Part shown: positions 1-64,000 of the stretch, piece after piece
Layout of the letters: each line of letters opens with the position of its first letter
Position numbering within the stretch: position 1 is the first letter of the stretch
Assembly: GCA_038496445.1 (NCBI GenBank)
Contig: JALMLS010000596.1
Location: forward strand, 124,001 to 188,000
Source of the DNA: Trichosphaerium sp. ATCC 40318
Taxonomy: Eukaryota > Protista > Tubulinea
DNA: 64,000 bases
Direction of reading: 5' to 3'
Translations under genes and position numbers: made by a program
The notes under the pieces: generated by a model
Seen by the model: the letters and a program-made list of their open reading frames with translations, nothing else
What the model was told of the DNA's origin: nothing
The model's database searches: none

Positions 1-697
1 CCTGGGAACTGGACAAGAGAGAAATCTTACCATGAATTACAAAGGAAAAGATATTTTAGCAAATGGAAGCGAACTAGTTTATGTTTGTGCTGATTCACAA
101 AATGCTAATATCTGTTACGCTTTTCTAGCAACTGTAGCTATTGATGCATCTCTTGCTGGTATATACAAGTGTAAACTTGATGAACCAAATGCAGATGTTG
201 AGTTCTATGCGGACATGCCTGACAAGTTTATTGAGAACGGAGGTTTCATAAAGTTTTGTGATCACGTGGTGTTTAATGGAGTGCCTTCGCTGTTTTATGT
301 TTGTGTACCCACAAGCTACGCTGGTTGCATTGTACGACATTTTATATCGGATGGTACTGGATCAACTCGGCGTCTTGAGATGTATAACTTTGGATACGGT
401 GCGAGCTATCACACATTTAGAGGCGATAATCCAGTTTCAAATCAAACGGACTTAAGCTTCTTTGTGCAAACTAACCAGCAATTGATGTGGCATGATTTAA
501 ACTCAGACAACTACCAAGCTTTTAACATTAGCGGTGCTAACACTATTCTCATGTGGCAAGGAACGCTATATGCTTTTGCATCAGCGAAGAAGAAACTTAT
601 TTACACTTATTGTTCAGACTTAAAAAAGCTAAAGTGTAATCCTTCAAATGACTTTCTCGATTATTTGGCAAAGCGTCAAGACAACGACCACGCGTAA
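1..697 (+). CDS. 3' part of an uncharacterised protein, possibly beta-rich/propeller-like; frame is open to the window edge
   Basis: Stop-free frame from position 2 to TAA at 695-697 (over 220 codons). No recognisable motif. Confidence 0.55.
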   Translation, partial: LGTGQERNLTMNYKGKDILANGSELVYVCADSQNANICYAFLATVAIDASLAGIYKCKLDEPNADVEFYADMPDKFIENGGFIKFCDHVVFNGVPSLFYVCVPTSYAGCIVRHFISDGTGSTRRLEMYNFGYGASYHTFRGDNPVSNQTDLSFFVQTNQQLMWHDLNSDNYQAFNISGANTILMWQGTLYAFASAKKKLIYTYCSDLKKLKCNPSNDFLDYLAKRQDNDHA

Positions 698-821
698 AAA
701 ATATTATATACCTTGGAGAGAGTATGTATGTCTATAAGAGACAGCAAGTACCCAAAATATGTTGTATGTACAAAGTTTTTATTAAATTTATCTTTTCTCG
801 TAAATGTACAAGTTTTTTTGT

Positions 822-1206
822 TTATTTAACTTTCTGCCCTGCTCCTGCGATAGGCTCTGGTTCGTTAAATTTCATTATTTCTAGTATTTGCTCAATGTCA
901 TTTTCTTTATAGTCAGGTTCATACGTTACATTCACAGTGTTAACAAATAACCATTCTTTTGGAAGTCCCTACAAAGCAGTTAGTTGCTGTTCAGAGGCGC
1001 TAGTCAGAGCTTACAGTCAAACCAGTTTCTTTGCTGTATTGCACGTGGAAATTGGTTTGCAGGTTATAAGGTTCAGATATGTCTAAAGGAACGTTGCTCG
1101 CAACAGAGTTACCTGTACAACGCCGTTAACATTAAAATAAGAAAGTGTAGTGCTGTTACCAGTTGATTTTGTATTCTTTTGAAACCTTTTCTTTATTTGC
1201 CTCCAT
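822..1206 (-). CDS. Small stand-alone CRIB/PBD (p21-Rho-binding) protein, 3 exons, about 97 aa, no kinase domain
   Basis: Hand-spliced product MEANKEKGFKKNTKSTG|NSVASNVPLDISEPYNLQTNFHVQYSKETGLT|GLPKEWLFVNTV...EQILEIMKFNEPEPIAGAGQKVK*. ISxPxN..HV...TG.TGLPxEW matches the PAK PBD consensus. Both introns are GT-AG. Confidence 0.75.
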
Positions 1207-1309
1207 AATGACATTTTTTCGTCCGCAAAGGGTGTGAAGAGCGGTTTGAAGGTATTAGAGCGGTTGGTGGCGCTTTTTTTCTTAAGCGTTTTAAACTACC
1301 AGATTTTCC

Positions 1310-1435
1310 AAATATTACGTGAAAGGGTCTAAATAAAAACCGAGCGAGCCGGCTCACTATTCGTTCAAATAAAGAGGAACGCAAGATATAAAGTCAATTT
1401 TGTTCTATCGATAAGTTTTTTAAAGCGTACCAAAC
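1310..1435 (+). promoter_or_regulatory. Conserved upstream block shared by the CBM48-PARG-like paralogs (also about 7635-7752, 10697-10817, and partly 14305-14380)
   Basis: Near-identical tattcgttcaaataaagaggaac..aagatataaagtcaatttt.ttctatc precedes each ATG and contains a TATA-like gatataaag. Confidence 0.55.
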
Positions 1436-4308
1436 ATGTCAAACGAAAGCTCTGACGAAGAATTTTCTGATTTTGAGGATGAAGAAGATTTCCTAGCTCA
1501 ACGCGCTAAATGGAATGATCAAGAGCGTATCGCCGAAAAGCCAAACAAATATGGTACGGGAACTACAAAAACAAATAAAACAGCGAGCGGCAAAACGTTT
1601 TTTTTGTGTTGGAGAAAAAACCAACCGTTTTGTCTCTCTTTTGTAAAAAAAAACATTAATATGGCACGTGGGTACCTAAAAACAAAAAAACGTGCTAAAA
1701 TAACAACAGCAAATGCGGTTTTTCTCTTTTTTCATTAATCTGATTCTGTGATGTTAGGCCTCGTTGATCCAGAGCACTTTATGATAAGAAGGACATTCAA
1801 CACAAGCGGCTTTGTTAAAAAGTTTCCACCCAAAATTAAAGGCTCAAGGAAGCAAACTGTGTTTAAAACAATACAAGGGTTTTATGGCAATAAACACGGT
1901 ACAGCATCTTCAAAAGTGGTTGTTACGAAAGTAGATGTCGCAAAGTTCCCTGAAAACGGAGGTACAAATTATTCATCACCAACAACGCTTGAACGACGCA
2001 AGACTCATGCCAAAATGCGACAAGACACTAACTCGAGCTTTATTTTTTGTTTATCACGTGCGCCAGGGCAAAACATTTGTTTGAAGCCTTGGTTTTATTT
2101 TGAAATGAAACGCGTTTATCTTGACGCTGTTTACCACGTGTTTTCAATCAGTTTAGAATTTTATCTCTGAATTTAATAGGATTTGGTATTTCGTTTGTTT
2201 GGCATGACCCTGAACGCAAAGCAAAAAAAGTACAGGTTGTTGGTACATTTAATACATGGCGAAGAGATAGACCAATTACTCTTCAGTGTATTGAGTTACA
2301 CACAGGTACATAAAACTCTTTTTCGTCCTCTTTTTCGTCTAACTTGAAATTGTAGAGAATGTTTGGGCTACAGTTGTATCAGAACTACCAGATCTTGATG
2401 ACGAAGATGCTGACCACGAGTATATATTCATAGTTGATGGCAAAGAGGTACAAGCATTATCATACACTTTTTATTGATTTATTTTCAGGTTGTTGATTAC
2501 ACTAAAAAAGTTGTGGATCGCACAGATGGAAATGGAAAAGCGAATATCTTAAAAGATACTGAAGAACACTACTTACGAATAGCATCGTCTGAAGGACCAT
2601 TCTTGTACTGTGATAAGGTATCAAAAACCCTCACAACTATTTCTTGTTTTGTGCTAAACACTTTTAGGAGCCACAAGTACGTACAACATATGGATTGTAA
2701 TGGTACATTTAATTTACTCAACATAGCCAAATGATTTCAGTTGGTACCTCAACTTCGCACACACAGATGTGTTCGAGTATTATGGTACAAAAGGTTTATT
2801 TGCTCAAGATGAAATTCAAGTTGCAGAGCATCCAGCTCTTGCTTCTGTTCGTGAAAGTACGTTTTGCTGAACCATCTCATAGCTTCATTTCTTCATTGCT
2901 TCTTTTTAATACTTTGTTCCCTTTAGTGCTACTTCAAAAAGCTGATGAGGCTGATGGTAAAACAAAACAGTTAAATACTTATGCACGTCAATACGAAAAG
3001 GGAAATATGGAAACTTCATCTCCAACACCCATTCTCATTCGGTACCTTCCATTTATTAGTCGCCTTCTTCATTGGTAAATAATCTTATTGGGTTTTTTTA
3101 ATAGTGGCGTTGAACGTCTTGGTGTTATTGATACAGAGAAGCTGTATGGCTCAAAATTAGGAAGAACGAAATCAAAGAAGGCAATTAAAGCTGGAATTTC
3201 AAAAGTTGAGAATGGACCTACAGTGACTAATCTTATTTGGTATGGAAATACTATTTGTAATAATTTTATTCAACTGACCTTTTATGTTAGCATGGAAGCA
3301 CCAGGTGCCTGACGAATATTTATCACAGAAATTGTATTCACAGTAAAATAGGGTGCCAGAAAGATTGGGGAAAAGAGTACAAAAAGTGGCAGCTTGAGTA
3401 TGCGTTACGTACTGCTTACACATCATTTGTATCTGGTACCCTTTTATTTTTAATTCATTCAAGATTTTGTTTCCATTAACTTGATGTTTGTAGCTGTTCA
3501 TGAATCTAAGATGGGTCTTGCAGAAAAGAACGCCGATGAGAACAAAAAGGCAGAAGATAAAACAGAAGACGCCGGTGATGAAAAACAGGACGATGGTGAT
3601 AAAAAAGCAGAAGCTAAAACAGAAGACGCTGGTGATGAAGAACTGGACGATGATGAAAAGGACGATGACTCCGATGATGACTCTGATGAAGATGAGTCTG
3701 AAGAAGATGATGATTTCTGTGTAATTATACACACTGGTAACTGGTACGTTGTAATACTACCATTATTTTGATTCTAATCTGATAATTGAAAATAGGGGTT
3801 GTGGAGCGTAAGTTATTTTAATAATGAGAAGAAAACAAGAAAACTCGAACAAGTTTTATTTAATTGTTAAATGTCTTGATAGGTATGGCAATGATTGTGA
3901 GTTGATGGCACTAATTCAAATCGCTGCTGCTTATTATGCCAAAGTAAATGTACTTGTTTACTATCCATTTGATGATAAAGGCGATGTATGATTTAACAAC
4001 AAACAAATTATTAGTTTTTCTTTCTTTTTCTTTCTAATAACAAGTTATTCACATTCTTCACAGAAAGCACTAGCTTCTGCACAGTCACTATGGAATGCAT
4101 GGATAGGAGAGGAAAATAGTGATGACGAAGATGATGAAGAAGGTGATAAAACTGGGGGTGAGAAGGAAAGATACGAAGTACGTTCACAATGATTGGTTTG
4201 AAGTTCAACAAAGAAAGTTTATTTTCGCAATAGGTGCACTGTCCTTACATGTTCTTGGATATGCTGTACCAGAGAAAGTATAAATGGAGTGAAGGTAATA
4301 AGACCTAA
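1436..4308 (+). CDS. CBM48 (AMPK-beta-type glycogen-binding) + PARG-like macrodomain protein, copy 1; 16 exons, about 570 aa
   Basis: Spliced product contains VQVVGTFNTW...HEYIFIVDGKEVVD (CBM48), WYLNFA...GLFAQDEIQVAEHPAL (PARG QEE-type signature, QDE at 2805-2813), TNLICMEAP, LRTAYTSF, IHTGNWGCGAYGND (PARG TGNWGCGAFGGD loop) and ends KYKWSEGNKT*. Micro-exons at 2668-2676, 3291-3304 and 3796-3807. Confidence 0.85.
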
Positions 4309-4816
4309 AGTTAGTGTATATCTTTTGCACAATATATAGCAACGGGTGGATGATAAACAGTCTTGTTTGTACAGTACTGTACTCACTGAAATTACAACAA
4401 CAATAAAAATTTCATCAAAAATTGATTTAAATCACGTTTTTTGAATAGAGAGAACTTTATTAAGTAGTTTCGCTTCTTATATACAATCACGCACGCGTGG
4501 GAAATATGTTTTAACTGTTTTTATTGTGCTTTTTTGACTTTGAACGTCAAAAAAAAATCAACTCTATTTTGCATAAAAAAAAACTATTTTTGCGCAGAAG
4601 ATTTTATACTATTTTCTCTTACAATTAAAAAATGACCAATGGCACATGGGAAGCTTTCTTTTCTTGTTGGACTTATAGAACGCGGCCAAAAGGATTTCCT
4701 TGCAGGCATTGTGTGAATGAAAATGCAGTTGGTTAACGGTATGTTCAAAACCATATAGATAGTAGATCAAATACACTTGTTCTATATACTTGCATAACGT
4801 GGCTCAACTGATAAGG

Positions 4817-5956
4817 ACATGCACTATTTTTTTTATTTTTGCTCCGGATATTTTCGGCTTTTGACGGTTTTGTGTCGGAATTTTCCTTGTTTTTCCGGAT
4901 AACGAGATGAATTATACTAAGGGCAATTGGTGTTTTTTCCTTGTTTGGTGAAAGCTGCTGGCAATATGGTGCACTCACCTTGCTTAGTGTCAAAGCTGTA
5001 CCTAATGGCATTGATGTCAATGAGGTTGGGCAACTGGAAATTGCCTTACCTTAGAGAAACTTGGTACTTGAAAATTGGAGCATGTACCTTTGGTGGTGTA
5101 GATTGAAGGCTGTACAGTGTTTTTAATGCTCATTTGTTTCCACATTCTTTGAGCACACTTGTTTTATGGCTCGTAGAAACAGGAGGAAGTGTACTTATCT
5201 CCCTGTTTATGCAATTGACAATTGTTGACACCAAGTGTCAAGTGACACTTGCAATGTGTCAGTTTAAGGAACAATTGCTAATTGTACGCCAAAAGCAATC
5301 ATAGGAATTAATATGTAAAAAGTAAACATGTCCATGCCGTGAAAATTGCATACTGAAATTACAAAACAGATAAAAAAATTTGACAATAGCAATTGGCAAT
5401 TGCTTTGTACTTACAGATTCGTTGCATTCCTCCAATGGTTTGTCGTTTGAATTAATCTTGTTGAGGGGATTATTACACCTCTGGGATTTGTGTATATTCT
5501 CTTTGTGGCAGTCTGTGCTGATTGTGTTGTTTCAATGATTCTGAAAACAAAGGTAGCAATTTACAATTGCAGAAGGATACCTTTTTTAGATGGAGCATGT
5601 ACAGGCTGTGAACAGTACATAATGCCCCTCTGTTTCTGAAAGGGAGTGTACTCAAACTAAGATGAGCTAATGTTCATGCCATAACAATAAAGAAGTTGTG
5701 TTGAGCACCTCAATTGGTACTCATTCGTACCATCTTCAAGGTACTGTTTCATGGAAGAGTGCAAGTTTCTCAAAGCTGTTTGTATGTCACTGAATGCATA
5801 AGCAATTTGTATTGTACGTCACATTAGGTACCCACCTGTAGGACCTTGGTCACATGACAACAGTGAACAGAGTATCCGGAAAAAAACGTGTAAAGTCGGC
5901 GATATCCGTCAAAATCCGAAAATATCCGGAGCGAAAGTAAAAAAAATAGTGCATGT
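4817..5956. repeat. Internal inverted repeat pair, about 85-bp arms (4817-4902 / 5872-5956)
   Basis: acatgcactattttttt..ttttgctccggatattttcggcttttgacgg is the near reverse complement of ccgtcaaaatccgaaaatatccggagcgaaagtaaaaaaaatagtgcatgt. Confidence 0.85.
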
Positions 5957-6727
5957 ACTAAGAGTCCGGTAACATATCATCATCATAAACCAGAAGAAGT
6001 TGGAGATATCATGACAACTTATGTCTAATGCACTCTGCTGATTATACATTGTTTGCATTATGTTACTGTGTTGTAAGAAAATGAGTGTACTTTTAAGTTC
6101 TGTTTGTTTTTGAACGTTAGCCATAATGAGTCAACTGTTATTTCACATTAATGACTACCCATGTTGAGAGTATGGCTGCCGTTTTTTGGTTTGTCTTTGA
6201 GATTTCGCCTAAAAATCCCATGCCAATTTTTTTGTTGTACAACAAACAGTTATTAATACGCTTTCTGAGGTAAGCAGGGAGAGATTCAGGTCTAGCAAAC
6301 CGTTTATAAACTCAAATCAACAAATACTAAAAGTAGTGCATCAAACCACTCAAAAATCATGCCTACACAAGCACAGGTGTTTGGGGTTTGAGTACAATGA
6401 ACCAATTGAAGAAGGTTCTACAGGTCAGCACAAAAAAAATGAAACATTGTCAAAATACCCTCATATGTGAGGGTGCAGAGATAAAGTAACATGTTTAAAA
6501 AGGTAGTAAACGACTACCATTTTTGGGTAATTTGGATAGCGACTTTATTGCTAGCCAAACTCCTTCCAATGATACTAGAGTATTCAAGGCAATTGATTGG
6601 AGCTTTTTAGACTATGATGCCTATAATTTGTAAAAAACACATGTAAAAACTTAACCTACTCATGGAGATATTGCAAGATAATTTTGAACATTACTTATAA
6701 GCGAATATGCCCGACATATTAATTATA

Positions 6728-7480
6728 GTATTGTGTGTTTCATTCAAGTTTTACTAATATTTTCTAGAAAGTGAGTTTTTAGCACTTTTAGTAGATCTAA
6801 CAAGATCTGACACTTCTGTCAAATGGTGTAGATCTACCACAATGTGAACTATTTGTGTTACAATGTTGTCCTTCATTGTATGACTTATGTACCTTGTAAG
6901 TGATAGCAAAATTTTCATGTAAGTTTCAACAGACCATAGAAGATGACCGCAGCATTTTACCTACACAAACTATACGCAGTACGATCAAACCACAGAAGTG
7001 CTCATGAGCTAAAAGCGAATTAAAAAGGTATGATGTCCTACAAAGCTATCGCATTACCGCCAAACACGGTATGAATGCCTTAAACACTGTTTGCAGTATG
7101 TTTTGCTTCAAAAAATCAACGTACGTGTATAGCTTACTAGCGCTACGCCTGCGCCTACCCCACGCTAACAGAAGCGCTATGGTAGCATCCAAACAGCAAT
7201 GAAGGTGTAACAACGTCAAAACCGCCAAAACACCACCAGCGTTGCTGTAGGCTTTGTAAACGCCGCTAGGCGTCAAATATGTAAATAAAAAAGTTTGCTC
7301 TGGGGTTTGTTAAATCACGTGGGTTTGAAACGGTTGGATTCACTGGACAGGCGTGAGGGTAGATCACAATTAAAAAATGGCATTTGCAAGATCTGTCAGA
7401 AGTGCCAAATCCGTCAGATCTGACAGATCAGGCAGAAACTGGATTATTTTTGCTAAAACTTGAATGAAACAGACAATATC
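6728..7480. repeat. Second internal inverted repeat pair (about 6728-6830 / 7385-7480), rich in AGATCT
   Basis: attgtgtgtttcattcaagtttta vs taaaacttgaatgaaacagacaat; atctgacacttctgtca vs tgtcagaagtgccaaat. Confidence 0.7.
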
Positions 7481-7752
7481 GCTAACAATTTAGGAAAGAA
7501 AATGAATTATCGTTGTCAATAGATAATGTACAAAAAATAAATTTGTTTTCGGCTAGGACTTGGCAATTTTTTCCAAATGGGAACTACATAATAAATTACT
7601 CTACTAGCCCGCAGTTAACGACATGTATTTTTTCAATATTATGTGAAAGGGTCGAAATAAAAACCGAGCCGGCTCACTATTCGTTCAAATAAAGAGGAAC
7701 AAGATATAAAGTCAATTTTATTCTATCAATCAGTTTTTAAAGCGTACCAAAC

Positions 7753-10515
7753 ATGTCAAACGAAAGCTCTGACGAAGAATTTTCTGATTATGAGGATTCA
7801 GAAGATTTCCTAGCTCAACGCGCTAAATGGAATAATCAAGAGATCGGAGAAGAGAAAGAGAGTATAGTAGAGAAGCCAAACAAATATGGTACGGGAACTA
7901 CAAAAAACAGCGAGAGACAAAACGTTAAAAAATATTTAATATGGCGCGCGTGGGAACCTAAAAACAAAAAAACGTGCCAAAACAACAGCAAACGCGGTTT
8001 TTCTCTTTTTTCATTAATCTGATTCTGTGATGTTAGGACTCGTTGATCCAGAGCACTTTATGATAAGAAGAACATTCAACACAAGCGGCTTTGTTAAAAA
8101 GTATCCACCCAAAGTTAATGGCTCAAGGAAGCAAATTGTGTTTAAAACAATACAAGGGTTTTATGGCAATAAACACGGTACAGCATCTTCAAAAGTGGTT
8201 GTTACGAAAGTGGATGTCGCAAAGTTCCCTGAAAACGCAGGTACAAATTATTCACACGACTCATACCAAAATGCACAAGATTCACCAACTCGAACTTATT
8301 TTTTTGTTTATCACGTGGGCGCCATTTGGTGAAACTTTTTATTCGAACTTTTCATATTTTTGTCTGAAAATCTTCACGTGTTTTCGATCAATGTAGAATT
8401 GAAAGTCTGATTTTAATAGGATTCGGTATTTCGTTTGTTTGGCATGACCCCGAACGTAAAGCAAAAAAAGTACAGGTTGTTGGTACATTTAACACGTGGC
8501 GAAGAGATAGACCAATTACTCTTCAGTGTATTGAGTTACACAGAGGTACGTAAAAATCGTCTTCTTATTCGTCTTTCGTCTAACTTGAAAGTGTAGAGAA
8601 TGTTTGGGCTACAGTTGTATCAGAACTACCAGATCTTGATGACGAAGATGCCAACCACGAGTATATATTTATAGTTGATGGCAAAGAGGTACAAGCATTA
8701 TCATACACTTTTTATTGATTTATTTTCAGGTTGTTGATGACAATAAAAAAGTTGTGGATCGCACAGATGGAAATGGAAAAGCGAATATCTTAGAAGATAC
8801 TGAAGAACACAACTTAGGCATAGAATCGACTGACGGACCATTCTTGTACTTTGATAAGGTATCTAAAACCTCACAACTTTTTGTTTTGTGCTAAACACTT
8901 TTTGCCTAGGAGCCAGAAGTACGTACAATACATGGATTGCAATAGTACATTTAATTTACTCAACATAGCCAAATGATTTCAATTGGTACCTCAACTTCGC
9001 ACACACAGATGTGTTCGAGTATTATGGTACAAAAGGTTTATTTGCTCAAGACGAGATTCAAGTTGCTGAGCATCCAGCTCTTGCTTCTGTTCGTGAAAGT
9101 ACGCCCTGCTGAACCATACTCATAGCTTTATTGCTTCTTTTTAATACTTTGTTCCCTTTAGTGCTACTTCAAAAAGCTGCTAAGGCTGATGGTAAATCAA
9201 AACAGTTAAATACTTATGCACGTCAATACGAAAAGGGAAATATGGAAACTTCATCTCCAACACCCATTCTCATTCGGTACCTTCCATTTATTAGTCGGCT
9301 TCTTCATTGGTAAATAATCTTATTGGGTTTTTTTAATAGTGGCGTTGAACGTCTTGGTGTTATTGATACAGAGAAGCTGTATGGCTCAAAATTAGGAAGA
9401 ACGAAATCAAAGAATGCAATTAAAGCTGGAATTTCCAAAGTTAAGAATGGACCTACAGTGACTAATCTTATTTGGTACGGAAATACTATTCGTAATCTAT
9501 TTTAAAAATCGACTGACCTTTTATGTTAGCATGGAAGCACCAGGTGCCTGAAGAAATGTTTATCACAGAAATTGTATTCACTGTAAAATAGGGTGCCAGA
9601 AAGATTGGGGAAAAGAGTACAAAAAGTGGCAACTTGAGTATGCATTACGTACTGCTTACACATCATTTGTATCTGGTACCCTTTTTTTTTAATGCATTCA
9701 AGATTTTGTTTCCATTAGATTGACATTTGTAGCTGTTCATGAATCTAAGATGGGTCTTGCAGAAAAGAAGGCCGATGAGGATAAAAAGGCAGAAGATAAA
9801 ACAGAAGACGCCGGTGATGAAAAACAGGACGATGGTGATAAAAAAGCAGAAGCTAAAACAGAAGACGCTGGTGATGAAGAACTGGACGATGATGAAAAGG
9901 ACTCTGACAATGACTCTGATGAAGATGAGTCTGAAGAAGATGATGAGTTATGTGTAATTATACACACTGGTAACTGGTACGTTCTAATACAAGTATTAGT
10001 TTGATTCTAATCTGATAATTGAAAATAGGGGTTGTGGAGCGTAAGTTATTTTAATAATGCGAAGATCGAACAAGTTTTATTTAATTGATAAATGTCTTGA
10101 TAGGTATGGCAATGATTGTGAGTTGATGGCACTAATTCAAATCGCTGCCGCTTATTATGCCAAAGTAAATGTACTTGTTTACTATCCATTTGATGATAAA
10201 GGCGCGGTATGATTTAATAACAACAAACAAATTATTAGTTTTTCTTTCTAATAATAAGTTATTCACATTCTTCACAGAGCGCACTAGAGTCTGCACAGTC
10301 ACTATGGAGTGCATGGATAGGAGAGGAAAATAGTGATGAAGAAGGCGGTGAAGGCGATAAAACTGGGGGTGAGAAGGAAAGATACGAAGTACGTTCACAA
10401 TGATTCGTTTGAAGTTCAACAAAGTTTATTTTCGCAATAGGTGCACTGCCCTTACATGTTCTTGGATATGCTGTACCAGAGAAAGTATAAATGGCGTACT
10501 GGTAACAATACCTAA
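7753..10515 (+). CDS. CBM48 + PARG-like macrodomain protein, copy 2
   Basis: Same exon structure and motifs as copy 1 (AQDEIQ, TGNWGCGAYG); ends KWRTGNNT*. Confidence 0.85.
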
Positions 10516-10817
10516 AGTTAGTGTGTATCTTTTGCACATGTACCAACGGGTGGATGCTAAACAGTCTTGTTTGTACTGTACTCACTGAAATTACAACAAC
10601 AATAAAAATTTCATCAAAAATTGATTTAAATCGTGTTTTGAATACTAGTCCCACAAACCAACAGCGGTTAACGACATGCGTACTACCAGCTTTTTCCAAT
10701 ATTATGTGAAAGCGTCGAAATAAAAACCGAGCCGGCTCACTATTCGTTCAAATAAAGCGGAACACAAGATATAAAGTCAATTTTATTCTATCTATCAGTT
10801 TTTAAAGCGCACCAAAC

Positions 10818-13564
10818 ATGTCAAACGAAAGCTCTGACGACGAAGAATTTTCTGATTTTGAGGATGATGAAGATTTCCTAGCTCAACGAGAGAAATGGGA
10901 TAGCAAATCAATGGAAGGCTCCAAAATCAAACGTGCAAACAAATATGGCACGTGCGGACCTAAAAACAAAAAACGTGCCAAAATAACAACAGCAAATGCG
11001 GTTTTTCTCTTTTTTCATTAATCTGATTCTGTGATGTTAGGCCTCGTTGATCCAGAGCACTTTATGATAAGAAGAACATTCAACACAAGCGGCTTTGTTA
11101 AAAAGTATCCACCCAAAGTTAATGGCTCAAGGAAGCAAACTGTGTTTAAAACAATACAAGGGTTTTATGGCAATAAACACGGTACAGCATCTTCAAAAGT
11201 GGTTGTTACGAAAGTAGATGTCGCAAAGTTCCCTGAAAACGGAGGTACAAATTATTCACCATCAACAACGCTTGAACAACCAAAGATTCATGCCAAAATG
11301 CACAAGATTCACAAACTTGAACTTTTTTTTTATTTATCACGTGCGCCCATGGGCGAAACATTTGTTTGAAGCCTTGATATTTCATACGAAAGGCGTTTAT
11401 CTTGACGCTGTTTATCACGTGTTTTCAATCATTTTATGATTGGAATCTGAGTTTAATAGGATTCGGTGTTTCCTTTGTTTGGCATGACCCTGAACGCAAA
11501 GCAAAACAAGTACAGGTTGTTGGTACATTTAACACGTGGCGAAGAGACAGACCAATTAATCTTCAGTGTATTGAGTTACACACAGGTACGTAAAAACACT
11601 GAATTCCCAAGATTAACTTGAATATGTAGAGAATGTTTGGGCTACAGTTGTATCAGAACTACCAGATCTTGATGATGAAGATGCCAACCACGAGTATATA
11701 TTCATAGTTGATGGCAAAGAGGTACAAGCATTATCATACACTTTTTATTGAATTATTTTCAGGTTGTTGATGACACTAAAAAAGTTGTGGATCGCACAGA
11801 TGGAAATGGAAAAGCGAATATCTTAGAAGATACTGAAGAACACTACTTAGACATAGTATGGTCTGAAGGACCATTCTTGTACTTTGATAAGGTATCTAAA
11901 ACCCTCACAACTTTTTTTTGTTTTGTGCTAAACACTTTTTGCCTAGGAGCCAGAAGTACGTACAATACATGGATTGCAATGGTACATTTAATTTACTCAA
12001 CATAGCCAAATGATTTCAGTTGGTACCTCAACTTCGCACAGAGGTAAAGTTACAATTCATTATACAGCGCTCTTTGTTTGAATTGTTTAATTGATTGGTT
12101 TTAGAGACATTTTCAAGTACTATGGCGCAAAAAGTTTATTTGCTCAAGATGAAATTCAAGTTGCAGAGCATCCAGCTCTTGCTTCAATTCGTGAAAGTAA
12201 GTTTTGCTGAACCAAACTGCTTGTAGACGAATTTTCTTTATAATTGTTATTGGTCTTAATGCTATTACAGTGCTACTGGTAAAGGCAACTGAGGATGATG
12301 GTAATATAAACCAAATAGGTACTAATACACGTACACTAGAAGAAGGAAACCTCGCTTCTTCATCTCCAACACCCATTCTTATTCGGTATGTTCACACTTT
12401 TAAAAGTTCGTCTTCTTCGTAAATAATCTTATTGGGTTTTTTTAATAGTGGCGTTGAACGTCTTGGTGTTATTGATACAGAGAAGCTGTATGGCTCAAAA
12501 TTAGGAAGAACGAAATCAAAGAAGGTAATTAAAGCTGGAATTTCCAAAGTTAAGAATGGACCTACAGTGACTAATCTTATTTGGTACGGAAATACTATTC
12601 GTAATCTATTTTAATAATTCAACTGACCTTTTATGTTAGCATGCAAGCACCAGGTGCCGAAAGTTTTGTACTAGAAAGGAATTGTATAACTTCAAAAAGG
12701 TTGTCAGAAAGATTGGGGAAAAGAGTACAAAAAGTGGCAACTTGAGTATGCGTTACGTACTGCTTACACATCATTTGTATCTGGTACCCTTTCATTCATT
12801 CAAGATTTTGTTTCCATTAACTTGATGTTTGTAGCTGTTCATGAATCTAAGATGGGACTTGCAGAAAAGAAGGCCGATGAGGACAAAAAGGCAGAAGATA
12901 AAACAGAAGACGCCGGTGATAAAAAACAGGACAATAATGAAAAGGACTCTGACAATGACTCTGATGAAGACGAGTCTGAAGAAGATGATGAGTTATGTGT
13001 AATTATACACACTGGCAACTGGTACATTCTAATACAAGTATTATTTTGATTCTAATCTGATAATTGAAAATAGGGGTTGTGGAGCGTAAGTTATTTCAAT
13101 TTGAGAAGAAAACGGACAAGTTTTATTTAATTGTTAAATGTCTTGATAGGTATGGCAATGATTGTGAGTTGATGGCACTAATTCAAATCGCTGCCGCTTA
13201 TTATGCCAAAGTAAATGTACTTGTTTACTGTCCATTTGATGATAAAGGCGCGGTATGATTTAATAACAACAAACAAATTATTAGTTTTTCTTTCTAATAA
13301 TAAGTTATTCACATTCTTCACAGAGCGCACTAGAGTCTGCACAGTCACTATGGAGTGTATGGATAGGAGAGGTAGATAGTGATGAAGAAGATGATGAAGA
13401 AGGTGATAAAACTGGGGGTGAGAAGGAAAGATACGAAGTACGTTCACAATGATTCGTTTGAAGTTCAACAAAGTTTATTTTCGCAATAGGTGCACTGCCC
13501 TTACATGTTCTTGGATATGCTGTACCAGAGGAAGTATAAATGGCGTGAAGGTAACAACACCTAA
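10818..13564 (+). CDS. CBM48 + PARG-like macrodomain protein, copy 3 (extra intron 12044-12104)
   Basis: Same motifs; WYLNFAQR|DIFKYYGAKSLFAQDEIQ; ends KWREGNNT*. Confidence 0.85.
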
Positions 13565-14380
13565 AGTTAGTGTATATCTTTTGCACAATATATAAATGGA
13601 ATAAAGGCAACACCTAAATTTACAAGAAACCATAAGTGTTAAACAATCAAAACAATAAAACACATTGTCACGTGACAATCACTTTTTGCATTGGTCTGTA
13701 AGCCAATTTTGTGAATATTGGTTTCGTTGCATAAAGTTTTGATATTCAGCTGGGTTACTATCACAAACAAATAAATAAACAACAAAGAACAAATCTACGG
13801 GCATCTGCAAGGTGCGTGCATCGACGAACATAGATACTCGGTACCAGAGACCTTGCCTAGAAAGTATTTGAACAAACAAATAGTATTACAGTGTCCTCAT
13901 TGTTTTCGTTCAAATGTACAAAACTTGTGTGGCCTATAAAGGTTACTTATCTAGCAGAAATCTAAAAACATTAATTGTACTTATACAAAGACAGTGGCAT
14001 GGTTTCGTTAGAAAGATGATAAGAATCATTCAACGGCTTACAAGTGGTCAATAGTGTTATACTAACATGTTTGTACTCAGTTATCATAACAGAACCAGAA
14101 GGTTTGAATTCACATAACCTTACACGCAATAGTATGTAATTATTAGCATATACTAAATGTGGTTCCTTCTGCTAATTTTTTTACAGTAACATATTTCAAA
14201 CACCTTCTTTTTCACTCAGTTTTCGAACAGTTTTTTTACCTTTCTGAACCGTCTTTATGGTAACTCAAACCGCGTTCAAATAACAAACAGAGTTATTCAG
14301 AAAAAGTATTCGTTCAAATAAAAGAGGAACGCAAGATATAAAGTCAATTTTATTCTATCAAGTCATTTTTTTCACTAAAC

Positions 14381-17059
14381 ATGTTAAACGAAAGCTCTGA
14401 CGGTGAATATTCTGATTTTGAAGATGAAGAAGATTTTATATCTCAACGGAAGAAATGGTCCAATGAAACAACAGAAGAAGGCTCTACTATCGAACGTACA
14501 AACAAATATGGCACGTGCTGATAGCTAAAGGAACTAGTGAGCTTTATTTCACTAATATGGCGTTAGGACTCATTGATCCAGAACACTTTATGATGAGAAG
14601 GACATTCAACACAAGAGGCTTTGTTAAAAAGTATCCACCCAAAGTTAAAGGCTCAAGGAAGAAAACTGTGTATAAAACAATAGCAGAGTATGCTAAACAC
14701 GGTACAGCATCTTCAAAAGTGGTTGTTACGAAAGTAGATGTCGCAAAGTTCCCTGATAACGCAGGTACAAATTATTCACCATCAATAACGCTTGAACACA
14801 ACGCAAAGATTCATGCCAAAATGCACAAGATTCACAAACTTGAACTTTTTTTTGTTTATCACGTGCGCCCATGGGCGAAACATTTGTTTGAAGCCTTGAT
14901 ATTTCATAACCCAACGGTTTTCGAAAATCTAACTAGATAAAATTTTGGCTTCTAGAACAACATATTTTTTTCACGTGTTTTGAACTGGTTTAACATGTGA
15001 ATTTATTAGGACATGGTGCATCATTTGTATGGCATGACCCTGAACGCAAAGCAAAACAAGTACAGGTTGTTGGTACATTTAACACGTGGCGAAGAGATAG
15101 ACCAATTAATCTTCAGTGTATTGAGTTACACACAGGTACGTGAAGCTCTTTTTCGTCTTCTTTTTCGTCTAACTTGAAATTGTAGAGAATGTTTGGGCTA
15201 CATTTATAGGAGATCTTGAAGAGGGAAAACATGAGTATGTGTTTCTAGTTGATGGTAAAGAGGTACAAAGGTGTTATAATACTATTTATTGATTTACATG
15301 TAGGTTGTTGATGACACTAAAGAAACTGTGGTGCTTGGTGAGCATGGAAAAGCAAACGTCTTAACTGTGGCTGAATCTGAACACCACATGGAGCTGATTT
15401 CTGCCGGATTAGGTCCCTTTGAATATAATGATAAGGTACCAAACCAGTTAATTAACTGAACAAAAAACTTATCACTTCTTTACTTCTTAGACTTTGTCTA
15501 ATGATTTATTTGTAGACGCCAGGTGTACGCATATAACCCTTTTGTAGTTTGTTCCTTAATTGTATCACGTGGTAAATTATTTACATTGCACAAGGATTCT
15601 GATTTTAATTGGTACCTCCACTTCGCGGGCAGGGATGTTTTCAAGTACTATGGTTCAAAAGGTTTTTTTTCTCAAGGCGAAATTCAAGTCGCAGAGCATC
15701 CAGCTCTTGCTTCTGTTCGTGAAAGTACGTTTACTGAAACAGCAATTCCACACCCCTTCACAATTTGAACATTGTAAAACGTGTTTTCTTCTTTTTTTAT
15801 TGTTCCTGAATGTCTCCTTTCTTTTAACGTGTCTGTAGTGCTACTTGAAAAAGAAAAGGAAGTTGATGGTAATATAAAGCAGTTAGGTACTTTCACACGT
15901 CAATGTGAAGAAGGAAAAATGGAAACTTCATCTCCAACACCCATTCTAGTTCGGTATGTTCTTTTTGTTTTTTTTATCAATTTTACATACTAAGTGAGGT
16001 TTTGAAATAGTGGTGCTGAACGTCATGGAGTTGTTAACACAGAGACGCTATATGGGAGAAAATTAAGAGAAGTAACTTATCCTCGAGCAATTAAAGCTGG
16101 AATTTCCAAAGTTGAGAATGGACCTACAGTGACTAATCTTATTTGGTATGGAAATAATATTCGTAATAATTTTATTCAACTGACCTTTTATGTTAGCATG
16201 GAAGCACCAGGTACAATAGCAGTTGCCTAAGCAATGTTCTAATAGCTAACTATTGTTAAAACAGGGTGCATGAGTGATTGGGGGAAAGAGTACAAAATGT
16301 GGCAACTTGAGTATGCGTTACGTACTGCTTACACATCATTTGTATCTGGTACCTTTTATTCATTCAAGATTTTGTTTCCATTAGATTGACATTTGTAGCT
16401 GTTCATGAATCGAAGATGGGTCTTGCAGAAAGAAATGCTAAAAAAGAAGAAACAGATGAGAAAAAAGAAAAAAGCGACAAAGTCGTGGAGGATAGTGAAG
16501 TAAATGTACTTATACATACAGGAAATTGGTATGCTTGTATAGTATGATTTTATTGTTGTAACTTATAAGTCAATATAGGGGTTGTGGAGTGTAAGTTTGA
16601 CAACACAAGACTCTGTATAATTATTCTCTAAATGTCTTGATAGGTATGGCAATAATTATGAGTTGATGGCACTAATTCAAATCGCTGCTGCTTTTTATGC
16701 CAAAGTGGATAACCTTGTGTATTATCCCTTTAATAAGATAGGCGAAGTACGTCTCCTTTTTACAAATTACAACTCTTTTTTTGTGTATTAATTGTAAATA
16801 GGAGGCATTTGATAATGCAAGGTCTTTGTGGTACAAATGGACAACTGGCAGAGAGGAACTCAATGATTATGACAGTGATGACAGTTGTGCAGGAGATTAC
16901 CTAGACCATGCTGCTGAAATAAAAACCGAAGTACGATCCAGACAACATTTTGAACTTTCGTTGAAATTAATACATTTGTACAAATAGGTTTTCTGCCCGT
17001 ACTTGTTCTTGGATTTTTTGCACAAGAGAAAGTATAAATGGCATACAAGTAACACCTAA
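14381..17059 (+). CDS. CBM48 + PARG-like macrodomain protein, copy 4 (most divergent; QGE instead of QDE)
   Basis: Most canonical CBM48 (LEEGKHEYVFLVDGKEVVDDTKETVVLGEHGKANVLTV); GFFSQGEIQVAEHPAL; HTGNWGCGVYGNN; 9-nt micro-exon 15516-15524; ends KWHTSNT*. Confidence 0.8.
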
Positions 17060-17271
17060 ACTTGCAATAAACAAATGGCTTGTACATACTTAAACAATAA
17101 AAATAGACTTATACCCGTTTTGGTAAATGCTTTATAGCGCCCAGTATCTAGTAACTTATTAATAGATTTGCTTTGAGAACTTTACGTAAGTTTATGTCAC
17201 GTGAGTTTTTTTTTCGTCAAAATTCAATTTAAACCACACTAGTTAACCCCATCGCTCAGTTAATCATCCAT

Positions 17272-18747
17272 ATGAGGTTTGTGGTTCGTAGGTGCTTATA
17301 CAAAACTAACTGCTTGTAGACGGGTTAAATACGCCAAGTCCAAGCGTATACAGTATTCTAAAACTGGTAGTAACCAACAAGCCTTTAAACAATACCAAAA
17401 GAGTAAAGTCGAACTGTTAAAAACCGTAGCGTTGGTAGTACTCATGTGCTACGCTGTTTACACCATAGTTAATCCATTATACACAAAGACACGTTCAAAC
17501 ATATTAAAAACAACCAAGAAGAAAGGCACGTGTTATTCGACAACGTACCTTGATAATCACTCTAATTTGGCCGTTTATAGAAGACAGCAACCCACGTGAC
17601 GAAAATGATATGCCAAAACAATTATTGCTTTTTATGCAACAAAAACATGATGAGGAGATGACCAAGATTAATTATGAAAAGAAAAAGATAGTACAACAAA
17701 GATTTGAATTGTCTAACAAAAACAAGGAGTTGCAAGGTACTGATAGCTATAATGAATTACTTGTCTTGTTAACAGTGTTATCTATTTCCTTAGACGAATT
17801 GACTAGTGTTAAACAAAGTAACGATGAACTTGGTACTATTATTGCAAACCTTAAAAGTACGCTAAAGTAACCTCAATGACATGTACTCACAACTTCCAGA
17901 GACAGTATCATCGCTTGAAGCTATGCTTAATAATCCAAGCAAAAAACAACTGAACAACGATGAGCGTTTGGATAGTGCCACCAAATACCAATCCAAACAA
18001 TTACACGATCAAATAAAAGAAACAATTGAAACAAAAGAAAAAAGTAAGAATGAGGTATTAAAAGTTCTTGGAGAGCACATGGCAGTACGTTATACTTGAT
18101 TTTTCCAATTGCCAAACATGTGCTTATAGATGCACAACAATACTTTATTTGAATTGGCTTCCATAGCGAAGATGGAACAAGTTAGAACAGTTTGCGAAAC
18201 TGGATTCAATGCAGGACATTCAGCAATGATTTGGTTGACATCATCAGCGTACGGAACTCTCTCCTTATTTAAGTGTCATTGATTTTTACTAGTAAAACGA
18301 AGGTGTTTTCATGGGACATTGGCTTAAGACCTTACCATGATCTGGCTGTAGATTACATAAAACGTGCCTTTGGAGATAGATTTCACCTATTCAGAGGTGA
18401 CACAAGAAAAACGCTTTTACAAGAAAATGTTGACGAAGGTATTTCATGCGATTTAGTGCTTATTGATGGAGGTAAGTCATTTGTTAGTACCACTAGAAAC
18501 TAAATGAAAACTCACAGGATACGCCTACGGTACTGCTTGGTCTGATTTGTCACAGGTGAAAAGACTTGTAAGCAAGGAATGGAATATCATTGTGATGAAT
18601 AATGTTTATTGTACAAGAAAGCAATGTAATGGGCCTACAAGAGCATGGAAGAACGCTATATCGCAAGGGATCATAAAAGAAATAATCTGTTCGCTATTAG
18701 ACGACAAGTCACGTGGTCATTGTATAGGCTCGTTCATGAATGAATAA
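17272..18747 (+). CDS. Type II membrane-anchored class I SAM-dependent methyltransferase (Methyltransf_24-like) with coiled-coil stalk
   Basis: N-terminal TM LLKTVALVVLMCYAVYTIV, coiled coil, then VCETGFNAGHSAMIWL...VFSWDIG...GDT...CDLVLIDGG. Spliced, including a GC-AG intron at 17526-17580. Confidence 0.8.
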
Positions 18748-18837
18748 TAGTAAAAACGTGAAAAAAAGCCAGTTTTGTTTAAAATGCAGATTAATTCCAT
18801 TATCTCAAAATTCAGAAATACCTCTCCTTTTAAGGGG

Positions 18838-18901
18838 GCACCTCCTCGAATGGATTACTTCCATTGCACGTTGCACCTCCTCGAACGGATTACTTTCATT
18901 G
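18838..18901 (+). repeat. Two-copy direct repeat, 29-bp unit, 35-bp period
   Basis: gcacctcctcgaatggattacttccattg / gcacctcctcgaacggattactttcattg. Confidence 0.85.
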
Positions 18902-21225
18902 ACCATTGGCAGACTCATTCATGTGCCACCTGAACACGATCAAATTCTGAATTCATAATGAACTAAATCACGTGAATAGTATGAATGTCAAGTTAACGGT
19001 CTGGTTTTCTTAGTATTGTAATTTTTATACCACTTGAAAACGTGCCATGCAAACCGCTCTCAACAGAGTTGATACTGGTAAACATGTACAAAGTACTGTT
19101 TGTTAAGAGTGTGGCGTATATGGGACAAACAATGTTCCTGTACCAGAGATTGACATAAAGTTGTAATTGCTCCTTACACAAAAAAAAAAAACACATGTAC
19201 AATGAGTGATACCGCAACGCATGTACTACATTTGAAAAAAAAATGAAACGGATAAACCCAAACACTACGGTTAAAATTACAGGTTGGGCGAAGTTGGGCA
19301 GACGAGTACAAAAAAATGAATGAAAATGAATTTTTTCAACCAATTTATTATTTATTGGTTTCATGAAAAGACCATGTTTACCGTAAAAACTACTGAATTC
19401 GATCAAGCTTATTTTCACTCTGAACGACTTGATTGGGTAGTAAAATGGCTCTGGAGTTACTCATTATTTTGTATAGGTTCGCTAGTTGGTATATTTGTGG
19501 CTAATTGTCAACTTACGAGAAAGTATCTGTTAGTGCGTAGCACGCTATTACAACTTACGCTATGCGTATGAATTTAGTCAAAAATCCATGAATTGTGTAT
19601 TTTGAAAAAAACAGTATACATTCGTGTATTCATCCGGATTGGAAGAATGTTACTCTAGAGTAGCATTCCGATATTAAAAATGTCAAGTGAAAATTTGGGT
19701 GCCCCTGTGAACAAATCCCGTGAGAAGAAAAAAAAATCGGGCATTACCCAAGAGCACTTCTAATCTAAAGATAACAACCGTCTTTTGATCGACTGAAAAG
19801 CGAGGAAACTACAACTAAGACTACCTTCCTCCGCTATGTCATGTTATAGTATCTATGATTTTCAAGCAAGTGCTGTATGAATGAGTTTGTGAGTACATCC
19901 GTCAATTGCTACAGGCGTGTATTGAAATAAGTGAGCTCTGGATGAAAAAATACGTATGTAGGCTATTGGCAATAAGCTGTCACAGCTAGGTTCTATGGCA
20001 ATCCGCTGGTGATACATATTAGTAGTTTCTCTTGCGCAAGATAATTAATCAAACACCTATTGGCGAGCATCACCAACGAAGAGACATTAGAGCCACATCA
20101 AGTTACACGCTAGTTGTTAAATAAAAAAGTGTTGCACAGATGGTTTAACTAAACTTTTTGTGATACATATTACTGCGGTAGAATGTAGCCCTATTACCTA
20201 CCAAAGCGACATGCACCCGCTGTAGTGGGTATTAGCAATGAAGAATGATGTGAGGACGGGAACATACAACAGTTTAATATGGGTTGAAAATTTGAAGTGC
20301 CTATCAAGTATGAGAGCGACTGTGTTGTTTAGCAAGCACTCTCTTTCTGAATCACATGTTTTAATCACTGCTTCATTGTTTTTAGTTGCGGTATAGCAAC
20401 TATACAACTACAGTGGTTTATCTCAAGAGTGTGGGAAAAGTAGTTCTTTTGAAAACTTCATACTGCAACTTGTGATACTGCGGTCTGTATGACACTAGAG
20501 AGAGAGCGATCCGTGTACCTTTCTAACAAACGGAAGGTGTATAAATACTTCAAGGTGAAGTGCACATATACTGCGGTGACTTGTAACAGCAAGTGCTACA
20601 AAACACTAGTCTACACAAATGATAATCAATTTGATTCTGCCCTGTGCCTATTAAATACCCTAAAAATTACTGGAGTCATGAGGGTCTAACCTTTCGTGCA
20701 CTTGCAATGAGGATGGTACTACAAAGTGTGTAGCGAAAAAACTTTAACAATCTTGTTTGTTTTTTTTTTCATTTTGAGAAAGAAAGCAAGGCCCTTTTTG
20801 TACTCCGGAGCTTGTTACTGTTTTCAAACAATTTTTTTAATAGCTAAACAGATGTCGTTCATAGAAGCGAACTGGTTCGGGTCGTAGAAGGAGCGAAATT
20901 ATTTCTAAATCAATAGTTCACTGAACACATGTGGATTGGAAGTAAAACACCAAAACAACCCAAAAGGCATCCATGCGTTTCGTATTTGGCGATATTTGAT
21001 TATAAATAAAATAAATCACATTAACCCGACAGGTTGGACTTTTTTTCTGTTTTGGTTTGTAAATACCAGCACATTTTCCTGTGTTGTTTTTTTCATAGGG
21101 CGAACATTGCTGTTGGTTTCGCTTTATTTTTTTTTTTGTGCTTTTAAGCCAACATTGTTGATCATTTACCAATAACCTTCAAACAACAAACAACAGCTCT
21201 AGTTTGCGTACAAGCCCCTTCTCTC

Positions 21226-21972
21226 ATGAACTATTCATCGATTCTACTCTATCTCTGCTTTTCTTTAGCCCTGGCCTTCAACTACAAAGCCATTACTCTC
21301 AACGCTCACAACACTTGTTCTGGCTGTCGTAAAGACATGCACGCTGGACAATTTGTGTACTGTGATGGCTCTGTGCCTGGATCAACGGTAACAAACTGCC
21401 ATTGGGTTGGCGGCCCTGGAGACTGTTCCTTCCCTAGAGATACTTCAGTTACAAAAGCTCAATGTGAACAACTATGTAATGCAGACGATCGCTGTAATTA
21501 CTACACATCCTACCACGGAAGTATATGCAACCTATTCTACATGACCAGCTGTTCAAACACTTATAGTCAAGCATCTGGAGATACATACAAGAAGGTTACT
21601 AGCGAATACACAATGATAATGATAAAGACGAACAACGGCCAATTCCATGGAACAAATGCACCAATTAAGTACCGATATGCTTACACTGACGGAACCTATT
21701 CTCCTTACAGCGCTACCCTTGATGATCCCCGACTCAACGAGTTCCAATCAGGTGCTGTCGATCTGTTTTATATGGTCGCACCTGCAAAGAATACCGACAA
21801 GGCACTTCAAGGTGTTGAGATGACAATATTCGGTCATGATGGCTGGAATTTCTCTGAAGTTAAAATCTTTAACTCTTTTCATTTCTGTTGGAAAGATACT
21901 GCTGATATCCACCCTCTTACTACTGCAAGTGTTGTTTTACCTCTCAACGGCGATTGTAGTGCATGTAGCTAA
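21226..21972 (+). CDS. Secreted PAN/Apple + PLAT/LH2 domain protein, intronless, 248 aa
   Basis: Signal peptide MNYSSILLYLCFSLALA; CEQLCNADDRCNYYTSY....CNL (PAN); IKT....GTNAPI...LDDP..NEFQSGAVDLF...DGWNFSEVKI (PLAT). Confidence 0.8.
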   Translation: MNYSSILLYLCFSLALAFNYKAITLNAHNTCSGCRKDMHAGQFVYCDGSVPGSTVTNCHWVGGPGDCSFPRDTSVTKAQCEQLCNADDRCNYYTSYHGSICNLFYMTSCSNTYSQASGDTYKKVTSEYTMIMIKTNNGQFHGTNAPIKYRYAYTDGTYSPYSATLDDPRLNEFQSGAVDLFYMVAPAKNTDKALQGVEMTIFGHDGWNFSEVKIFNSFHFCWKDTADIHPLTTASVVLPLNGDCSACS

Positions 21973-22782
21973 ATACATATGTTACTAAAGTGCTTTAATA
22001 AAGCCCCCTTCACACTCTTTTCGTTTTTTTCCAGTCTAGTATTTTTACCCTTTGTCTATTTCTCTCCTCTTCATTCTCACCTTCAAGTTTTTCCTTAATT
22101 TGAGACTGTACGTAGCTCAACGTAATCTTGCTAAGTTAAAATTATCACATGTTAGTTACCGTTATTTAATTAAACAGCAAATTTTTTCCTCATAGCAAAT
22201 GACAATTGTGGTCCTAACTCAAATAAGAGGTAGGCTCATAAAAAGTGTTCATCTAAAAAACATGTAAGACGCTAACTTTCTTTTTTTTTGTATTGTTCGA
22301 TGAAGCAATACTCAGTACTGGTGTAGTACATAATTATAACACCGAAACATGACTAGTGTTATAGTAAATTGCAAATTAAGTCTGCTTGCAAACTCTTTAT
22401 TGATGGGTTTATAATAGAACAATAAAGCCAATAATAACGCCAACACCTCTCCATCAATGACACCAAAAACAACCACGCAAACCGCAATACCAAATCCTGT
22501 ATCTACTGTTGCGCCTGCAATTACACCTTCAAATCTCAAGCTTCCAAGAGGTAATTACTATCACTTGTAATTATTTTTTGCTGTCAAGAACACAGTTTTT
22601 TTGAGATGTTTGTTGGTTGTTGCAGGCGTAACTGGCATTGTGAGAATATAATTATAAGTTATGGAATCCATTGGGGGAGTCAAAATATGCACCAGCTGGT
22701 TAGAAAGATAGCTTTATTTTGTAAATGTAATGCTCGTAAAAAATCACTGTAGTGCCCTTCTTTTCCCTTCGTAACTTGAGTG

Positions 22783-23175
22783 TTACTTACTAGCGCCTAT
22801 ATGGAATGCACCATCAAGTGCTATTATGCCGTCATCAGTTACTGAAGTGCTATCAAGGTAAATAGTATGAACACCAGCAAGTGCTTTAACCCCTTTGTCA
22901 GTTACTGAAGTATTATTGAGGTGAATAATATGAGCTCCAGCGAGTGCTTTAACCCCTTCATCAGTTACTGCAGTATAGCTAAGGTGAATAGTATGAGCTC
23001 CTCTGAGTGCTTTGACTCCTTCGTCAGTTACTGAAGTGTGAGTAAGGTAAATAGTATGAGCACCAGCAAGTGCCTTGACACCTTCATCTGTTACTTTGGC
23101 ATACTTGAGGCTGTATGAACTGTTATACGTTTTAGTGGAAATTTTATGTGGATGTAGACATAGCCACCATGCAAA
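22783..23175 (-). pseudogene. Leucine-rich-repeat fragment, about five 22-aa repeats (66-bp tandem units)
   Basis: Minus frame reads AKVTDEGVKALAGAHTIYLTHTSVTDEGVKALRGAHTIHLSYTAVTDEGVKALAGAHIIHLNNTSVTDKGVKALAGVHTIYLDSTSVTDDGIIALDG. No ATG, upstream stop; could be an internal exon. Confidence 0.65.
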
Positions 23176-23394
23176 TTATGTTATACCGAAGTATGACTGG
23201 TCTGTGAGGGTACAAAGTAGGATTTAGCTGGAAACTGTTTACTATCATGCAGCTTAGGATTTACACTTAAGGCATGTACAGCCTGACAATCTGTTCTAAA
23301 AAGAGAGAAATAGACAAAGGGTAAATACTAGGCTAACAAAAAACGAACATAGTGTGAAGGGGGCTTTATTAAAGCACTTTAGTAACATATGTAT

Positions 23395-24140
23395 TTAGCT
23401 ACATGCACTACAATCGCCGTTGAGAGGTAGAACAACACTTGCAGTAGTAAGAGGGTGGATAGCAGCATCGCCTTTCCAACAGAAATGAAAAGAGTTAAAG
23501 ATTTGTACTTCAGAGAACTCCCAGCCATCGTTAGCGAATATTTTCATCTCAACACCTTGAAGTGCCTTGTCGGTATTCTTTGCAGGTGCGGCCATATAGA
23601 ATACATCTACAGCACCTGATTGGAACTCGTTGAGTCGGGGATCATCAAGGGCAGCGCTGTAAGGAGAATAGGTTCCGTCAGTGTAAGCATATCGGTACTT
23701 AATTGGTGCATTTGGTCTAAAATTTTCGAGCTGTTTTTATGGTAGATACCATGGATTTGTGGCTAGTAACTTTCTCATATGTATCTCCAGATGCTTGACT
23801 ATAAGTGTTTGATACAGCTGGTCATGTAGAATAGGTTGCATATACTTCCGAAGTAGGATGTGTAGTAATTACAGCGGTTGTCTGCATTACATAGTTGTTC
23901 ACATTGAGCTTTTGTAACTGAAGTATCTCTAGGGAAGGAACAGTCTCCAGGGCCGCCAACCCAATGGCAGTTTGTTACCGTTGATCCGGGCACAGAGCCA
24001 TCACAGTACACAAATTGTCCAGCGTGCATGTCTTTACGACAGCCAGAACAAGTGTTGTGAGCGTTGAGAGTAATGGCTTTGTAGTTGAAGGCTAGTGCCA
24101 ATGAAAAACAGAGACAGAGTAGAATCGATGAATAGTTCAT
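23395..24140 (-). pseudogene. Frameshifted inverted paralog of the PAN+PLAT gene
   Basis: Near-identical to 21226-21972 but has a +1 A after TSC giving TAG at 23799, plus a replaced 49-nt vs 51-nt patch. Confidence 0.8.
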
Positions 24141-25450
24141 GAGTGGAGGGGCTTGTACGCAAACTAGAACTGATGTTTGTTGTTTGAAGGTTATTGGTAA
24201 ATGATCAACAATGTTGGCTTAAAAGCACGTGTGCACGAAAAAAAAAGTGAAGCGAAAAAAAAAACAATGTTCTGTACTGAAAAAAAGACTAGAATTTCTT
24301 ATTTATGAAAAACAGCCGAATCGGGCCTTTAAACGAAAGTTAAAAAAAACTTATGTGCACACACAAAAAAGTCTGTAGGCAATGTGATAAGTTTTGCTAA
24401 AATAATACAATATTGCTCCTTTATTTAAATATGAAAAACGTGGATGAGTTTTGGGTTGTTTTGGTGTGTTTTACTTCCATTCCACATGTGTTCAGTGAAT
24501 TACTGATTTTGAAATAATTTCGCTCCTTCTACGACCCGAAAAGCTCACTTCTATGAACGACATCTGTTTAGCTATTAAAACAAAGTCTCAAAACCGAAAA
24601 AAAACAAGCTACAATAAAAGTCAGTACTCCATACTTTAGTTTGTAGAACCCACCTCAGTCCAAGTCCAAGTGCACTAAATATTACACTTGTAGGATTGCA
24701 GTATTTATAACAAGGCTCTCATTCGCGTCATCGCTGTCAATCCCACAGCAACAGCATTTAGTCTCAACAAATCTCTTTCCAAAGACTTTTCTGCTCCTGT
24801 TAAATGGATGCCCTGGTTTATAACAAGTCCCAGTGTTCAAGTTACAGTGCACTATTTGTATTCGTATATTCATACTGCCTGACATTGCTCTCCTGTAAGA
24901 ACGATGTTTTGTTCGCAGCATCACAAGTTGCAGTATGAAGTTTTCAAAAGAAATACTTTTCCCATACTCTTGAGATAAACCACTGTAGTTGTATAGTTGC
25001 TATACCGCAAAAAAAAACAATGAAGCAGTGATTAAAACATGTGATTCAGAAATAGTGTGCTTGCTAAACAACACAGTCATACTTGATAGGCACTTCAAAT
25101 TTTCAACCCATCATAAACTGTTGTATGTTCCAGTCTTCACATCATTCTTCATTGCTAATACCCACTACAGCGGGTGCATGTCGCTTTGGTAGGTAATAGG
25201 GTTACATTCTACCGCAGTAATAGGAATCACAAAAAGTTTAGTTAAACCATCTGTGCAACATTTTTTGATGTAGCAACTCACATGTAACTTGATTCTTTTA
25301 TCTCCTACTACTACTGACTATTTGTTAATATCAGCACCTAGTTCTAAAGATATTGCTTTCGAATAAGTTTTGTGGTCACGTGCACATTTATGATCGGAAC
25401 AACTGAATATTGAATGAGCAGAATATGCTAACAAGCTTTATTTTTTTATT

Positions 25451-26972
25451 TTAGTCTCTACTATCAATGTATGTTTTCAAAGCTACATTCTTTTGAAAGA
25501 CATTATAAAAACGTTTTAATCCTTTAAAAGGAGAAAGTAATTCCGGATTTTGAGATAGTTGAATATGACTATCAAGAACATCCCAGACACCAATATCAGC
25601 AAGAGATAACTATAATTACACCCGTTAGTGTACGAGGAAATAACCAATTTACAATATGATAGTGATACTTATTTAACATACCTTTTCACCGACAAAGTGG
25701 TTAAATGGAGGGTTCTTACGGAGAAGGTTCTAGGAAGCCAAAAAGTTAAAAAAAAAGAAAAGAAAAAAAAAAGTCTGTTTTTTACAGTCAGCACGCAAAC
25801 TCATTCCTATTAAAGTTGTGCGCAAGAGCATAAATAGGATTTATATCGCATATATTCGTTGTACAGAGCAATCATAACGAATATATTTGGTAACCTCAAA
25901 AAAGAGTTTCTTCTTGACAACATACCTCTAAAAATCCAAGCCATTTTGGTGCTACATTGTTAAAGTAATCATCTTTTTCTTCTTCCTACTTAATGTAAGA
26001 ACATGAAAACACGTAACTGAGGCGGTAAAATTAAGCACCCATTTGCCACCGTATTTGACTCTACCAAGCTTTGATGAAAAGTCTTGAGCACCTTCATAAA
26101 CCATATCAATCTACATGTTGACTGTTAGTTCTTTAGTGATGGAACACAGCTACAGTAGCATGTTGCTCTTGCGTATTAGTATACCATTAAAGCATCTTCA
26201 TGTGTTTCTCCATATAACCTCGCAGATCGTGCGATATGACGTACAATAGCACCACTTTAAAAACAATCAATCAACGAACTTTTTGTTGAAAAAAAAAAAA
26301 GTGGATGATGTCCTTACCTTTGTACATAGTGCTTGCCATCAATTTCTATTTGTGGCATTTGGCTGAACGCAAACATATCAGTGTCTATCATTAAACTTAG
26401 AATAAACCCAAAATTCGATGTCGTAAATCAAAAAACAAACGAAACGACACGTGTCGTTTAATAAAAAAAATCAGAGTTCATTATACTTTCATGAACTACC
26501 ACAACATCTTTAGGTTGCCTGTAGTCGCTTTTGAATAGTTTTTAAGATGACAGCAAGTAAGTGACGTGTCAGCCCATCATACCTTTTTTCATCTCCTCCC
26601 AACCTTCTGAAATACGCTCATCTGTGAACTTGACGCCTAGCAACAATGTTTAGACGTGTCGTTTCAAAAAAAAAGCATTCAAAAAAACGGTATTTTACCT
26701 GCAGCGTGAAGGATCAACCTTATCTTCTCTCCCCTTCCTCTAATATCGAAATAGCGTAATTTTATCTTACTTTCGTCAACTATAACGTATTTAAAGCCGT
26801 TGTACCTCTGAACCAAGATCAAAAGGTTTCATATACCTTCAAAGAGCGTAAGCAAGCGATATAAGCAATGGGTATCTATTTTAACTCACGTATTGTCTAC
26901 TAACACCAAATCATTTTCGCAATAGCAAGAGGCGAATACACACAATGCCACTACCACGTACAAACTATTCAT
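25451..26972 (-). CDS. Glutathione S-transferase (Tyr-type, sigma/mu-like) with N-terminal signal peptide
   Basis: Spliced: MNSLYVVVALCVFASCYC-ENDLV...EIKLRYFDIRGRGEKIRLILHAAGVKFTDERI...FSQMPQIEIDG...VQS...HFVGEKLSLADIGVWDVLD...LKTYIDSRD*. Confidence 0.85.
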
Positions 26973-27188
26973 CACGTCTAAAGTTTACACTGTGAAAAAC
27001 TTTTCGGGTGACTTAGAGTAGCTGTTAAGGCAGCTTTTAGAGCGTTTAGTTTGCCCTTGTAGTGGAAACTTAGTTGAAGCAGATGACAAAAGAAACTCTT
27101 GATCGATAAAGACAGCGCCTCTGTTACAAAACAGAGTACGAATGAAACAATTATTTGACAAAGACATTCTTGTGTTGGCAACCTTTTT

Positions 27189-29946
27189 TCAACTGACATT
27201 ACTTTTTTTTATTAAAATGTCTGATGCCGCATCTCCTGGTGTTTGCACGTGTACACTTGTCCATCCTTTCCTCTTAAAATCCTTTGTAGCAAACCTAATA
27301 TTTTTTAAGCGATGTAATAGATACTACAGTATAGTTGACGTACAAGTGAAGCAAGCGACCTCGTTTATTATCTGGATTATATCCAGAATGAACCAATAAA
27401 GTTTCAATAACTTCATAGACTGAGTCAGGCTTTATCCTATTTCCGTCTTCTCTATAGCCTTTAATAAAGTCGAACAAGACATCTGGGCTACGCTGATGTC
27501 TGATTTCAGGACCAGGTTTGCCCTAGTAAAGGAGTCAGCAAGGTGGCATTTGACTGATTGTAAAAAAGTAATTACCTTTTTCAAAATCAACATTGTAAGC
27601 TTTGACTTGTTATAAAACTGGTAAGGGCGCTTTTCGAACCGATTATTGGCTGTTAATAATACCCAGCATAGATTTTCTACATAGTCAAAGGACCAAGCAG
27701 AACATATTTTTAGGATCTATTTCAAATAAGTCAGAAATTAACTTACAACAAATACACATCTAAATAAATGACGACATACCAATGGTAAGTATTCTTTTTC
27801 TATCCATACAAACAGATATCCTGTTTTTATTAATTTATTTGTTATTTTTAAGCTTCTCTATAAAGTTGATGTTAGTGGAAATACAAACAAAGTTTTTTTT
27901 TGAAATTTTTGTAGGTACCAAAATGCTCTCAAAGTTTGAATGTTTGTACGGTGGGTCAATCAAAACTACGAACATTTAGCACTGACAATACGCAATATAA
28001 TTACCTCCATCAAAATCTAATAGTGTTTCCCAAGGAATACTTTGCGCTGACGGAACACTGTAATACTCAAAAGTGTCCTAGAAATTGTTGAGTAAGAAAC
28101 GATGCTATAGTTAAAAAACTTCTTAACATACCTTCTCAACATCCTGATGCTCCGACCAAGCTTCTATAGTCTTACCCCAAGATTTTGGTAAAGGTTTTTT
28201 TATATTTTGCACCTGGTGTATTGGTACCAAATGGCTCAAACGCTCCTTAATCTCCAATTAAAAAAACGCCAACGGAAAAAAAGAGATAAATACCTGACTC
28301 CAAATTTGTCTTGGTTTTACTCCTTTAATAAAATAGCTTAGATCTTTTTGGTTGTCTATCGAAGACGAAGGTTTTTTCTTGTCTCCACTGTTACGCTTTT
28401 GTTTCTTCTTTTTATTCCTGATCAAATATTTAACATTCTTTGTTGCGCCGGTTACTCCAAAAGCTTCTAATGTATTTGGCTTTACACTACTTTTTTTTGA
28501 TCCCCCAGCTTGCTCAGAAGAGGTCTAAGTAATATATTAGACTACGCTTGATTTAGTTCATCATAAAATTTTAAACATACTGATGTACGACGTCTTTGTT
28601 GTTTATCAACTTTGTGAGTACACTTTGTATTAATATCAAAGTATTTTTGTACCCATGACACAACACACTCTTCAAGCTCAATGCCTTCCTTACTCTCCCA
28701 TACTGGAGCTAAACAAGCTTCGTCTATAGTCTACGGCGTATAAGCACATCAAAAAAAAAACGCAATCGAACCTTATCATTTACGACTGAAGAAGGCTCTT
28801 CCGCTAACACTTTGCTTAGCGTGTCACTATCATGTGAGGTATGTGGCAGTGCTCCAACGGATATTAGTTTTTTATAGTACGCATTGCATGTATAGCCAAG
28901 TCTATTGGGCAAGCTCTTGCTGAACAATCCCCAATTTTTTCCAACCTTTCTTTGTTGTTAGTAAATAAAATAATAATAAAAAATAAGAAAATAAACGGAA
29001 TGGTGACACGCAATGTGTCACTTTAAAATGTCTTATATTTTTCTTTGTACCTGTCTGCCGTTTCTTCTCCAACGTATATACGTCTTTAGAAATGCTTTGT
29101 GTTCGTCAAAATTAAATTGTCCTTTAGCTTGAGAAACACCAATATCTGTCAATCTAAAATAAAATTGATTCGGGTTGTCATGACGCTTTGTCCAAGAAGC
29201 AATCTTGGGCTTCTTCCATTGTTTTATTGAATCTTCCTCCCATGAATTTAATAATGTAGGAGACACTTTCTTCTTCATAAAAGTCTTCTGAGCTGTCTAA
29301 AAACGCTGTTAATAAATAACCTTTCAAAAACAAAAAAAGCGTTGAAAAAAAAAATGTCTGCACTGAATGTACCTTCCACGTTGCCATTATAAAATCATCT
29401 TCGCAAGACTTTGAACAAACCGAAATACTTCTACGCCTTGGTGATGCTAGTTTAGCTTTTGGTGAACGTAGACCTTTGGCGGGTTTTTGAAGTGGTTTTC
29501 GAGGACTTGGCGCCTTTTATCAAGTAAAAACGATTGTAAACAACAGTAATAGCTACCTCGAAGTCATCCGCCGAGTCAGAAGAAAGCGGTTCTGGTAAAC
29601 GCATGTCAGTATGTAAACTAGGTTTGTTTTTCTTCTTCTTTGGCGTCGATACGTTTTTGGGCGTTCTTGGAGGCGTTTTCTTCGTATTTGTACTTTTGGA
29701 ACAGTTTTGTAGATTACCGCTCTTTTTAAGCTGTGTACTGGCTTTACGCTTCTTTGGTGTAAAAAACGCTTTTATATTCTTTTGAGCGAACGCCTTCGTT
29801 TTTACTGGTTTGTGCTCGACTTTATCGCTTACACGCTGTCTTGTAGGCAATTTTCGTTTCTTTGAAGGCCTCTGGCTTGTTTCAGTGCCAGTAGAGTATT
29901 TCATACGCTCAACTGGTCGCTTGGTTAAGCTCCTTTTGCGTTTCAT
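27189..29946 (-). CDS. Fusion protein: Lys-rich N-terminus + p1/AMTP1-like Myb/HTH domain + MT-A70 adenine methyltransferase (MTA9/AMT6-7-like) with DPPY motif; 13 exons, about 690 aa
   Basis: One continuous frame through 12 GT-AG introns: WTKRHDNPNQFYFRLTDIGVSQAKGQFNFDEHKAFL...NWGLFSKSLPNRLGYTCNAYYKKLI, then RLSHLVPIHQVQNIKKPLPKSWGK...FDGVLIDPPY (27946-27957)...GYLFVWIEKE...FDYVENLCWV...EIRHQRSPDVLFD...KPDSVYEVIETLL...RLLHLFATKDFKRKGWTSV. Confidence 0.8.
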
Positions 29947-30113
29947 AGCTCTACTGTAATTGGTGCAAGTTTCACGAAAAATTATGTACTACAGTTGTAT
30001 AAACATTTGGTTTCTTCTTCGTACAAAGCAGTGCGAAGCGACACTTTAGACAAATTCTGACTAAAAATAAACTTAGTTGCGTAAAGTCTCAGTCGCTATT
30101 TCAGCTAACACCA

Positions 30114-31345
30114 ATGGAACCCACACAGAACAAAGACAATGACGTAAGTATTTGTAAGGCTTATAGTTTGGACCTAATGGCGTTAAAGACTCCTACGACC
30201 ATAAACGACGCCGAACTAGCCTCCGCATTACTGGCATCACTAAAGATGGATAAAAAGGCACCTGTAGAGTTTAGAGCAGACACAAAGCTTCTCGCCACGT
30301 TGTGTGTAAGTCTACAACGCCTACACCATTCTATATATTAAACAAACGCGTACAGGATATTGGTTTTAGCAAACATAAGGCAACACGAGGCCTCTTTTAT
30401 ACAGGGAACTCCAGCGTAGAGACCGCAGCGAATTGGTTAGCTAAACGTTTTTTTTTTTATTTATACGTATTACGTTATTCACACTAGTACAGGATCGTAG
30501 AGCATGAGAATGATCCTCTAGTAAACGAACCGCTAACTGAAGACGAAATTAGAAAACATACCTCTAGACTGTCTAACAGCATGTACGCGCGCAACCATGC
30601 TAACTGTATTATATCATCGGGTTTTTGTTGAGATTTACGACAAAATCCTGTTGTACTGAATCAACACGATGACAGTTCTTTATCTTTGTCGTTAAGTAAC
30701 GTTATAGATTCTCTCAAAACTTCTCTGACGTTTACGGCTTCTCTCCTGATGCCAGCCCTTACAAGATGGTTCTTTGTGTGCGAGGAGACTTGAAAATGAG
30801 CGTAGGAAAGATTGGGGCACAATGTGCTCACACAGCTTTGAGTACGACCGCGTTTGATGTCACAAACAGCTAAAAAAGCACTTTTTTTTCTACGGCGCTT
30901 TTGTGGGTTATGGACGCTATCTTAGTGATTTATTAGGTGTTTACAAGCGAATGAGCGCTAACTGCCCTACCATACTTCGAAGTTGGGAGCGTGCTGGCTC
31001 TAAAAAAGTAGTGCTACGCGTAGAAAACGATGTTGAGATGGATAAACTTGAAAGGAATGCAGTACAACTAAGTTTACCTGTTGCAACTACAAGAGATGCT
31101 GGACGAACTGGTAAGTTATCAATCAATGTCTAGAATACATAATAACAATGACTATTAGAAGTACCAAGTGGTACTAGAACTGTTCTTGCAATTTGTGGTG
31201 CGTTGTTTAACCAGACGGATTTTGTTTTCCACTGCTTTCCAAAAAAAAACCCAAACAGTGTTTTTACAGTTTACGCCTATTTATGTTAATTGTAGGTCCA
31301 TCTGGTACTGTTGATAAGGTAACTGGTAAGTTAAGGCTTCTATGA
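30114..31345 (+). CDS. PTH2: UBA domain + peptidyl-tRNA hydrolase 2
   Basis: DIGFSKHKATRGLFYTGNSSVETAANW (UBA); YKMVLCVRGDLKMSVGKIGAQCAH, WERAGSKKVVLR, DAGRTEVPSGTRTVLAICGPSGTVDKVTGKLRLL*. Confidence 0.9.
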
Positions 31346-31632
31346 TAAGATCTTTATGTTGTACATAAAAAACCAAATGAGTGAAATAATAAAAAAGCAA
31401 AGGAGGAGTTACAATTGGGGTTAACTACGATCTTGAAATATTTTTGTTTGTGGTAGTAGTTGAGATTTCGTTACAAATGCGTCACGTGTCATTGATCTTG
31501 CAATAAGCTCTTGTAACGGTTTCGCGTGTGCTATTCGTACCCTTCTTTCTTAGATGTATAGTTCTGCGATGACTACGAATAGATTTTGGATGCCAAACTT
31601 GATTAAATTCAGAATTACAAAACTAAAACCAA

Positions 31633-33094
31633 ATGGAAGCTCTATACGCACAAAAAGCAACTACTTTGATCAGATCTGACCCAACTATAACTGTCACCGA
31701 AGGAACAGATATATCCGGTGCCATCAGTACATTATTCAAGTCTGGTACGCAATACTACGGTTATAAATGATATTGACGCGTTAATCAAGGAAAGCAGTCA
31801 TGCCCAGTTGTTGACAAGGATGGAAAACTCATCGGTAAGTGTTTAACCGATTATTGGAGAATTAACGACTGTAGGTCTCCTAGACGTAGTAGATGTAGCA
31901 GTACACATCGTAGAGTTGCTAGGAGGCGCAAAGAAAATGCTACAATGGCTTGTGGAAGTAAGAAAAATGTTTTTCGTTTGTTTGATAGCCTAACATTGAT
32001 AAAAGACTGGTCTCATGCCTGTGGAACACCAAGATCAATACGAAAAAATAGTTGGCACTGATCCAGAAGATAAAATTACAGATGAGGAAGTAGCCGAGCT
32101 TAGCGCACCTAATATCGATATGGCAGACCTTGTAGACGATCTAATAGGTACACAAGGGAGTTGCATCGACTTGTTGTAACACGCGAATAGATCGTTCCAA
32201 ACGGAATCACTCAGCTCCTATCAAGGAGGATACACTTATAAGAGAAGTGGTCAACCTTCTAAAAACTCACAGACGCGTTCCTGTTGGTACGGGCTAATTA
32301 GCCGACATTTATTTTTTCACTGAAGTCATTTTGACACATTTTGCGAAATGTCATTAATTTCTTTGGTTAGTGGACTTTCATGGGAAGCTGGTTAACTTGG
32401 TTACTCAGTCAGATATCATCACATTTTTAAAGTTTGATGATAGTCTTCTTGGAGCACATGGCCAGAAGACACTCAAAGAATTGGGTATCGCAGAACCAAA
32501 GACAGTTGTGTCGGTACTAGATACCGACCAAGCATTGGCTGCTTTCAAAAAGATTTCCAAAAATGTAAGTGTTGGCTTATTTGGCTCATTACTTAAGTCC
32601 TAATTCTGTTTTTGTAGAATGTAAGCGCTGTTGCAGTTGTCAATGCACAGGGTATCATTGTTGGCAATATATCAGCCACAGATGTTAGAGTACGACATTT
32701 TTTTCTAGTCACGTAAAGAAAAGTACTAACACGTCTACGCAGCTCATTGATGGCTCAGGAGACCTTATTAGCCGTATGTTCTTAAAAGCTAGCGAGTTCC
32801 TTACGCGCATGCAGGCTGAGCACGTAGTACGCAAATCTTTTTTGAAACTTTCTTTATTCAGTCTTTCTAACGTGTCTCAATAGATACCTCCAAAGCCTTT
32901 AACTGTAATGCCAACATCAACTCTAAACGACGCATTACGATTAATGGTACGCGCATTACATACTATAAAGCACGCTCTAATTAATATCTAAGGTAACACA
33001 CAAAGTGCACCGTGTTTACGTGGTTTCTGATAAGACAAAACAAGTCCCTGTTGGTGTTGTTTCTATGACAGATATCTTGAGTATTCTAAACTGA
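31633..33094 (+). CDS. Four-CBS-domain protein (AMPK-gamma/SDS23-like)
   Basis: Repeated CBS motifs: SCPVVDKDGKLIGLLDVVD, RRVPV..GKLVNLVTQSDII, SAVAVVNAQGIIVGNISATDV, HKVHRVYVV...PVGVVSMTDIL*. Confidence 0.85.
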
Positions 33095-33539
33095 CACAAA
33101 CACATTTGTACCTATTGTGGTTGTTTAGTCACTTGTTCTTGTAAAACAAACACGTGAACTTGTTAATAAAAAAAAAGTCAAATTGTAAAAAAAAGCGCCA
33201 GATATTTTTCAAGATCAGGCTCCTGACCTCGTTTTAGTAGTTTCATATCTAATGCTTGCATACGCCCTTGGCGAACATTTGATGTGTATTCCGCCATTAC
33301 GTGACTGATATCTGATCTCCGTATTTGGAAAACGCAAATATGATCAATTTGCGCTACAAATGGGCGTTTGAGGTGGGTCCTTTAGCTCAGATTTGAAACT
33401 GGTTGAATTTTCTTGTTGCTGTTTCCTTTTATCTAAATACGAGGTTCAACCATTAGGCGCCACGACGCGCTAATTAGAGGTATTGGGAATCCAAAGCAAG
33501 TAAATAATCGCCTGAATAGTACAAAGGCGCTAGTACAGA

Positions 33540-34877
33540 ATGGCAGAAGCCCCAGGGCGCTCTGTGGACACGAAATGGCTCATAAAAAGCTCGGCTGTAG
33601 CCGTAAAGATGATGGAATTGTCCGTAGACAGCCAAGACTATCCAAGCTTCATTAAGCATGCAAAGGAGCTGTCTGAATGCATTGTTTTACTTGTACGTGC
33701 AAATTCGGCATTATTCGCTATAAAACTCTTCCAAATTGCGTGCTATAGCGCGACACTTTAAATTATATATGATACTAAACGAACACATAATCTAACTCGG
33801 CTGTAGGTGAAATACGCAACAGCAAAACATTGTGTTCTAGTCGCTGATGATTTAAAGTCGCTATCTCGCCTTGTTATAAGATGTGCGCAAAGACTATAAG
33901 CTTCCGGAAGCCAATTGGCTGTTTGGGTTTTTTGCTCCTTTCTGACACTTGTTAGCTGCACGAGATGTATTTACAAAACAAACTGATGAAGCTTCTGAAG
34001 TATTTATGGCACATTTAAAGGATTTAGCCAAAGCTATAGTCAGTACGTTAAATATTATTGATATTTCAAAATTTTTGTTTGAAATTTTTTGAGTTTGAAC
34101 TGAGACTTTATCTGTTGTTACGCGCTTCTGACGCTTTTAAACACTTTAATTAATTATATTTAAATAAATTGACAGTGTTATAGCCTTTGCCAAGATCAGT
34201 GAAGACCGAGAAAATGGCAGACAAAATAAAAGTCCGAGATCTATTTTTTACACTCCTGAAGATGTTGAGAAGAGGCTTGCACAATCTAAAAAAGAATCGG
34301 AACTAGAGTGGAGACGCATAGAGCTTGAAAAGGAGAAAATGCGCGAAGAAAGAATGCAGTTTGAGCTTGAAAAAGAAGAGTATTTACAACGACAAAAAAT
34401 TAAACAATCACGGCAATTAGAGCGTCAAATGAGCTTCTTTGGTATGAGAGTAGACGAAGAATATTCTCTAGATGATAGTGATTGTATGTAGAATACCTAC
34501 ATGCTTATTACTAACACGTGATTTAGCTTTGTCCTCAGAATTCGCTTCATTTCAATCAAAGTCTATTGAAAGCCCTCCATCCACGTGGAAAAGTACAACA
34601 GTAGCACCATCTAATACTATGCGTTTACGTTCAACATCAGTAAACCCAGCAATGGATGCTAAAATTCAATCAGTATCAGCTCCACCGAGACTAAAAAGTA
34701 ACGTTTAATTTATCACTTTATTTGTCTGATTTTTTTTTAGTCTACACAGAGGCAAGCATAAGAGACTTAACAGATAAAGATATTTTTAGAATAAACCAAT
34801 TAAAGCTTGTATTTGGATCACATAGATCGTCTATGGCACTTATTAAAAAACGTGCTGTAAGCATTAACGATCTTTGA
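33540..34877 (+). CDS. Uncharacterised protein: N-terminal helical bundle (FAT/GIT-C-like, tentative), charged coiled coil, Ser-rich tail
   Basis: Six exons splice into one frame with GT-AG junctions; E/K/R-rich coil at 34260-34430. Confidence 0.6.
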
Positions 34878-35286
34878 ACATCAAATAGTATGTATGATTT
34901 TATTTATCAAATTCGAAAGAAATTAAAAAAACCTCCCACCACATCACCTTGTAAGAATGACACATTTAAATAAACACTTGTAATATTACACCCAAAACCA
35001 ATTTCGGTACTTTTAGAGCATTAACAGCACTTTCTGATTCAGGATTTACTGCTCATTTATGGAACTTCAGAACAGGCGCCTGAAACGTGTTCAATGAAGG
35101 CAATTGAATATGTTACGTGAGTTTGTTCAGTTAGCTGTAAGCTCTCAATCCAATTATAATAAGTTCCCTTTGGAATAGCGTAGACTAACTTGTAAAACGG
35201 ATTATGAAGAATCGTTGACCGAGATATTTTTATTTTTTGTTCACATTCGAATCAAAAAAGGTTAAACGTTCTGTGGTTTAAGGGTC

Positions 35287-36710
35287 TTAATATGCCGGTG
35301 CAGTAGTAAGAGGAACGTAGTTTTCTTCGTTTTGGTGAACAACCTAAGATGTGGGAATCAGTATGAGAAGCAGGGAAGGTTGAAGAAGACAATAGAAAAT
35401 AATTAAAAACAAGTAACGTACAACTGTTCTGTTGGTTTGCTTTGAGCTTCCTGCAACCGCACATGCACAAGCGCCACAACAACAACAAACGCAAATAATA
35501 ACAGGTAAACATACGCAAAAGATAATAACAGCAATCAAAACAACAGTGAATACTACAAGGGAGAACAAAGTTAGCAAAGTAAAAAAGTTGACTTTAAAAA
35601 AAAACCCAAGAAAACCAAGTACCAGCAACACTCATGCCAAGAAATTCCCATGGAATATCTATGCTAATCCCACAGCTATCAGAATCGTATTGAGTTACAC
35701 CTCTATCACAATCACATTCCTTTGATGTCATATTACAACCTCCATTATTCCAGCAGTCGTACTTACAAACATCTAACAATTGTCAATACAACGCGCAAAA
35801 AAAAGAAAGGTGTTCAATAGAGTTTCATCATTGACTCCCTTCACGTGCGGTACATTTCTTACACCTGCAGTTTTTGCAGTAAGTGATAAATGCCTACTAG
35901 CGGCATACCTATGCTTCGCTAGCGAACCATGAGCCAGACGTGACTAGAATAGCAGTCGGCTAAAATAATGCACCGCACGTGCAGCCAAAATGGGGTCAAC
36001 TGAGTTGTGTTCTTTTTCTTGACTTACCTTGGCATGTCCCAACGCAATAACGTATAGCATAGCTATACTTAGTATTGTGTTTCGCACTTACACCAACGTA
36101 ATACTCCCCAGTGCTATTCTCTTGTCTGTTCAAAGTAATTTTTGAGCTCAACGATACATAATCGTATGAGTCTTGGCTTGTGGTGTAAGAGTAATAGTAC
36201 TTTGGTGTACTATCGCTTTGTAGTAATGGTGTCTATATAAATAAGCATATAAACAAGATAAAAGAGAAGGAAGAAGTAGGAAAGAAGGAATACAAATCAA
36301 AACCGTTTTTTTTCGTTTTTCTTCTAAAAATCTCCAACTCTCTCGCTCTTTTTTAAACGTAGGAGTATCGCTTTGAGTTGAAAAAACGGTTTTCGGTCTA
36401 TATGACAGGGCGCGTGTCATGTGAATTTTTGGGAAAATAAAACGTACAGTTCTGACAACTTGTACTTCAAAGCGCTGTTGGTTTGTGCTTATTTTGTAGT
36501 AGTATATGGATTCAGAGTAACTCGAGGAAATGTTTCCTTTGACAAATACGTCTGGTGTTGTTAAAGAGGCGCTTGGTACTATTGGCGTAGTAGAAACGCG
36601 ATCAGTTACGCAAAGGACGCAAACAACGCATGCTATTCGTTAGTTAGCGTCTGTTATGTGTTAAACGTTATCGTACCTAGAGAGAGGACTAAGAGGTGCT
36701 GTATTGCCAT
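35287..36710 (-). CDS. Type I membrane protein: signal peptide, beta-rich ectodomain, EGF domain, TM with Cys-rich juxtamembrane segment
   Basis: MAIQHLLVLSLACVVCVLC...CKYDCWNNGGCNMTSKECDCD...C...VLIAVIIFCVCLPVIICVCCCCGACACAV...APAY*. Paralog of 56972-58209. Confidence 0.75.
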
Positions 36711-37435
36711 TTCGGACTGTTTTGATATGTTTTTATTTCACTTAAAATGATTTCATTACACATGACTTATATGATGTACTGGAAGTACATAAACAGATAA
36801 ACACAATGGTTGTACATGATAAACTGTTTTTTTTCTTGAACGATATCTTTTTAGTTCGTAAAATGACAAGAAAGGAATAACATCAAACAAACGTTTGGTG
36901 GATTGTTCGGAATGTCTCTTCTTGGAAAGTAAACTAATGACTTGCCATGGAGTCAGTGGTGCATGCTTAAGATATTTTAAAGAATGGTCCTTGTTAACAA
37001 AAGGAGAACAGAAGAAACGACTGGTTTTTTTTTTTATTGGCTTTCTGTATTCTTCCAAGTTCTATCCTTCAGTGTCTTTCTGTACTATTTCAAGTTACCC
37101 TCTGTTACAATCAATGAAATCAAAGAACGTTTTTACTTAAAATGTACATGTTTGTGGTTGTAGCAGCAATGCAAATCACTTTCATTTTTATAAAATACCG
37201 ACAATGGCATGGTCACATATTTCAATGTGAGTTTTTGTTTGTTTTCTCGAAGGTCTTTGGTCATACCTCCATCAAATAATCTTGAAGTGTTATATTTTTG
37301 AGATTGTAATAATCTACGTATAAATATCCGCCTGGGACACAGCCAAAAGGAAAGATAATGGTGAAAGTTTTTTATCTCATTTTTTTCTTAAAATGCTTGT
37401 TTGTTTGAACGTACCAAATAATAATTTTTTCGTAC

Positions 37436-37541
37436 CTGATTCTTTGTTTGCTGTAACAAGTACATCATATGTCTCGCCACTGTGTAAAATAAATCCTCCA
37501 GATGATAAACGTTTTGTAAAGTGTGAGTCACTTGCTATTAT
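37436..37541 (-). pseudogene. Relic exon of a multicopper oxidase (cupredoxin domain 2)
   Basis: AG/GT-bounded exon reading IIASDSHFTKRLSSGGFILHSGETYDVLVTANKES, resembling laccase IASDG...IHSGERYDVLV.ANQ. Neighbouring segments do not splice into an open frame. Confidence 0.45.
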
Positions 37542-37798
37542 CTAAGTACGTTAGCGAGAACATTGGGTAATTAACTGGAACGTGAGATTTATTTGTAAGT
37601 TAGATAGACATTGACTTTGCACTAAACAATTCTCTTTTACAAGCGAGTGACCAAAGAGCACTCACAGACGCGGGAAATATCATTGTGAGTAGGATTTGTG
37701 ATCACAGCAAGTAACTGCACAAAAATGGCAAGAATCCACTCATATTAGCCTAAATAACTGAAGATTGTTTATTTTAAGGTTAAAATGAGAAGTGAATG

Positions 37799-38460
37799 CT
37801 ATGAGCTACAACCAGTTTGTCCCAGATTGAAGTATATAGCTGCCGTCTCAGATCTCCAATCTTTTCCAATAGGTTCAAGAGAAAACCTTGATACAGAATC
37901 CAGTACCAGAATTATTGTTTGTAGATACAGTAACCTGTTTCCTACAAATACAATGAAACAACTCATATGTTCGCACTGTTCTAGATCCTGATCCTGTACT
38001 GTTTGCCTTAGGCATATTTGGTTTGCAGGTCCTGAAGAACCACTACAGCTTGTAGATATATCGAAGTTACCAAAGTACAGGTATTGAGTCGTTGAAGAAG
38101 CCCAGCTTACGTCACCTACAGAAATGTTGTAAAAAGTACTCGAGTAAAGACGCCACGAATAGCAAGGACCTAATTGATCACCTCCTTCACAATTACCATT
38201 TAGATGCGTGGTTCTAGTTGTACCGTATAAACCAGGCAACTTACCACGACTAAACTCAAAATTTTTTGGCACTTTACATCTGTAACTAATGAAAACACGT
38301 TAGTGACACGTGATCAACTTCGAACAAACCAAACCACACTCTTTACCTCAGAAAATAGTACGATACGAACAAATGTCAACAGGTACAGCAAGGAACCACG
38401 CCACTGCTGCCAGGGTATCCCTTTAACAGAGATATTACAGCAACATAGCGAGAGCTTGCG
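37799..38460 (-). pseudogene. Polysaccharide lyase family 14-like fragment
   Basis: YRCKVPKNFEFSRGKLPGLYG...CEGGDQLGPCYSWRL resembles PL14 F.F.KGGKLPGLYGG..CSGG....CFS.RLMWR. The remainder appears degraded. Confidence 0.5.
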
Positions 38461-38662
38461 GCACGTGGAACTAATAAGTTGTGGGTTGTAATTACCAAGG
38501 CATGCAAATAATTGCGATAGCATACATATCATCTGTATTCACACGTGTCATACACTTGCTTAATCGTTTTATCGTAGCATCACTTGTGGCTCAATGGGTT
38601 GAAAGGCTTCAAAATAAAAAAAGAAAATGCCAACAAGCAATTTATTTATAGTTTGCTTAACA

Positions 38663-39125
38663 CTAGCACTGAGATACCAAGTCACATACAACATGAATGT
38701 GGTTACTATATAGATACACTTGCTTATTCGCTTATTCACATTTATAGCGGGCTACGTGATCCACACTCACCATGAAACCAACAAAATTATTACATCTTCC
38801 AGCGCTAGGTGTTCTCTGATTGCATCGTTTACCACAGTTTTTCTTGCCTGATATGTGTTGATACTATACTTTAAAGTGAGTCTAAGTTGAACAGCGTAGA
38901 CAATGGAGAAGTGAGTACGTCATAATATTTCTTTGCAGGGCAAGATCCCCAACGGTCGGCACAAAAAGTTCCCGAACCTCCGGAAATTTTGTCGTACAGC
39001 CTTGAGCACCATTTGCCTATGCACGATTCTACCTCTTCGTCGTTTCCTGATACTGGACATGCGAACATAAAGACTACAAAAACAATAGCCAAGGATAGTG
39101 TCGGTATTAAAGAAAAGTTGCTCAT
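38663..39125 (-). CDS. Small secreted cationic cysteine-rich peptide (8 Cys in mature part), 3 exons
   Basis: Signal peptide, then NDEEVESCIGKWCSRLYDKISGGSGTFCADRWGSCPAKKYYD|YQHISGKKNCGKRCNQRTPSAGRCNNFVGFM|C*. The last exon is inferred. Confidence 0.6.
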
Positions 39126-40434
39126 TGTAAAGTGATAATAATTTTTTGAGTGAAAAGGTGTAGTGAGTTTTTCAAGAGTTTGTCCGATGTAATCCCTATT
39201 TCACATAACCACAAAACACGCGAAACTACACGACGCTACACGACACGATGTTTCACTACTATAATTATCCTTGTCGAGTCAACAAGTAGGTAAGTTACAA
39301 ACCCTAAGGCAAAGGTTGCCTGTTGAAATAAGCCGAAAGAGCTACAGCGAACAACTTCAGCTGTGTGTAAAGAATGTAACAATATCTGCAAAAAAGGTTG
39401 TTGTCTTATTGTAGCATGTGGAGTATGTAGTAATTTGGACATGCAAAAGAGACTAACGCCTATTTGAGCGCTATTAACCAATCTATTGTCAGCTTACAAT
39501 GGCATTGCTATTATTTATTTACATGATCTCAAAAGTAGTGAAGTTCTCTTTGTGGTGTGTGGTTTATCAAAAAATTATTGTTGACAAGAAAGTAGAAAAC
39601 GACAGTATGAACTTGTGAAACGACCTGTTTTTTTTTCCTATTTTTTGAGTAAATAATCCACTTCTTGTTGTCTAGAAAGAATGGTGTTATGCAGACACAA
39701 ATACAAAACTGTGACTTTGTCAAAGCATATCATTTAGAGCAATGCGGTGTCTAAGGTAAGAGTTTAGAAACCACAAAAAAAGGATTTTGGTTAAAACGTT
39801 GTGACAAGTACATTTTAGATTGTTATACTGGTCAGAACAGTAAGCTTATTATCATTGCTGTGTCGTGCTGGTGTATAAACGGTACATGTCTTCGGATCTG
39901 TGATGAAAGTTTCCTGTCGATGCAACAAATACTTTTGCAGCATTAAGAGTGGTGTTAACGTACATACCGTAACAAGAGTTGGCTTGGAATGTGCTAAAAA
40001 ACTCTAAACGAGGCCTTTTAACTGAAGACGACCCATAATATAGTCTATTGTCGCGTAGCGCTACTACTAACCACTACGCTATATAAAACGCATTAACACA
40101 TTCACTCTGGAGTATGGTGGAACCTTATTTACTTCGCCGGTGTAATTCGAGTACGAGCCATCGCTAGAAGCTGAAATTGCACTTTGTCTATAAATTGGTG
40201 GTGATTGCCGAGGTAATAAGCACAGGTGCTGTACACTGCCATATACAAGAGGATTAATAATCGCATGATAAATAAGATGACTGTTAACGTCAAGCGTCTT
40301 CTGTACAGCAACCCAACGTTACGTCTGCTGAGGGAACTATATCAATGCTTGCCGTGTTTTGGAGTGTTTTGGTTAAGTTTAGGTGTAAAGCGGCTTACTG
40401 TAAACGTACATCAACGCCCAATATACAATAGCGT

Positions 40435-41416
40435 ATGGGTTCAAAACCTAGCAGCAAACAAGCGAAATCAGCTCAAATCCCGAAAGAATACAAAGTTTAC
40501 ATTTTGGTGACTGGAAACTGCCGCCAAGGCAAGGTTTTTGTAAAAAAACTCAATGTACGGCATTAATACGCGAATTAACCAAATAGAATATATTTTTGTT
40601 CTTGACGAGCCTAAAGCATCTTATAACCTTCGCTTAGGATTTTCCATCTATAAGTGGTCAATATGAAGAGAAATTCCTTTGGTTTAAAGCCAGTGGGTAC
40701 CAAAAAAGTTGGAAAAAATTTCCAAAAAAAATTTAACTCTTTTTTTTTTAGGTATCGCAGCTTAAATGGTATGTCAAACCACGTGATAAAAATGTGTATT
40801 GTTTTAATGATATTAATTTGTTTTAAGATAACGTGCGGTCATGTATATTACAGCTAGAGCCGTTTGAGCTTGGGATTGATACTATACATTGTCAGGCAAG
40901 TTTTTTTTTCACCCATTTTGTTAAGCCAACACGGATGTTCATCAATCAATTGTGAAAACTATTCAATGACACTCTATTAATAGGTTGCAGAATACACACA
41001 ACCTTTTGAACCTTTGACCACATATCATAATAAATTATGCAGCAGAAATGGTGTAGTATTACTTTGTAGCTCAGAATCTCGAAAAGATTCTGTAGACTAT
41101 GTTACAAACCAGATTTCGGACTTTAAACGATATGGTATTTTAGGAGACAAGAAGAAGCCTATACTTGTATTAATTAAAAATTGGCATGATACCACTATTT
41201 GTGATGTATGTGTTAACGAAAAAGAGTGAATACTTTCCAATATCTAATCTATATTAGGAAATTGTTGCTATGTCAGATGACAAATGTGTCATCACAGTTT
41301 CTGTCTACAATGATGAATCAGATCTAAAACTATTATTGCAAAACCTCATAGAATCAGTTGTAGACGTATTAAAGGTTGAGGAGGAGATAAATGAAGGCAA
41401 GACTGAAGACGGATGA
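40435..41416 (+). CDS. N-myristoylated, degenerate Ras-superfamily-like protein (putative pseudo-GTPase), 6 exons
   Basis: Spliced MGSKPSS...EYKVYILVTGNCRQGKVFVKKL...NGVVLLCSSESRKDSVDYVTNQISDFKRY...KKPILVLIKN...LKLLLQNLIESV. Includes a 17-nt exon and a CAG|GCAAG GC-AG intron (40896-40983). Confidence 0.6.
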
Positions 41417-41715
41417 GATGTCACGTGGTTTTTTTTTGTTTGAAACGGTCTAAATTATCGATGGCTATTATGTGTATGATTAAACACTTCTTTCTTCTCA
41501 TTTTATTCGTAATTGAACAGTGGCGTTTTGTTCTACGCATCCATTTGTGTCAGGACCAAACCTTCCATTGAAATCGTAGTTGTCTACCTATGTCCGCCAT
41601 CTACAGGGTTATAGCCAATCAGGGATGTCCCATTTCGAGTTAAGTTGACATTCACAACATGTGTTAAGCGAACATAAAAGTCATAATTTTTGCACACTCG
41701 TACTCGCACGTTAGC

Positions 41716-44700
41716 ATGGCGGAGAGACCCAGTGGAGCTGTTCGTAAGCGTAAATTTGTACATTTATTGTCAAAGAGGGACAAAGAAACAAAAAAAGACA
41801 GGTATGCTCAAATACTAACCTCCAAGCATTATAAATCATAACGGCGTTGTTTAGCGAATTTTTGTTCTATTTTGTGTTGTAATTTGATGAAACTAACCCC
41901 AAACGCTAGTAAAAATACTGTAACCGCGGAAGAAAGACAAACCCTTCTTAAAGAAATCCGTAATTCAATTATTGGTAATGATCGCATTTTTACTGGTCCT
42001 TTTGGCAATAGAAAGGTAATTACAGCTTTATTACAAGCTTTACAGCCGTTTACAAAAAATATTTTTACACTTTTTCTCAATGGTTTGTAGATTTGCTACT
42101 GCGATTGGACGGCCTCAGGTAGAGCTCTTAGTTTTATAGAGGATTATATTAATACACAAGGTCCGTTGGACTTTCTTGTTCAGTGTGCAGAGCACGTGGG
42201 CGAGGTCATTTGAAACAACTTTTTTTCTACTTCGCCTAAAAAAATAGTGTTGCCTACATACGCCAATACGCATTCGACTTCTTCTGTTACTGGTTTTCAG
42301 ACAACTCTTTTCAGACATGAAGCAAGGCAACTCATTGCACAGGGGTGTAATGCTCGTAATGATAAGGATATAGTGCGTTTTTGATAATGAGCTGATGATG
42401 AAAGCTGGATTGTTTAATGAGGTATAGGTTTTATTCACTGGGAGTGGTGCCACAGCTGCGGTGAACCATATAGCGCGTACAATGAGAGTAGAGTACGTAG
42501 TATTAGTACAACTAATTGTTACTTATAAGGTTGTAACATAGAGATCGTGATTGTGTTGTTTTTGTTGGACCGTACGAGCATCATTCGAATATATTACCTT
42601 GGCGTGAAGCTGGGTGCACAGTTGTAAATATTGGCGAAGACGAAGATGGATTAGTTGATATTAAAGGACTTGAGGTACGTATTCATAGTACGGAGGTTAC
42701 AAAATACAAGCTAAAAGCAAAGCATTGTAGGATGCTTTAAAACAACATCAAGATAAAAAACTTAAAATTGGAAGTTTCACAGCAGTCAGTAATATAACAG
42801 GAATAATTACTGATACAGTGGAAATATCTATTTTACTACATAGATACGGAGCTCTGAGTTTTTGGGATTACGCAACAGCAGGTAATGCATCGGCAGAACA
42901 CAACTTTTTCAAAAAGAATTGACTGACTTTTTTCGTATTTAGCTCCTTATGTTGATGTTGACATGAACCCGATGATTACTGGTGATAATGGTAATCTCGC
43001 TTATAAAGATGCTATATTTATATCACCACATAAATTTGTTGGTGGCACAGGGACACCTGGTATTCTGATTGCTAAAAAAGTTTTATTTGATAAAAAAATA
43101 CCTCCGAAATGTCCTGGTGGAGGTACTGTAATGTATGTTACTGAAAAAGATCATAAGTATCTATCAAATAGACATGAAAGAGAGGAAGGTGGAACACCAG
43201 GTATGGGTTTTTAGAGGGTGTGCATGTTAATACTCACATGCTCTTTTTTTTTGTAGATATTATCGGTTCTATTCGTGCTGGCCTTGTTTTCCAGTTAAAA
43301 ACTGCAGTTGGTGCAAGTTTTATCCAAGGTGAGGTGTTATTAAGACTTTTTTGAATCACGTGTTAATCATGGCAACTTCGCTTTATGTAAATATCTACTT
43401 ACAGCTCTGTGAGCCGATATTTCTTTGATTTTTTCTGTACCTTTGTATTAACTTTTTTTTGTTGTAGAGAAAGAACGTCAGCATTACAATACATTCATTC
43501 AAAAACTCAATGGTAATCCTCGATTACATATCCTTGGACCACAAGATGCACCTAGATTACCTGTTCTATCATTTGTTGTATACCATCAATCAGGTAGACT
43601 TTTGCATTACAACTTTGTTAGTGCGCTTCTCAATGACTTGTTTGGTTAGTGGCTTCTCTATGTCTTTACTTCATTAATGAATACACAGGTATACAAACAA
43701 GAGGAGGATGTGTTTGCTCAGGCCCGTATGCCCATAGACTGCTAGGAATGAGCGTACCTTTAGCAAAGACTATCGGTCAAGAAATGGTTCTTCGAGATGA
43801 GAGTGACGTACTACGACCTGGATTTGTAAGTACTTTATTTGAATAAGTGTTAGTTTCTTTGGTGTGTCTTAACGATCGTTTCATTTAGACCCGGTTGAAC
43901 CTGAATTATTTCATGTCAGAGGAAGATGTTTCATTCGTAATTGATGCTGTTTCTTTTGTTGTTGATCATGGATACAAGTTCTTACCACAATATATGTTTC
44001 ATCCTACAACAAATGAGTGGGTACATAAACGTATGAAGTCATTCCCTTCTCGTCGTTGGTTGGGTGATATCAACTACAACGGAGGTAAGATGACGTACCC
44101 AGACAAGACGCTAGAGCCTTCTTCAGTGCCGACAAATTATAAAGGTATGTATACACTCACGTGTACTGTTCTGTCTTAATATACATGCTAGCATGCTTGG
44201 AAAGGGCTCATGAATTACTCAAAGATATCGCGGTGAATGACAAGAACGAATCAAGTTCACAACAACTTCTAGCTGATACCGTATGCTGCCTTTTTTCTTC
44301 AAACCTCTCGTTTATGTTCTTCCTTAGGCAGAAAAGTTGCGATGGTTTGTTTATCCTACAGAAGCATTCCTAGATTCTATTGTAATAGAAAACACATCTT
44401 CACATGCGTTCCAGGAGGTACGTAAGCTTCAAATGAGTACAACTGACAATTTAATACAGACATTTTCCAAAACATGTCCCTTTGTTCCTAAGCGATATGA
44501 GCTTAAATCTGCACGTGTCGCAACGTCTTCCAAACAAGTAGACTCTCCAAAGAAGACCAATAATACAATACCACCTGTTAATACCGCGCCAGAACCTTCA
44601 GAAGTAATCGTGTCTGACAAGAAAAGAAAACGTAAAAAGATTGCTAATATGAAATCAAAACTTGGAAGGAAGATAATGCTAGCAACACAAAAAGCTGTTC

Positions 44701-46052
44701 ATGATTTTAAAATGATAGAACCAGGTGACCGTATACTATTAGGATTATCAGGAGGTAAAGATTCTCTTTGCCTCTTACATATTTTCTTGGCTCTTCGTGT
44801 ACGTCCACGTGGTGAAATTGCATCGGGTTTTTTTTTTCATGTTTTTTTTTCAATCTCAGAGGCTAGCTCATTTACTTATTTATGTAGATGCGATCTAAAG
44901 CTAAATTCGATTTTGGTGTTGTCACAGGTACAGTACCATAAACTTTTTATCTTGAACGCAGTGCTTGGAGTTTGAAAAATCCGTTGAACTTCATTTTTTT
45001 GTAAAGAAGATTTTTCGCTTACGTTCCATGGTTAGTTGATCCACAAACGTCTTCGTATGATCCATCACCTCTCAAAATATACTTGAAGCAGTTTGATATA
45101 CCTTATTACTACGAATCACAAGGTATCATAAGGGTACGCTGATTAGAAAGCGAAAATACAAGTAGTTAATTGTTTGTACAGTGGGCACCAGATAGCAATC
45201 CTACATCGATATGTGGGTGGTGCTCGAGAATGAAACGGTACCATTTACATAGTTTATTCAATAGTTAAATGCGATAGGGGTACATTGTATGGTGTAGCAC
45301 GAAGAGAAGGTTACAATAAGTTGGCCTTAGTAAGTGACATTATTTGTTTTCTTCATTTTTTCTTATGTAACTCTTTCATCAAGGCGCAACACTTGGATGA
45401 CATGGCTGAGACTTTCCTTATGTATTCTTTCCGTAATGGTCGTTTAGATACAATGAAATCAATACTACGCCTCAAGTAAGTGATGATAGGAACTCAATTA
45501 AAACGGACTTACAGTACCAAATAGGGAAGGTGATTTGTCTGTTATACGACCTTTTTGCTACGTTAGAGAACGTGATTTAAAACACTTTGCAAGGGATAAT
45601 AACCTTCCAGTTATAACTGAAAACTGTCCAGCTTGTTTTGAAGAACCTAAAGAAAGAGAAAGATTGAAAGCATTGCTGAAACAGCAGGTGAGCTTGACAT
45701 TTTTATGAAGTGAACTTAACACGTTGTTAAGGAAGTTATCAATCCTGGTTTATTTATAAATTTATGCGCTGCTTTAAAGCCTTTAATGAGACCTGATATT
45801 GATCCACGTGCTCTTGGATTACTCACAGAAATGAATCTTGATCATACACTGTACATGCCAGATATAAAGAAAAAGAGTAAAAAAACCAATAGCAAAAGAA
45901 AGAGCGAACAAGCGAAATCATGTGATGTTAAGCTAGAAGATACAGTATTGGGTTCAGCACAAATATCTTCTTCACAGAGTCAAGTTGATTTAAAGGATAT
46001 TGACACCGAATTATTAATGAAAGAGTTGGAACGGAGGAGAAATTGTAAATGA
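41716..46052 (+). CDS. Class V PLP aminotransferase (cysteine desulfurase-like) fused to a TtcA-type tRNA 2-thiocytidine synthase (PP-loop) domain
   Basis: YCDWTASGR, FTGSGATAA, PYEHHSNILPW, WDYATA, FISPHKFVGG (PLP Lys), EEGGTP, QTRGGCVCSGPY; then GDRILLGLSGGKDS, SICGWCSRMKRG, AQHLDDMAET, VIRPF, ENCPACFEEPKER. Junctions stay in frame. Confidence 0.85.
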
Positions 46053-46154
46053 CCTCAAAAATAAAAAAAAATTCATGGCTATCGTCTTGTACGTCAATCA
46101 AATGGTTCTCCATATCTAGTTGATTACGTAATCGAAAACGCATGCGCCAGTTAA

Positions 46155-46579
46155 TACAATGACTCCAACCAAACCACCCTATTGGGCGAACAAGTGCGCA
46201 CACAAAGAATCCGTGCTTACTTCCCAGAGTGTGAAGACCTCTCCACTCGCTACTCACCAACCTACTACACCTGTGATTCTGGCGTTCGTATCTTGTGGGC
46301 TGAATTCTCTGTCAACCTCCTTACACAACCAGCTGTTCTCAACGTTGACATTGTTGGCACCCAATCATGTGAAGATATCCCTGAAGAAGTTGTCATCGGT
46401 GGTGTTGAACTTGCACATACGTATCTGACTGGTCTGATACCATCAAGACTTATCTCTTTGGTACTGATGGCATGAATCTCAGATTCGAAGTTAAACAGAC
46501 AAACCCAACAAACATTGCTTGTGAAGGTGCCTCTACAATCGATGACCTCGTCTTAACAAGTTTGGAAGCAGAAGTTTAA
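46155..46579 (+). pseudogene. 3' fragment of an unidentified gene with one apparent frameshift
   Basis: Coding-like codon bias; YNDSNQTTLLGEQVRTQRIRAYFPEC...VELAHT then a shifted frame DWSDTIKTYLFGTDG...LEAEV*. No start codon. Confidence 0.35.
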
Positions 46580-47351
46580 AGGTATTTGAGAAAAATTGCT
46601 AACGCAAAAGTAGAGTTTTGTTTCAATTTACAACAGCGTCACTGACTCAAACCTATACAAATCGTAGTTTCCTCAAACATACTTTCCTGATACATACCTT
46701 TTTTGGGGTCCATTAGCAAGTAAAAACTGCATTTTAGCAGTGACTAAAATAGCGACGTTATAATTATCGTTTTTGCTACTTTCCAATAGTCCATCTTTGG
46801 ATGAATTTTTGGTCGTACTACCATACAAAGATCTTTATAAAGTTGTGTAGCATATAGCCTCAAGTGTTAAAAACCTGGCGCAAAGAGTTCTTTTTTTCCA
46901 GTTGTGTTACTGCATGTAGAACACTGACAGCTGATGAATATTTTTGGGATAGTCCAGATTTGGACAAGTACAGTATGAGACGTTACAGGCTTTCAAGCCT
47001 GAAACGTTGGAGTTGGAATAACTTGGTGAAAAAAGTTAACCGATTAGTTTTGACACTTTCTTGGTTAGCTACAAATGATAGAGTATTATCATGACGTACT
47101 AGATTCTTGACCTTAGGGACGCAGCTATGAACATAGAGCTTTTTTTGGGAGGCCAGAATTCATGAAAAAGCGAGAACTGTATTTAGTCCGCAATGCTTCA
47201 CACAGTTTACAAAATTGAGCCGTTGGAAACAATACCACGTTTTTTTCGCTATGGTTCTTCAATCAGCGTCTACCAATAATAGTTGGAAGGTTAAGAAAAA
47301 AAATAAGACTACAGGACGTATTGAACAACATGAGACTGCCAGATACAAAAT

Positions 47352-47496
47352 TGTTATGCTGCAGAATAAAGTCAAAGCGTATTTATTTAGATTTACAGGA
47401 GTTACAAAAGGTACATATATATTTTATTTATTGTGGGATGCGTTTCTCTGAAATACTATTTGTTGAATAGTATTTACATGAAACACGTTCATAACA
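47352..47496 (-). repeat. 3' LTR (145 bp)
   Basis: tgttatgctg...gttcataaca, identical to 54096-54240; 7-bp terminal inverted repeat TGTTATG/CATAACA. Confidence 0.97.
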
Positions 47497-47509
47497 TTCC
47501 TCCCTGTTT
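47497..47509 (-). other. Polypurine tract
   Basis: Minus strand AAACAGGGAGGAA directly abuts the 3' LTR. Confidence 0.8.
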
Positions 47510-47518
47510 AGCTTGAAG

Positions 47519-48250
47519 CTAATCCAACGCACAGAAATAATCGTCATCGTATGGTGTAACATCTTCTTCATCAGAGGACTCGATTAATTCATACTTAGGA
47601 GAGAGCTGTTCAGTTTCATACGCCTTTGCAAAATCGACGCTGATGGTCCCATCATCGTGTTCCATCTCCAATGGTTCTGGGAGCGCTGGATTCTCGTTTT
47701 CTGGTTCTTTAGGTTCATCAGGTTCGTCGTAGCAAGACATGGTAAGGCAAGGTACTTGAGACACCTTATCATTGTTGATAGATGTGTCCAATAGGCGACC
47801 ATCTTCATCAAACTGGTAATGAGAGTGGTCCGGGTACGTTTGATCCACTTGTATTTCATCATCACCATAATATACAGTCAGGGGGTCTGCTAGCTGTTCA
47901 CTGACGTCCATTGGGTCATTTTGGAGCTGATCTGGTTGGTTTTGAGGTAGTTGTTCCCTCATTCTACTTATCAGGTACTGGCGGCGTAGAAGGCTAGTTT
48001 GACGGGATTGTAGGGACTGTACTATCTCCAATAGACGTGGTGCTGTCGAAATGAAAGCTGAAATCGCTTCTGCTTCTCTACGGCCCAATTCGAGGTCTTG
48101 AATCATATTCTGGAGGACTTCGTGTAGACGGGTTGTAGTTGCGTGCGTAAGATGACCAGGTGTGTGATCTTCCGGAATGATTTCATGGCTTTTTGTTCCT
48201 GCCAGTTTATTGGTGATTCCTTCAATCTCTACTTGATGCATTCGTTCCAT
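47519..48250 (-). CDS. Retrotransposon ORF2 in the env position, about 243 aa, acidic, no signal peptide or TM
   Basis: Long intact ORF between pol and the PPT, same strand as pol; first ATG at 48250. Confidence 0.7.
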   Translation of the reverse strand: MERMHQVEIEGITNKLAGTKSHEIIPEDHTPGHLTHATTTRLHEVLQNMIQDLELGRREAEAISAFISTAPRLLEIVQSLQSRQTSLLRRQYLISRMREQLPQNQPDQLQNDPMDVSEQLADPLTVYYGDDEIQVDQTYPDHSHYQFDEDGRLLDTSINNDKVSQVPCLTMSCYDEPDEPKEPENENPALPEPLEMEHDDGTISVDFAKAYETEQLSPKYELIESSDEEDVTPYDDDYFCALD

Positions 48251-48503
48251 GTTTATAAGTGGTATAAGCAAGTTTAATGAACCTTAACATGGTGATCACA
48301 TCATTAAGGCCCTATATCTTGCGGCCCTTGCGGCCCAAGTGAATTTGCGGCTTTTGCGGCCCACGTGCACAAAAACTCTGTAAATTAATTTTAATTTTGT
48401 GGATTAAATAAATAGACTTCTTTTCCTTTTTTCTTGTTTGAGTATCTATACTAAAAGAGTGTATCCTTTTTGGATACGTTGTTTGTTAGGATATTTCTCT
48501 ATC

Positions 48504-51500
48504 CTATTTAGTGGATAGACTCTTCCGAATCTTTATTGAGTCGGAGGATGCCGTCATCCAGCGTTTCACGATTGTCATTAGTGCTTGTTTGTTTGCGGCT
48601 GTATTTATTTCCTTATTTAGACGCGTTCGTTGATTCGTGTTAGCAACGTAACCATCAATTATCGTTTTTAATGCAGTACGGAATTTGGTTGCGTCATTGC
48701 TGTATGTTGAAATCATCTTTAAGTGAATGTCTTTTAGCTGTAGTAAAAAGACATCTTGCACTTTCGCTTCTCCAGCTGTTCGTGGTGATCTTCGTATTCT
48801 TTTTGGAGGTGTAGGTGGTTGTTCTGGATAGAATGCGTCTTCAATGTTTTCATCAGTCAATTCTATTGTCCCTTGTGGTTTCTGTTTCTTCTTTTGTTTA
48901 GTTTCATCTGATGGTTTGACTGAAATGATTGGTGCTTTATTTAATTTAAATTGTCTCCAGTCTGTGTCATCATTTCCGTCATCGTCGTCTTCCTCTCTGC
49001 TGGTATCTTCTGAGCCGGTAACACTTGATTCTTCATCTTTTGAGTCATTGTTGCTTTCGTCTGTGTTTGATTCTGTGTCACTACTTGGCGGTTCTATCTG
49101 TGCGTCATGTGCTTCATCATGATCCGCTGGTGGATCAATTTGTTGTTCTGGTGCATCATTGATTTGGGTTTCGTTGTTATTGTCGTGGTCTTCCTCCTCT
49201 ATTTCCTCATCTGAATCCGAGTCATCATTCGATGTAGCTTTTCTTAATACCATTTCTTTAGGCTTTACTTTTGTGGTCGTTGGAGGGTAGCGTGAGCTTT
49301 GTGGTAGTGGATCTCTGTCATTATACTTTTTAAGGAATTTGATGCTTACTACATTATGCATTCTCGTATTGCTTTTGAAGTTAAGCATGTATGCATTATC
49401 ATTCACCTTCTTGACTATTACGTATGGACCTCTCCATCTGTGTTGTAATTTCTTTGTCAATCCTGGTGTCGGTGTGTATTGCCACATTAAAACCTTGTCT
49501 CCCACTCTAAAGATAGTACTTGAGGTGCATGAATTTCGGTACGCTTGTGCTTTGGTTGCTGCATCTAACATACGGTTTCGTGCTATCTTATGCGCTTTGT
49601 GGAGGGCTTCCATCATACGTGATTTGTACAATGTTACTGAGGTGGGTGTTTCAGGAATAACTTGTAAATCAATTGGTCTACGTGGATGTCGACCAAACAT
49701 TAAAAAGAATGGTGTTTCACCAGTTGCAACATGGTGGGTGGTTCGGTATGCTTGTAAACATTGTGGAAGGTATTCATCCCAGTCAGTCTGAAACTCTTGA
49801 TCACCGAATATACCCAGCATTTCAGCTAGAGTATGGTTAAAACGTTCAACTTGACCATCAGTCTGAGGATGATATGAACTGGTTGATAATTTGCGAATTT
49901 TAAACAATTGGAGTAGGTCTTTCATGAGTGAGCTCATGAATTGTGACCCTCTATCAGTTAATAGTTGTTCCGGATAACCAAAACGCGCAATGACTCTGTC
50001 GAACAATAGTTTTGCAATTACCTCAGTGGTTGGGTTGCGAATAGCAAATGCTTCAACCCATTTTGTGAAATAATCACAAAATACCACAATATTTGTATTT
50101 CCAAGGCGTGTACGCTTCAAAGGTCCAACAATGTCAATTGCCATGCGTTGCCATGGAAAACTGGCAACCATTGGCATCAACTTGCCAGGTTGTTTGCCCC
50201 GACGGATCTTTTTGGTTTGACATAACTTGCAACTATCGATGTAGTCTTTAACTTGTCTGTAATACCCTGGCCAGTAGTATTTACTACGAATTGAGTTGAA
50301 GGTTTTGTAAAAACCTAAGTGACCATTTTCGTCATGGTGGCTTTTGAGTACTTCAATTATAAGTGTTTGAGGTACAACCACCTGGGAGACTGATTGCTTA
50401 ACTTTTGGTACTGAGGGTAACCAGATGTGATTCAATATGCCCTCGTCATTTATCCACATAAACCTGGCCAGTGCAACCACGTTTCGTGCAGCTGTTTGGT
50501 CAAGTGGCAGGTGTTTAGTGCGTATGTAATTTATTATATTTCTGCAAAATTCATCATGATTTTGACACACTCGTAGGCGTTCAGTACTGAATCCACTGAA
50601 GGGTTTGATCAACACTCCTTTTGTAAAAGGTGGTCTTGATAGAGCGTCTGCATTGCCATGTAGTCTACCAGCCCGTTGTTCAATTGTGAATGTGTATTCT
50701 TGCAAAGCGAAGACCCATCGTGCAAACTTTTGACGGACGTGTTTGGTTGTCAATAACCATTTCAACGATTCATGGTCGGTAACAAAAATAACTTCATTAC
50801 TTGCAATGTATGGACGGTAGCGTTCTGCAGCCATGATTACTGCCAGACATTCTTTGGCTGTGGTGGAGTAGTTGCGTTGTGCTGTATTCAAACTTTTGCT
50901 GAAATATGAGATGACTGTTTCTTTTCCGTGAATCTTCTGTGCAAGTACTGCTCCCACTCCAACGTTTGATGCATCTGTATATAATATGAAGGGCTCATTA
51001 AAATTGGGATATCCAAGAATTGGTGTATTTGTAAGAGCCTGTTTTATTTGAGAGACACTTTTATCATGTTTTGCAGTCCAGTTAAATGGCACATCGTTTT
51101 TAAGTAGTTCATATAATTCATGAACCATTTCAGTGTATGCCGGGATGAACGATCGGTAATAGTTCACTATCCCTAGGAATGATCGTAGATCTTTGACATT
51201 TGTAGGTTTTGTCATGTCGATTATTGCTGCAATTTTGTTCTTATCTGGTTTTACTCCATTCCGCGTGACCACATGTCCTAGGTATTTGACCTTTGGAACA
51301 CAGAAACTGCACTTTTTAGCATTTAGCGAGTGGCTGTACTTGTCAAATCGTTTGAATATTAACGCTAAAGCTAGTAGATGTTGTTCAAAGGTCTTTGTAA
51401 AGATAATAATATCATCAATGTAGACCAATGCATACTTCCATGTTAAACCATTCAATAGGACCTCCATGTATCTTTGAAAGGTTGCTGGAGCGTTGACAAG

Positions 51501-53894
51501 TCCAAATGGCATTCTATTAAACTCAAACAGTCCAAATTTTGTGGTAAAGGCTGTTTTCTGTTTGTCTTGTTCAGCAACCTCAATGTGCCAGTAACCGCTT
51601 GGTTGGTCCAATGTTGTAAAGTAGATAGCTCCTGCTACAGAATCTAAGGCTTCCTCCACTCGTGGGATAGGGTATGAGTCCTTTTTGGTGACTCCATTGA
51701 GTTTTCTATAATCAACACAGAATCGTAAGGTGCCATCACTTTTTGGTGCAATAACCACTGGGAATGACCACGGTGAGTTGCTTTCTCTGATTATACCATC
51801 TTCCAACATTGTGTTGATTCGTTTCCACAGATAATCTGCTTCTGATGGTGACACGCGGTATGGTTGGCTTTTGATAGGTCTGGCACTGCCAGTTTCAATG
51901 TTATGAGCAGGCATTTTGGATTTGGGGGGACGCTTCGTGTTCTTGATGAATAAATGTTTGTACTTTGCCAGAAATGATGTTAAAAGTAGTTTTTGCTCAT
52001 CATTAAGACTACTGTTTGATAAATCAAACATATCTTGGATGGTTGCCATATCACTGCTGAATGTTTTAGCATCCTTCAAATCTTTTAAGATGGATTGGGC
52101 TTCTCTTAGTTCGGTGGATCGAATGGCATTAATCCTGTCATTGTCCATCCAATTTCCTTTTGCTAGAATGAGTCCCTTTATAACGCCAGTTGGTTCATTG
52201 GAAAAGTTGGCAACTCTAATGCCTGTTTTGCCGCCTTGAACCATTACAACAGCACGTTCTACTGCTGTTCCAGACATATCTTTGAAGCGTTCACCAGCTT
52301 CAATTAACATGACTCCAGATGCTTGAGGCTGTCTAACACGAACAGGGACAAAGGTGTATGATCGTGGTTCCAGTACCACACTATGTGTAACTACCAGTGC
52401 TACGTTTGTGCCTTTCGGTAAGGATTGTATACACTTAGTTGATGTAGCTGGATCATTGTTAAATATCAGTCGATAATTTGGTGCATCAATGGTTATTTTC
52501 ATTGCTAAGATTGTATCCATGCCAATGAGGGGTTGGTCAAAGTCTTCGACAACAATGAATCGAATCCAACAATGCTTTGAACGTCCTATTTTAATTTGAA
52601 ACGTTACAGTTCCCATTACTTTTAGTGGTTCATGACTCGCTCCTCGGAGTGTAGCTTTTGTAGGTTCTAGCTCTGTGACCTTCATTGATTTGAGCATTTT
52701 GAATGGAAAGATACTTCTGACAGCTCCTGAGTCAACAATTGTTTCTTTCGTCAAAGTAACATTTTCATTTCTGAAAGTTGTCATAGTTGTTAGTACTGCT
52801 GCTTTGTCGGCATTATTAGCAGACTTGATCATGTTCACTTGGTAGTCATATCCCTCATCATCATAGTCATCATAACCCCTTTCATCATCATAAACCTCAT
52901 CATCATAATATTGATCTTCTCCATCATTTGTAATCATACGGATATATTGACCTTGTCGTCTATTGTTTCGGTTGAAACTTTGACCTTGGAATCGTTGATT
53001 TCGTCGGAAGTTATTTGGTCGTGCACGATAGTTGTCAAACTGTCCTCTCCTTTGGTTTGGACGGTACCTTTGATACCCGTTTGGGTGGTTTCGATTATAT
53101 CCTCTATTCGGACATCTGCGTGCTATGTGTCCTGGTTGTCCACAACTATAACATTGGATTGGCCTTTGGTTGTTGCGTTGTACAACTTGGATGGGTGCCG
53201 GGTCTGTGATTGGTATAGGTGCTGGAACTGGTGCCGGCTTAACCATGGCTTTCATGACACTGATGTGAAACATGGCGATTTCGGAGGCTTTTTGAACAGT
53301 GGGTGGTCTTTGTAACAACACATATTGAGCCAGTTCTGCTGGAACTAGCTTAATGCAAAATGCATCTCTTAAAGCAACTGGATCTGTCATGCGTGCTTCT
53401 CTTGCAGCATTGTTAAAACGGCCCATGAAGATACTAACATCTTCTCCCAGTTCCATCTTAAGAATGTTGAACTCATGCTTCTTGAGTACGGCATTCGCCT
53501 TTCGACCGTAACGCTCAAGTAAGGCTTTGATGATGATTGCGTGTGAGACGGTAGATATTCCAGAACCGTCAGCGGGTTTCACTGTTTCTAGTGCCTGGCC
53601 TATTATAAAGTTTCGAAGGACAATTTCATATTGTCTTTCTTCCCAGTCAGAAAACTCAGAGATTGACTTCAGTTTATCCAACCAATCATCAATACTAATT
53701 TTGTCCACAACAAAGTCACCTGAAAAGGGTTTGATAGCTCCCTTTGGTACGGTCGGGTACTTAGGTGGTACAAAAATGGGGTTATTCGCTGCATCCACTG
53801 CAGGGTTCCCATTCTCAACTGCTTGAACTCTGGCTTTAAATGCCGGTGTATACGCTTCAATTGCGTCATCAATATTGTTTAATTCTTCTAACAT
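48504..53894 (-). CDS. gag-pol: Gag-Pol polyprotein (single ORF, 1796 aa)
   Basis: CYSCGQPGHIARRC zinc knuckle, IVDSGA protease, RFCVDYRKLN and YIDD reverse transcriptase, YTDAS RNase H, HHCC + DDE integrase, GPY motif. Confidence 0.97.
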   Translation of the reverse strand: MLEELNNIDDAIEAYTPAFKARVQAVENGNPAVDAANNPIFVPPKYPTVPKGAIKPFSGDFVVDKISIDDWLDKLKSISEFSDWEERQYEIVLRNFIIGQALETVKPADGSGISTVSHAIIIKALLERYGRKANAVLKKHEFNILKMELGEDVSIFMGRFNNAAREARMTDPVALRDAFCIKLVPAELAQYVLLQRPPTVQKASEIAMFHISVMKAMVKPAPVPAPIPITDPAPIQVVQRNNQRPIQCYSCGQPGHIARRCPNRGYNRNHPNGYQRYRPNQRRGQFDNYRARPNNFRRNQRFQGQSFNRNNRRQGQYIRMITNDGEDQYYDDEVYDDERGYDDYDDEGYDYQVNMIKSANNADKAAVLTTMTTFRNENVTLTKETIVDSGAVRSIFPFKMLKSMKVTELEPTKATLRGASHEPLKVMGTVTFQIKIGRSKHCWIRFIVVEDFDQPLIGMDTILAMKITIDAPNYRLIFNNDPATSTKCIQSLPKGTNVALVVTHSVVLEPRSYTFVPVRVRQPQASGVMLIEAGERFKDMSGTAVERAVVMVQGGKTGIRVANFSNEPTGVIKGLILAKGNWMDNDRINAIRSTELREAQSILKDLKDAKTFSSDMATIQDMFDLSNSSLNDEQKLLLTSFLAKYKHLFIKNTKRPPKSKMPAHNIETGSARPIKSQPYRVSPSEADYLWKRINTMLEDGIIRESNSPWSFPVVIAPKSDGTLRFCVDYRKLNGVTKKDSYPIPRVEEALDSVAGAIYFTTLDQPSGYWHIEVAEQDKQKTAFTTKFGLFEFNRMPFGLVNAPATFQRYMEVLLNGLTWKYALVYIDDIIIFTKTFEQHLLALALIFKRFDKYSHSLNAKKCSFCVPKVKYLGHVVTRNGVKPDKNKIAAIIDMTKPTNVKDLRSFLGIVNYYRSFIPAYTEMVHELYELLKNDVPFNWTAKHDKSVSQIKQALTNTPILGYPNFNEPFILYTDASNVGVGAVLAQKIHGKETVISYFSKSLNTAQRNYSTTAKECLAVIMAAERYRPYIASNEVIFVTDHESLKWLLTTKHVRQKFARWVFALQEYTFTIEQRAGRLHGNADALSRPPFTKGVLIKPFSGFSTERLRVCQNHDEFCRNIINYIRTKHLPLDQTAARNVVALARFMWINDEGILNHIWLPSVPKVKQSVSQVVVPQTLIIEVLKSHHDENGHLGFYKTFNSIRSKYYWPGYYRQVKDYIDSCKLCQTKKIRRGKQPGKLMPMVASFPWQRMAIDIVGPLKRTRLGNTNIVVFCDYFTKWVEAFAIRNPTTEVIAKLLFDRVIARFGYPEQLLTDRGSQFMSSLMKDLLQLFKIRKLSTSSYHPQTDGQVERFNHTLAEMLGIFGDQEFQTDWDEYLPQCLQAYRTTHHVATGETPFFLMFGRHPRRPIDLQVIPETPTSVTLYKSRMMEALHKAHKIARNRMLDAATKAQAYRNSCTSSTIFRVGDKVLMWQYTPTPGLTKKLQHRWRGPYVIVKKVNDNAYMLNFKSNTRMHNVVSIKFLKKYNDRDPLPQSSRYPPTTTKVKPKEMVLRKATSNDDSDSDEEIEEEDHDNNNETQINDAPEQQIDPPADHDEAHDAQIEPPSSDTESNTDESNNDSKDEESSVTGSEDTSREEDDDDGNDDTDWRQFKLNKAPIISVKPSDETKQKKKQKPQGTIELTDENIEDAFYPEQPPTPPKRIRRSPRTAGEAKVQDVFLLQLKDIHLKMISTYSNDATKFRTALKTIIDGYVANTNQRTRLNKEINTAANKQALMTIVKRWMTASSDSIKIRKSLSTK

Positions 53895-53904
53895 CTTAAC
53901 TCAA

Positions 53905-54002
53905 TTTCTTTCTCTTACTATCTTCTCTCTTTTACTCTTTCTCTCTTACTCTCTCTCTTACTCTCTCACTCTTACTCTCTCTCTCACTCTCTCTAATCTC
54001 TC
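53905..54002 (+). repeat. CT-rich imperfect microsatellite in the retroelement 5' leader
   Basis: Repeated tctcttactctc units (purine-rich on the element strand). Confidence 0.8.
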
Positions 54003-54076
54003 CACGGACACTACAAAAATCCGGACTTAACAATACAAGGACGTACTTAAATTGACAATTAGTTTGCAGGTAAAAA

Positions 54077-54093
54077 TTCTGGCCGTGTCGCCA
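54077..54093 (-). other. Primer-binding site, probably for a tRNA-Arg
   Basis: Minus strand TGGCGACACGGCCAGAA, 2 nt from the 5' LTR; complementary to a tRNA 3' end with discriminator G + CCA. Confidence 0.7.
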
Positions 54094-54095
54094 AA

Positions 54096-54240
54096 TGTTA
54101 TGCTGCAGAATAAAGTCAAAGCGTATTTATTTAGATTTACAGGAGTTACAAAAGGTACATATATATTTTATTTATTGTGGGATGCGTTTCTCTGAAATAC
54201 TATTTGTTGAATAGTATTTACATGAAACACGTTCATAACA
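54096..54240 (-). repeat. 5' LTR (145 bp)
   Basis: Identical to 47352-47496. Confidence 0.97.
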
Positions 54241-54851
54241 AAAATCTGTCCAAGGCAAAGGTAGAAAGATAGTTAGAACAATGTCAACATTTTGGAGAAT
54301 TTAGGAAGCGTTGAGTTGTTGTGTCCATGCAGTACTGCATGTAGTCTTCAAGAATTTGTTAACTATGAAATATTATCTTTGTTGTGAGCAAAAGAGTATT
54401 TGTTAATGCGCCAATCATAACATCTTCACAGCGGGTGAATTATTACCGCATGAAGACTCTGTAGATAACTGTGTATAAATTTAGTGTATTTCTTTAACTC
54501 TCCCGCCCGCTAATGAGGAACTGACACGCAGTGAGACCTCATATTCGCCCATTTTAGCAGTTTCCAAGCCACAAAATATCCCGGAGTTTGGGTTGTAAAT
54601 TTGTAAAATTGGTTTTGAGTCCTTGCTTTCTATTAAACCTGTGTAGAATACAACGCGTCTATTCGAAACGCGCGATGACGAATACTTCACGGGGACTATT
54701 TGTGGTACGACATAGCACAATTTAAATCGTCAAAAGGGATATGAAGACTAAAATAAGACTTTTCTCATTTTTTTTTAGGCTACATATTCACGTGCTGCGA
54801 ATAGACTTCACAACGTGTCTTCCAAATACTGCAAGTTTTTGAGTTTCCCTT

Positions 54852-56110
54852 ATGGCGTATTTAACACGTAAGCTATAAAAACAATACAAGCCCTTTTATG
54901 TAGTAAAAGCGGTTGATGAATCTGAATAATGGCGATCGACGCTAACAGATAGTTTGTGTAGAATTATTTAAAAAGAACAAAAAGAAACAAAGAAACACTT
55001 CTGGTAGTGTAAGATCAACACCTACAAAAAAAGCGCCATTCAAAAGACAAGCGAGATCAACTGGTGTTCTTAATATAACAAATACTAGACCTACACATCA
55101 ACTACACACAATAAGGTACTACCCAAACCGACAAGTTTTGTTTTTTCTTTTTTCACCATTCTTTTTTTTGTTTTTTCCGTAATTCGCTCAAATCTTGCTA
55201 ACTTATGAACCTATGAAGCAGTAGATCAGACCCAAATCTTCGTCTACGTCTAACGAAATCCAGCAGAAGACGAAAACACTGTTCTACAGGGACAGATCCT
55301 TCATGGCAAGAAGTACTTCACGGTATAGATGATGAAGTATTTCTTCGGTTCAGGGAGTACTCATATGCACGGCATACTGCTGAAAGTCTATCTTTTTTAG
55401 TTGCTACAGGTACTGCCAAATAACGCTGAAAAATCTTTTGTTATTGTGAATTCTCTCTTGTTCTTTCTATTTTAGCTTGGGTTTCTCGTTTGTTTATTTT
55501 TCGTTTTAGAGGTATACAGGACGCAGACACGAGCGAAATTAAGAAAGAATTTAGCAATACATATTTATGATACATATATTGATTGTAATACAGCAAGGGA
55601 ACCTATAAATATACCGTTTGATATTGTAGAGGTACGCACGTGCAAAAAAAAAGAAAGCAAAAAAAAAAAAGCAAAAAAAAGGCCTAAACTGCGCTGCTGA
55701 GTTGTGGTATTTTTTTATTTGTCTAACTTGCATTCTAGAGAATAAAAAGACATATAAGGGAAGCTAAAGTATCTTTATTTGAAGGTAAGAACATCATAAA
55801 AATTGAGAAATGACCAAAAAAAATAGATCACAAAAAAAGCATTTTTTAATAGCCGGTTTTGGGTTAACGGTTTTTTTTATTATACCGCGTCTTCGCTTTA
55901 TTCTGTTATTAATAATCTGCTATAGAAGCACGAAAAGAAATAAGCACAATGCTAAAATACGATGTATTCCCTCAGTTCGTTGCAGCTACACTACCTACAA
56001 AGCGTAATACAATGCGTGTAAGATTATCAAAAAGAAATACATTAGAAAATTTTGATAGATGGAAACGTCGACGAAGGCGCATTGAGCGTTGTGATGTAAC
56101 GTCTGTATAA
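54852..56110 (+). CDS. RGS (regulator of G-protein signalling) domain protein with basic termini
   Basis: Spliced WQEVL...FLRFREYSYARHTAESLSFLVATEVYR...AIHIYDTYID...PINIP...LFEEARKEISTMLKYDVFPQFV. Confidence 0.85.
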
Positions 56111-56971
56111 AATATAGCCTGTAAAAAAAAAAGCCCAAAAGAATAAAAAAACAAGTTGTACATAGTTGTGGATCAATGTTAACTCGGGAACAGTAAGGAC
56201 AAATTGGTTGACAGATGGAAAAGAATGCTTTCTAAAAAAACCCTTTATTCGGATGGTTTAAATATCACGTGGCCCAACACGTGGATATGTAAAAGTTGTA
56301 AATTGTTACCTCACAACGTTTTAATGCACAAATATGGCCATATATTCTCTCACGAGAGCGCTAGCCTTCATGGAGACTTTTCCAAACAACTTCTTTTTTT
56401 TATTGTCGTATTGGCGCCTTTTTGTTACCATCGCCTAGACACACAACAACAAGGCTAACCACTAGTTTTTGAACTCAATGCGTAGCATCAGAAAAACTGT
56501 ATGGCAATTAATTCCAGCGTGCAATGACAAGAGGCCTAGCTATAACCTAGCGAGCAAAACGTAGGCGTAAATTGGTGTTTCTCAACGTTTTTCGCTGATA
56601 CTTATTTCAAAAACAATCTACGACGTTGTTCGCCCTGGCATTGTCGAAGTAAGCAGGTTAGCACCGTGGTGCTAGATTTGGTATTGTCGAAACAAAAGTA
56701 GCCTTTAAACCTTTTGTGCGAAACTAAAAATACCGCGGAACAAATGTACATGCGTAGGAAGTATACAAAAACAGGAATTGGCCTTGTGTGGCACAACTTG
56801 AAATCGAAATGCATCAAATTTCTGTTCTTTATGAATTCATACCATCATATAAGCCCTTGAAGTACAGCAAGCAATATATAGTAAGAAGCTGTGAGCACTT
56901 TAAGTTCAAGTTAAGCGAGTATCCATCCATTTTTTTGGGAAAGCGCAACTTTCAGTCGGAATATTACAGAA

Positions 56972-58209
56972 ATGCAGCAACTCGCAGTACTCTTTGTCTT
57001 AGGTGAGTTGCACTATTTCTTTTGCCTCGTTTGAAGCCATTTTACTTACATTATACACATAGCATTCCTAGCTATTTGCAACGCAACATACATAGGAGCA
57101 ATTACGCCGGATTCAACGTGGACTACTGGTAGCTTGTCTGGAAGCGTGTTTGGGCACCGTAATTTCGATAATTACACCGTTAATGTTGTAAATTATTCAA
57201 CTTATGAAGTGCAAGTTATAAGAACAGTACGTTTGCGACCAAATAAAAAGACAAAAAAAAAAGCACGAAAAAACTCGAAAACTGTTTCACAGTTCATAAG
57301 TTGTTCAAATTTTTTATTTTTTTTAACCTGCGCGCTCGAGCATAGAGAAATAGCAAACCAACAATTTTTTGTTTTTACAAGAAGTGTGATCTTTCAAAAA
57401 AACAAATTTCATTCTCTGGTTGTTATCGATTGTTCAGAGTCGATTCTTTCTTTGTTTATGTGCTTGATGAAGTCTTGTTATTTATAATAATGTTTAGAAT
57501 ACTGGTTCTTATACAGGAAGCGCTAATCCACGACTATATTGGTCATATGGTGTCTTCAATACAGATAATGCTGGCTCAACAACACATATTTGTACCACGC
57601 ATTTGTAGATGAACGGTATGGCTCAGCCTTATATGTGGCTGTCAGTAACACAGACGATTCAGTTGATTACTCTATTCGTGTATGTTCAGGATATTGTAAA
57701 AGTACGCCTACCAACCAAAGCAATTCACGTGTTCGATTGTGGACTAACAAAAACAAATAGAAGACCCTTGCCCGGGTGTTAACTGTAACGCAAACGGTGC
57801 TTGTGATGTTATCACAGGGACTTGCACTTGTGATAGTAGTTCCTATGTTGAACCTGGTTGTCTGTTTAAGATAAACGACGATATCTTGGGATTGTCAGTT
57901 ACAGGTATGCTAGCTTGTTGTTGTTTTTCTTTTATTAACTTTTTTTGTTTAGTGTTCATTCTTATTTGCTGCTCTGTTGTTTTTGTCATCTGTGTTGTAC
58001 CAATCATCATCTGTATCCTATGTTGTTGTGGTATTTGTGCTTGCGCAATAGGTGCAGGAGGAAACGGCGAGAAGGTCACTGTTGTACGTGGTTGAATTAG
58101 GATGCTTTTTTTGGGTTTTTTTTATGTGTTTTGCTTACTTATTTTTCTTAAGGTTACTCAACAACAACCGCTCATGTATGGTCAACAACAACAACACAAC
58201 TACTCTTAA
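56972..58209 (+). CDS. Type I membrane protein with EGF domain and Cys-rich TM; paralog of 35287-36710
   Basis: MQQLAVLFVLAFLAICNA...YEVQVIRT...CPGVNCNANGACDVITGTCTCD...C...VVFVICVVPIIICILCCCGICACAI...QQQHNYS*. Intron positions match the paralog. Confidence 0.75.
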
Positions 58210-58513
58210 ATTGTTTTGACCACACTCGAATAAATGTTAGAAACATACAATGTCAGCAAGTTTTTTTCATTTCATAATGCACGTTGTCAGGTATTTCTGT
58301 TTCACCGACTCGTGAAAATCTGCGACTCAGCTTTAAGTTGCTCTGGCTTAATACCAAAGCAGTGCCATTTCTTTGTCATGGTGTTCGTGTTTGTAGAGTT
58401 TTAGACCAAGGTCACTTGAATATCACTGACTGCAAGTATACTTTTTTCCAAAAACAGCTTATATTGAAGAGCTTTAAGGGCCCTTAAGTTTATTATGATG
58501 CAGGTATATCCTT

Positions 58514-59545
58514 TCATTCGTCTATTATTTTTACAGAACCACCGTTGTAGACTGATACATAAGGATACAAGGGAGGATAAAACTGAAACTTAGCTACTTT
58601 CTGTTGATCAAACTTTTTTTTTAAGAACGATTGTTTTGCTGTTTCATCAGTCTCTTCCATATTTCTATGTTCCTCTGTTATTCTTAAACCTATCTCTTTT
58701 CCATTTAAAGCTATCCACATAGATCCCAAAGTGTCTCTAAGATCCACGTGCACAGTAATTCTACATCCTTTTTCTTTCAACAATTTTACGTCCTCCTGAA
58801 CACCAAACATGTGTCGGTACCCTCCATACGCAAGTATTTGGTTTTTGGGAGTGACATACCATACTTTCAATAAAGTGTTTACTTCAGACGTTGTACCAAT
58901 GGAACAAGCTGTGTCAGATGTTAGAAACTCGATTGTGAAGCTTTTGTATTCGCCTCTACTAATTGAAAGCTCACGTCCCCAAAGACTCGCATTACATCGT
59001 TCTGAGGAAGCTGTAGCGATTGTTCTATCTTCTAGAACCCTTACTCCACCTCCACCGCCTACTGTAAATCTCCAAAAGTTTTTTGAACGTGTTTCAACAT
59101 CACGTGTTCTGTTGTTTATGTTTAATTGTTTACTTATCTTTGGTTCAGGCTTTGGCGCTTCATATGTGCGTTGAGACGCTTCTGCTGTAGGTTGGAGCGC
59201 TTCAGCTGTATGTTGAGACGCTTCAGCTGTATGTTGGAGCGCTTCAGTTGTGGTTTGGGACGCTTGATTGCTGGAATCTCGGTTAATTCTGATCGGTTTA
59301 TCTTTGCCAATGTAACGTTCGTAAAACACAAAGAGGCCGACTGTGACGATAATGTAAAATAATAATGTTGAAGTGAAAGAGAATAAAATCTGCGCTAAAC
59401 CCAATACTCCAACTACTGACGCGATTGCTAGCACGATTGATATATTTCCAAGTAAAAAGGCAAGTATTGGGCTGTGATAAGTATCAGGCGCTGATGTGAC
59501 TGTTATCTCTAGCCCACAAATAATGTACTGCTGGTTTATTCGCAT
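58514..59545 (-). CDS. Intronless membrane protein: two TM helices, 7-aa repeat stalk, C-terminal SPRY-like beta domain
   Basis: 343-codon ORF from ATG 59545; EASQHTA/EALQ repeats (21-bp units, about 59165-59265); CRITVHVDL..GSMWIALNGK...LYPYVSVY resembles SPRY ends. Confidence 0.65.
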   Translation of the reverse strand: MRINQQYIICGLEITVTSAPDTYHSPILAFLLGNISIVLAIASVVGVLGLAQILFSFTSTLLFYIIVTVGLFVFYERYIGKDKPIRINRDSSNQASQTTTEALQHTAEASQHTAEALQPTAEASQRTYEAPKPEPKISKQLNINNRTRDVETRSKNFWRFTVGGGGGVRVLEDRTIATASSERCNASLWGRELSISRGEYKSFTIEFLTSDTACSIGTTSEVNTLLKVWYVTPKNQILAYGGYRHMFGVQEDVKLLKEKGCRITVHVDLRDTLGSMWIALNGKEIGLRITEEHRNMEETDETAKQSFLKKKFDQQKVAKFQFYPPLYPYVSVYNGGSVKIIDE

Positions 59546-59846
59546 TAGAGTTGACACGCGATGTTAACTGTTATGAATAGCCCTAAAAGTCAGATTGTTT
59601 TACACGGTTTGACTGAACCATGATCCAAAAAGATGTTGTCGTAAGATGAGATAATACAAGTAACAGAAAAACACCAGGCACTGGAAGTAGTACAGTTCCT
59701 GTCAACTGCTTTTTTTTTTATTGAACGTCGTGGAAGCCCTCATTACTGTTGTGATGAGTGTTAGGAGTTTGGCGTGGTTGAAACACGTGACATGAATGCT
59801 TAACAAAATGTAAAGGAACTGACTTAAAACTAAACGGTTTATTGTC

Positions 59847-60438
59847 ATGACCACGTGGCACGCTAAATTACTATTGTTTATCCTTTTAGGCGCTATTTTC
59901 AGTGCCGCACTAATATTTGACGACGACAACGGCTTCCCAAACCCAGATCACGGCCAAATTGCATCAGCTCGAGGACTAGGTGCCCATGTTCAAGTTTCGT
60001 CAACTTACGATCCAAATCACTCGCTTGAAAACAGTCTCTTACACGCGCAACCACCTCGAGTTTTCGCTGGCGCGTGGTGTGCAGGAGCAAAAGATAAAAA
60101 TCAGTGGGTACAACTATCATTCGGGTTTAAAACAGTTCTCGTGACAGCTGTCCAAACACAAGGTTCTTTTTTTTTGAAGCTAAAAACGGCCCATTAATGT
60201 ATCAATAGGGCGGTATGATCTAGACCAGTGGATTACCCAATATTCAGTTTTGTACACAAATAACGGAAACGACTGGCTAACTGTGGATAACGGGAGAATC
60301 TTTTTTGGAAACACAGATAAAGATACAGTTGTAACAAACCAATTCGAAAAATCAGTTTTTGCAAGAGCCATACGTATAGTACCTCTCTCATGGCATGCCC
60401 ATATCTCAATGAGATTTGATGCTTTGCTTTTAATTTAA
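59847..60438 (+). CDS. Secreted F5/8 type C (discoidin) domain protein, 2 exons
   Basis: Signal peptide; AWCAG..DKNQWVQLSF...VTAVQTQG|R....QWITQYSVLY..NGNDW...FFGNTDKDTVV...ARAIRIVPLSWHAHISMRFD. Confidence 0.92.
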
Positions 60439-60546
60439 ACGACTAATTATTCAAGAATAAAAAAAGACTTTTGTCTTCCACTAGAGTTGCTGAAGCGAGT
60501 ATTTCAAAATAAGATTATTATAAGAATAGATTGTTTATTACTTTAT

Positions 60547-61495
60547 CTAAGCGTTTACAACAGGTGACGTAATGGTGAACCATACTTCGTTATGACGATC
60601 AAATACACGGAATGGAGGATCGTATCCAGCAAAGATGTAAGAGGTACTATCGAACTCAATGTTATCGTTCTTCAAGGCAACACCAAGCTTGTTTGCTTCT
60701 TGACCAATTTCCTTTTGTGTTGCGTATCCATAGAAACTAAACAAGCTATGTCACTTCAAAGTTTCATTGTTGTGTGTAGTTTCTAGTACCTTGTGATTCC
60801 GTATGTTCCTGGTTCTACTGTCATGATTGATACGCGTGGATCTGTAGGTGTAGGAGGTTTCTTGTCTTGCCAAATGAAAGGCAAATAAAAAGAGATGGTA
60901 AAGTTTGATTGATGAAGTGGTCCAGCGCCAGCAACCACGTGATTGCGAACAGGAGATGTCATTTCAACTTTTGTTTTTTCTAAACGAAACAAAGTTAATA
61001 CCTTTTTACAACAAACCGTTTCGGTAAAGACAGCGGAACACTCAAAAAACAAAACAAAAAAATTCTCCGCTTTTGTAAAAAAAAAATACAATTTGTCCGA
61101 TTTCTTTCACGTGCCAACATTAGCGCCTGAGATGTACTTAAAGAGTGCCATGAAACCTTCTGTTTCAGCAGTTTCCAAGTCATTACCTTGAATTGTAAGA
61201 CCAACCCAAGTTTGTTTGTTGGCATACGTCCTTATTTCATAGTCGGAGGTTGTTTTGACTGTCTAAACAGAAAAGTAAGAAACAGAAAGACATTCATTCA
61301 TTGGTTAGTCTTTACCTTGAAGACAGGACAATCTAAAAATGAGTCAGTTAATGAAACGGTTTGGTAGTGTCACGACTGCCGTAGCGGCATCGCTATTTAC
61401 GTACTTATGTCGTGGCAAAACCATGGTTCTTTATTGTTAGGCCATTGAGCGAAAGCAGCAACGGTAAAGCAAAGTGTGAGCAAGAGAAGCTTCAT
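60547..61495 (-). CDS. Secreted SOUL/heme-binding family protein
   Basis: MKLLLLTLCFTVAAFA..PWFCH..CPVF...DYEIRTY...GFMALFKYISGAN...KVEMTSPV...FTISFYLP...AGYDPPFRVFDRHNEVW. Confidence 0.9.
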
Positions 61496-61885
61496 TGTCT
61501 GTCAGATGTTTAGTATTAACTAATGATAAAATTCTCCGCTACTGTGCAGTCCCGTGTCGGAGAAACGGTGTTCCGATACACCTAAACCTATTGGTAAGAG
61601 AGAGAATCTAAAAATAAAGGCATAATCACGTGATAAAACACGAAAACATGTGGACAAATTATTAACGGTTTAAACATAAAAATATTTTCGTTTCGTTCGC
61701 TTACACAAATTCCTTGACGGATTTTGATGCCAAAACATGTCGTAAATAAGGAAAGTGTTGTATTAAGTGCTTCACGTGTTCATACAATTCGTTTGCATAC
61801 TCAAGATGCAGATGTTTGTGAAAAAGCTTTGGCTGGCTGAGGCATTACCAGGTAACACAATTGATCTTTCTCATTACAAGACTCT

Positions 61886-63402
61886 TTATTTCTTTGGTTT
61901 CTTTGCACTCTTAAATATTGTTGACATGCGCTCCAGCACAAGGTTTTTAATATTTTGTATATCCTCTTTTGCATGACGTTTTACTAAACCAATTGCAGAG
62001 TCATTAAGCTATAGAGAAATCAACCACAGGCAAACAAAGTTAAATAAAATTATTATTATTTGATACCTCTAAAATAAATTCTTTTCCACTTTTTTTATCA
62101 TGAACACCGTCCAGAGCACATATATCCATACCTATAGCCTAATGTATAATAAGTTATTATTGTTCTTTTAGAAGCCTTAATGATATTGTTGTATTACCTT
62201 GCTGGCTTTGTCAACCCACAACTTATAGCGATCTTCAACCTTCGAAATTGTCAACAAAACACGTGGGCTAAGAAAACTGAAAATTCTACCTTTATATCTT
62301 CATCCTTCTGCTGCATACCACTTCCCTTCCAATTGCTGGATACACGCTTAAATGCACGATAGTTATTTCCGATCTTTGTAAAAGGTCAGGAGGATATAGG
62401 CACATAAAACCTTCAAACAAAAAAATAAAAAAAGAGGCAACTTACTTTTTGAATACGAATATCATAATCCCAATCAATAAAAGGCTCAGAAGTTACGTAA
62501 CGGCCTTGAAGAGCAATAACACTTCTGAAATCTTCATAGTCAGATTGATTTGTTATCCTCATCTGCAATAAAATCAAACGTTAACAACAACATCTTTTTT
62601 TTTTTTACTTACCTTTCCAAATCCAGCATGTGCTGTACCTATCTTCATTACAGTAGGGAAATCAGGAGGGAAAGTCTGTTAGATACGTTAAATAACTTAT
62701 AATGGGTTGGTTTACTATTGTACCATTGAGCGCCATGCAGAGTAATACGTCTGATTTATCAAAGGAAACTTGTCCTTACCAAGTTTATTGCGAACCTAAA
62801 AAAATTGTTTCTCTCTCCAATAACTGTACTAGATTATCCATACATACCTGTAGTAGTTTACCATATACAACAGGTTTCTCTAGACAGAAGTACAGAGATT
62901 GAAGTGAGTTTCTAAGCGAGTTAAAAAATGTTAAAGTTACAAATTTTTATGGTATTTTTGTGCAGCTAAGAAAGCGTACATTGAAGGGACATTAGCGTGC
63001 ATGAGTCCAAACAACACGTTTCGCCAGTCTTGACCGTGTAACGCCTGTGTTGCGCTTCGTACAAGTACAAAATCAGGTGTGAAGGATCGCCTTTGTTTCT
63101 GGAGAGGCGTTAGAGCTGATTTATCTGCCTTTGCGCTGATTTATGTTACCTGTTGGTCGCGTGTTGGGTTTTTTGCCGGAAATAGGTCTAAAACGACCGA
63201 TCCACTGTCTGAATACGATGCCACAGATATTTCTACGCGATTTAAGTGATTAACAGTCGTTAAACGTTTAAAATTATGTACCACTCCATCGTGCCATTTC
63301 TACGTTAATAGGAAAGCCATTTACAGCCTCTTTGTCGAATACTTCATACCAATCGATTTTAGGGTCACCACCAATCACTAGAAGATTCTTCTTGCTGTGC
63401 AT
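61886..63402 (-). CDS. Synapsin-like ATP-grasp protein (core C domain only)
   Basis: [106 protein letters not shown]. Start codon tentative. Confidence 0.85.
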
Positions 63403-63814
63403 TATTGGTAGTCTGTATGTGAGGAGCTTGTATTATTCTTTGACAGCGGTTAACTGAATTTTATAAATACATTGTTACGCCGATTGTTTGGCGATATTTA
63501 GTCGAAAAAACTAAGAAATGTTGCCGTTTGAAACTGCATGGGTGTTCCCCATCTTTGTTTTCTTGAAAACCTGAGTATTGATCGATACGTTGGCTACAAT
63601 ATAGTCTATCTAAGTGCTTATAACAGCCACTTGAGAACAATATAAGTTGATGTCACTAAATGCAGGAACAAAAACAATGCACTATTCACTGTCTTTGTGG
63701 TGATGTAACAAACACAATGTCAATACAACTAATGTAATTTTTCATTTGTCGTATAGCACCAATGCTAATGCACATACATTCACACTTTGTGACAGACGTT
63801 CGTAGGTTAAAATA

Positions 63815-64000
63815 TTATTCTAACTCGAATCTAGTGCTGTAAAAAAACTGGACACGCATGTTATAATACATTATATTTTTACCAATCATCGTCTTCTACA
63901 GCATCTGTATTTGCGATTTTCGCTAAAACTTCAGCATGTGTTTTCAATGGGAAACTCTCACATCCTAGTGTCTTTCCTCGTAACTCTTCACGTGCTTTTT
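63815..64000 (-). CDS. 3' end of a DUF4326-like domain protein (gene runs off the window)
   Basis: KAREELRGKTLGCESFPLKTHAEVLAKIAN resembles the DUF4326 ending ELRGK.LGCWC.P..CHGDVL..LAN. Confidence 0.55.

Follow-up and report, generated by a model that had tools for sequence, protein, structure and literature searches.

PARG-like enzymes with a nested CBM48 module encoded in a tandem array of Trichosphaerium sp. ATCC 40318

Enzymes of the PARG type act on ADP-ribose, and CBM48 modules of the AMPK-beta type bind glycogen. The locus described here raises the question of how the two are joined in one protein, and what the joined protein may do. The window, i.e. the whole stretch of DNA that was analysed, comprises 64,000 nucleotides of contig JALMLS010000596.1 (assembly GCA_038496445.1, positions 124,001 to 188,000, forward strand). 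An earlier note on this DNA had described four spliced paralogs, each with a CBM48 inserted in a PARG-like macrodomain, and had proposed that they remove ADP-ribose at glucan granules.

Gene array and splicing

The window contains exactly four copies (tblastn), arranged in tandem on the + strand and all encoding PARG-like proteins with a CBM48 (Table 1). When modelled exon by exon, each copy gave a single open frame of 531-572 aa in 16-17 exons, and the span 1436-17059 extends exactly from the ATG of copy 1 to the stop codon of copy 4. Copies 1 and 2 are 92% identical, and copy 4 is 67-68% identical to copies 1-3. The introns in the models are GT-AG, except intron 1 of copies 3 and 4, which is GC-AG. 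All introns of copy 1 were confirmed by public spliced RNA contigs, of which record 1 of run X1 (1821 nt) had 0 mismatches to the spliced gene. The open frames in 4/4 copies and the RNA contigs of copy 1 bear out the description of four spliced tandem paralogs, and the four paralogs are expressed.

Three of the exons are very short. The 9-nt microexon is kept in 4/4 copies with AG/GT flanks in each, and reading through the 14-nt microexon is blocked by a stop codon in copies 2 and 3. The extra intron of copy 3 is matched by a loose end in run X7, GCACAGAGAGACATT, which corresponds to the spliced form.

Table 1 Features of the tandem array (positions within the window)
Feature	Position	Strand	Remarks
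Copy 1, gene	1436..4308	+	16 exons, 569 aa; each junction seen in spliced RNA contigs (runs X1, X5, X6)
Copy 1, exons 1-8	1436-1553, 1758-1961, 2180-2305, 2356-2447, 2489-2617, 2668-2676, 2727-2856, 2927-3041	+	
Copy 1, exons 9-16	3105-3239, 3291-3304, 3352-3435, 3494-3743, 3796-3807, 3883-3985, 4064-4177, 4234-4308	+	
Copy 1, exon 2, N-terminal extension of PARG fold	1758..1961	+	Strand, two helices, strand; R.TF..PP..K..V; upstream of CBM48
Copy 1, CBM48 (AMPK1_CBM type)	2180..2554	+	Exon 3, exon 4 and first 22 codons of exon 5; exon-wise Pfam and PDB matches, alignment gap
9-nt microexon (EPQ)	2668..2676	+	AGCCACAA between joint sides in four runs
Exon with LNFA strand, GGG-replacing loop and putative catalytic helix AQDEIQVAEHP	2727..2856	+	Block ~90% invariant in bacterial family
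14-nt microexon, (C)MEAP(G)	3291..3304	+	CATGGAAGCACC between joint sides in X1, X6, X7
Acidic low-complexity insert	3523..3714	+	~64 aa in copies 1 and 2, shorter in copies 3 and 4; loop before HTGNWGCG strand
12-nt microexon, GCGA of diphosphate-loop motif HTGNWGCGAYG	3796..3807	+	GGTTGTGGAGC between joint sides in X1, X5, X6
Copy 2, gene	7753..10515	+	16 exons, 572 aa; open frame, introns all GT-AG
Copy 3, gene	10818..13564	+	17 exons, 552 aa; extra intron, acidic insert shorter
Copy 3-specific intron, 61 nt, GT-AG	12044..12104	+	Within catalytic-loop exon; copy alignment and model
Copy 4, gene	14381..17059	+	16 exons, 531 aa; open frame

Protein family, fold and position of the CBM48

The earlier note had pointed to a compact PARG-like family, mainly of bacteria, and such a family does exist: uncharacterised proteins of ~330-350 aa from cyanobacteria, planctomycetes and myxobacteria gave at least 465 matches, all of them PF05028. 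Examples are hypothetical proteins of Microcoleus, Scytonema, Rubidibacter, Planctomycetota and Myxococcota. The four joined gene models matched 69 bacterial members with a probability of 100% (hhalign, E 4.5e-58), and residues 43-569 of copy 1 aligned to residues 14-334 of the bacterial member P0001 in a single collinear alignment, in which the CBM48 appears as a gap. With phmmer, the joined copy 1 matched bacterial ORFs with 95 and 31 bits, the 95-bit domain at ~45% identity; over the full collinear length identities were 33-45%. The hallmarks of the bacterial clade are NFAH, FAQDEIQVAEHP, HTG.WGCGAYGG and a C-terminal WG.SDGN. Both the bacterial and the amoeba proteins contain the N-terminal R.TF..PP..K motif, NFAH, FAQDEIQVAEHP, PTPIL.RGVER, LYG, IEAP and HTG.WGCGAYG; of the C-terminal W..[DE]GN, the W and GN are common to both. 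The bacterial members consist of a single stand-alone domain and their genes have no introns, whereas the amoeba proteins have the nested CBM48, an acidic N-terminal tail and three more inserts in loops, with 15-16 introns in their genes.

The AF2 model of P0001 forms one globule (pLDDT 95.8, pTM 0.94). Compared with VIA-align, it resembled the PARGs of Tetrahymena (Z 23.5) and human (Z 23.3), in the latter case with model residues 15-327 matching human 616-951 (~270 residues aligned, rmsd 2.9-3.0). Through this model, and the full-length alignment of the amoeba proteins to P0001, the PARG fold was recognised as a macrodomain core with N- and C-terminal extensions. In the PDB the family profile matched canonical PARGs only (E 6e-13), across the diphosphate loop. 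Canonical PARGs (human 4B1G/4B1H, Tetrahymena 4EPP; Z 23) have the same fold as the model, and they share the diphosphate loop TGNWGCGA[FY]GG with the helix after it and the order of a (D/N)FA strand, a loop and a Q-x-E helix. Unlike them, the family is without the PARG_cat_N helical accessory domain and has a family-specific loop in place of GGG and QDE in place of QEE; sequence similarity to canonical PARG is detectable in the C-terminal half only. No Pfam match to PARG_cat_N (PF20811) was obtained with the gene pieces or the homologues, and residue 616 is the first human residue in the structural match. The bacterial-type PARGs (PF10021/DUF2263; T. curvata 3SIG, D. radiodurans 5ZDB) also have a macrodomain-based PARG fold, including the strand that precedes the insertion site, but they matched the model with lower scores than the canonical enzymes (Z 17-18.6 compared to 23) and have a different signature; no Pfam match to PF10021 was found.

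The C-terminal motif and the sequences that flank the CBM48 proved collinear with the bacterial family, as had been suggested, which places the CBM48 in an enzyme loop. According to the homologue's model, it takes the place of an 8-residue loop (homologue residues 70-79) that links the PARG-specific N-terminal extension to the first strand of the macrodomain core. For minimal macrodomains (YmdB, viral), the match to this model begins only at residue 76-78, and for YmdB itself at residue 78 with Z 13.6. The claim of an insertion in an enzyme loop is supported for the PARG catalytic fold, with the site at the edge of the macrodomain proper.

An arrangement without insertion, in which a small eL20/LX-like domain is followed by the CBM48 and then by the PARG domain as a simple N-terminal fusion, would agree with the Pfam PARG_cat_C model matching downstream of the CBM48 only, and with the phmmer search of exon 2 in the PDB, which gave eL20/LX chains only (E 0.03-0.56). 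However, exon 2 alone matched the N-terminus of the bacterial family with E 6e-6 (hhalign score 37.5, compared to a mean of 12.1 and a maximum of 21.2 for 40 column shuffles and 9.0 for the reversed sequence), and this match is part of the one collinear full-length alignment. Exon 2 has the N-terminal motif region of the family (R.TF...L...HPP...H.NK.LV). It corresponds to residues 16-63 of the homologue's model, which are part of the region matched to human PARG 616 onward, and the N-terminus of the bacterial homologue belongs to one rigid globule (pTM 0.94). A simple fusion is hence highly improbable, and assignment of exon 2 to a ribosomal protein eL20/LX fold, with its E values of 0.03-0.56 only, was superseded by the match to the PARG family.

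Putative active site and role of the CBM48

The PARG-like motifs quoted in the earlier note are present when read from the spliced models. In copy 1, LNFA and AQDEIQ are in the same exon, which is 67% identical to the bacterial member P0052, RRTFN..FPPK..K..V is in exon 2, and HTGNW, GCGA and YG are joined across the 12-nt microexon; EGPFLY and the C-terminal KW..GN were also found. The amoeba C-terminus reads YKW-x-[ET]GN(KT) compared to F.WG.SDGN of the family, the W and GN being kept and the G and SD not. The diphosphate-binding loop TGNWGCGAFGG is represented by HTGNWGCGAYGN, spliced from three exons and confirmed by RNA, and with the bacterial-family profile the block could be aligned to PARG of mouse and human. 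The signature GGG-X6-8-QEE is absent: copy 1 has NFAHTDVFEYYGTKGLFAQDEIQ, without GGG and with QDE for QEE, and the bacterial family is likewise without GGG and with QDE. We infer that the Gln-Asp-Glu helix occupies the position of QEE in PARG, based on the match in fold and on strand, loop and helix coming in the same order, not on structures aligned residue by residue.

As the diphosphate-binding loop is intact and the Gln-Asp-Glu helix invariant, the putative enzyme is predicted to bind a nucleotide of the ADP-ribose type and to cleave a ribosyl linkage through a PARG-type acid mechanism. As the GGG loop is lost, the substrate may be other than classical poly(ADP-ribose). It is improbable that the proteins, or at least copy 4, are non-catalytic ADP-ribose readers or pseudoenzymes. 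The family is without GGG, and copy 4 has LHFA, SQGEIQ and GCGVYG, departing at the N, A and D and at the A of GCGA; the changed sites (NFA to HFA, AQDE to SQGE, GCGAYG to GCGVYG) are at least 90% invariant in bacteria. Against this, AQDEIQVAEHP is nearly invariant across distant bacterial phyla and copies 1-3, as is typical of an active site. The family-invariant residues (W..NFAH, AQDE.QVAEHP, PTP.L, R, YG, EAP, H.G.WGCGAYG) are all kept in copies 1-3.

The CBM48, which had been placed at about 2180-2560 in copy 1, was confirmed at 2180-2554. When the AMPK1_CBM profile (PF16561) was scanned exon by exon, exon 3 of copy 4 matched profile positions 5-30 (17.9 bits, E 0.0036) and exon 4 positions 37-56 (18.8 bits, E 0.0019). 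These were the sole hits, in the right order, each below the cut-off of 26.8 bits alone and above it in sum. In the PDB, exon 4 matched the CBMs of AMPK beta-1 and beta-2 only, to which ..L.EG.HEY.F.VDG.. aligns. The module differs from the AMPK beta CBM in being nested within another domain, in a 5-residue acidic insertion in the loop before HEY in copies 1-3, and in the loss of two sugar-contact residues. Of the classical sugar-contact residues W100, K126 and W133 (AMPK beta-1 numbering), one of three is kept: the FNTW tryptophan, read from the sequence and equivalent to W100, is present, and in the alignment of IGDLEEGKHEYVFLVDGKEV to ILDLPEGEHQYKFFVDGQWV K126 is replaced by V (I in copy 1) and W133 by E.

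As a joint explanation we regard it as probable that the proteins are PARG-fold enzymes of the compact bacterial clade, with ADP-ribose-type chemistry, a bacterial origin and the nested CBM48 as a tether. The module would bring the activity to a particle or partner; with one out of three sugar-contact residues conserved, this may be alpha-glucan or a protein.

The full reading of the earlier note, in which binding of the CBM48 to glycogen or alpha-glucan directs PAR/MAR removal to glucan granules, appears unlikely. The module is of the glycogen-binding AMPK-beta type with the W100-equivalent tryptophan kept, and it is under moderate purifying selection (dN/dS ~0.4-0.55 for the CBM48 and for the core). 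Laforin and SEX4 are glucan phosphatases that combine a CBM and a catalytic domain. They provide an analogy only: a hydrolase is physically coupled to a starch-/glycogen-type CBM, but the catalytic fold is unrelated (dual-specificity phosphatase) and the CBM is appended, not nested. On the other hand, K126 and W133 are not kept, the enzyme does not have the GGG that true PARGs possess, glycogen-associated targets are not known to be ADP-ribosylated, and the literature search found no paper linking PARG with CBM48. That an ADP-ribose-type glycohydrolase is tethered directly to glycogen/alpha-glucan particles is, taken by itself, doubtful. If it were, this would imply a reversible ADP-ribosyl (or related nucleotide-sugar) mark on glycogen or associated proteins, as an undescribed regulatory layer of storage-carbohydrate metabolism, and the compact clade of bacteria would then represent a third type of PARG-fold enzyme with a distinct function.

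It is possible, though still tentative, that the CBM48-like insert serves protein interaction or regulation and does not bind sugar, with acidic tracts directed to basic partners (chromatin, nucleic-acid-binding proteins) and an enzyme that reverses protein or nucleic-acid ADP-ribosylation away from glycogen. The loss of two sugar-contact residues is in line with this, as are the long N-terminal and loop tracts of Asp/Glu/Ser. The acidic insert before the HTGNWGCG strand is at the position of loop 239-247 of the bacterial homologue's model; two other loops, the N-terminus and the region near the C-terminus also carry acidic tracts. However, the tracts vary strongly among the copies. The location of one bacterial member beside Pnkp/Thg1 RNA-repair genes would also fit, but this neighbourhood is a single case, and the bacterial gene neighbourhoods inspected gave no functional hint.

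Novelty and origin

The enzyme family itself is already known, as uncharacterised bacterial PF05028-only proteins. The nested CBM48 in a PARG-like enzyme appears to be undescribed as a layout, no paper on such an enzyme having been found in the literature search.

The tree groups copies 1-4 in one clade (SH-aLRT 100) that is nested in the bacterial family, and lineages of bacteria branch more basally. The eukaryotes sampled were those of this window only, and the ESM Atlas includes a Mucoromycota cluster that is PF05028-only; for these two reasons transfer from bacteria is not proven. Most likely, an ancient acquisition of the gene from bacteria was followed by intron gain, entry of the insert and tandem amplification.

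Position of the CBM48 within the PARG fold

Based on sequence collinearity, the match of exon 2 and the predicted structure of a homologue, the CBM48 of the four tandem PARG-like paralogues (copies c1 to c4) is predicted to be an insertion. When the four joined models were aligned to 69 bacterial proteins having only PF05028 (hhalign, probability 100 %, E 4.5e-58), a single collinear alignment ran from residue 43 of c1 to its last residue, corresponding to residues 14-334 of the bacterial member P0001, with the CBM48 as a gap. The earlier note had assigned the segment preceding the CBM48 to the enzyme, and this was borne out: exon 2 alone matched the N-terminus of the bacterial family (hhalign, E 6e-6, score 37.5), compared to a maximum of 21.2 in 40 column shuffles and 9.0 for the reversed sequence, and the AlphaFold2 model of P0001 forms one globule (pLDDT 95.8, pTM 0.94). 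A weak eL20/LX match of exon 2 was put down to chance, the similarity being that of a strand-helix-strand unit.

The P0001 model superposed on canonical PARGs (Tetrahymena, human, mouse, rat and Drosophila; Z 21.7-23.5), the match covering model residues 14/15-327 and human residues 616-951. With bacterial-type PARG (the separate PF10021 group) Z was 17-18.6 and the match began at residue 39-52, and with minimal macrodomains (YmdB, alphavirus, macroH2A) Z was ~13.5 and the match began only at residue 74-78. The N-terminal extension of the model consists of a strand (18-25), two helices (26-32 and 40-49) and a second strand (57-63). At the insertion site ..VVVTKVDVAKFPE-N-G-(CBM48)-K-D-TEEHYLRIAS.. 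of the amoeba is aligned with ..HVTISRYSEIPLPE-VYRPYAPD-TEIVAR.. on the bacterial side, and thus the CBM48 stands in place of eight residues (71-78 of P0001) of the coil between strands 57-63 and 80-84. As this coil joins the PARG-specific N-terminal extension to the strand with which the macrodomain core begins, the CBM48 would be nested within the PARG catalytic fold. The earlier claim that it lies inside the macrodomain holds for that fold, but in the P0001 model the site lies on the margin of the minimal macrodomain and not in its middle. The nesting is invisible to Pfam, since PARG_cat_C matches these proteins in their C-terminal half only.

A nested CBM48 is not among the architectures listed in a survey of PARGs, where the added domains are PBZ, Nab2 zinc finger, G8, transmembrane and L32e only (PMC4245714). 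Full-text literature searches gave nothing linking PARG with CBM48 or AMPK1_CBM, and a single paper, on an unrelated matter, that names glycogen binding together with an ADP-ribose glycohydrolase. The ESM Atlas, searched by features and by shape, contained PARG clusters, none of them with a CBM.

Carbohydrate-binding and catalytic features

The CBM48 assignment is sound. Exons 3 and 4 of c4 matched positions 5-30 (17.9 bits, E 0.0036) and 37-56 (18.8 bits, E 0.0019) of the AMPK1_CBM profile, respectively, and exon 3 of c1-c3 behaved similarly. In the exon-by-exon Pfam searches the CBM48 exons matched no other family, and the PDB matches of c4 exon 4 were exclusively AMPK beta-1/beta-2 CBMs (15 distinct sequences, E 0.06-0.7). 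Lys126 and Trp133 of AMPK beta are sugar-contact residues. In the alignment to AMPK beta the amoeba proteins have Ile or Val at the Lys126 position and Glu at the Trp133 position, which makes alpha-glucan binding doubtful, though possible because the tryptophan of FNTW is retained. The nested module offers a handle by which the substrate or location of this PARG-like clade may be found.

The diphosphate-binding loop is intact, and its sequence aligns to mouse and human PARG. The amoeba proteins and the bacterial family share with canonical PARG the order of the elements, the strand (N/D)FA, the loop and a helix beginning with Q-D-E, whereas their loop lacks GGG and the first Glu of the canonical QEE is replaced by Asp. 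Decay in the amoeba is ruled out as the cause, since both features occur throughout the bacterial family, in which AQDE.QVAEHP is at least 90 % invariant. The missing GGG and the QDE are rather a family hallmark, which speaks for a putative active site with shifted specificity. Only c4 departs at invariant sites (HFA, SQGE and GCGVYG). The dN/dS ratio between the copies was 0.4-0.55 overall, and the same in the CBM48 and the core in most comparisons, and therefore indicates moderate purifying selection.

Gene models and expression

The window is AT-rich (GC ~36 %) and its open frames are broken up in the pattern typical of an intron-rich eukaryote. Aligning the four genomic copies and taking the GT-AG boundaries from the alignment gave four complete models with introns of 41-245 nt, intron 1 of c3 and c4 having a GC donor; all the motifs quoted in the earlier note were found in their places. 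No fifth copy was found in the 64-kb window with tblastn.

Gene models of the four PARG-like copies with a nested CBM48
Copy	Position	Strand	Product	Basis
c1	1436-4308	+	569 aa	Genomic copy alignment and spliced RNA contigs
c2	7753-10515	+	572 aa	Genomic copy alignment
c3	10818-13564	+	552 aa	Genomic copy alignment
c4	14381-17059	+	531 aa	Genomic copy alignment

Every predicted c1 intron was absent from a 1821-nt RNA contig of the public run X1 (0 mismatches) and from the records of three other runs, and thus c1 is transcribed, with splicing as in the model. The contigs contained the predicted microexons of 14 nt (3291-3304) and 12 nt (3796-3807) and revealed a further one of 9 nt (2668-2676), the AG/GT flanks of which are kept in all four copies. 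One gene therefore has three RNA-confirmed microexons, with equivalents in c2-c4, and that of 12 nt codes for the GCGA of the diphosphate loop. The introns, spliced RNA and open frames rule out contamination or a pseudogene.

The bacterial family and the origin of the locus

Joined spliced models were compared with fetched sequences, while database, family and structure searches were made exon by exon. As single exons were too short for most searches (Pfam and PDB phmmer mostly gave no matches), bacterial genomes were scanned with a degenerate back-translation of TGNWGCGA[FY]G, yielding 24 loci. The joined c1 model matched their ORFs with ~45 % identity (domains of 95 and 31 bits); the proteins are of 330-360 aa and come from Planctomycetota, Verrucomicrobiota, Myxococcota and others. 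A single bacterial ORF used as database query gave at least 465 relatives, including cyanobacterial ones (Microcoleus, Scytonema, Rubidibacter), all annotated with PF05028 alone and mostly named 'hypothetical'. Their consensus reads R.TF...L...HPP...H.NK.LV near the N-terminus, then G.F.Y...W.LNFAH (with the LNFA strand), FAQDEIQVAEHP (core block), HTG.WGCGAYGGN (diphosphate loop) and F.WG.SDGN (C-terminus), and it contains the motifs which the earlier note ascribed to a compact, mostly bacterial PARG-like family.

This large and unstudied PARG-fold clade (P0001-P0120; L001-L024) is absent from a review which sorts PARGs into canonical or bacterial-type (PMC8120803), and is here brought to attention. 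In structure it resembles the canonical PARG of eukaryotes (Z 23) more than bacterial-type PARG (Z 17-18.6), which is relevant to the question of where eukaryotic PARG came from.

No conserved partner genes were found in the seven bacterial neighbourhoods inspected. In one of them, from a 4.7-Mb genome (L029:6152-10248), RNA-repair genes of the Pnkp type (AAA_33 + Metallophos + PNKP_ligase) and Thg1 come after the PARG-like gene; they are absent from the other six. A verrucomicrobial contig (L021:435-5813) has three divergent family paralogues within 6 kb. The N-terminal extension of P0099 contains a Cys-X5-Arg phosphatase loop, VHCRAGISRS (residues 88-106; DSPc E 0.0014, under the Pfam cut-off), and this protein would be a phosphatase joined to a PARG-like enzyme. 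A 49-kb contig of a viral collection also codes for a family member (L032:3001-3714, 38 % identity over residues 93-334).

In a maximum-likelihood tree c1-c4 formed one clade (SH-aLRT 100) with a long stem inside the bacterial family, without a resolved position, near verrucomicrobial, myxococcal/spirochaetal and cyanobacterial/planctomycete groups, other bacterial lineages being more basal. This phylogeny, suggested in the earlier note as a check of horizontal transfer, is compatible with an old bacterial transfer and later gain of introns but does not prove it, because the tree had no eukaryotic sequences besides c1-c4 and the ESM Atlas has a PF05028-only cluster from Mucoromycota. An exhaustive HMMER search of exon 2 against 1.84 billion representatives, a single-sequence search blind to the bacterial relatives, gave no protein at E <= 1e-3 and no close eukaryotic relative, nor was a relative of exon 2 found in metagenome contigs. 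The locus shows a probably bacterial gene which has taken on the features typical of a eukaryotic one, being rich in introns and amplified in tandem, with microexons, an intron that was likely gained recently and signs of gene conversion.

Only c3 has an extra 61-nt GT-AG intron (12044-12104), inside the catalytic-loop exon; its spliced junction occurs as a loose end in run X7. As the copy tree is [c4,(c3,(c1,c2))], this intron looks like a recent gain. Over exon 2 (1758-1961 in c1, 14567-14764 in c4) the synonymous divergence of c4 from c1-c3 is only 0.02-0.07, compared to 0.33-0.6 elsewhere in the gene, which suggests gene conversion. Between c1 and c2 lies a unique 3.4-kb spacer (4309-7752) that has no long open frames and repeats at its ends only, which are the shared flanks of the gene copies; the c2-c3 and c3-c4 gaps are only ~0.3-0.8 kb. 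A further contig in the same transcriptomes matches 2795-2835 only through the FAQDEIQVAEHP core (loose ends, runs X1 and X5). Its flanks, ..EDLFYAYGSP and VLGHLREALG, are nearer the bacterial consensus, and it may derive from a further divergent paralogue or a bacterial associate.

Follow-up and report, generated by a model that had tools for sequence, protein, structure and literature searches.

A Trichosphaerium gene predicted to join a Myb-like module to an MTA9/AMT6-7-type MT-A70 domain belongs to a fusion family shared with early-diverging fungi and Balamuthia

Introduction

Do the exons near the middle of this window (the whole 64,000-nucleotide stretch of Trichosphaerium DNA that was analysed) encode one protein in which a Myb-type DNA-binding module is joined to an MT-A70 domain, and if they do, is such a protein peculiar to this organism and what might it do? 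In the ciliate MTA1c complex it is a separate subunit, p1, that binds DNA in trans, and the 6mA literature that we searched depicts Mta9/AMT6-7 as an "inactive", bare MT-A70 protein reliant on separate p1. A first-pass annotation of the window had proposed that here a p1/AMTP1-type Myb module and an MTA9/AMT6-7-type MT-A70 domain are fused in a single chain, an architecture for which it knew of no description.

Results

Gene structure

The gene was rebuilt independently by cutting manually only where a stop codon forces splicing, and the resulting model was then compared with homologues (brute-force enumeration of splice paths was dropped as too permissive, with >200,000 paths). The 13 minus-strand exons join into 2070 nt, which translate as a single protein (Table 1), and all 12 introns begin with GT and end with AG, are 39-105 nt long, and are more AT-rich than the exons (GC content 0.281 versus 0.385). 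The reading frame is free of stops only after all 12 introns have been removed, and retention of any one of them brings an in-frame stop within 2-64 codons; for introns 1 and 2 the support is frame continuity alone. Intron 5 is the sole junction between the last exon of the Myb module and the exon that opens the MT-A70-type domain, and when it is retained a stop follows after 12 codons. Between residues 184 and 590 there is no Met, and these exons therefore give the MT-A70 half no start codon for separate translation.

The 13 exons in one stop-free frame and the domain-bridging introns at 28771-28731, 28580-28525 and 28293-28246 are exactly those of the first-pass annotation, and all of the motifs that it quoted are in the product (DPPY, GYLFVW, YVENLCW, RHQRSPDV, VYEVIETLL, LFA...RKGW and W..RH.NPN.FYFR...WGLFS..LP.R.GY.C..YY). 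The spliced product matches both a profile of the N-terminal module (A3) and a profile of the homologues' MT-A70 domain (A4) with the scores given in Table 1, and it is colinear with the fused proteins of other organisms across both halves (E about 1e-50). Judged by sequence comparison, these scores and this colinearity place the gene model far above chance level. We consider the 13-exon gene confirmed as a real gene at that level, with its exon structure predicted and the transcript itself inferred. Elsewhere in the window, Pfam found a retrotransposon among the other long ORFs, and the remaining long ORFs were uninformative.

Table 1. Features of the predicted fusion gene (positions are those of the window)
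Feature	Position	Strand	Basis or remark
Whole coding region	27189..29946	-	13 exons, 12 GT-AG introns, 689 aa + TGA stop
Exons 1-4	29946-29557, 29513-29373, 29296-29051, 28945-28772	-	splicing reconstruction
Exons 5-8	28730-28581, 28524-28294, 28245-28132, 28077-28005	-	splicing reconstruction
Exons 9-13	27965-27919, 27857-27780, 27716-27576, 27522-27344, 27294-27189	-	splicing reconstruction
Intron 5	28525..28580	-	GTATGT...TTAG, 56 nt, phase 0
Basic low-complexity N-terminal tail, not conserved (aa 1-177; exons 1-2)	29373..29946	-	translation
Extended Myb-like module, predicted to bind DNA (aa 193-365; exons 3-5, introns 3 and 4 inside)	28587..29251	-	144.7 bits, profile A3
Basic low-complexity linker (aa 366-431)	28333..28586	-	translation
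MTA9/AMT6-7-type MT-A70 domain (aa 432-675; exons 6-13), including N-terminal extension FIKGVK...LPKSWGK	27234..28332	-	150.2 bits, profile A4 positions 2-269
DPPY (aa 510-513), at the catalytic [DNSH]PP[YFW] position; aligned with the eroded NALW of Tetrahymena MTA9	27946..27957	-	alignment
EIRHQR (aa 601-606), MTA9-clade signature loop; equivalent to E376-L-R378-H379-Q-R of Tetrahymena MTA9	27490..27507	-	alignment

The Myb-like module

From its N-terminus the protein consists of a basic tail, a Myb-like module of ~170 residues, a basic linker and the MT-A70 domain with its DPPY. The tail carries K/R clusters that resemble nuclear localisation signals (KRKRS, SKKRK, PKKRK and PKKKKNK); fused homologues (below) begin with 0-320 aa of unconserved sequence and have comparable unconserved linkers of about 60-130 aa. 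The module opens with a pre-Myb three-helix segment (W..RH.NPN.FYFR), continues with a Myb/SANT repeat (FNFDEHKAFLK...WGLFSKSLPNRLGYTCNAYYKKL) and a hairpin, and closes with a conserved C-terminal helix (VWESKE..LEECVVSWVQKY). The three helices of a Myb/SANT repeat, its W/F...W...W/Y pattern and its recognition helix are all present, the last as GYTCNAYYKKL where the family consensus is GYQCxNYYRKL. Exon 4 resembles the c-Myb repeats and MYB21 in a search of PDB sequences, profile A3 weakly matches c-Myb, B-Myb, SNAPC4 and WER, and homologues of the module score 14-33 bits for PF00249. An AlphaFold model of the module family (pLDDT 85.5) shows six helices together with a hairpin and one long helix, and its best fold matches by Foldseek and VIA-align are single and tandem Myb repeats at Z values of 5-6 (maximum 6.0), with rmsd values of 1.6-3.4 Å against the Myb repeats of SNAPC4, RAD, c-Myb and CDC5L. 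By sequence and by model, then, the N-terminal module is of Myb type in its fold, and DNA binding is predicted for it. Its best sequence matches are amoebozoan, and the same module family is also paired with U-box, HMG-box and other partners and occurs in very long proteins of Galdieria and Balamuthia.

The more specific label of a p1/AMTP1-type Myb did not hold up, and both sequence and fold searches returned ordinary Myb repeats. When exons 3 and 4 and the profiles A1 and A3 were compared with all PDB chain sequences at E values up to 10, the Tetrahymena p1 and p2 chains were never matched; the MTA1c entries 7yi8, 8xyl, 9u92 and 9o6k are in that set, as their MTA1 and MTA9 chains were found by other queries. 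Foldseek and VIA-align searches with the confident module model gave generic Myb and homeodomain repeats only, with Z ≤6.0 and no p1 chain, although at such scores an absent weak match leaves a shared fold possible. The fungal proteins P0091 and P0092, which have canonical Myb sequences, were tried as a bridge to p1 and matched only c-Myb. The likeness to p1/AMTP1 is one of general layout, namely a helical homeodomain/Myb-like DNA-binding N-terminal region with about six helices and, after it, one more helical element, and in the complex p1 lies beside MTA9 and clamps the DNA. Ciliate p1 combines its homeobox-like N-terminal region with an HTH to which the N-terminal helix of MTA1 binds. The differences are that the module has no detectable sequence similarity to Tetrahymena p1 or p2 and that its family is far broader than the 6mA writers. 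Fungal P1 is described in PMC12019607 as having two conserved Asn residues, the first of which aligns with a Tyr here in a WER-based alignment.

The MT-A70 domain

Single exons gave nothing in Pfam, being too short, but fused homologues pass the Pfam MT-A70 family (PF05063) at 27.7-36.9 bits (cut-off 23.9), and the spliced product falls in the same superfamily by its match to the profile built from them. To which branch does it belong? With the MT-A70 family profile, MTA9/AMT7/MTA9-B score 116 bits (E 1e-32), MTA1 66, METTL3 26, METTL14 23 and METTL4 21, and exon 12 by itself finds MTA9-B (25.5 bits) and MTA9 (23.3 bits) in the PDB with no MTA1 or METTL match. The assignment to the MTA9/AMT6-7 clade, already made in the first-pass annotation, is thus clearly supported by sequence comparison. 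The best solved relatives are Tetrahymena/Oxytricha MTA9 (AMT7) and MTA9-B (AMT6), which pair with MTA1/AMT1 in MTA1c without being catalytic themselves. The domain has in common with them the E-x-RHQR-x-DV loop, the IETLLP helix and the ELFA...GW end: EIRHQRSPDV aligns with 376-ELRHQRTSDV of MTA9, VYEVIETLL with YQMIETLLP, and HLFATKDF-KRKGWTSVHVQ with ELFASTDN-YRPGWISVIEK. The RHQR sequence is invariant across 23 family members, and in MTA9 residues E376, R378 and H379 of this loop contact the DNA-binding N-terminal region of p1 (PMC12485025). The ciliate proteins differ in having no Myb module, and MTA9 also has an insertion of ~90 residues (228-317) that splits its profile match in two (it is shorter in MTA9-B). 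METTL14 is likewise a catalytically silent MT-A70 partner, of METTL3, that aids substrate binding; it is distant in sequence (23 bits, above), acts on RNA and has no Myb module.

The ciliate proteins also differ at the catalytic tetrapeptide, where they have eroded NALW or NIKW and the present protein has intact DPPY. MTA9-like proteins outside the ciliates usually carry DPPW, DPPL, DPPF or NPPW; DPPW is found in the unfused proteins of Acanthamoeba and Planoprotostelium, and DPPL or DPPF in those of fungi. From these alignments, erosion of the tetrapeptide is specific to ciliates and does not define the clade. The motif-I region and the C-terminal stretch are presumably nearer to those of MTA9 and METTL14 than to those of MTA1 or METTL3. 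We suggest that SAM-binding residues are missing from the domain, on the basis of general MT-A70 motifs, the numbering of MTA1 R357, N370 and E371 (PMC9852454) and the likeness to MTA9.

Distribution of the fusion

The architecture is not peculiar to this organism, which counts against the first-pass annotation by the criterion that it had set itself; about 55 database proteins have the same layout of a Myb module and an MTA9-type MT-A70 domain, and they come from Mucorales, Umbelopsis, Mortierellomycotina, Dimargaritales, a relative of Entomophthora, and Balamuthia. The fusion is thus already widespread and no one-off invention, and these proteins are an overlooked family; a literature search found no paper that describes a Myb-MTA9 fusion, in agreement with the first-pass annotation. 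The colinear order of the present chain (module with C-terminal helix, linker, MTA9-type MT-A70 domain) matches that of the family, and on the alignments the gene is an orthologue-level member of these conserved, uncharacterised Myb-fused MTA9 paralogues of early-diverging fungi and Amoebozoa. Among assembly contigs, L002 and L005 carry both domains within one unbroken ORF, and in the intron-bearing L001 the two are colinear. The nearest MT-A70 relatives, P0156 and P0143, have no Myb module upstream on their contigs.

Examples of the fused proteins are KAJ1974711.1 (Dimargaris xerosporica), KAJ1964657.1 (Dispira parvispora), XP_069251417.1 (Calcarisporiella thermophila), CAO3636362.1 (Cunninghamella echinulata) and a 1203-aa "Myb-like domain-containing protein" of Balamuthia mandrillaris (P0088). 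All have the N-terminal tail, the Myb-like module with its C-terminal helix, the basic linker and the MTA9-type domain, with DPP[WY], RHQR and IETLL in common; they differ in having DPPW where DPPY is found here, and identity with the Balamuthia fusion is only 29-35% (32% over 534 columns). The fungal fused proteins fall in a single clade with good support, its subgroups correspond to the known fungal lineages, and the same fungi also retain an unfused MTA9 paralogue; DPPW is invariant in the fused clade, whereas the unfused fungal paralogues have DPPL. In a free MT-A70 tree the present protein and the Balamuthia fusion fall outside the fungal fused clade, and an AU test did not reject a single clade of all fusions (p = 0.128).

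Discussion

What might such a protein do? The reading we favour, with a little more confidence than doubt, is that it is a non-catalytic partner of AMT1 that brings its own Myb DNA-binding module, as a member of the Myb-fused MTA9 family. It would be a nuclear protein with a flexible basic linker between the extended Myb-type module and the MT-A70 domain. By analogy with the Tetrahymena and Rhizopus MTA1c, that domain would be a METTL14-like partner, without catalysis of its own, of a catalytic AMT1/MTA1 encoded elsewhere, and the built-in Myb module would supply or reinforce double-stranded DNA binding beside the dimer, as the N-terminal region of ciliate p1 does in trans. Tetrahymena models place the DNA-binding domain of p1 on the major groove next to AMT7 (PMC11761967), and a covalent tether to an MTA9-type subunit is therefore geometrically sensible. 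The present protein also keeps the E-x-RHQR loop, at which Tetrahymena MTA9 receives the DNA-binding region of p1. Rhizopus still requires a separate P1 (PMC12019607), so the module may supplement p1 rather than replace it. According to the same paper, Mta9 is duplicated in Mucoromycotina, Mortierellomycotina and Entomophthoromycotina, with the copies Mta9_A and Mta9_B in Rhizopus microsporus; the fused (DPPW) and unfused (DPPL) paralogues occur in matching taxa, and the main text of the paper names no Myb module on either Mta9 copy. Tetrahymena has two mutually exclusive complexes, one with AMT6 and one with AMT7 (PMC11761967). The fungal pairs of fused and unfused paralogues fit both the published Mta9 duplication and the AMT6/AMT7 complexes.

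As DPPY is intact, the protein could instead be an active DNA N6-adenine methyltransferase, self-sufficient or working as a homodimer, that is targeted by its Myb module and would be a writer and not a pseudo-enzyme partner. The tetrapeptide is of the [DNSH]PP[YFW] type where ciliate MTA9/AMT6 are eroded, the fungal fused clade keeps DPPW against DPPL in its unfused paralogues, and an autonomous enzyme would need a built-in DNA-binding domain. We nevertheless think this quite unlikely: the domain is of MTA9 type throughout, including the presumed affinities of its motif-I region and C-terminal stretch (above), DPPW is also found in the unfused protist proteins of Acanthamoeba and Planoprotostelium, so that the motif alone is poorly predictive, and in solved complexes SAM and SAH are bound on MTA1 only (PMC12485025). 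A role outside the AMT1 pathway, for example in chromatin or transcription, with a dead MT-A70 domain serving to bind protein or nucleic acid, or else on RNA, might be suggested by the unrelated partners with which the Myb-like module also occurs (above), and for every fused member the function is a prediction. It seems improbable to us, as AMT1 and proteins of the AMT6/7 clade are found together across eukaryotes (PMC12695648; PMC7145601), the p1-contacting RHQR loop is invariant, and residues that bind Mta1 are reportedly kept in both Rhizopus Mta9 copies (PMC12019607).

Could the single chain instead be an artefact of the model, the locus yielding a p1-like Myb protein by itself (intron 5 retention would be one route) with the MT-A70 part separate or absent? 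JGI annotations of fungal homologues do assign an N-terminal piece and a C-terminal fragment of the locus to two consecutively numbered genes, and a complete 317-aa transcript ORF of the amoeba Luapelamoeba carries the module and a basic stretch and ends in an acidic tail, with no MT-A70 domain. The JGI C-terminal fragments, however, all begin at the same conserved internal Met, at profile position 122, with half of the domain absent and so look like truncated models; in the present gene the first Met of the MT-A70 exons, at residue 590, lies well beyond DPPY and the core strands. Both domains share one uninterrupted ORF in L002 and L005, and about 55 independent gene models are fused. Two separate products are accordingly very unlikely, and a minor intron-retaining isoform may occur alongside the fusion.

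A larger claim can also be framed, namely that DPPW/DPPY-keeping Myb-fused MTA9 proteins mark a second type of 6mA writer complex in eukaryotes, whether ancient in Amorphea or invented repeatedly, in which the partner subunit carries the DNA clamp in cis and p1 is dispensable; we regard this as doubtful at present, with some chance of being right. In its strongest version, if true, the fused protein would have catalytic activity of its own and could, for instance, be a de novo enzyme alongside the AMT1 maintenance complex.

The gene adds an amoeba-like protist to the organisms with a Myb-fused MTA9-type protein, and it flags a systematic mis-annotation in which JGI models cut the fused locus in two. 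Loss of the catalytic tetrapeptide is on this evidence a ciliate peculiarity. Knockouts and 6mA maps exist for Rhizopus and Mucor, and direct testing is feasible there. The existence of one bare DPPL copy and one Myb-fused DPPW copy may explain why Mta9 is duplicated in early-diverging fungi, and the natural fusion is independent evidence, of the Rosetta-stone type, that a Myb-type DNA binder may act right beside the AMT6/7 subunit.

Gene structure

The minus strand between 26900 and 30300 was translated in three frames and found to hold short open segments that are joinable only via short GT...AG introns; we built the gene model from this translation, introducing an intron only where a stop codon demanded one. 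The predicted coding sequence of the gene under study, a Myb-fused MTA9-type gene at 27189-29946, has 13 exons (table below) that total 2070 nt (689 codons plus TGA), and its twelve introns are 39-105 nt each, with a GC content of 0.385 in exons versus 0.281 in introns. Retention of any one intron brings an in-frame stop within 2-64 codons. Between residues 184 and 590 the product lacks Met altogether, so translation of the MT-A70 half from these exons requires the upstream ones. When both domain profiles were run against the whole window, neither found a second match elsewhere in it, and from sequence and homology we infer a single spliced transcript for the 13-exon model. In this rebuilt model the three introns that bridge the domains lie exactly where the first-pass annotation had placed them, all of the motifs it quoted are found in the spliced product, and its overall observation of a 13-exon gene with Myb and MT-A70 parts is borne out by the model and by the profiles of both halves (below).

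Predicted exons of the gene under study (predicted splicing) and other open frames in the window
Feature	Position	Strand	Note
Exon 1	29946-29557	-	
Exon 2	29513-29373	-	
Exon 3	29296-29051	-	
Exon 4	28945-28772	-	
Exon 5	28730-28581	-	
Exon 6	28524-28294	-	
Exon 7	28245-28132	-	
Exon 8	28077-28005	-	
Exon 9	27965-27919	-	
Exon 10	27857-27780	-	
Exon 11	27716-27576	-	
Exon 12	27522-27344	-	
Exon 13	27294-27189	-	
gag-pol ORF	48504-53894	-	1796 aa, Ty3/gypsy-type LTR retrotransposon
Open frame a	21148-21969	+	first 25 residues nearly the same as in b (ANIVDHLPITFKQQT...)
Open frame b	23802-24218	-	first 25 residues nearly the same as in a
Open frame c	1739-2167	+	first 25 residues SDSVMLGLVDPEHFMIRRTFNTSGF
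Open frame d	11022-11366	+	first 25 residues identical to c

Elsewhere in the window, the gag-pol frame is uninterrupted and has zinc knuckle, RT, RNase H, integrase zinc-binding and core, and Tf2-type SH3 domains; the element looks intact. Open frames a and b look like an inverted duplicate of a gene without a Pfam match.

Relatives and the MT-A70 half

Single exons are too short for Pfam and gave no match there, so relatives were gathered. Exon 3 in a phmmer search of 1.84 billion representatives had 30 matches, the top one 47% identical, and of the ten first checked by Pfam, five have an MT-A70 domain at the C-terminus; these are proteins of Dimargaris, Dispira, Cunninghamella, Bifiguratus and Calcarisporiella. 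Both halves of the spliced product align with these five (E 1e-44 to 7e-55); the module profile matches its residues 193-365 at 144.7 bits and the MT-A70 profile of the homologues its residues 432-675 at 150.2 bits.

The first-pass assignment of the MT-A70 domain to the MTA9/AMT6-7 clade is confirmed as follows: the family MT-A70 profile scores 116 bits (E 1e-32) against MTA9/AMT7/MTA9-B, compared with 66 for MTA1, 26 for METTL3, 23 for METTL14 and 21 for METTL4; the best solved matches to exon 12 alone in a PDB sequence search are MTA9-B and MTA9 of Tetrahymena; and one full fused homologue used as query finds MTA9 at 1.8e-14 versus MTA1 at about 2e-6. The C-terminal stretch of the product is similar to MTA9. 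In the profile alignment the family DPPW sits over the eroded NALW of Tetrahymena MTA9, and the product has an intact DPPY tetrapeptide. Among the non-ciliate MTA9-like proteins compared, Acanthamoeba, Planoprotostelium and numerous environmental sequences show DPPW, unfused fungal copies show DPPL or DPPF, and NPPW also occurs; the intact DPPY of this protein is nothing special beside them. The C-terminal stretch of the product seems to lack the ribose-binding Arg and the Asn-Glu of MTA1, judging from known MT-A70 motifs and published MTA1 residues. Those residues (R357, N370, E371) are named in PMC9852454. An "inactive motif" has been reported for ciliate MTA9/AMT6-7 proteins (PMC9852454, PMC7145601, PMC11761967), and by sequence comparison it is a ciliate trait.

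The Myb-like module and p1

The N-terminal half consists of an extended Myb-like module, about 170 residues long, which the family alignment divides into a pre-Myb segment (VK.WS.ARI.AW..R..NP.AYYYRF), a Myb repeat (EH..FM.R...W......WGLFS...P.RVGYQC.NYYRKL), a short hairpin and, in some members only, a helix (LS..W.T..VK..E..V..W...YH). Exon 4 is similar in sequence to c-Myb and MYB21 repeats, and PF00249 matches among homologues are weak to moderate. An AlphaFold model from 35 sequences is confident (pLDDT 85.5), with six helices, a hairpin and a long helix, and its Foldseek and VIA-align matches (Trichomonas Myb2/Myb3, c-Myb R2R3, CDC5L, SNAPC4, WER and RAD) are Myb repeats, either single or in tandem, and reach no higher than Z 6.0. 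The family is broad, with 235 matches among short proteins alone; elsewhere the module is joined to U-box, HMG-box and other domains and occurs in very long proteins of Galdieria and Balamuthia. Its top matches are amoebozoan (Luapelamoeba 110 bits, Balamuthia 100).

Is this module of the type of p1, a separate subunit of the ciliate 6mA writer MTA1c? Neither exon 3 or exon 4 nor either of two family profiles matched a p1 or p2 chain among all PDB chain sequences at E up to 10, and other queries did match the MTA1 and MTA9 chains of the same MTA1c entries; nor was a p1 chain among the fold matches of the modelled module. The earlier "p1-type" label is thus unsupported. In solved p1, DNA is bound by a helical N-terminal region (helices up to alpha-6), which is followed first by a helical element contacting the N-terminal helix of MTA1 and last by an acidic tail (PMC12485025). 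P0003, a Luapelamoeba hula transcript with a complete ORF of 317 aa and no MT-A70 domain, shows the module followed by a basic stretch and by a tail that is strongly acidic, a layout that recalls Tetrahymena p1, and is a candidate stand-alone counterpart. The general likeness of the module to p1 is analogy, not membership.

Distribution and origin of the fusion

A profile built from six fused proteins matched 60 proteins, about 55 of which have the module followed by an MT-A70 domain, and the suggestion that such a hard-wired complex is unique to this organism is thereby refuted, on the criterion that the first-pass annotation itself had set. The fused proteins come from Mucorales (Cunninghamella, Rhizopus stolonifer, Thamnidium, Apophysomyces, Absidia), Dimargaritales (Dispira, Dimargaris, Tieghemiomyces), other fungi (Umbelopsis, many Mortierellomycotina, Calcarisporiella, Bifiguratus and a relative of Entomophthora) and the amoeba Balamuthia mandrillaris (1203 aa).

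Three assembly contigs support the fusion independently of annotated gene models: L002 has all of it within one 642-codon open frame, L005 has the Myb repeat onward, linker and full MT-A70 domain within one of 542 codons, and in L001 (GCA_049309705.1) the two domains are colinear, with introns. This unannotated L001 homologue lies at 1473-3623 (+) of JBMUHC010001170.1 (GC 0.45), and its Myb repeat is apparently split near the site of intron 3 of the gene under study.

JGI annotations of Mucoromycota/Mortierellomycotina fused loci give two adjacent fragments on the same contig (P0206/P0114, P0214/P0104, P0207/P0103, P0019/P0094, P0008/P0116), with consecutive gene numbers in two pairs (Umbelopsis 274447/274446, Linnemannia gamsii 368137/368136). 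Every C-terminal fragment starts from the same conserved internal Met (profile position 122, except in P0094, where it is 113) and misses the half of the MT-A70 domain that bears DPPW; we read them as truncated gene models.

Alongside the fused copy, the same fungi keep an unfused MTA9-like paralogue, 400-490 aa long and with DPPL (unfused P0137, P0163, P0166 and P0162 versus fused, DPPW-bearing P0013, P0042, P0048 and P0011), so whether the catalytic-type tetrapeptide is lost depends on paralogue and lineage. These paralogues fit the "Mta9 duplication" described for these fungal groups in PMC12019607. An MTA9-like DPPL protein, P0205 (458 aa), recorded under the beetle Zophobas morio, has a long branch among protist sequences and may be a contaminant in that assembly.

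A whole-protein tree sorts the fused proteins of fungi into known fungal lineages, and the protein under study lies outside them, adjoining Balamuthia. When the tree is built from the MT-A70 domain only, the fused proteins of fungi group in a single clade (SH-aLRT 98), and the protein under study and the Balamuthia fusion fall among unfused protist forms with weak support. One clade uniting all the fused forms is not rejected by an AU test (p = 0.128); the fusion may have arisen once, long ago, or several times.

Possible role of the fused protein

In Tetrahymena, MTA9/AMT7 or AMT6 partners the catalytic MTA1/AMT1, and DNA is bound chiefly by the N-terminal region of p1, which clamps the duplex jointly with MTA1 and MTA9 and contacts MTA9 at E376, R378 and H379 (PMC12485025, PMC11761967). 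These three residues fall within the E-L-RHQR loop, which matches E601-I-R603-H604-Q-R of the product. Because this p1-contacting loop is the strongest signature shared with MTA9, its RHQR invariant across the family examined, the protein is most likely the subunit that pairs with AMT1, with a DNA binder of Myb type attached in cis, which may dock at that loop. A non-catalytic role of the MT-A70 half is favoured on sequence. The AMT6 and AMT7 complexes of Tetrahymena are mutually exclusive (PMC11761967). Since a separate P1 is still needed in Rhizopus (PMC12019607), a fused copy may define an alternative complex, like the AMT6/AMT7 pair, without replacing p1.

The first-pass annotation knew of no account of this architecture, and in the literature searched there is no description of a Myb module on an MTA9/AMT6-7 protein. 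The gene is a new member of a widespread fused family, apparently undescribed in that literature, and the family deserves specialist attention.
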